A stretch of DNA of 28,037 nucleotides from positions 1 through 28,037 of the forward strand of contig CAWJBB010000047.1 of assembly GCA_963840855.1 (NCBI GenBank), read 5' to 3'. This DNA is from an uncultured delta proteobacterium. Its GTDB lineage: Bacteria; Desulfobacterota; Binatia; UBA9968. Shown piece by piece: positions 1 through 28,037 of this stretch. Made by a program: the position numbers and the translations under genes. Below the pieces are notes generated by a model that was not told where the DNA came from, ran no database searches, and saw nothing but the letters and a program-made list of their open reading frames with translations. Position 1 is the stretch's first letter. Each line of letters opens with the position of its first letter.

Positions 1-555
1 GAGCAGTTTCTCGATTTGAGTGGTAATCCGCTGGTCTTCGGGTTCGACGGCGCTTTCAAAAACGGCTACGGGTTGTCCCGCCTTGTCGAGGAGATACTTG
101 TGGAAATTCCAGCGCGGCGGCTTCCCGGTCCTCGTGGAAAGCTCACGAAAGAGCGGGTTGGCGTTGGCGCCGACGACGGATGTCTTTGCGAACATCGGAA
201 ACGTCACGCCGTAGTTCAACTGGCAGAACTGCGCGATCTCTTTGTTCGACCCCGGCTCCTGGCCGCCGAAATCGTTCGCCGGAAAACCCAAGACCGCGAA
301 CCCTTTGTCGCGATAACGGCGATATAACTTTTCCAAGCCGTCGTACTGCGGCGTGTAGCCGCACTCGCTCGCGGTGTTGACGATCAGCAGCACTTTGCCG
401 CGAAACTGGCAGAGCGAGACCGCCGCGTCCATCAGATTGGCCAATTTGTGATCAAGCATGGGGGGGCAAGGAAATTCCGCTGCTAAACTTGGCGCTGGAA
501 TGGCGAATACCGCGAGCGCGGCGACGATAAATATGTAGATCGATCGGTTGAGCAT
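1..555 (-). CDS. Glutathione peroxidase family protein with N-terminal signal peptide; 3' end runs off the window
   Basis: Not in the ORF track because there is no stop in the window. Manual translation from ATG 555: MLNRSIYIFIVAALAVFAIPAPSLAA...GKVLLIVNTASECGYTPQY...LGFPANDFGGQEPG...PRWNFHKYLLD. These are the three GPx signature motifs, with Cys (TGC) rather than Sec. Confidence 0.93.
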   Translation of the reverse strand, partial: MLNRSIYIFIVAALAVFAIPAPSLAAEFPCPPMLDHKLANLMDAAVSLCQFRGKVLLIVNTASECGYTPQYDGLEKLYRRYRDKGFAVLGFPANDFGGQEPGSNKEIAQFCQLNYGVTFPMFAKTSVVGANANPLFRELSTRTGKPPRWNFHKYLLDKAGQPVAVFESAVEPEDQRITTQIEKLL

Positions 556-606
556 AGTTCCCCCATACGAGCGTGTCCCGGAATTGCCCATCGAATAGTT
601 ATGTGT

Positions 607-1494
607 TCACTCCAGCCGCACGTTCTTCTTGAAGTCGTAGTCCACGGCAATGTCCGACTCGAAGCGTTGGCGCATTCGGCCGGCCGGGTAAGCGCCCAGG
701 TATACTCGGTTCAAGAAATCGATCATCATTGCCCAGGCCGCCTCTGCTTCTGCCTGCCGGTACCGCCCGGGCATCGTGTCGTTAAGCCAGCCGTGGGGCA
801 TCTCGGCGAATATCTTAAACTCATAACTCCTTCTGTGCCGTTCTAAGTTGGCCCGGAACTTGTGCACGCCATCCAATGAAATGGTGTGGTCCTTTTCGGC
901 GAAGATGCCTAGGATCGGCGCGCTCACGTTCGCAATGACTTCCTCTCCGGTATTGACGCCGCCGTAGAAAACGAGGTTTGCAGCGACCTCTTTTCGAATG
1001 CTGTTGAGGAGCAAAGGATAGTCTCCGCTCTGGCACACGCCCATAGCCGCGATACGCGTCTTGTCCACCTGAGGTTGCGCCAAGAGGTAGTCCAGACCCT
1101 TGCCCATGTAGTATTTGATCTGCTCCGGAGTCAGGGTTAAACGGGCCTCCCCACGGTTCAGAGCCGCCTTATCTCCTTTCCAGTGGGAAGCCATGTCAGG
1201 AGCGACACACATGTAGCCATAAGCGGCAAACTTGGCCGCGAGATCGAGAGTGTGTTGCACGAGGCCGTAACGCTCATGGCCTAAGATGACGGCCCTGAAG
1301 GGCCCCTTGCCCTGCTGCGGTTGAGTCAAAAACGCTCGGGTACCTTCACCAAAATCCACCCAGGAGGTATTCGCCCCGATATATTTCCGTTCTGGCGTTG
1401 CGCCACTTGCTAAAGCAGCTGCACCTATCACTCCACCGCCAAGCCCTATTAAGAAGTTCCTGCGAGAAAGTCCTTCTTCTGTTTCATTCTCCAT
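607..1494 (-). CDS. Dienelactone hydrolase family protein with Tat signal
   Basis: GHERYGL motif, nucleophile elbow GVCQSG, FAEKD and HGWLND fit a Cys-Asp-His alpha/beta hydrolase. The N-terminus SRRNFL plus hydrophobic stretch is a twin-arginine signal. GGAGG RBS upstream. Confidence 0.85.
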   Translation of the reverse strand: MENETEEGLSRRNFLIGLGGGVIGAAALASGATPERKYIGANTSWVDFGEGTRAFLTQPQQGKGPFRAVILGHERYGLVQHTLDLAAKFAAYGYMCVAPDMASHWKGDKAALNRGEARLTLTPEQIKYYMGKGLDYLLAQPQVDKTRIAAMGVCQSGDYPLLLNSIRKEVAANLVFYGGVNTGEEVIANVSAPILGIFAEKDHTISLDGVHKFRANLERHRRSYEFKIFAEMPHGWLNDTMPGRYRQAEAEAAWAMMIDFLNRVYLGAYPAGRMRQRFESDIAVDYDFKKNVRLE

Positions 1495-1564
1495 GGCTTC
1501 CTGGCCTCCGTTCTGGCTAGAAAGAAGTGATAGGAAGTTTCTTTTGGGTGCTAGACAATGCCTA

Positions 1565-2623
1565 TTATGCCGCGCTTGCCCGTTGCGTCGTCGTCAGGTT
1601 CAATCCGACGATGAAGGACGGGTTCAGAGTGCACATGGTGTAGATCTCGTCCGACGTGCAGCCAAAAGCCGCCATGTGGCCGCGCAGCAGACGAAGCGAC
1701 TCCACCGAGTTGGGAAACAGCGGCTCACCCGCGTCGGACGAGAGCGTGCAGTGCTTGGGACCGACCGTACGAATGGCCTTGTACATATTTGCCGGGTCGA
1801 TGCCGAGAAGCGGCGACAATTCGTCGTAGGTGAAGTTGAGCCATAACCCAGCCGCGGCCGCATCCTTCATTTCCTCGATGGTCAAATTGACAAAGGGGCT
1901 GAAGGGATGGTCGACTACGCCTTTTTTGAAGCCGATCTTTTGACTGAACTCCGCCATCGCGCGGTACTCCTGCTTGGTCGGATGGCCAAAAAAGATCGCC
2001 GCGTCGCGGTCATGGGCCATGCGGAAGATCTCTTCGATCTCCGCTAAGAGCCGGCCCTTATCGTCGAGCAGGTAGTGGCCGTATTTGAGCGACTCGGACC
2101 AGGGCAGAGGTTCTGTATGGGCGTTCGGATCGGCGGTCTTGTCCCAAGCGATGGGCTTGCTGCCGACGAGTGAGAGTGTGTTGGCTGAGGTGTTGTTGGG
2201 CATCCAGAGCGCGATGACGCCGGCTTTCAACATCTTGGCCGACCACGCCGGCTCGATCTTTGAGAGGAATCCCTGTGTGACCGAGCTGCCCGCCCAGACA
2301 TGCGCCGGCGTACTACCCGTCTCCTCGCACCAGGATTCTAGCGCGCTGCGCACGGCGTCGACCGCCGCCGCCGGATCCTTTCGCCCCACGATAGTTTTGT
2401 AGAGCAGACCCATCATGCCGCTTTTAGAGGCGAGTTTGGCGACGCCGAGCGCATCCTGCTGTCCCTCGTGCGCATGGCAGTGAATGTCGATCGCGTCCTC
2501 GACTCCAATCACGCGGTCAAGCGAGGGATCGATGGGACCTTGCTTGAAGCCGCGGCGAGCGGGATAAGATGTAACCGAACGGGCTGCGCTCGGCGTGGCG
2601 TAGTTATGTGTTGTGTCGGCCAT
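1565..2623 (-). CDS. Amidohydrolase-superfamily TIM-barrel metal-dependent hydrolase (DUF6282-like)
   Basis: IDIHCHAH, FFGHP, VVDHP and LSSDAG metal-ligand pattern, with C-terminal LNPS. Start placed at ATG 2623, downstream of GGGAGG. Confidence 0.7.
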   Translation of the reverse strand: MADTTHNYATPSAARSVTSYPARRGFKQGPIDPSLDRVIGVEDAIDIHCHAHEGQQDALGVAKLASKSGMMGLLYKTIVGRKDPAAAVDAVRSALESWCEETGSTPAHVWAGSSVTQGFLSKIEPAWSAKMLKAGVIALWMPNNTSANTLSLVGSKPIAWDKTADPNAHTEPLPWSESLKYGHYLLDDKGRLLAEIEEIFRMAHDRDAAIFFGHPTKQEYRAMAEFSQKIGFKKGVVDHPFSPFVNLTIEEMKDAAAAGLWLNFTYDELSPLLGIDPANMYKAIRTVGPKHCTLSSDAGEPLFPNSVESLRLLRGHMAAFGCTSDEIYTMCTLNPSFIVGLNLTTTQRASAA

Positions 2624-2809
2624 TGTCAATCCTCCCGATTATGAATTGATTGGACCATAGCGCGTCCTTGCGCGGCGGGCAAACGTGACTTTGTTCGAAT
2701 GGCGAGGCGCCGGTTGCGGTCACGAAGGGATCCTTGTTTCATCCTTCGCTTGAATGAAATAGAATCTAATCCGCATCCGGATGGTTCCGCACGATCGGGG
2801 TGACCATTA

Positions 2810-4426
2810 ATGAATGTCTTGATGCTCTATCCTAAGTTTCCCGAGCAAACATTCTGGAATACCGCTCGGTCGGTACAGCTCCTGTGGGGGCGAAAGGCGA
2901 TTATGCCGCCGCTGGGTCTGCTCACCATCGCGGCTTATCTGCCGCAGGACTTCTCTCTTCGCCTGGTCGATCGCAACGTCGCGGAGGAATCGGCCGGCGA
3001 TTGGGAGTGGGCGGATGTTGTCTTCTTGAGCGTGATGTTGGCGCAGCGGGAAGACTACCGGCAGTGTGTGGCTAACGCGAAGATGCGCGGCAAGCCGATC
3101 GCCGTCGGTGGGCCTTTTACTCATGCGCTGCCGGAGGCGGCCTGCGCCGATGCCGATTGGGTTTGCTTTGGCGAGGCCGAAAGTATCACGGAGCAGTTGG
3201 TCAGTGATTTGCGCGCCGGTCGTCGCGGCCGAATATATCAAGGCGGTTCGGCCACGAATATGGAGCTCGTCAGGATTCCCCGCTTCGAGCTTTTAGCCGA
3301 CGTCAACGACTACGCCACGATGGCGCTGCAATTCTCCCGGGGCTGTCCTTTCAAGTGTGAATTCTGCGATATCATCGAGATCTATGGCCGCGTGCCGCGC
3401 ACCAAAACGGCTGCGCAAGTCTGCGCTGAACTGGCGGCAGTCGAACGGCTGGGTTTTCAAGGCTATATTTTTCTGGTCGACGATAATTTCATCGGCAACA
3501 AGAGAAAAGCGAAGGACATGCTCGCGGAGCTCGCTCCGTGGAACCGCCGGCACAATTATCCGTTTCGCTATTATACCGAAGCGTCGATCAATCTGGCCGA
3601 CGATGAGGAGTTGCTCGAGCGCATGTTCCAAGCCGGTTTCTTCCAGGTGTTCATCGGCATCGAGACTCCGGACCCCAAGCTGCTCAAGACAACGCAGAAG
3701 ATGCAAAATATTCCGGGCAACCCGCTGGCGAAGCTGGCCAAGATTCGCCGGCACGGGCTCCACGTCACCGCCGGTTTCATCGTCGGATTCGACGGCGAAG
3801 ATCGCACCGTGTTCGAGGCGCAGCGGAAATTTATCCAGGCTTCCGGGATCGGCGTTGCGATGGTCGGCTTGCTGCAGGCCATTCCGCACACGCAACTCGC
3901 CCGTCGTTTGAAGGCCGAAGGGCGGTTATTGGAAACACTCAGCTCCACCGGCAATCACACGGTGGAGGGAATCAATTTTATCCCCAAGGGCGAAATGACC
4001 AGACGGGAGTATCTCGAAAAATACCGCGAGCTTGTCCTGGAGATCTATCAGCCGAAGGCCTATTTCGCGCGGACTCTTCCCGCTTTATTGGAGCTCCGGG
4101 CCAGGGTCCCGCTCGCCGCCGTGAGGCGGCATGGGGCGAAACTATTGGCCGTTCTTATCAAGGAATCCTATTATTTCGGCATGCGCGCGAAGGCGATCAG
4201 GTTTTATTTCTGGAAAGCGCTTTTGCAAATCCTGTGGAAGCGGCCGGCCGCAATCGAGTCATTCGTTTTCGACTGCGCGGTTTTTCACCATCTGCACCAG
4301 CATGCCGACTACGTCCAACGCGCGCTCGCCAGGTATCTTTCCACACCCGCTATAGAACTTGATTGCTCCCGACCTTTAGAGATAAAACCCTATGCGTTAG
4401 GCCATACAACTCATGACAAGTTCTGA
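2810..4426 (+). CDS. B12-binding domain radical SAM protein (DUF4070-type)
   Basis: PPLGLLTIAA and VGGP cobalamin-binding motifs; SRGCPFKCEFCDI (CxxxCxxC); FLVDDNFIGN; FIGIET; GFIVGFDGE. Confidence 0.9.
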   Translation: MNVLMLYPKFPEQTFWNTARSVQLLWGRKAIMPPLGLLTIAAYLPQDFSLRLVDRNVAEESAGDWEWADVVFLSVMLAQREDYRQCVANAKMRGKPIAVGGPFTHALPEAACADADWVCFGEAESITEQLVSDLRAGRRGRIYQGGSATNMELVRIPRFELLADVNDYATMALQFSRGCPFKCEFCDIIEIYGRVPRTKTAAQVCAELAAVERLGFQGYIFLVDDNFIGNKRKAKDMLAELAPWNRRHNYPFRYYTEASINLADDEELLERMFQAGFFQVFIGIETPDPKLLKTTQKMQNIPGNPLAKLAKIRRHGLHVTAGFIVGFDGEDRTVFEAQRKFIQASGIGVAMVGLLQAIPHTQLARRLKAEGRLLETLSSTGNHTVEGINFIPKGEMTRREYLEKYRELVLEIYQPKAYFARTLPALLELRARVPLAAVRRHGAKLLAVLIKESYYFGMRAKAIRFYFWKALLQILWKRPAAIESFVFDCAVFHHLHQHADYVQRALARYLSTPAIELDCSRPLEIKPYALGHTTHDKF

Positions 4427-4955
4427 GCTATCGTTGCGATTGGCGCGACCGGCAGACGCTACCGCCATTGCCAATTTGTCGCGCGATTTAATTGAGTACG
4501 GTCTCCAATGGCGTTGGACACCTATGCGGGTGGCGGCGAGTATTCGCGCCTACGATGTTAACGTACTCGTCGCATGCAATCACGATAACATTGCCGGATT
4601 TGCGATCATGCGCTACGGAGACGACGACGCACACTTGGACCTTCTCGCCGTGGCTCCGCCCTATCGACGAGCAGGCGTCGGACGCCAACTTCTCGAGTGG
4701 CTCGAGAAATGCGCCGTCGTGGCTGGCATATTCAACGTCGCCCTGGAAGTGCGCGCGGAGAACGAAGGAGCCCAGCTTTTCTATAAGCGCATGGGCTATC
4801 GCACGCTCGTTCAGCTTCCCGGCTACTACCAGGGTATCGAGGCGGCGATCCAGATGGGCCGGGATTTGTCTTGCCGACCTATGGACCACAGAATTTGCTG
4901 CCCTGGCTCAAGGTCAAACCACGGGCATTCCAGAAACTCCGAGGGAAGAAGTTAG
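4413..4955 (+). CDS. GNAT N-acetyltransferase, RimI-like
   Basis: LAVAPPYRRAGVGRQLL acetyl-CoA motif A; LEVRAENEGAQLFYKRMGY; GYY. Overlaps the radical SAM gene by 14 nt. Confidence 0.85.
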   Translation: MTSSELSLRLARPADATAIANLSRDLIEYGLQWRWTPMRVAASIRAYDVNVLVACNHDNIAGFAIMRYGDDDAHLDLLAVAPPYRRAGVGRQLLEWLEKCAVVAGIFNVALEVRAENEGAQLFYKRMGYRTLVQLPGYYQGIEAAIQMGRDLSCRPMDHRICCPGSRSNHGHSRNSEGRS

Positions 4956-5035
4956 GTAGCTCTGTGAGACAATACAGGCATTGAAGCTTTTGGCGGCGCC
5001 GGGGCGCGGACAAGGGGCGTGAGGACGGGAGCAGT

Positions 5036-6496
5036 ATGACTCGGAGCGGCGACGACTATGTGCGCGGCCTGCGCGATGGCCGCTCGGTACTGTTCGACGG
5101 CGAGCGCGTGGCCGACGTGACGACGCATCCGGCCTTCGCCGCCGGGATACGCACCGTCGCAGAGCTCTACGATCGCGCCCATGATCCGGCCAACCGCGAG
5201 CTGATGACTTACCCCTCGCCGCGCGACGGCCGGCCCATCAACAAGTGCTGGCTGGTGCCGCGGAGCCGCGCGGACTTGGCGGCGCGACGGCGCGCGATCA
5301 AGTTCTGGGCTGATGCCAGCTATGGCTTCCTGGGGCGCTCGCCTGATCATGTCGCGTCGTTTTTCGCGGGCTTCGCCGGCTCACCCGCGTTCTACGCACG
5401 AGGCGGGCAGCAGTTCGCCGACAATCTTTTGCGCTTCGCCGCCAGAGCCGCCGACGAGGATTTATATATCAGCTACGTCATTGTCCATCCCACCGTCGAC
5501 CGCGCCAAACCGGCGCACCAGCAGGCCGAGCCGTACCTCTACGCCGGCGCCGCCGCCGAGCGTGGCAACGGGATGGTCATTCGTGGGGCACAGATGCTCG
5601 GCACGGGCTCCGTGATGTCTGACTACGTGCTGCTCACGGTTATCTTGCCGCTGCGCCCGGGCGACGAAGACTACGCGATCTCCTGCGTGGTGCCGAATGG
5701 CGCGCCTGGCCTGAAGCTTTATCCGCGCCGGCCCTATGCGCTCGGACCCACTAGCGTGTTCGACTACCCGCTGTCCAGCCGCTTCGACGAGACCGATTCG
5801 CTGGTCGTGTTCGACAATGTCTTGGTGCCTTGGGAAGACGTGTTCATCTACAAGAATATTGACCTGACGGCCGGTCAGTTCAGCGTCACCGCGGCGCATG
5901 TGCTGGGCAACACCCAGTCGCATATCCGATCATGGGCCAAGCTGCAGTTCCTGGTAGGGCTGGTCAAGCGTTGCATGGACCTGAGCGGTCGCTCGGCCGC
6001 TAGCGACACAGTTGCCCAACTCGGCGACCTCGCCACCCGCGTCTCGCTCGTGGAGGGTATGATCCTCGGCGCCGAGGCCGCGGCGGAGCCCGACCAATTC
6101 GGTGTGATGCGCCCCAAGGATGCTCTGCTCTACGCCAGCCAGGTGTTCCAGCAGGCGATGTATCCGGCGCTGCTCAACCAGATCCGCGGGCTGATGGGCG
6201 GCAGCCTGATCCAGTTGCCAGCGACGGTGGGTGAGCTACGCGCGCCCGGCTCGGCGGCGGATATCGAGCGGTACGTGCGCTGGCCGCAAGCGGCGGGCCG
6301 CGAGCGGGTGAAGCTCTTGAAGCTCTTATGGGACGCTCTCGGCTCGGAGTTCGGCTCGCGGCATCTGCAGTACGAAATGTTCTACGCTGGCGAGCCCGCA
6401 GCCATTCAGGGGCGCGAGTTCCGCAACTTCGATTGGGCGGCTGCGGAGGCCTTGGTTGATCGTTGCCTGGCGAGCTACGACGCCGACACCGTGTAG
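5036..6496 (+). CDS. 4-hydroxyphenylacetate 3-hydroxylase family (HpaB-like) flavin-dependent monooxygenase, oxygenase component
   Basis: LRDGRSV..DGERVADVTTHPAF; GRSPDH; DYPLSSRFDETDSLVVFDNVLVPWE; GSEFGSRHLQYEMFYAG. Confidence 0.92.
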   Translation: MTRSGDDYVRGLRDGRSVLFDGERVADVTTHPAFAAGIRTVAELYDRAHDPANRELMTYPSPRDGRPINKCWLVPRSRADLAARRRAIKFWADASYGFLGRSPDHVASFFAGFAGSPAFYARGGQQFADNLLRFAARAADEDLYISYVIVHPTVDRAKPAHQQAEPYLYAGAAAERGNGMVIRGAQMLGTGSVMSDYVLLTVILPLRPGDEDYAISCVVPNGAPGLKLYPRRPYALGPTSVFDYPLSSRFDETDSLVVFDNVLVPWEDVFIYKNIDLTAGQFSVTAAHVLGNTQSHIRSWAKLQFLVGLVKRCMDLSGRSAASDTVAQLGDLATRVSLVEGMILGAEAAAEPDQFGVMRPKDALLYASQVFQQAMYPALLNQIRGLMGGSLIQLPATVGELRAPGSAADIERYVRWPQAAGRERVKLLKLLWDALGSEFGSRHLQYEMFYAGEPAAIQGREFRNFDWAAAEALVDRCLASYDADTV

Positions 6497-6498
6497 CG

Positions 6499-6662
6499 GC
6501 AGCTTGCTGCGGAGAAGTTCATTCTCCTTCGCCGAATACCTCGCAGCTTGCTGCGAGGATGAAGGTGAGGAGAACCCTCCGTAGCCTTGGCGAAGGAGGG
6601 TGGAAGGGCTTCGGAGAATTTTGCAAAGATACCTCGGAGCTTTGCTCCGAGGAGCTTCATTG
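6499..6662. repeat. Cluster of REP-like palindromes
   Basis: GCAGCTTGCTGC (6499-6510); CCTCGCAGC-TT-GCTGCGAGG (6539-6558); CCCTCC...GGAGGG hairpin (6575-6600); CCTCGGAGC-TTT-GCTCCGAGG (6632-6652). Confidence 0.75.
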
Positions 6663-6762
6663 AGAACAGGCAGGCCTGATTCCCGGCACGGAGTTGTTCT
6701 TTGTGTCGTAGTAATGAAATACTCCCGACAGGCGAAAGCGACTCAAATGAGGGGGAAGAACG

Positions 6763-7650
6763 ATGAAACGTGACCTTGTCGGTTATGGGAAAAATTTGCC
6801 CCAAGTGGAATGGCCTGGTGGCTGCCAAATTGCCGTCTCCCTGGTCGTCAACTACGAGGAGGGTTCCGAGCTCACCCCGGCGTACGGGGACAATAGACAC
6901 GAGACTAATGGGGAATTACCGTCTCGGAAACCTCCGGAGGCCCGCAGTCTTCAGACTGAGTCCCAATGGGAATATGGGGGACGAGCAGGTGTTTGGCGGT
7001 TGTTGCGCTTGTTCGAGGAGTACGAAGTTAAAGCAACCTTCTTCGCCTGTGCCATGGCATTAGAACAAAATCCGCCCCTTGGCCGCGAGATTATTGCCCG
7101 GGGCCACGATGTTTGCGGGCACGGGCTGCGTTGGGTTGAACAATGGCACCTCGACCGCGACAGCGAAAAGGAGAGCGTTCAAAAAGCCGTGGCTTCCATC
7201 GAGAAAACGACCGGTCGCAGGCCTCTGGGCTGGTTCACGAAATCCGGACCGAGCCTCAATACTCGAGAGCTTTTGGCGGAAGAGGGATTTCTGTACGATT
7301 GCGACGGTATAAACGACGATCTGCCCTATTACACGGAGGTGAAAGGGAAACCCTGGCTGGTGGTTCCTTATGCCTTTGACAGCAATGACGGAAAATATTG
7401 GCGCGGCGCTTGGAGTAATGGAGACCAATTCTTCGGTTATTTGAAGGATAGCTTTGACATGCTGTACAGGGAAGGCGCAACCCACCCTAAAATGTTGTCG
7501 GTAGGGTTGCACTCGCGCGTCTCGGGCCGTCCCGGGCGAGCGACAGCGGTGGCGCGATTCATCGAATATGCCAAAGGCTTTCCGAAGGTTTGGTTTGCCG
7601 GCCGGGACGAGATCGCCCGCTGGTGGCTGGAACAGCACCCGCCGGCGTGA
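6763..7650 (+). CDS. Polysaccharide deacetylase (CE4) family, PuuE allantoinase-like
   Basis: VSLVVNYEEG; EYGGRAGVWRLLRLF; HDVCGHGLRW; DDLPY; PKMLSVGLHSRVSGRPGR. Confidence 0.85.
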   Translation: MKRDLVGYGKNLPQVEWPGGCQIAVSLVVNYEEGSELTPAYGDNRHETNGELPSRKPPEARSLQTESQWEYGGRAGVWRLLRLFEEYEVKATFFACAMALEQNPPLGREIIARGHDVCGHGLRWVEQWHLDRDSEKESVQKAVASIEKTTGRRPLGWFTKSGPSLNTRELLAEEGFLYDCDGINDDLPYYTEVKGKPWLVVPYAFDSNDGKYWRGAWSNGDQFFGYLKDSFDMLYREGATHPKMLSVGLHSRVSGRPGRATAVARFIEYAKGFPKVWFAGRDEIARWWLEQHPPA

Positions 7651-7701
7651 AAAATGCAAATTCAATAGGCTCTGACTTCCAAAGCGATCCATGTTTTCCG
7701 C

Positions 7702-7731
7702 TTGACTCCCCGCTGTCATAGTGAATAGGTT
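7702..7731 (+). promoter_or_regulatory. Putative sigma70 promoter for the Bug/TctC gene
   Basis: TTGACT-N18-TAGGTT, about 65 nt upstream of the GTG at 7797. Confidence 0.4.
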
Positions 7732-7796
7732 CGTCGTGAGCTATGACCGTAAGCTCGTCGTAGCAGAGCCGAACGATTCTGTCCCGCGAGGATCTC

Positions 7797-8837
7797 GTGA
7801 ACAAGAGCTTGCTTGTTCTCTTGGCATTTATTTTACCCAGCCAGTTTTCAGGACTGGCACGGTCGTTTGCGGATACACCTTTCTATCAAGGAAAAACGAT
7901 CACCATCGTCCAGAGCGCTGAACCTGGCGGGTCTGGAGATTTGCGAACCAAAGCTGTTACCGCTGCTCTGTCGAAGCATATCCCAGGCAATCCCACGATT
8001 ATGATGCAATACATGCCGGGTGGCGGAGGGCTAAAGGCTGCAAACTACATGTTCAGGACGGCGCGGCCGGACGGTCTCACCATAGGGCGCGTGGGCCCCG
8101 GACACGTCCAGAGCGCCGTCATGCGCGATCCCGGCGTAAGCTTTGATATTGACCAATTCATCTACATGGGATCGCCGATAAGTCGATGGGCCAGCGTCTT
8201 CTACACCCGAAAGGAGATTGGTTTGACGAACGTGGAAAAGCTGCAAGCTGGCGCTCGGTTGAGAATCGGCGCGCAATCGGTGGGACATCCCGTCTACGTG
8301 CGCGGACGGCTTGTGGCGTGGCTTCTCGGCTTGAAAGAACCTCAATTCGTTACGGGTTATTCAGCGCCGGAGATGGGAGTGGCATTCCGCCAGGGTGAGA
8401 TCGACGCGCTGGTGGAAGACCCCGATGACGAGGAGATCAAAAAGGAGTTCGCGCATTTCCATATCGTTTTCAACACGCCCAACCATTACAAGCATCCTCA
8501 CCCCCGTTTCAGGTCGTTACCCCATGTCAATGAGTTTGCAAAAACCGAGAAGGAACAAAAGCTACTTGCGTTGTTTCAAGTCTTCAGAGCCGTCGGCGAT
8601 TCCTACGTGCTTCCTCCCGGAACGGCGCGGGATCGGGTTGAAATTTTACGCGAGGCAATGCGCAAGGCTCTCAAAGACCCGGAATTTTTCCAACGGTTCA
8701 AAGCATACTTTGGAGTTGAGGCTACGCCGCTATTTCCCGAAGAGCAGCAAAAATTGGTCCGAGGAACGCCAAGGGAACCTGAAATCTTGGATCTTTACAA
8801 GGCGCTGGCAGGGCACGGCGTTCTACCCGTCCGTTAG
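7797..8837 (+). CDS. Tripartite tricarboxylate transporter substrate-binding protein (Bug/TctC family)
   Basis: Signal peptide; FYQGKTITIV..PGGSGD; KHIPGNPTI...MPGGGG; PDGLTIG; PPGT..DRVEILR.A...LKDPEF. Confidence 0.88.
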   Translation: MNKSLLVLLAFILPSQFSGLARSFADTPFYQGKTITIVQSAEPGGSGDLRTKAVTAALSKHIPGNPTIMMQYMPGGGGLKAANYMFRTARPDGLTIGRVGPGHVQSAVMRDPGVSFDIDQFIYMGSPISRWASVFYTRKEIGLTNVEKLQAGARLRIGAQSVGHPVYVRGRLVAWLLGLKEPQFVTGYSAPEMGVAFRQGEIDALVEDPDDEEIKKEFAHFHIVFNTPNHYKHPHPRFRSLPHVNEFAKTEKEQKLLALFQVFRAVGDSYVLPPGTARDRVEILREAMRKALKDPEFFQRFKAYFGVEATPLFPEEQQKLVRGTPREPEILDLYKALAGHGVLPVR

Positions 8838-8903
8838 AAACATAGCCAAACATATTTGAAATGTTTTGCGGAATCTCGGGCAAGAGAATCGGAAACACGG
8901 TGA

Positions 8904-8985
8904 CTCGCGCAAAGTCGCAAAGGCGCCAAGGTGTTCGGAGAAATAGGCAAAAATCTTTCTTTGCGAGCTTGGCGTCTTGGCGGGA
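8904..8985. repeat. REP-like imperfect inverted repeat (CGCAAAG/CGCCAAG units facing CTTTGCG/CTTGGCG units)
   Basis: CGCGCAAAGTCGCAAAGGCGCCAAG (8906-8930) and CTTTGCGAGCTTGGCGTCTTGGCGGGA (8959-8985) have three mirrored heptamers each. Confidence 0.7.
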
Positions 8986-9064
8986 TAAAATTCTTAAACT
9001 CGTCCTGTTCGACAATTCAAGGGTAAGAATCTAAGTAAGATCTGATCGAGAGGAGAAGAGAGCA

Positions 9065-9881
9065 ATGTTTGCAAAACTGAAGCATGTGGCAATTGTGAGC
9101 GACCGGTTCACGCTATTGGGCAAGTTTTACGAAGCGCTTTTCGGTATGAAATCGTCCGCTTCTTCTTCGACCGAACCGCGTGGCGCCGCGACAGTCGGAG
9201 ATGGCTACGTCGGCCTAAATATCAATTCGAGAAGTCCCGGCCGGCAATGCGGTCTAGACCACTTTGGCTTCGAGGTCGAGGACGTGGAGACAGTGTTCAC
9301 GCGCCTCAGAGAGAAATATCCAAAGATCAAGGTTCTGCACAGACCCGGCGGCAGGTCCTTCGCGGGAATCAGCACTCACGACCCAGCGGGCAATGTTTTC
9401 GACCTGTCAAAAGGGGTTGGAAAAAGGCGCGGCGTTTACGAGGAAGGCGAATGGAAGCAAGAACGTTACCTCAACCACTTGGCGCTCAGAACCGTGATTC
9501 CCGAGATCGTGGCAGAGTTCTACACGGAAGTTTTTGAGCTGGTCGCTTTGGAAAAGCCTGCCGGTGATCCCAACTATTATCTGACCGATGGAAGATTGAC
9601 TCTTACAATCATGCCCTGGGACATTACGGATTACCTCGGGATCCGGGATTGAAAGGCCAGCGTTGGACCACTTGGGCTTCCAAGTAGAGAGCGTTGCGGC
9701 ATTTCAAGGGGATCTCGCCGCCTTGGTGGACCGCGATCCGTCTCTTGCGCCAAGGCGGGCGCGCAAAGATTCCGAGGGAGAAGCGCGGCAGCGACTTTTC
9801 TCGACATGTCCGCACGGAATGTTGCATCTCGCCGATCCCGACGGCATCCTGATCGATGTGACGGACAAGATGAGAATTTAA
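9065..9881 (+). CDS. Two-domain VOC/glyoxalase family protein, split by a frameshift near 9640
   Basis: LKHVAI..FYEALFGM; LDHFGFEV; HDPAGNVFDL; LNHLAL. Removing one G from CTCGGGATCC gives ...YLGSGIERPALDHLGFQV...LADPDGILIDV*, which joins ORFs 9065-9652 and 9663-9881. Confidence 0.8.
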
Positions 9882-9921
9882 AAGCCCTCCAGCGCCGGTG
9901 GCACTATGCGGGCGGTTTTTC

Positions 9922-9951
9922 TTGACGCCCTTGACTGCCCTGTTCTAAAGT
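9922..9951 (+). promoter_or_regulatory. Putative sigma70 promoter for the binding protein/amidohydrolase operon
   Basis: TTGACG-N18-TAAAGT, 40 nt upstream of ATG 9991. Confidence 0.4.
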
Positions 9952-9990
9952 CTCGCTCGGTATGCACCGAAACTCGGAAAGGCGCGTGGT

Positions 9991-11028
9991 ATGAAACTGA
10001 GAATTTTCCCATGGGCTGCGGCATTGGCGGCGATGTATATCGTCTTGTCCGCATTCATGTTCTCCAGTGCATGGGGACAATCCGAACACACCAAGCGCCT
10101 TATCGAAGGGGCGAAAAAGGAAGGAAAATTACTCTGGTATACGGCGCTCAATATCAATGATGCGACGATGCTCACCAAGCGCTTCGAGCAGCTCTATCCC
10201 TTCATTAAAACCGAAACACTGCGTTTGGGTGGAAGAGAGTTGGTGACGAAGATACTCATGGAGGCGAACACCCGGGTTTTCAGAGCCGACGTAATCGAAT
10301 CCGTGAGCATCGACGGGCATATACTCAAAAAGAAGGGCCTCTTGGAAAAGTATATTTCCCCCGAGGCCAGCGCCTATCCGGCCTCCGTGAAAGATCCCGA
10401 TGGAACCTGGACCAGCTTCTTCATCAACACCCACGTGCTCGTGCACAATACGAATCTGGTGAAGAAGGATGAGGTTCCGCGCACCTATGAAGAGCTCATC
10501 AATCCCAAATGGAAGGGAAAGATTGTCATCCGCGACGACGATTTTCCCACTTTTGGCATGATGCTCAGAGTCATGGGAAAAGAGAAAGGCCTCGACTTCA
10601 TGCGCCGCCTCGCCGCTCAGGGCGTCGAGTTACGCTCCGGCAGCACATTGGCTATTCAAGATATTTCCGCAGGAGCCGCTCCCCTGGGGATGAACCTGTA
10701 CGGCACGCGGGTCGAGGAGCTGAAGAAAAAGCAGGCCCCCATCGATTGGACACCCATGGAGTTCGTGATCGTCAGCATCGAACCGTTGTCCGTGGCCGCA
10801 AAAGCGCCGCATCCGAACGCCGCTCGTCTGTTCGTCGACTTTCTGCTCTCGAAGGAAGGCCAAGGTTTGATGCGGGACCGGAGTCGTATCCCCTCGCGGC
10901 CTGATGTTCCGCCGGACCCGCCGCAGCTCACGCAGGGTTTAAAGCTAACCTCAACGGATCTATCTCTAGCCGAGGAGGCGGATCAGATTGCCAAAGACTA
11001 TTATGAAATATTTCGCATCGGCAAGTGA
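9991..11028 (+). CDS. ABC transporter extracellular solute-binding protein (Fe3+/AfuA-FbpA-like)
   Basis: Signal peptide; GAKKEGKLLWYT; PRTYEELINPKWKGKI; APHPNAARLFVDFLLSKEGQ. Confidence 0.88.
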   Translation: MKLRIFPWAAALAAMYIVLSAFMFSSAWGQSEHTKRLIEGAKKEGKLLWYTALNINDATMLTKRFEQLYPFIKTETLRLGGRELVTKILMEANTRVFRADVIESVSIDGHILKKKGLLEKYISPEASAYPASVKDPDGTWTSFFINTHVLVHNTNLVKKDEVPRTYEELINPKWKGKIVIRDDDFPTFGMMLRVMGKEKGLDFMRRLAAQGVELRSGSTLAIQDISAGAAPLGMNLYGTRVEELKKKQAPIDWTPMEFVIVSIEPLSVAAKAPHPNAARLFVDFLLSKEGQGLMRDRSRIPSRPDVPPDPPQLTQGLKLTSTDLSLAEEADQIAKDYYEIFRIGK

Positions 11029-11031
11029 GGG

Positions 11032-12563
11032 ATGACCGTGGAATTCATCACGCGCGGAAAGTTTGTTTTGACCAATCACAGCCGTTATGGAAGCGATGGG
11101 ATTTTGGCGGACGGGGCGGTCTATGTTTCAGGGCAGCAAATCGTAGAAGTCGCTCCCTACCGCGACCTTAAAGCCGCATACCCAAATGCCCCAGTTATCG
11201 GCTCGCCTGAATTCTGGGTAACGCCGGGCTTCGTTAGCGCACACCAGCACGGCAAGGGCCTTACCAGCTATCAGTTGGGAGGCTTGGATGACTGCCTGGA
11301 GCTGCGCGTGTCCACCCCGCCGCAGGCGAAGGTGGACAATTATCTCGATACCCTCTACGGCTGCGCGCAGATGATCGAAGCGGGCGTCACCTGTTGCATA
11401 CACTATAATTCGAGCCGCGGGCCGGCCCAATACGAAACCGACATCGAAGAGCGCATGCGCGCGTACCGCGAAGCGGGCCTGCGCGTCTCCTTCGGACTCG
11501 ATATCCGAAACCGCAACTATCTCGTTTACGGGGACGACGAGTTTTATCCCAGCCTTCCCGAGCAACTCCGGGAGAGGGCGCGGCAGGAATATGCCAAGCC
11601 GCGCACCGCGGCTCCCGATGACTATTTTCGTCTGGCACGGCGCCTCTCCGGAACTATCGAAAGAGAGAGCGGCGGGCGGATAAAGATTCTTCTTACTCCC
11701 GCCGGGCCGCAGTGGTGCACGGAAGACCTCTTGAGAGCCATTAGCCGGGAGGCCCAGGAAAAGCAGCTCGGCGTGCAAATGCACGTACTCGAGACCAAAT
11801 ACCAGCGCTCATATTTCTCGCGGGCGTATGGTCAAAGCGCGGTTCAATGGCTGGATCACATGGGCTTCCTCGGCCCGCGAACCAGCCTTGCTCATGGCGT
11901 TTGGCTCAGCCGTGAAGACGCGGCGATCCTGGCCAAGAGAGGAACCCCGCTGGTGCACAATCCCAGCTCCAATCTACGGCTGAAAAGCGGCATCGCGCCG
12001 ATCGCGATGCTGCATGAGGTCGGGGTGCCCCTTGCCCTTGGCCTCGATAGCAGCACGTTGAACGACGAGCCCGATATTCTGCAGGAGATGCGGCTCTGCG
12101 CCAATCTGCAAAGGGTTCCGGGAGTCGATGCGAAACTGGTGCCTTTGAAAGAGATTTTCCGTATGGGTACGGTAAATGGATCACAAGCCCTCGGTTGGGG
12201 AGGGTTCGCCGGAAGATTGGAACCCGGCAAGCGCGCCGACCTGGTTTTACTCGACGCTAGATCGTTCTCTCAGCCCTACCTGGCCGACCAGCAAAATCCT
12301 ATCGATACTCTCATCACAAGGGGAAAGAGCAGCGCGGTGGACACCGTCATTGTGGACGGAGAAATCCTCTACCAGGGGAAAAATCATCTTCGTCTCCAGC
12401 CCAAACAGATCGTCGAAAGCCTGCGAAAGACCGTGATCCCGCCGGCACCGGGAAAAATCGACGATCCTCGGCGACGAGCTTCTTGCCTTACGTGGTTCGT
12501 TACTACCAATCCTGGGACAAAGACGAGCTCGCGCCGTTTCATCAAGTCAACAGCATGATTTAG
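11032..12563 (+). CDS. Amidohydrolase family, MTA/SAH deaminase / AtzA-like subgroup; C-terminus probably frameshifted
   Basis: PGFVSAHQH; MHVLET; LAHGVW; HNPSSNLRLKSG; LGLDS; GRLEPGKRADLVL. As read, the ORF stops at 12558. Two single-base corrections near 12468-12482 give ...DLGDELLPYVVRYYQSWDKDELAPFHQVNSMI* ending at 12563. Confidence 0.85.
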
Positions 12564-12579
12564 TCGTTTAGGAGGAATC

Positions 12580-13717
12580 GTGGCACGCCTAGCACTGACA
12601 GACGCTTACATAATGATCGGCACCGGCGACGTGCTTAATAAGGGCACGATTCTCATCCGGGACGCCCGGATTGAGGCAATCGGGACCAACGTCCGCGTGC
12701 CGGCGGATGCGGAAGCCTGGAGTCTCAAGGACAAGGTGATCATTCCCGGCATGATCGACGCTCACACGCATCTCGGGCTTACGCAGGACGGGGTGGGCGC
12801 CGCCCAGAGCGACGAGGACGAGGTCGACGATCCCATCGTGCCGCACCTGCAGAGCGATCGACGCGATCAATCCCGAGGATATAGCATTCAAGGACGCTCT
12901 TCGCGGCGGCGTTACCACTGTGGGAGTTATGCCCGGCAGTCACAACGTGATCTGCGGACAGCCTGCCGCGGTCAAGGTCACGGGGTCGACCGTAGAAAAA
13001 ATGGTCGTGCGCGCGCCCGTGGGGATGAAGATCGCCTTCGGCGAGCGGCCTAAAAACGCCTACGGATCGCGCAAAAGAAGCCCAATGACCCGCATGGGAA
13101 TCGCAGCTATCCTGCGCGAAGCTCTGGTGAAGGTGGCAAACTACTCGAAAAAGAACGGCGCCGAACGCAATCTGCGCATGGAAGCCATGATACCTGTGAT
13201 GAAAAAACAGCTACCGCTCAGAGCCCACGCGCATCGCATCGACGATATTATGACCGCCGTGCGCATCGCCAAGGAATTCGGTCTGAGGCTGGTTATCGAG
13301 CATGGCACCGATGCTTACAAGGTTGCGGCGGAGTTGGCCGATGCAAAAGTTCCGGTGGTGCACGGTCCCTGGATCAAAGTTCGCGGCAACCTCGAACAAT
13401 CGGGACGAGTGCCCGACTCGCCCCGACTTTTGATTCAAAGCGGAGTGTTGACCGCCTTTTCGACAGATCATCCGGTGATTGCGATTCAAAATCTCCGGCT
13501 GCAAGCCATTTCAGCGGTGGAGGAAGGGGTTTCCCAGCAAGACGCGCTGAAAGCGATCACCTGGAACCACGCCCAGATCATGGGCATCGCGGACCGAGTC
13601 GGCAGCCTCGAAAAAGGCAAGGATGCCGATCTGGTCGTTCTCTCCGGACCTCCGTTCGACAGTGCGACCAAAGTCGAGGCCGTGATCGTCAACGGCCAGG
13701 TGGCCTGGCGCCGTTGA
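12580..13717 (+). CDS. Amidohydrolase family protein (imidazolonepropionase/HutI-like superfamily), frameshifted near 12850
   Basis: AGGAGG RBS and GTG 12580; PGMIDAHTHLG. A one-base correction gives PHLRAIDAINPED.AFKDALRGGVTTVGVMPGS, which joins ORF 12920-13717 (MKIAFGERP, HAHR.DDI, EHG, STDHPV, GSLEKGKDADLVV). Confidence 0.85.
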
Positions 13718-13732
13718 TCGCTTTCGCACCGG

Positions 13733-14001
13733 GGCGACCACCGGCACGGCGCCGACATGGGCAAAGCTAACTTCGCCCGCAATCAGAGACTGTACCACCG
13801 TGGCCGAACTTCCAACCTGGATATTCTCGACGTCCAAGCCGTGTTTTTTGTAGATGCCGCCGTTGATCGCAACTTGAATATGATCCGAGGTACCATTATG
13901 TTGGCGACGCGGATTTTGGTGATTGGCTGGGCAGAAACATGCGCGGTGCCGGCGGCGACCAAAACCGCACAAAGCGCTATGAGCCAAAACCACCGGAGCA
14001 T
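13733..14001 (-). pseudogene. Truncated, frameshifted NMT1/SsuA-type ABC solute-binding protein (N-terminal ~90 codons only)
   Basis: ATG 14001 gives MLRWFWLIALCAVLVAAGTAHVSAQPITKIRVA. After a frame change near 13895 it reads HIQVAINGGIYKKHGLDVENIQVGSSATVVQSLIAGEVSFAHVG. Similarity ends about 16 nt from the stop codon of the convergent amidohydrolase. Confidence 0.75.
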
Positions 14002-14042
14002 GATTTCTAACTTGACAGAGGATTTCATTTGATGGAAATTCA

Positions 14043-14597
14043 TTAAAAAAATTCGATCATCCCCAGCTTGGTAAAGCGAAACCGCTCATGCGCCGACGCC
14101 GGCAAGATCGTCATCTGATGAATCGCGTACTCATGTTCGTAGTTTCGCTTGGCGTTGACCCCGTCGAGCGGTATGATCACGTCGTAACGAAAGATCCGCG
14201 CCGCCGTCGTCGCGGTGTAGAGCACGGCGAAATTCGTCGCCGAGCCGACAATGATTAGAGACCGGCAATTCCGTTTGTCCAATTCCGCCTTGAGCGTCCC
14301 ATCCATAAATTTGTCGAAGGCGTCCGGATAGAGGACTGGTTCCGATTCTCGCCGCTCAAGCGGCGCGGCGACTTGACCGAGCGGTGTCCCCTTGCCGGCT
14401 GCGGAGATAGTGTAAAGAATCGGCACCGAAGCTTGCCGGGCGCGCTCGAGGAATTCAGCGAGGGGGTGCATCAACTTCGAACAGACTTCCTGCGGATTTT
14501 CACAGCGGCGGCTCAAGTCAAGCACGGCGATCGAAGTCGTCTTACTCTCGAGTTTTATCGGCTGCGGCTCCGGCCGGTTAGGTCCTTCCTGTGTCAT
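14043..14597 (-). CDS. Isochorismatase/cysteine hydrolase fold protein with a non-canonical active site
   Basis: TSIAVLDL; FLERARQASVPILYT; LIIVGSATNFAVLYTA..A....YDVIIPLDG. Start at ATG 14597 after GAGGAG. Confidence 0.8.
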   Translation of the reverse strand: MTQEGPNRPEPQPIKLESKTTSIAVLDLSRRCENPQEVCSKLMHPLAEFLERARQASVPILYTISAAGKGTPLGQVAAPLERRESEPVLYPDAFDKFMDGTLKAELDKRNCRSLIIVGSATNFAVLYTATTAARIFRYDVIIPLDGVNAKRNYEHEYAIHQMTILPASAHERFRFTKLGMIEFF

Positions 14598-14850
14598 TTG
14601 AATTCTCCTCGACGAAATCGGTATCCAACAGCACCGCGCAGGACGGGCAGTAAATTTGGCGCAGCAGATACTGGCCATTCAGGTCGGACATGAGACTGCC
14701 CGCCGTTGTCGGCGGCAGAAGACGTACTTTACAGAATTGCCGCCAGTCCTCGCCGGCGCGGCAATGTTTGCGTTGACACTTGCCGCAACGAACCCATTCC
14801 GTCCCGTCTAGAATCGCGATCTCCAGATTTGCCCTTAGCGGATGATTCAT
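14578..14850 (-). CDS. Acetone carboxylase gamma-subunit-like Zn-binding protein
   Basis: VRCGKC...NWR-like 'DWRQFC'...LRQIYCPSCAVLLDTD (two CxxC pairs). Its ATG overlaps the stop codon of hydantoinase B. Confidence 0.8.
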   Translation of the reverse strand: MNHPLRANLEIAILDGTEWVRCGKCQRKHCRAGEDWRQFCKVRLLPPTTAGSLMSDLNGQYLLRQIYCPSCAVLLDTDFVEENSNDTGRT

Positions 14851-16682
14851 TTCGGCTCCTGGAGGCGGTCTTGCCGCAGCCTCACGCGCAGCTTATCGGT
14901 CGCCGCCAGGTCTAACACGAGATCATCTCTTTCGAGCACCACACCGTAAATTTCCCCGGCTTCGGCGCGCGAGACGATGCCGTTTTCGACGTCGTTCAGC
15001 ACGCGCTCAGGCTCGCGCTCCAGAGGATCGCCATAGCCGCCCCCGCTCGACATGCGCATGTAGAGCACGTCGTTCTTGCCGATGTCGAATTCACAGTAGG
15101 GCAATAGCCGGCCGCTGCCACCGACATCGTCGAGCTGGTCCGGCGATTTGTCTGCAGCGATCAATTCGGCCACCCGGGTCCCTTCCTTGAGCATGAGCAG
15201 GCTCGGCGCGCCGGGATAACCGCCGAACATTCCCTGGCCCGAATTTCTAAGACCCGCCACTCCCAACGCCACCCCTTTGATCTTACCCTCGGGCGCATCG
15301 TGCACCGTGAGCGCCGACTCGCCGCCGGTGCCGCCGCGATATCTGCCCGCCCCTGCGCCGCCTTTGGTATTGCGGCGAAACAAGTAGAGCAGCGGGAAAT
15401 TTGCTTCGAGCCACTCTATGTTATGGCAACTGAGGCCCCGCCCGGTATCGTCGCCATCCTTGTAGGACCGCGCCCCGGTGCCATCCAGCGCGCCTTCGGA
15501 CAGCGTCGATACGTAGTACTTGCCGTGTTGATTGACCCCGGCGTGGCGCGCCAACCGATGGCCGGCGTTGAGCGCCATGACTTCGCCCCGCCATTTTTCG
15601 CTGGTGGCGAGCATTTGCATGATCGCCGAGTTGGCGACGAACTTTACCGTCGCGCCGCCCGAAGTGGTATTGAGAGAAACCGGCGCCGGCGGCGTCGGAT
15701 TCACCACAGTTCCCTCTGGCGCGATCACTTCGATGGGTTTCAGCGCGCCGTGGTTCTTCGGCAGATCGTAGGCGAGGGTGCAGAGCATCGCCTCGTAACA
15801 AGCGCCGAAGGTCGCATGGTAAGGCAGGTTGATGCCTTTCTTGGCCTGCGGGCTGCTGCCGGTGAAGTCGAAAAGCAGGCGGTCGTTTTTTTTGTTGAGC
15901 GTCACGTGCACTTTCCAGGTGTCGCCGGCGTGAATAGTGCCGGTGTCGCTCCATGTCCCATCGGGAATCTCGGCGATGCGTTTACGCAGAATCGCCTCGG
16001 AATAGTGCAGCATTTCTTGCGACACCGCGGTGACCAGCTCGGCGCCGAACTGCTCGTAGAGCGCCTGGATGCGCGACTTCGCCACGTTGTTCGCCGCAAT
16101 CTCGCACTTGAGATCAAGGCCGACCATCACCGGCTGGCGCGTCATGTTGATGAATGCATCGAAGAAATCTTTTCTCAGCTCGCCGCGGTCGACCAACTTG
16201 ATGCCGGGAATGCGAATGCCTTCGTGGCAGATCTCGGTAGCGCCTGGCGAGTTGCCGCCAGGCGACATCGCGCCGATATCCATCACGTGGACGAAGGTCG
16301 CGCTCCAGCCAACCAGCCGGCCCGTGAAGTGAATCGGCGAAATCATGTAAACATCCGACTGATGGATCGCCGCGAGATAGGGATCATTGAGGAGAAAAAT
16401 ATCGTCGGGGTTGATGCCGCCGTTATTTTCAAACCTCTCGATGATGCGCTTGACGGCAAAGCCGGCGCAGGCAACATGCCAACCCATCGAATCCCCCGCC
16501 GACAGCACGTCACCGTTGGCGAGGTAAAGCGATGCCATGTAGTCGTGCATCTGCGTCGTGTTTACCGTGCCGCCGACGCGCTCCAGCGCCGTGCCCATTT
16601 CCCTGGCGATCTGGTAGAGCCGGTGCGAAAGAATTTCGAAAGTGATCGGATCGACGCTCGAGATGATCGGATTGACCGGCAT
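14847..16682 (-). CDS. Hydantoinase B/oxoprolinase family (acetone carboxylase alpha-like subunit)
   Basis: DPITFEIL; NDPY.AAIHQSD; HVMDIG; EGIRIP; DFTGSSPQ; GAGRYRGG; GGGYGDPLER. Confidence 0.93.
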   Translation of the reverse strand: MPVNPIISSVDPITFEILSHRLYQIAREMGTALERVGGTVNTTQMHDYMASLYLANGDVLSAGDSMGWHVACAGFAVKRIIERFENNGGINPDDIFLLNDPYLAAIHQSDVYMISPIHFTGRLVGWSATFVHVMDIGAMSPGGNSPGATEICHEGIRIPGIKLVDRGELRKDFFDAFINMTRQPVMVGLDLKCEIAANNVAKSRIQALYEQFGAELVTAVSQEMLHYSEAILRKRIAEIPDGTWSDTGTIHAGDTWKVHVTLNKKNDRLLFDFTGSSPQAKKGINLPYHATFGACYEAMLCTLAYDLPKNHGALKPIEVIAPEGTVVNPTPPAPVSLNTTSGGATVKFVANSAIMQMLATSEKWRGEVMALNAGHRLARHAGVNQHGKYYVSTLSEGALDGTGARSYKDGDDTGRGLSCHNIEWLEANFPLLYLFRRNTKGGAGAGRYRGGTGGESALTVHDAPEGKIKGVALGVAGLRNSGQGMFGGYPGAPSLLMLKEGTRVAELIAADKSPDQLDDVGGSGRLLPYCEFDIGKNDVLYMRMSSGGGYGDPLEREPERVLNDVENGIVSRAEAGEIYGVVLERDDLVLDLAATDKLRVRLRQDRLQEPK

Positions 16683-16685
16683 AGT

Positions 16686-18788
16686 TCAAGCTCCTAGATG
16701 AATTCTAATATTGAAATACTCGTCCATGGCGGCGCGGTCGTTGGGATTGACCACGATAGTCGTGACGGGAGTCTCGACGATTGCCGGGCCGTCGAACTCA
16801 ACCCCCGGTTGCATCCTGGTGAAGTCATAAACTTCCGTGGGCACGAATTTTCCTTCTTCCTCGAAGTATACATCGCGCCGGCCCTTGAGAGCGTGCGCGC
16901 CATCGGACCTTTGTACCCGCTCGGCCTTGATATCCGGCTTTTTGAGCAAGCCCGTCGCGGTGAGCCGAAATGTCAGTATTTCTTTCCCCGCTTCGCGATA
17001 CCCTGAGCCCTGGCCGAAAGCTTTCTCGTACTGGTCGTCGAAAAGCGCGTAGAAGCTCTCCATCTCTTCGGCCGTGATCGCCGTTGCTCCCGCCGGGAAA
17101 GGCACGTTAAGCTCATGCACCTGATAACGATAGCGCATGTCGACGCTGCGGTTGACCAAAACATCGCTTTCCGCAAAACCGGCCGCGCGCAGATCGCTGA
17201 GCGCCCGTAGCAAAAGCCCCGAAAAGTTTTCGTTTACCCGCGTGGTCTCGACGGGCACGACGACGTGATCTGATTTGCCATATTCATAGGCCACATCGGA
17301 GCTGATGAGCCCGGTGGCGCCGTGCACCGAAGCCGTTAAAGGAACCACCACCTGGCGGATGCCCAACTCCGCGGCGTAGCGGCTCGCGTGCACCGGCGCG
17401 GCGCCGCCGAAGGCGAACAGCACAAAGTTGCGCGGATCGTGGCCTTTTTCAACGGTCGCTTTGCGGATCAAATCGCTCATATGCGAGTTGGCAATGCGGT
17501 AAATACCGCTCGCCGCTTCCACTTCGGTCATTTTGAGTGGCTTGGCGATTTTTTCCCGGACCGCCTCCATCGTCTTCGCTTTGTTTAGTTTCATCCGGCC
17601 GCCGAGAAAATAATTCTCGTTGAGATAGCCCAACACCAAGTCAGCATCGGAAACCGTCGGCTCTTTGCCGCCGACGTCGTAGCAGACCGGTCCGGGCAAC
17701 GCGCCGGCGCCCTGGGGCCCGACTTTGAGCAGGCCGGTATCGGGATCGATCCACGCGATGCTGCCGCCACCTGCGCCGATGGATTCCACCCAGATCTTGG
17801 TCGAGAGAATGCTGTGACGCAGGATGACCGGTTTGTAATCCCGCTCGATCACCCCGTCGCGCACGACGCTGACTTTAAAGGTCGTGCCGCCCATGTCGGT
17901 GGCCAGGATATTCTTTTCCCCGATACGTTCGCCTAAAAATCGCGTGCCGACGATGCCCGCCGCCGGACCGGACTCGATGATACCGACGGCATTTTTGCAC
18001 GTGGCCCCGACGCCCAGCACACCACCATAGGCCTGCATGATCAGCGGCTCGCGCTCCAGCCCCTTGCTGTGGAGAATGTGCTGCAGATTTTTTAGATAAC
18101 TTGAAATCTTTGGCCCAATGTATGCGTTGAAGACGGTGGTCGCTGATCTCTCGTATTCGCCGAGGTACGGGGCCACTTCACTGGACAGGGTAAAGAACAG
18201 CTCGGGATAATTATTCTTGATCATCTCCGCCAGCTGCTGTTCATGGCTATCGTTCATGATCGACCAGAGCAAGCAGACTGCGATGGACTCGGCGCCCTTT
18301 GAGACCAAACGATCGATGGCCTGCTGGGCGGCTTGCACATCGAGCCGAATCAATTCCTGGCCTTTGTAATCGATGCGTTCCGGCACCTCTTCGACCATCT
18401 TCCGCGGCACGAAAGGTTCGGGCTTGTCGAGGGCCGAACGGTGGGCGATCTCATTTTCAGTGAGCCCCTCGGCGATCTTGCCGCGCATCATGTGCAGGGT
18501 GTCGCCGAATCCCTTTGTCGCAATCAGCCCGGTCTTGGCGCCGGCGCGCGTGATCAACGTGTTATCGCCGACGGTACAGGCGTGAAAAAACAATCGCGTC
18601 GCGGCCAACAATTCATCGGCATTCTTCAGCCCGATATTTTGCGCGGCGTCGCCGGCGGCATCTAGCGCCCCCTGAGAAAAATCAGCAGGCGTCGACAGCG
18701 ACTTGCCGATGGTCACTTTTCCGCCTTCATCCACCGCCACGCAATCGGTAAAAGTCCCCCCGATATCGACTCCGACGACATAATTCAT
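16686..18788 (-). CDS. Hydantoinase A/oxoprolinase family ATP-binding subunit (acetone carboxylase beta-like)
   Basis: GVDIGGTFTD; GEYERSATTVFNAY; ESGPAAG; DMGGTT; IGAGGGSIAW; VGPQGAGALPGPVCY; FGGAAPVH; DMRYRYQVHE. Confidence 0.95.
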   Translation of the reverse strand: MNYVVGVDIGGTFTDCVAVDEGGKVTIGKSLSTPADFSQGALDAAGDAAQNIGLKNADELLAATRLFFHACTVGDNTLITRAGAKTGLIATKGFGDTLHMMRGKIAEGLTENEIAHRSALDKPEPFVPRKMVEEVPERIDYKGQELIRLDVQAAQQAIDRLVSKGAESIAVCLLWSIMNDSHEQQLAEMIKNNYPELFFTLSSEVAPYLGEYERSATTVFNAYIGPKISSYLKNLQHILHSKGLEREPLIMQAYGGVLGVGATCKNAVGIIESGPAAGIVGTRFLGERIGEKNILATDMGGTTFKVSVVRDGVIERDYKPVILRHSILSTKIWVESIGAGGGSIAWIDPDTGLLKVGPQGAGALPGPVCYDVGGKEPTVSDADLVLGYLNENYFLGGRMKLNKAKTMEAVREKIAKPLKMTEVEAASGIYRIANSHMSDLIRKATVEKGHDPRNFVLFAFGGAAPVHASRYAAELGIRQVVVPLTASVHGATGLISSDVAYEYGKSDHVVVPVETTRVNENFSGLLLRALSDLRAAGFAESDVLVNRSVDMRYRYQVHELNVPFPAGATAITAEEMESFYALFDDQYEKAFGQGSGYREAGKEILTFRLTATGLLKKPDIKAERVQRSDGAHALKGRRDVYFEEEGKFVPTEVYDFTRMQPGVEFDGPAIVETPVTTIVVNPNDRAAMDEYFNIRIHLGA

Positions 18789-18825
18789 GATGCGGTATGC
18801 CTCGATGCGCGCGCGAGTCTATCAA

Positions 18826-19821
18826 CTAACAGCCGTAACCGTCCCGGCATTGAATCCCCATCTCTCTCTGCACTTCGCGCAAGAAACTCACGTCTGCGAT
18901 CTGCGCGATGGCGACCTTGTCGGGATCGACGCCCAGACGCGGCGCCGTCTGCTGCAAGTAAACTCTCATGCCCTTCTCGGTAAAACCGCCCGGGTCATTG
19001 GGATACATGAATTGAAGCACTTGGGTAATCGCCTCACGCGCCACCTCCCGGCTGATTTTTAGATCTTTCACCGCGATCTGCGCCGCTTCGTCGGGCCGCT
19101 GGCGAATCAACAACATCGCCCTGAGATGAGCGCGAAGCCAGCGCTTGATTAGATCCGGGTTCTCGCGGATGAGCTTTTCGTTGACCGCCGTTCCCGAAAA
19201 CGGAACCGGAAATACTTCGCCGGAGTGCATCAAGATACGATACCCCTTGCGCACTAACTCGGCGGCGATATCCGGGTTGTTCGCCGCCGCCGCGACTTGC
19301 CCCTGATCCATCGCGATCACCCGTGCTTTAGCGTCGCCGATGGCAATGAACTTGACGTCGCGCAGCGGATCGAGACCGAGCTTGGCGAGAATCAAGCGGG
19401 TCGCCAGATCGTTGGTCGCGCCCGGACTCGAGATGGCGATGGTTTTGCCTTTGAGATCATCCGCCGTGCGTATCTCGGGCCGCACGGTGAACTGAAACGT
19501 CGACGTGTTGTAAATGAAATAGATCGCTTTCAACGGCGCGCCGCGCAGCGCGGCTGTTATGGACGGGCCGGCGACGCCGAAATGCACTTCGTTGGCGATC
19601 AGCGCCGGCACCGAGACCCGCGAGTTCATCACGATGACTTTAAGATCGAGACGCTCGTCGGTAAAGAAACCTCTCGCCCTGGCGACGTAGGTCGGCAAAT
19701 AGCCAAAATCCGGCGTCGAGATCGCCTGATAGGCGGGGATAAGATTCTTCGTCTGCGCGAAGCAAAGGTTGTAATTCAGGCTCGAGAGCACGAGGCCAAT
19801 CGCAATCAGCCGATATTTCAT
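18826..19821 (-). CDS. ABC transporter substrate-binding protein, NMT1/SsuA/TauA family
   Basis: Signal peptide; YLPTYVARARGFF..E.LD; DLKGKTIAISSPG; LGLDPLRDVKFIAIG. Confidence 0.88.
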   Translation of the reverse strand: MKYRLIAIGLVLSSLNYNLCFAQTKNLIPAYQAISTPDFGYLPTYVARARGFFTDERLDLKVIVMNSRVSVPALIANEVHFGVAGPSITAALRGAPLKAIYFIYNTSTFQFTVRPEIRTADDLKGKTIAISSPGATNDLATRLILAKLGLDPLRDVKFIAIGDAKARVIAMDQGQVAAAANNPDIAAELVRKGYRILMHSGEVFPVPFSGTAVNEKLIRENPDLIKRWLRAHLRAMLLIRQRPDEAAQIAVKDLKISREVAREAITQVLQFMYPNDPGGFTEKGMRVYLQQTAPRLGVDPDKVAIAQIADVSFLREVQREMGIQCRDGYGC

Positions 19822-20888
19822 TACTTCGCTCCCGGAAATAATTCGAGATATTTTTTGCCCAGCGCGGCGTAGCGCCGCCCGATATCGAGGGGGTCGGGCA
19901 TGCGCACGTCCAGCCCTTTTAACAGTTGGGTCTCCCGCGCCGCAACCTTTGGATGGGCGGCCATTCGATCATGCGCCACGAGAATTTTTTGGCCTTCCTC
20001 CGAAAGCAAATAATCGATCAGCAGCGCGCCGGCGTGGGGGTGCGGCGCGGTGCGGGTCATAAATAAAAAACTCGGCCGCAGATAGAGAGGTTTGACCGGC
20101 GCGAACCAAACCGGCGCGCCTTGCTGGGACATGCTCAGCACCGAATTCAAGTTGGTCTCGACCGCGAGATCGTACTCGCCCGCGGCAACCAGTTGCGTCA
20201 GCAATCGCCGCCCCCGCACGTGATGTAACTGCTGCTCATTGAGTCCGCGCATCAATTGAGTGACGGCCGTTTCACCCAGCTGTTGCAGCAATGCGCCAAA
20301 CCAGTAGTAAGACTGGCTGTCCATCGCCAGCTTGCCTTTCCAACGCGGGCGAAGAAGATCCTCGAGCCGCTGCGGCACCTCGTCCTTGCCGACCAGACGG
20401 GTATTGTACGCAGGCACGAGAACATTGAGGAGAGTCACATTCCAGAAATTATCCTTGTCGCGAAACGACTCTGGATAGGCGCCGAGCTGCGGCGAGCGGT
20501 AGCGCGCCATCACGCCTTTGTCGATGAGGACGAGAATCCCCAGCTCGCCGCTCATGATCGCATCGGCGGCCAATTTCCCGGCGCGCGCCTCGGCGTCGAC
20601 TCGCGCGATGATCGATGCGCCGGAAAGCCGTCCCACCTGCACATTGACGCCGGGATATTGTTTCATGAAACCGCCTGCCAGCGCATTGGCGACGATCGTG
20701 TCCAGGTTCAGATAGATGACCGCTTCGCCTTCGGCGCGCGCGCCTTCGACCAGGCGCGCCTGTCGCTCTGCGGCGGGTAAGGAATCCAACGCCGACAATT
20801 TCGACTCGCCGACCTGGGCGGACATGGCGGCGCGCGCGGCGACGAAAACGACGAGTATTCCGACGATGAGAACCCGATGGCGTCTCAT
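19821..20888 (-). CDS. ABC transporter extracellular solute-binding protein (Fe3+/AfuA-FbpA-like)
   Basis: Start at ATG 20888 gives signal peptide MRRHRVLIVGILVVFVAARAAMSA; GARAEGEAVIY; EDLLRPRWKGKL; APHPHAGALLIDYLLSEEGQ. Paralog of 9991-11028. Confidence 0.86.
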   Translation of the reverse strand: MRRHRVLIVGILVVFVAARAAMSAQVGESKLSALDSLPAAERQARLVEGARAEGEAVIYLNLDTIVANALAGGFMKQYPGVNVQVGRLSGASIIARVDAEARAGKLAADAIMSGELGILVLIDKGVMARYRSPQLGAYPESFRDKDNFWNVTLLNVLVPAYNTRLVGKDEVPQRLEDLLRPRWKGKLAMDSQSYYWFGALLQQLGETAVTQLMRGLNEQQLHHVRGRRLLTQLVAAGEYDLAVETNLNSVLSMSQQGAPVWFAPVKPLYLRPSFLFMTRTAPHPHAGALLIDYLLSEEGQKILVAHDRMAAHPKVAARETQLLKGLDVRMPDPLDIGRRYAALGKKYLELFPGAK

Positions 20889-20937
20889 GACTTGTGTGCT
20901 ATTTCGCCGTTTGAGATTGACTTGGTTAGCACGGCGC

Positions 20938-20967
20938 ATCATAGGCCAGAACTTTGAGAGGGTGCAA
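20938..20967 (-). promoter_or_regulatory. Putative sigma70 promoter of the minus-strand hydantoinase/carboxylase operon
   Basis: TTGCAC-N18-TATGAT on the minus strand, 50 nt upstream of ATG 20888. Confidence 0.45.
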
Positions 20968-21295
20968 GGTTTTCGCAGATAAACATTGCAAAAGGCCTTA
21001 AACTTACGGCACGGAATAGGTTGGGCTGGATGCACTCTCCATTCACGGCACCGGCGCGACGCTCAGCGACACGATAACACCGCCGCTTGTCGGCCTCCTG
21101 CTGGCAAACCTTTCGTGGCAGACTGCCGCGCAAGTGCAATGATTCCCGACCTCCGAAAAGCGGCAGGCCGGTAGAAAATCGCAATGTCTCATCGCACGAT
21201 CTCTCAGCGTGCTCAAATAGCGAAGGAGCTTGGCATTTGAAAGAAATGCCGGAATCGCGCAATCTTGAGCAAAAAGACGGAACGGATTACGTGGC

Positions 21296-21324
21296 TGGAC
21301 ATGTGACCTATATAGGACTATAAA
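21296..21324 (+). promoter_or_regulatory. Putative leaderless promoter with a palindromic operator for the Phd antitoxin
   Basis: TGGACA-N17-TATAAA ends 6 nt before ATG 21331 and there is no SD sequence. A perfect palindrome CCTATATAGG (21307-21316) lies in the spacer. Confidence 0.55.
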
Positions 21325-21330
21325 CTTGCC

Positions 21331-21584
21331 ATGAAAATCGTTAACGTGGCCCTGCTGAAAGAAAAACTCAGTTACTATCTGAATCTCGTCAAGTCCGGCG
21401 AAGAAATCGTTGTGACCTCGCATCGGCACCGTGTCGCGCGCATTCTCCCCGCGACCGATCCCTCGGCTGAAATCGTAGAACCTACTCGCCCGGTCAATGA
21501 CCTACGGAAAATAAAGGGCATCAAGGGAGACGTTCGGTGTCCGGGGTGAAGTCACTTTTAGACGACCGCCGGCGCCGAAGATAG
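21331..21584 (+). CDS. Phd/YefM family antitoxin (prevent-host-death), orphan; probable C-terminal frameshift
   Basis: MKIVNVALLKEKLSYYLNLVKSGEEIVVTSHRHRVARILP is a classic Phd N-terminus. As read it stops at 21549. Adding one G at AAGGGA (~21525) gives KGIKGRRSVSGVKSLLDDRRRRR* ending at 21584. Confidence 0.8.
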
Positions 21585-21688
21585 ATCATCCCGACCCCAT
21601 ATCGTCCCATAACCTTTGGATGTCGGATTTCCGTCGTTAATTGAAGCGATTGTGAGACAGCGATAGTCTCAAAATCGAAGTGAAGATC

Positions 21689-21868
21689 ATGAAAGCGAGA
21701 CGCAAAAGAAGGGACCCGGAAGTGGTACTGCGGGGAGGAAAGCCGACCGCCGTCATTCTGAGCATCGAAAATGACCAGATCTTCTCGAACGGTGGAAGAG
21801 CAGAAACTCAAGGATGCTCAGCGCGATACGAAGAGGCCATTGAAATTCGCAGCTTTGAAGCACCGTGA
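21689..21868 (+). pseudogene. Degenerate Phd-like type II antitoxin
   Basis: MKARRKRRDPEVVLRGGKPTAVILSIE matches the GKPxAVxxxxE pattern. Shifted frames then give 'DLLER' and 'KRPLKF' fragments, implying several indels. No toxin follows. Confidence 0.5.
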
Positions 21869-21962
21869 ACGCTTGGAACATTCCGATTCCGACTGTTGCC
21901 TCGGGCGATATCTCAATTCAACATTTGGCTCATGTCGAGCATTTAGATTTGCAATTCTGACT

Positions 21963-21983
21963 TTGAACTCTTGAACCTTGAAC
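21963..21983. repeat. Short TTGAAC tandem motif (x3), REP-like
   Basis: TTGAACTCTTGAACCTTGAAC. Confidence 0.5.
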
Positions 21984-22155
21984 CAGCGAAGCCTTGATTG
22001 CCTCATGGCCCACGCCTGTTGATGGATCGACGAATTCCCGGTGTCGCGGAATCCGGCCTGGAGTAGTGCTGCGAAATGCGTTAGCAATTGCCGTAGTGCT
22101 CGGCAAGGAAGATGGTTCAGAAGGATTTTAGATCCAATAGAAGAGCAATAAACGT

Positions 22156-23637
22156 ATGGAGAAACTACTCAAACTAATCTACGACCACGACCTATCAACG
22201 TGGAGCGAGAAAGCAGACGAGGCTTTCAACGAATTGTTCGGAGGCTCGACCGGTCGATACCCAGAGCGGGCTAGGCACGCAGTGCAAATTCGTGCCCCCA
22301 AATTTACTGATGAGAACAATGTTCCGTTCTCCACACTGATAGAACCATCAAATCCAAAGTCGGGACCTTACGGTGGTATGAGTGTCGGTATCTTTCCTGT
22401 AGAAGGTGAGCCCTGTTTAATCACACTCGGAACTGGGACAACCGGCTTGCATCCTGATGAAACTATTCTTGCGAGGCCCGGTCATGCCAGGAAGGCTCAG
22501 GCTATCTGTGAAGCGATCAATCGGCGTGAGAAACGTTTTGCGGCGTGGGCAAAACATGACCCGACACGCACCGACTTGGCAGTGCCTGAAAATGTTGCAA
22601 GTCACTTTGAACCATACGCTGCTCCCCTGAAGCGCTACGGCAAAGACGTTCACGCAATTTATTGTCCAAATCCAGATCGTGCAGCGACAGAGTTCGTACT
22701 GAAAGCATTCCTGGATCTCTATTTTGAGGAACGTGGCTTTGCTCCGCTGAAATCGCAATTGGACAATTACGAGATAATTCGGGCCGAATACTTCCAGTGT
22801 CTAATGCCAGACATCACAACACGCGAAGCAGCGGAACTTCTTTCCGAAAGGGCCTTTGTTGTGCTCGAAGGCCCACCGGGAACGGGCAAGACACGCATGG
22901 CTCTGGAATTGTTGCAGGACCATTATCATGGCCGTGGGCAATCAATTCAGTTTCATCCTAATACTACGTACGAGAATTTTATTGGCGGCTTGGCACCTTC
23001 AGCAACCGGTGGTGACGTGGGCTTTCGGTTCGTGCCAGTCATGGGTGAACTGATGAAAGCTGCCGCAGCAGCTGAAAAGGTTAAGCCCAATCCATACCTT
23101 CTGCACATAGACGAGATCAATCGGGCGGATCTTGCCAAAGTTCTTGGCGAGGCTGTTTTTCTCCTCGAGTATATGGAGGAAAAACCCCGTTCGATTAATC
23201 TGTCACACGATTTTGGTCCACCTTTTTTCAATAGGCTTACATTACCACCCAATCTCCATATTCTCGGAACCATGAATAGCGCTGACCGAAGTATTGCGAT
23301 TGTGGACATTGCCATTCGCCGGCGCTTTGCGTTTGTAAAGCTCTGGCCACAGTTTGCCGTAGTTCAAAATTGTGGGAGCAAGCTAGCTGAGGAGGCATTT
23401 AGACGTTTGCTCTCGATCTTTACGGAATATGCGTCTGATGATGCATTCACGCTAATGCCGGGCCATTCTTATTTCCTACCCAAAGATGGGCAAGACGCCA
23501 CAGCGCTAAAGTCCTTGCGCGTAAATTTGAATCCTCTTTTGGAAGAATATCTTGCGCAGGGCTACGTTACGAGCTTTTCGGATCACATCCGAGGCTACTG
23601 CCAGTGGGTGGAATCTCTAACGGCAGAATCCGAGTGA
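22156..23637 (+). CDS. mcrB: McrB family AAA+ GTPase subunit of a type IV modification-dependent restriction system
   Basis: Walker A GPPGTGKT; IQFHPNTTYENFIGG; Walker B IDEINRADLAKVLGE; McrB signature GTMNSADRSIA..D.AIRRRF; PGHSYF; PLLEEY. Confidence 0.93.
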   Translation: MEKLLKLIYDHDLSTWSEKADEAFNELFGGSTGRYPERARHAVQIRAPKFTDENNVPFSTLIEPSNPKSGPYGGMSVGIFPVEGEPCLITLGTGTTGLHPDETILARPGHARKAQAICEAINRREKRFAAWAKHDPTRTDLAVPENVASHFEPYAAPLKRYGKDVHAIYCPNPDRAATEFVLKAFLDLYFEERGFAPLKSQLDNYEIIRAEYFQCLMPDITTREAAELLSERAFVVLEGPPGTGKTRMALELLQDHYHGRGQSIQFHPNTTYENFIGGLAPSATGGDVGFRFVPVMGELMKAAAAAEKVKPNPYLLHIDEINRADLAKVLGEAVFLLEYMEEKPRSINLSHDFGPPFFNRLTLPPNLHILGTMNSADRSIAIVDIAIRRRFAFVKLWPQFAVVQNCGSKLAEEAFRRLLSIFTEYASDDAFTLMPGHSYFLPKDGQDATALKSLRVNLNPLLEEYLAQGYVTSFSDHIRGYCQWVESLTAESE

Positions 23638-25094
23638 GTCCAGATCTAAGACAACGACGCCGAACCCGACGATCAAACTCTCAATTTCGTCGGATTGAGC
23701 CAACTAAGCTTGAAGCAATTCCGCTCGATGACACATCGAGCACTCGTGTCAATGCCTCAGCAATCACGCGTGCGCACCTGAGTGATCCATCGCGCGAAGC
23801 ACAACTTGCGCACCATTTCATCCAGCAGAACGGACAGACGCTAGCGCAGTTCGGTATTGAGGCGCGAGTCGATTTTGACGGGCATCGTGTTTTCATTGTC
23901 TTTCAGGCGGGCTCACAAATCGGCGCATTTCCGTTAATCTCGCCTATTTCCGGAAAAGCAGAGGTGACGCTCATCGTCCGTCCTCGATTCGGCTGGTCGG
24001 GTTTGGGACGTACTTTAGGAGCCAGTGGTTTCAAGGTCGTTCCACAGATTCTATCACTCCCACTACTGCCGAAGACGGAGCGAGAAATTCCAGACTGGGT
24101 CCTTTCGGCAACAATCCTTCCGCGATTGAAGGCCATGCTTGATCAATTAGCGAGGCGCTTTGAGATCGTTGAAACCGTACGCGCGGCACCTCATGGACAG
24201 GTTAATTGGGGAAGTTACGTAACCGAGAAACTCCCTTTAATGAAGTTTCTCGATGTCCCGTGCCGCTATCCTGATCTCCGCAGCAATCGCGAATTGTACG
24301 CTGCCATCCACTACGTTCTTCGAAAACAACTCGCCTCGCTCGAATCACAACGCCATGCCGGAATGATCGTTATCGAACTAATGAAGATCTGCATGACACT
24401 TCTGCGCTTAGTCGAAGATGTGTCACCGATGCGACCTACACGCAAGCAATTGGATAGTTGGTTTCGAGTGCCGCTTGCTTCGAAATCTTTCGTCGATGGA
24501 TTAAACGCTATTACGTGGAGCACCGAAGAGACTGGCCTGGGAGGATTGACAGATTGGCGGGGGCTGCCATGGGCGATGTCGATGGAGCAATTTTTTGAGG
24601 CGTGGGTAGAAACAGTCTTTCAACGCTTCACAAGACGGTATGGAGGACTGCTTCGTGTCGGACGCCGCCGCGAAACCATTACTCCTATAGCTTGGGAACG
24701 TCCATTCTTGGGATCGCAGAAATTTCTTTTGCCTGATCTTGTTATTGCGCAGGAAGATCGCACGATCTTCGTCGATGCCAAATACAAAGACCACTGGGAA
24801 GCTCTACAGCATCAACGTTGGTCGAATCTGGAAAATGAACTCCGAGAGCGCCACCGTGATGATCTGTTGCAGGTTTTGGCCTACTCGACGCTTTCCGATA
24901 ACAAAGCCACCACAGTATGTCTGGCATATCCCTGTAATGTAGATACATGGGTATCACTTAAGGAGCGCGGGATGGTGAATAACAGGGCCGCCATCTATGC
25001 GGGTAAACGAAAGATCGATTTGGCTATGGTCGCTTTGCCAATGGGTGAGAAAGTTGACGAGTTGGTTACTCAGCTCGGGTCAGCTCTAGCATAG
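23634..25094 (+). CDS. mcrC: McrC family PD-(D/E)XK endonuclease subunit
   Basis: The GTG start overlaps the mcrB TGA (GTGA). It has HGQVNW (McrC 'G.I.W' region), MEQFFEAWV, LPDLVI...FVDAKYK catalytic motif and DLLQVLAY. Confidence 0.87.
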   Translation: MSPDLRQRRRTRRSNSQFRRIEPTKLEAIPLDDTSSTRVNASAITRAHLSDPSREAQLAHHFIQQNGQTLAQFGIEARVDFDGHRVFIVFQAGSQIGAFPLISPISGKAEVTLIVRPRFGWSGLGRTLGASGFKVVPQILSLPLLPKTEREIPDWVLSATILPRLKAMLDQLARRFEIVETVRAAPHGQVNWGSYVTEKLPLMKFLDVPCRYPDLRSNRELYAAIHYVLRKQLASLESQRHAGMIVIELMKICMTLLRLVEDVSPMRPTRKQLDSWFRVPLASKSFVDGLNAITWSTEETGLGGLTDWRGLPWAMSMEQFFEAWVETVFQRFTRRYGGLLRVGRRRETITPIAWERPFLGSQKFLLPDLVIAQEDRTIFVDAKYKDHWEALQHQRWSNLENELRERHRDDLLQVLAYSTLSDNKATTVCLAYPCNVDTWVSLKERGMVNNRAAIYAGKRKIDLAMVALPMGEKVDELVTQLGSALA

Positions 25095-25354
25095 TTAATC
25101 AAGGTACGGTGAAGTTTGTGCCTAATTTGTGCAGATCCGTTGTGAATCGGACGCGCTGTATATAGTTGACACGGGGTCAGGCTATTACGAGTTGACTAGG
25201 CAATGGCATTGGGCCTGGCATTACATTCTTATCAATCTTCGACCTCGTGCGCGTTAAATCCCAGGGAGAATCAATTTTAGATCTCGTAAAGGTCTCGCGC
25301 AGTTAGTTCATGCCCGACGCAGGTCGCCTTTAACTTTAATTGGGAGATCCAATA

Positions 25355-25394
25355 GTTCAAGCCGTTCAACCGCTGCGCTCCGTTCGAGTCGTTC
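25355..25394. repeat. GTTCAA/GTTCG REP-like repeat unit
   Basis: GTTCAAGCCGTTCAACCGCTGCGCTCCGTTCGAGTCGTTC contains four GTTC units. Confidence 0.55.
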
Positions 25395-25444
25395 GGGACT
25401 TTTAGGTTTCGAACCTGTGTAGCCGTATCGAGTTTTTCGTTATC

Positions 25445-25753
25445 CTATTTATCCGTGGCGCGTTCGCGCCAGTAATAAGGTCGTCGCTTTCCGTGGGCGA
25501 CAGCGAGAACTACCGCATCATCGCCGTGCAATTCATAGATTATCGAATAAGGAAATTTGCGAACGATGAGGCGCCGTCTTTGGTCATCAAACTTAGGCCA
25601 GCGCAGAGGATTCTGGGAAATTAGGCGGATGCCGCGATCGATTTCGCTTTCAAAGTTGGAAGCAATGGTTATTCCACGCGCATAGTACCAGGCAAAGGCT
25701 GCAGCATAATCTTCGGACGCACCGGGATGGAATACGACCTTAGCTGCGGCCAC
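25445..25753 (-). CDS. RelE/ParE family type II toxin
   Basis: VVFHPGASED...AFAWY...F..EI......I..NP..WP....RRLIVRKFPYSIIY......VVLAVAHGKRRPYYW is the ParE-like pattern. Confidence 0.9.
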   Translation of the reverse strand: MAAAKVVFHPGASEDYAAAFAWYYARGITIASNFESEIDRGIRLISQNPLRWPKFDDQRRRLIVRKFPYSIIYELHGDDAVVLAVAHGKRRPYYWRERATDK

Positions 25754-25979
25754 GAACTCGCTTTCTAGCCTGCGATTTTACTTCTGCCCAGGGAATAGGT
25801 CGGACGATACCTTCCTTGATCTCGCGAGAACGTCGTTCAACTTCTGCTGCCCACGCAGCGTCGACATTGTTGTCGGTGCCCGGCTCCAAGCTCGCTAATA
25901 GTTCTTCAACGATTTGAAGGCGATCGCTTTCGGCGAGTTTAATTGCGGCGTTGACGATTTCCTTCGCTGGTCGAGTCAT
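25740..25979 (-). CDS. Putative addiction module antitoxin (TIGR02574-type)
   Basis: AIKL.ESDR....EELLASL....VDAAWAAEVERR...I.EG.VRPIPWAEV. Overlaps the toxin start. Confidence 0.88.
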   Translation of the reverse strand: MTRPAKEIVNAAIKLAESDRLQIVEELLASLEPGTDNNVDAAWAAEVERRSREIKEGIVRPIPWAEVKSQARKRVRGRS

Positions 25980-26148
25980 TGTTCAATACCTCTGGGAGTA
26001 GATTTAATACAATGGGCCCCGCATGCGACCACCGGCTTGCGCACGCGGTTAAGAATAACCCTTGGCGCGATAAAAGATCAACCGTGGCAATTGCAGGGGC
26101 GCAGTCCGGGATCGAGGTGACCATATGAACGGTGGTAATAGGCCGCGC

Positions 26149-26394
26149 TCACCAAAGCTCGTTTCCGCTGGGCGGACCGAAATCAACTTCAGCGTGGAAG
26201 TTTTTCCGATTTACCTTCGCGAGAAGTTGCTTGAGAGAGAGTTTCTTTTTTCCAGCGGGTGTGGCGACAATCGTCCCGCCAGAAATCGTTATGTTCAGGA
26301 TCGATCCTTCCTTGATCTTGGCGTCTTTGGCCAGCGGCTTGGCGGGAATCCTTACAGTCAAGCTGTTGTCCCACTTTTGAACTCGAACATGCAT
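26149..26394 (-). CDS. AbrB/MazE family antitoxin, orphan
   Basis: VQKWDNSLTVRIP (KWGNSLAVRIP-like, with G changed to D); LSLKQLLAKV...NFHAEVDFGPPSGNELW is a MazE-type C-terminus. Confidence 0.88.
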   Translation of the reverse strand: MHVRVQKWDNSLTVRIPAKPLAKDAKIKEGSILNITISGGTIVATPAGKKKLSLKQLLAKVNRKNFHAEVDFGPPSGNELW

Positions 26395-26409
26395 CGGCGT
26401 ACCTCAGAC

Positions 26410-26451
26410 TGTATCTGTAAAGGAGTTACAGCGCCACGAAACTAACGTCAA
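26410..26451 (-). promoter_or_regulatory. Putative mazE promoter/operator
   Basis: TTGACG -35 on the minus strand (26451-26446). Palindrome CTGTAA-N5-TTACAG (26415-26431) with an extra TGTATC half-site (26410-26415), reminiscent of the alternating palindrome of mazEF operators. Confidence 0.5.
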
Positions 26452-26818
26452 GCCGCAGGTGCTTGCGTAAGGGGTAGGCGTTCTCGAAATCGGGCGTGCT
26501 GTGAACGGATGGAGTTGGGCCGGGGCACCTGGCTACCGGGCTAACGCAGATAATGGGGAGACGGTCTTCGTTCTTCCTTGGCGGCAGGAGGCATCACCGC
26601 GGGATATTTTCTCCGACGCATCGCCGATTTCCGAGAGACGGGTACGCCTGGGCGAAAGCTGTTTGTCGGAAAATTCGGGGATCTCCGAAAAGTTAATCTT
26701 TTTCGGCGTCATACTTTTTTTTTCTTTCCGGCTCGCGCTAGAGATTGCCAGCTTGGCTGGAATGACGTACAGAGCGTACAGAGTTAGACGCCATACTCGC
26801 GAAAGGAGATCGATCGTG

Positions 26819-27922
26819 ATGGACGCTAAAGCGATTCTGGCTCGGCCTGACGATCATAGAGGCATTCTCAGTATGGCGGAGGCTGTCGATGCCATGCTGG
26901 AGGCTTTCAAATACTGGGCTCGGGACCCGCTGATCGCGGAGTTGCGCCGCCGCACTCATACGCCAAAGAATGTACGGATTACTCTCCATCAAGGCGCGGC
27001 TCCCGAATATGGCACCACGGGGACGATGAGTCACGCTGAATTGGTCAGAATTTTTGGCGACGTTCAGCGCTACCCGCGTCGTGGGCGGCCGGTTTTGGTT
27101 CTTTATCATTCGGATACCGCTGCCCTAAAGCTTATTCTCGTGGGTGAAATGCATCCGAAGGAATTGCCCCACGCCAATAGCGTTGTCGCCATGCCCACCG
27201 CTTGTGCTTCGATGATCGGCACCAATCTTCTGGCGCGAAAAGATTGCAAGGTCGCGGGCATCTTCGGCGCCGGCGACCAGGCTAAAATGCATTTGTTAGC
27301 TCTCACATGCATTCGCCCGACGATCGCCGAAGTACGCGTCTATAGTCCCACGCCGGCGAGAAGAGAAGCGTTCGCGAAAGAGATGTCCGAAGTTCTTGAC
27401 CTGCCCGTAAGCGCGGTTGGCGAATCGCGAGAAGTGATCCACGGCGCCGACGTGATCGTCTGCGCGACAAACTCCAACGTGCCGGTCTTCGATGGGGACT
27501 GGCTTGAGCCGGGGCAGCATGTCACGTCGATTGTTTCCAGCAACATTTCGTTGCTCAAAAGAGGTTACGTTCAACAGATGCGGCGTGAAATCGATAACCG
27601 GACCCTGGAACGCTCGGAAGTTCTTATGACCAACGTATGGGGGCAAGAAGAACTCGATCGTACCGCGGTGTTTTGGGAAATCGCTCAAAAGCGTCCAGAT
27701 CTGGCGAAGGAGATGGTGGATGCGGGCCAGGTTCTCCGACACGAGAGGCCGGGCCGAACTCACGCGGAACAAATTACCTATTTCAAGAATTGTGCATTCT
27801 GGGGTATCGGTGCGGCTGCCATCGGCGGACTCATTTACGACCGGTTATTGAAACAGAACAAAGGCATCATCCTCGACTTCAATCCTTTTGAATATTATGA
27901 CGAGGGCTGGGAAGGAGATTAG
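26819..27922 (+). CDS. Ornithine cyclodeaminase/mu-crystallin family protein, atypical active site
   Basis: AAGGAG RBS then GTG 26816/ATG 26819; LARKD..VAGIFGAGDQAKMH; VRVYSPT; ADVIVCATNS..PVFDGDWLEPGQHV; REID; PGR...EQITYFK. Confidence 0.87.
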   Translation: MDAKAILARPDDHRGILSMAEAVDAMLEAFKYWARDPLIAELRRRTHTPKNVRITLHQGAAPEYGTTGTMSHAELVRIFGDVQRYPRRGRPVLVLYHSDTAALKLILVGEMHPKELPHANSVVAMPTACASMIGTNLLARKDCKVAGIFGAGDQAKMHLLALTCIRPTIAEVRVYSPTPARREAFAKEMSEVLDLPVSAVGESREVIHGADVIVCATNSNVPVFDGDWLEPGQHVTSIVSSNISLLKRGYVQQMRREIDNRTLERSEVLMTNVWGQEELDRTAVFWEIAQKRPDLAKEMVDAGQVLRHERPGRTHAEQITYFKNCAFWGIGAAAIGGLIYDRLLKQNKGIILDFNPFEYYDEGWEGD

Positions 27923-28037
27923 AGACTGGGAAGGGCAGTGGGGCCAGGCATTACTTTTTTGTCACACACTCGAATCATGCGTCTTTGGGTGTCGTCAGTA
28001 TTTGATCGAGGCCGAGTATTTGTTTCAAGGCGTAAGT

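Follow-up and report, generated by a model that had tools for sequence, protein, structure and literature searches.

The N-terminal reader domains of McrB proteins determine the targets of type IV restriction systems among phage and plasmid DNAs, and few of them are understood structurally. Other specificity modules found at the N terminus of McrB GTPases include YTH (T. gammatolerans McrB), PUA-like/EVE and B3-like (LlaJI.R1) domains. The window analyzed here, 28,037 nt of a contig from an uncultured delta proteobacterium, encodes a McrB homolog with an N-terminal domain that lacks a family model, and the question is what kind of reader this domain is and which modified DNA it could recognize. 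A sequence-only reading had taken it for a remote homolog of E. coli McrB-N with a remodelled base-flipping pocket, possibly tuned to a modification other than RmC or bulkier than it.

The mcrBC pair and its genomic setting

The features of the locus are collected in Table 1. The start of mcrC overlaps the 3' end of mcrB by 34 nt, with another GTG start candidate at 23634. The two genes lie with toxin-antitoxin genes in an island of low GC content (0.50-0.52; upstream, four 1-kb windows lie at 0.575-0.597, and downstream, two lie at ~0.54), which is flanked by metabolic or transport genes.

McrB is matched by AAA_5 (Pfam; residues 235-391, 3e-14) and by the McrB model NF008457 (NCBIfam; residues 212-415, 4.3e-28). 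BLASTP aligns it with E. coli McrB (2e-35; 29% identity over 354 columns), and its family profile matches the McrB chain 6ut6_A in the PDB at 2e-51. As in EcoKMcrBC of E. coli K-12 (McrB-N PDB 3SSC/3SSD/3SSE, 6GCF, 8IK4), mcrB comes first in a two-gene operon, the GTPase has Walker A, Walker B and NxxD motifs (the last defined in PMC11090510), and McrC has a D...DAK nuclease motif, in a protein of 496 aa versus 348 aa in E. coli. The GTPase and McrC sequences identify the pair as a predicted McrBC type IV restriction system of the canonical NxxD branch. We found no C5-cytosine methyltransferase (PF00145) in the host assembly (completeness 94%) at E<=1e-5, which is compatible with a 5mC-directed system.

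Table 1. Coordinates of the features of the mcrBC locus in the window.
Feature	Position	Strand	Basis
Low-GC island with mcrBC and toxin-antitoxin genes	21001..26000	.	GC profile
mcrB, 493-aa McrB homolog (N-terminal reader domain and AAA+ GTPase)	22156..23637	+	ORF list, AAA_5, NF008457, BLASTP, PDB profile match
Putative N-terminal reader domain, aa 1-196, divergent DUF3578/ADAM-like fold without family model	22156..22743	+	
V56-P57-F58, putative "VPW" motif (E. coli I47-P48-W49, pocket wall and phosphate clamp)	22321..22329	+	7/7 hhalign settings
beta3, M75-S76-V77-G78-I79-F80, putative equivalent of E. coli Y64-P65-V66-I67-L68-Y69 (Y64 and L68 touch the methyl group)	22378..22395	+	hhalign
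Loop after beta4, G94-T95-T96-G97-L98-H99-P100-D101, putative equivalent of the E. coli S83-T85 loop (reads the Watson-Crick edge)	22435..22458	+	G94~S83 and T95~T85, hhalign
Helices 102-106 and 108-125 and short strand 130-132 with invariant W131	22459..22551	+	DSSP of models
R160-Y161-G162, probable equivalent of E. coli K116-Y117-G118 (Y117 stacks on the flipped base)	22633..22641	+	HMMER, BLASTP
Walker A GPPGTGKT (aa 239-246)	22870..22893	+	Aligned with E. coli GPPGVGKT
Walker B region LLHIDEINRA (aa 315-324)	23098..23127	+	BLASTP alignment to E. coli McrB
GTPase signature NxxD, MNSADRS (aa 373-379)	23272..23292	+	Aligned with E. coli MNTADRS
mcrC, 496-aa McrC homolog	23604..25094	+	ORF list; PF10117 McrBC 5.7e-8
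McrC PD-(D/E)xK nuclease motif D378...D391-A-K393	24726..24788	+	BLASTP vs E. coli McrC, D...VDAKY segments aligned

The N-terminal domain and its family

The sequence-only reading had described a ~195-aa domain ahead of the GTPase, and this description holds: residues 1-196 are ordered in the AlphaFold2 model, and the GTPase part begins past ~residue 205 of the 493-aa ORF, in which all of the quoted peptides occur (VPFSTLIEPSNPKSGPYGGMSVGIFP, LITLGTGTT, HPDETILARPGHARK, VPENVASHF, LKRYGKDVHA and VLKAFLDLY). Residues 1-~196 have no match in Pfam, NCBIfam or PADLOC. The DUF3578 model PF12102 does not match aa 1-205 at E<=1, nor anything in a six-frame scan of the whole host assembly at E<=10, nor any of 20 short family members at E<=10, and it is annotated (precomputed Pfam column) in 0 of the 120 listed relatives. 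With membership set at the 25-bit gathering score, which the positive controls E. coli McrB (28.8 bits) and L002 (173.6 bits) exceed, the domain is by sequence criteria not a member of PF12102.

Searches with the domain returned 121 relatives at E<=1e-3, and among 1.84 billion proteins the family has 189 cluster representatives. Family members are scattered over MAGs labelled delta proteobacterium, Verrucomicrobiae/Chthoniobacterales, Acidobacteriota groups and Acidimicrobiia, and their architecture is kept, with AAA_5 in 119 of the 120 listed relatives. These counts mark the domain as a conserved family, not a chance ORF. The accessible part of the McrBC census PMC11090510, which calls DUF3578 "ADAM", does not describe this family. 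Because the family escapes Pfam, NCBIfam and PADLOC, such systems are annotated merely as "AAA family ATPase".

In ten related loci, obtained with a single-protein query and comprising close relatives only, mcrC lies downstream of mcrB in nine. The McrB frame is apparently split into two ORFs in three of these loci (L006, L011, L012), and L009 has a split downstream gene that adjoins an integrase, observations that would suit a decaying remnant without present function. For the pair in the window we regard such decay as very improbable: both frames are uninterrupted, all catalytic motifs are present, and the N-terminal domain is strongly constrained, with 22 invariant columns in 45 sequences at identities down to 40%.

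Structural and profile comparison with McrB-N

A structural search of the PDB with the modelled domain (VIA-align) placed McrB-N first among 48,161 chains, with 144 of its 154 residues covered. A genuine DUF3578 domain, used as a control, scored only 1.6 Z units higher with the same runners-up, and the top three matches were 3ssc_A, 2a8e_A and 3mqz_A for both. The elements of McrB-N (a1, strands b1-b2-b3-b4 ... b5 and a C-terminal a3) are present in the same helix/strand order, and typical PF12102 proteins (L002, P0292-type proteins; Vibrio, Shewanella, Pectobacterium) follow the same secondary-structure plan. As modelled, the domain has the fold of E. coli McrB-N.

Foldseek against the PDB returned nothing at E<=1e-3. 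DUF1054 (PDB 2a8e, 3mqz) gave neither the best structural match nor an HMM match and was rejected as the identity of the domain. YTH, PUA-like/EVE, B3-like and SRA reader folds are not among the matches listed by three fold searches with the domain and have no Pfam match, an absence that does not in itself exclude such a fold.

Direct sequence similarity to E. coli McrB-N is not significant, and no sequence method attains conventional significance for the domain against McrB-N/DUF3578. An hhalign comparison of the 127-sequence family with 119 typical DUF3578 domains gave a score of 24.4 (P 0.0056) over 124 collinear columns at a probability of only 6.6%, compared with 98.5% for the control of the E. 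coli family against typical DUF3578. This score was reached in none of 150 template shuffles (maximum 21.6) and none of 150 query block-shuffles (maximum 22.5), and the alignment pairs conserved with conserved columns (VP[FW], G73~G62, S76~P65, I79~L68, F80~Y69, G94-T95~S83/T85, W131~W122). When the protein is aligned with E. coli McrB by HMMER or BLASTP, the match extends from the GTPase back into the N-terminal domain and places Y161-G162 on Y117-G118. In an ESM Atlas language-model search, 28 of 30 hits were PF12102 clusters (top score 0.93, with 213 of 256 features in common).

Comparisons by hhalign with the single E. coli McrB-N and with a 15-sequence E. coli subfamily were not significant (probability 0.1-0.4%). 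A direct match of query residues 10-77 to E. coli 86-153 was rejected as noise, as it is non-collinear and non-significant; it may reflect a faint internal similarity of residues 16-46 and 143-171.

The likeness to McrB-N could in principle be one of alpha/beta arrangement only, in a domain that binds DNA, or some other ligand, but flips no base, for instance as a module that recognizes DNA sequence or shape, as in some non-canonical McrB homologs. We consider this improbable given the rank and coverage of McrB-N in the structural search and the closeness of the DUF3578 control, and given a collinear profile alignment that matches up the signature motifs and scores above all 300 shuffles. The independent embedding search also leads to PF12102 clusters, and the domain occupies the same position, in the same protein and the same operon, as McrB-N. 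The domain is thus very probably a remote homolog of McrB-N/DUF3578, as the sequence-only reading had proposed, with a profile match that is weak, yet above the shuffled null. It is also reasonably likely that it represents a highly diverged member of the McrB-N/DUF3578 ("ADAM") structural family, with a sequence family of its own that current models miss, and that it flips a modified pyrimidine. The divergence is visible in the signatures: GNWANVPW, DGIYPVYLF and NQGTT in typical PF12102 proteins versus APKF..VPF, GGMSVGIF and GTGTTG in the window family, which the PF12102 HMM misses. Typical PF12102 proteins lack the extra invariant residues of the window family, and for those retrieved here AAA_5 is listed in only a minority of rows (precomputed Pfam column). 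The link to this fold provides a testable model, with pocket residues and candidate modified DNAs.

Predicted base pocket, helical region and candidate targets

In E. coli McrB-N, W49, Y64, L68 and Y117 line the 5mC pocket and Y41 fills the gap left by the flipped base, according to PMC3424535. These roles had been given correctly in the sequence-only reading, as had the strings IPWFAFL, NGIYPVILY, LVLAYGISDT, IPKTIAEYF and PKKYGQSYYA, all present in K-12 McrB (translated from NC_000913). Our putative assignment of equivalent residues follows sequence registers.

The proposed change of W49 to Phe was recovered, as F58, in all seven hhalign settings, and position 58 is F in 106, Y in 20 and W in 1 of the 127 family members. 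The FGYGN finger with Y41 is replaced, again as proposed, by a loop unrelated in sequence and one residue shorter in a global alignment. The proposed changes of Y64 to Ser and L68 to Phe, by contrast, were not reproduced. In 7/7 settings hhalign gave Y64~M75, P65~S76, L68~I79 and Y69~F80, one residue off the by-eye register (Y64~S76, L68~F80, with S76, G78 and F80 on one conserved strand face). The hhalign register is preferred because it pairs family-invariant columns (S76~P65, F80~Y69, A/G90~A79, G92~G81) and is gapless from beta2 to beta4. Among the 127 members, position 75 is M in 72, L in 30, F in 13 and T in 10, whereas Y64 is invariant in the E. coli family (15/15) and in typical DUF3578 (119/119). 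Position 79 is I in 63, L in 31, V in 23 and M in 5; S76 is S in 125 and F80 is F in 124. In the loop after beta4, G94, G97 and D101 are invariant (127/127) and T95 nearly so (125/127); G94-...-H99 is followed by a family-specific invariant P100-D101. The equivalent of Y117 differs by method, being Y161 by HMMER and BLASTP (Y in 126/127) and V147 by hhalign via typical DUF3578, at low confidence.

In these registers both domains share the VP[W/F] motif, an aliphatic side chain at L68, an aromatic one at Y69, Thr at T85 and probably Y-G at 117-118, and the window family differs in M/L at Y64, F/Y at W49 and the finger loop. Y64 is not kept, and the other pocket positions would be occupied by F58, I79, Y161 (or V147) and G94-T95; three of the assigned positions are conservative. 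With L68~I79, Y69~F80, T85~T95 and probably Y117~Y161 conservative, the pocket appears to retain its hydrophobic/aromatic character, which weakens, without excluding, the argument for a remodelled pocket. That proposal stands as regards W49, and the pocket looks less rebuilt than it implied.

If the domain works as E. coli McrB-N does, it would most likely meet DNA on the minor-groove side, through the concave face of a five-stranded sheet, and flip a modified pyrimidine, most likely methylated or hydroxymethylated cytosine, out of the helix. F58, M75, I79 and probably Y161 may form the hydrophobic/aromatic pocket that holds the flipped base, and the G94-T95 loop would read the Watson-Crick edge of this base. 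DNA would then be translocated by the GTPase ring, whose Walker A, Walker B and NxxD motifs are intact, and cut by McrC, which has an intact PD-(D/E)xK motif. The accepted view of the McrBC mechanism is unchanged by these findings; what is new is a sequence variant of a kind of reader that is already known.

The sequence-only reading had also noted an insertion. A long helix and a Trp strand after beta4 are indeed absent from E. coli McrB-N, which makes the window domain ~40 residues longer, but they are no novelty: the short and long helices, like a conserved Trp past beta4, also occur in typical DUF3578 domains (models, hhalign), and W131 is paired with their W122 (W in 116 of 119 sequences). 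Having lost the helices and the Trp strand, E. coli McrB-N is a shortened exception within its family. The family-specific invariant residues are P100-D101, P108-G109-H110, K133, D135-P136 and R138. The polar residues D101, H110, K133, D135 and R138 have no counterpart in E. coli McrB-N (family alignment, n=127), and thus the recognition chemistry could differ.

Could the pocket and loops have been retuned to a modification different from or bulkier than RmC, such as 5hmC, glycosylated 5hmC or another hypermodified pyrimidine, or to another sequence context? The changes at W49 (to F58) and Y64 (to M/L/F/T) differ in kind, and both replace a bulky side chain by a smaller one, which could widen the cavity; the replaced finger loop and the invariant polar residues, found just past the base-reading loop and within the helices and strand that follow, point the same way. 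We consider retuning possible but unlikely, as the proposed substitutions of Y64 by Ser and L68 by Phe are lost in the profile register, the changes at L68, Y69, T85 and probably Y117 are conservative, and an insertion common to typical DUF3578 is no mark of new specificity. Among the papers covered by our search we found none on the McrB L68F mutant (PDB 8IK4) that relates a pocket change to specificity. Still more tentatively, the window protein could belong to a soil-bacterial McrB subfamily built on the ancestral long ADAM/DUF3578 form, with Y64 changed to Met/Leu, the Trp wall to Phe and an added invariant polar cluster, that reads a modification or context EcoKMcrBC does not, for instance a bulkier 5-substituted pyrimidine. 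Such recognition, if true, would be a new specificity class on the McrB-N scaffold. The family is also an obvious place to look for modified-cytosine readers, possibly altered ones, that could serve as epigenetic tools. One further observation in favor of retuning comes from the related locus L005, where the relative lies directly downstream of a C5-cytosine methyltransferase gene, an arrangement that would sit uneasily with indiscriminate reading of 5mC.

The mcrBC pair and its N-terminal family

The first of two overlapping ORFs in the window (Table) encodes an McrB. Pfam AAA_5 matches residues 235–391 at 3e-14, and the NCBIfam model NF008457 ‘McrB’ matches residues 212–415 at 4.3e-28, with a score far under its equivalog cut-off because the GTPase part alone matches. 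E. coli K-12 McrB aligns at 2e-35 (BLASTP), and a family profile matched the PDB McrB chains 6ut6_A and 7vsr_A at ~2e-51. The second ORF encodes McrC, with a Pfam match to PF10117 (5.7e-8); its D378...D391-A-K393 aligns to the nuclease motif of E. coli McrC.

Residues 1–205 of the McrB have no match in Pfam at E≤1, and none in PADLOC or NCBIfam. Judged from sequence searches, residues 1 to ~196 (the N-domain) represent a conserved family without an existing family model. A word-indexed search returned 121 relatives at E≤1e-3; in the precomputed Pfam column, AAA_5 is given for 119 of the 120 listed and PF12102 (MrcB_N, also DUF3578 or ‘ADAM’) for none. Exhaustive phmmer against 1.84 billion representatives gave 189 at E≤1e-3, of which many are fragmentary. 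PF12102 found nothing at E≤10, whether searched against 20 short family members or against the entire 7.1-Mb host assembly translated in six frames, and it was absent among the best 25 of 63 families in a Pfam scan of 45 family members.

The N-domain is strongly constrained, with 22 invariant columns among 45 family sequences (identity down to 40%). The 127-sequence alignment shows no variation at G70, G74, P81, G94, G97, D101, L105, R112, W131 or D187, and almost none at Y72, S76, F80, T95, H110, K133 or Y161. In one 236-aa family fragment (P0255), the N-domain is followed by the first part of an ASCH (PUA-like) domain (PF04266, E 0.0013, residues 206–231), possibly an alternative fusion partner for the reader.

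Table. Features of the window, with counterparts of E. coli McrB-N residues mapped by hhalign chained via typical DUF3578 (column counts from 127 sequences)
Feature	Position	Strand	Observation
mcrB	22156..23637	+	uninterrupted ORF, 493 aa
mcrC	23604..25094	+	ORF, 496 aa; 34-nt overlap with mcrB
ParE-family toxin	25445-25979 (with small ORF)	-	PF05016, 3.3e-9
Small ORF, upstream of and overlapping ParE toxin gene	25740-25979	-	antitoxin-like
MazE/AbrB-type antitoxin-like ORF	26149-26394	-	PF04014, 1.1e-7; no obvious toxin partner
Walker A	McrB aa 239-246		GPPGTGKT, present
Walker B	McrB aa 315-324		LLHIDEINRA, present
McrB signature NxxD	McrB aa 373-379		MNSADRS, present
E. coli W49	F58		F 106, Y 20, W 1
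E. coli A59	G70		invariant
E. coli Y64	M75		M 72, L 30, F 13, T 10
E. coli P65	S76		S 125
E. coli L68	I79		I 63, L 31, V 23, M 5
E. coli Y69	F80		F 124
E. coli S83	G94		invariant
E. coli T85	T95		T 125
E. coli Y41	F50		F 51, M 39, I 10; global alignment, low confidence

Fold and probable relationship to McrB-N

The AlphaFold2 model of the N-domain (45-sequence alignment; pLDDT 92.2, pTM 0.90) contains helices 2–9 and 16–25, strands 44–46, 59–62, 75–82 and 85–93, helices 102–106 and 108–125, strand 130–132, helices 145–150 and 152–164, strand 165–169 and helix 175–192. For E. coli McrB-N, PMC3424535 gives a1(4–18), b1(33–39), b2(49–54), b3(63–71), b4(75–83), a2(102–111), b5(121–128) and a3(134–153). 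In the model, the N-domain shares this element order and has additional elements past b4, in line with the sequence-only proposal of a common fold.

HMMER and BLASTP alignments to E. coli McrB extend from the GTPase back to window residue 143 (E. coli 98), pairing R160-Y161-G162 with K116-Y117-G118 and A167 with A123. With hhalign, the family showed no significant match to E. coli McrB-N alone or to its 15-sequence subfamily. A search for typical DUF3578 domains gave 405 matches, of which 120 were listed and 119 used as template; the 127-sequence family aligned to these along 124 collinear columns (query 51–189, template 45–171; score 24.4, probability 6.6%, P = E = 0.0056), and the E. coli subfamily, as a control, reached probability 98.5% and E 2.5e-15 on the same template. 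None of 150 block-shuffled templates or 150 block-shuffled queries reached 24.4 (means 13.6 and 13.3, maxima 21.6 and 22.5, respectively), and the reversed template scored 14.2. An ESM Atlas feature search placed PF12102 clusters at the top (0.93; 213/256 features; 28/30 matches), with the caveat of a recognition value of 2098, below 2300. From these lines of evidence combined, we consider it very probable that the N-domain is homologous to the McrB-N/DUF3578 superfamily. The PF12102 HMM itself places it outside PF12102. That it is instead a non-flipping DNA binder whose fold merely resembles McrB-N seems improbable.

The segments aa 16–46 (22201–22293; W..AF..LFG..RYP) and aa 143–171 (22582–22668; VP..V...F....RYG) both resemble E. 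coli McrB 96–124; hhalign chose the former, HMMER and BLASTP the latter. A weak internal repeat, or coincidence, could account for the likeness.

An insertion had been proposed for the N-domain, and E. coli McrB-N does have ~40 residues fewer after b4. Typical DUF3578 has them too, however: the model of an example protein, L002, places two helices, the first short and the second long (H69–75, H77–94), and a stretch containing Trp (W101) at this point, so the extra residues are not peculiar to the N-domain. By hhalign, window helix 108–125 pairs with the long helix, and W131 (127/127 in the family) with W122 (116/119) of typical DUF3578. Since typical DUF3578 has the same elements, the ‘insertion’ is an ancestral feature and E. 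coli McrB-N a shortened form. Elements specific to the N-domain family are small: H99-P100-D101, P136-T137-R138, an invariant P108-G109-H110 and a longer helical stretch at 143–164.

The predicted modified-base pocket

The sequence-only observation is confirmed: the peptides it quoted are all found in the mcrB ORF, the E. coli strings it gave occur in K-12 McrB, and the roles it ascribed to W49, Y64, L68, Y117 and Y41 agree with Sukackaite et al. 2012 (PMC3424535). The replacement of W49 by F in that reading holds at F58, whereas its pairing of Y64 with S76 and L68 with F80 lies one residue off the hhalign register, which was identical over b2–b4 in 7/7 parameter settings, is gap-free from b2 to b4 and matches invariant columns to each other. 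For Y117, HMMER and BLASTP give Y161 (126/127), four residues ahead of b5, the spacing also seen in E. coli; hhalign through typical DUF3578 gives V147 with low confidence and implies a gap within b5, and we prefer Y161.

On these sequence-based assignments, the wall residue would remain aromatic, the methyl contact aliphatic and the base-edge residue a Thr, and the stacking Tyr would probably be retained as well. The invariant Tyr64 appears lost and Trp49 reduced to Phe, a modest change that argues against the remodelled pocket previously envisaged. We lean towards a canonical McrBC that GTP would drive, with a diverged long-form ADAM/DUF3578 domain as reader, whose hydrophobic/aromatic pocket would most likely receive a flipped-out modified cytosine. 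The earlier suggestion that specificity has changed ranks below this and is rather unlikely; a non-flipping binder is less likely still. What is new is the sequence variant; the kind of reader to which it belongs is already known. The finding can serve annotation and supply modified-cytosine readers that may be altered, and leaves the understanding of McrBC unchanged.

Genomic setting and distribution

In 1-kb windows, GC is 0.50–0.52 from 21 to 26 kb, 0.575–0.597 in the four windows upstream and ~0.54 in two downstream. The low-GC island bears mcrBC together with the ParE- and MazE-type ORFs, which lie between mcrC and an ornithine cyclodeaminase-like gene; the small ORF looks like the antitoxin of the ParE-family toxin. 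Other flanking genes encode a hydantoinase and two solute-binding proteins. The ~1.1 kb 5' of mcrB (21036–22155; GC 0.517) holds only short minus-strand ORFs that have no Pfam match, and could represent a promoter region or the degraded edge of the island.

The host assembly (94% complete, 8% contamination) carries one copy of the N-domain, which, among 301 sampled genomes of the phylum, occurs in its own genome only; PF12102 is likewise present in one of 301. A limited search with exact peptide patterns found close relatives in 10 MAG loci, labelled delta proteobacterium (92% identity), Verrucomicrobiae/Chthoniobacterales (78–80%), Acidimicrobiia (57%) and Acidobacteriota groups (46–49%). McrC lies downstream in 9 of the 10. 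A Pfam scan of 61 of the 97 listed ORFs, leaving aside McrB and distal ORFs, found variable, often defence-like neighbours (PIN, NERD, Mrr_cat, DUF2726, Fic and AAA_11/12 helicase domains). Three loci have an McrB homolog apparently split into two ORFs (L006:6001–7475, L011:6001–7499 and L012:~6000–7374), and in a fourth a split McrC homolog adjoins an rve integrase (L009:7443–9133); decay to pseudogenes or faulty assembly could explain these cases.

One Chthoniobacterales MAG encodes a C5-cytosine DNA methyltransferase (L005:1350–2525 (+); PF00145, 8.2e-20) immediately upstream of an McrB homolog 79% identical to that of the window, an arrangement that bears on the sequence context or modification tolerated by the reader. 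The host assembly has no PF00145 match at E≤1e-5 and four matches to PF01555 (N6/N4 DNA methyltransferase), the best of which (G000:C73:32187–33209 (-)) contains six in-frame stops and is probably a pseudogene. All of the mcrBC context accords with a type IV system that is mobile and stands alone.
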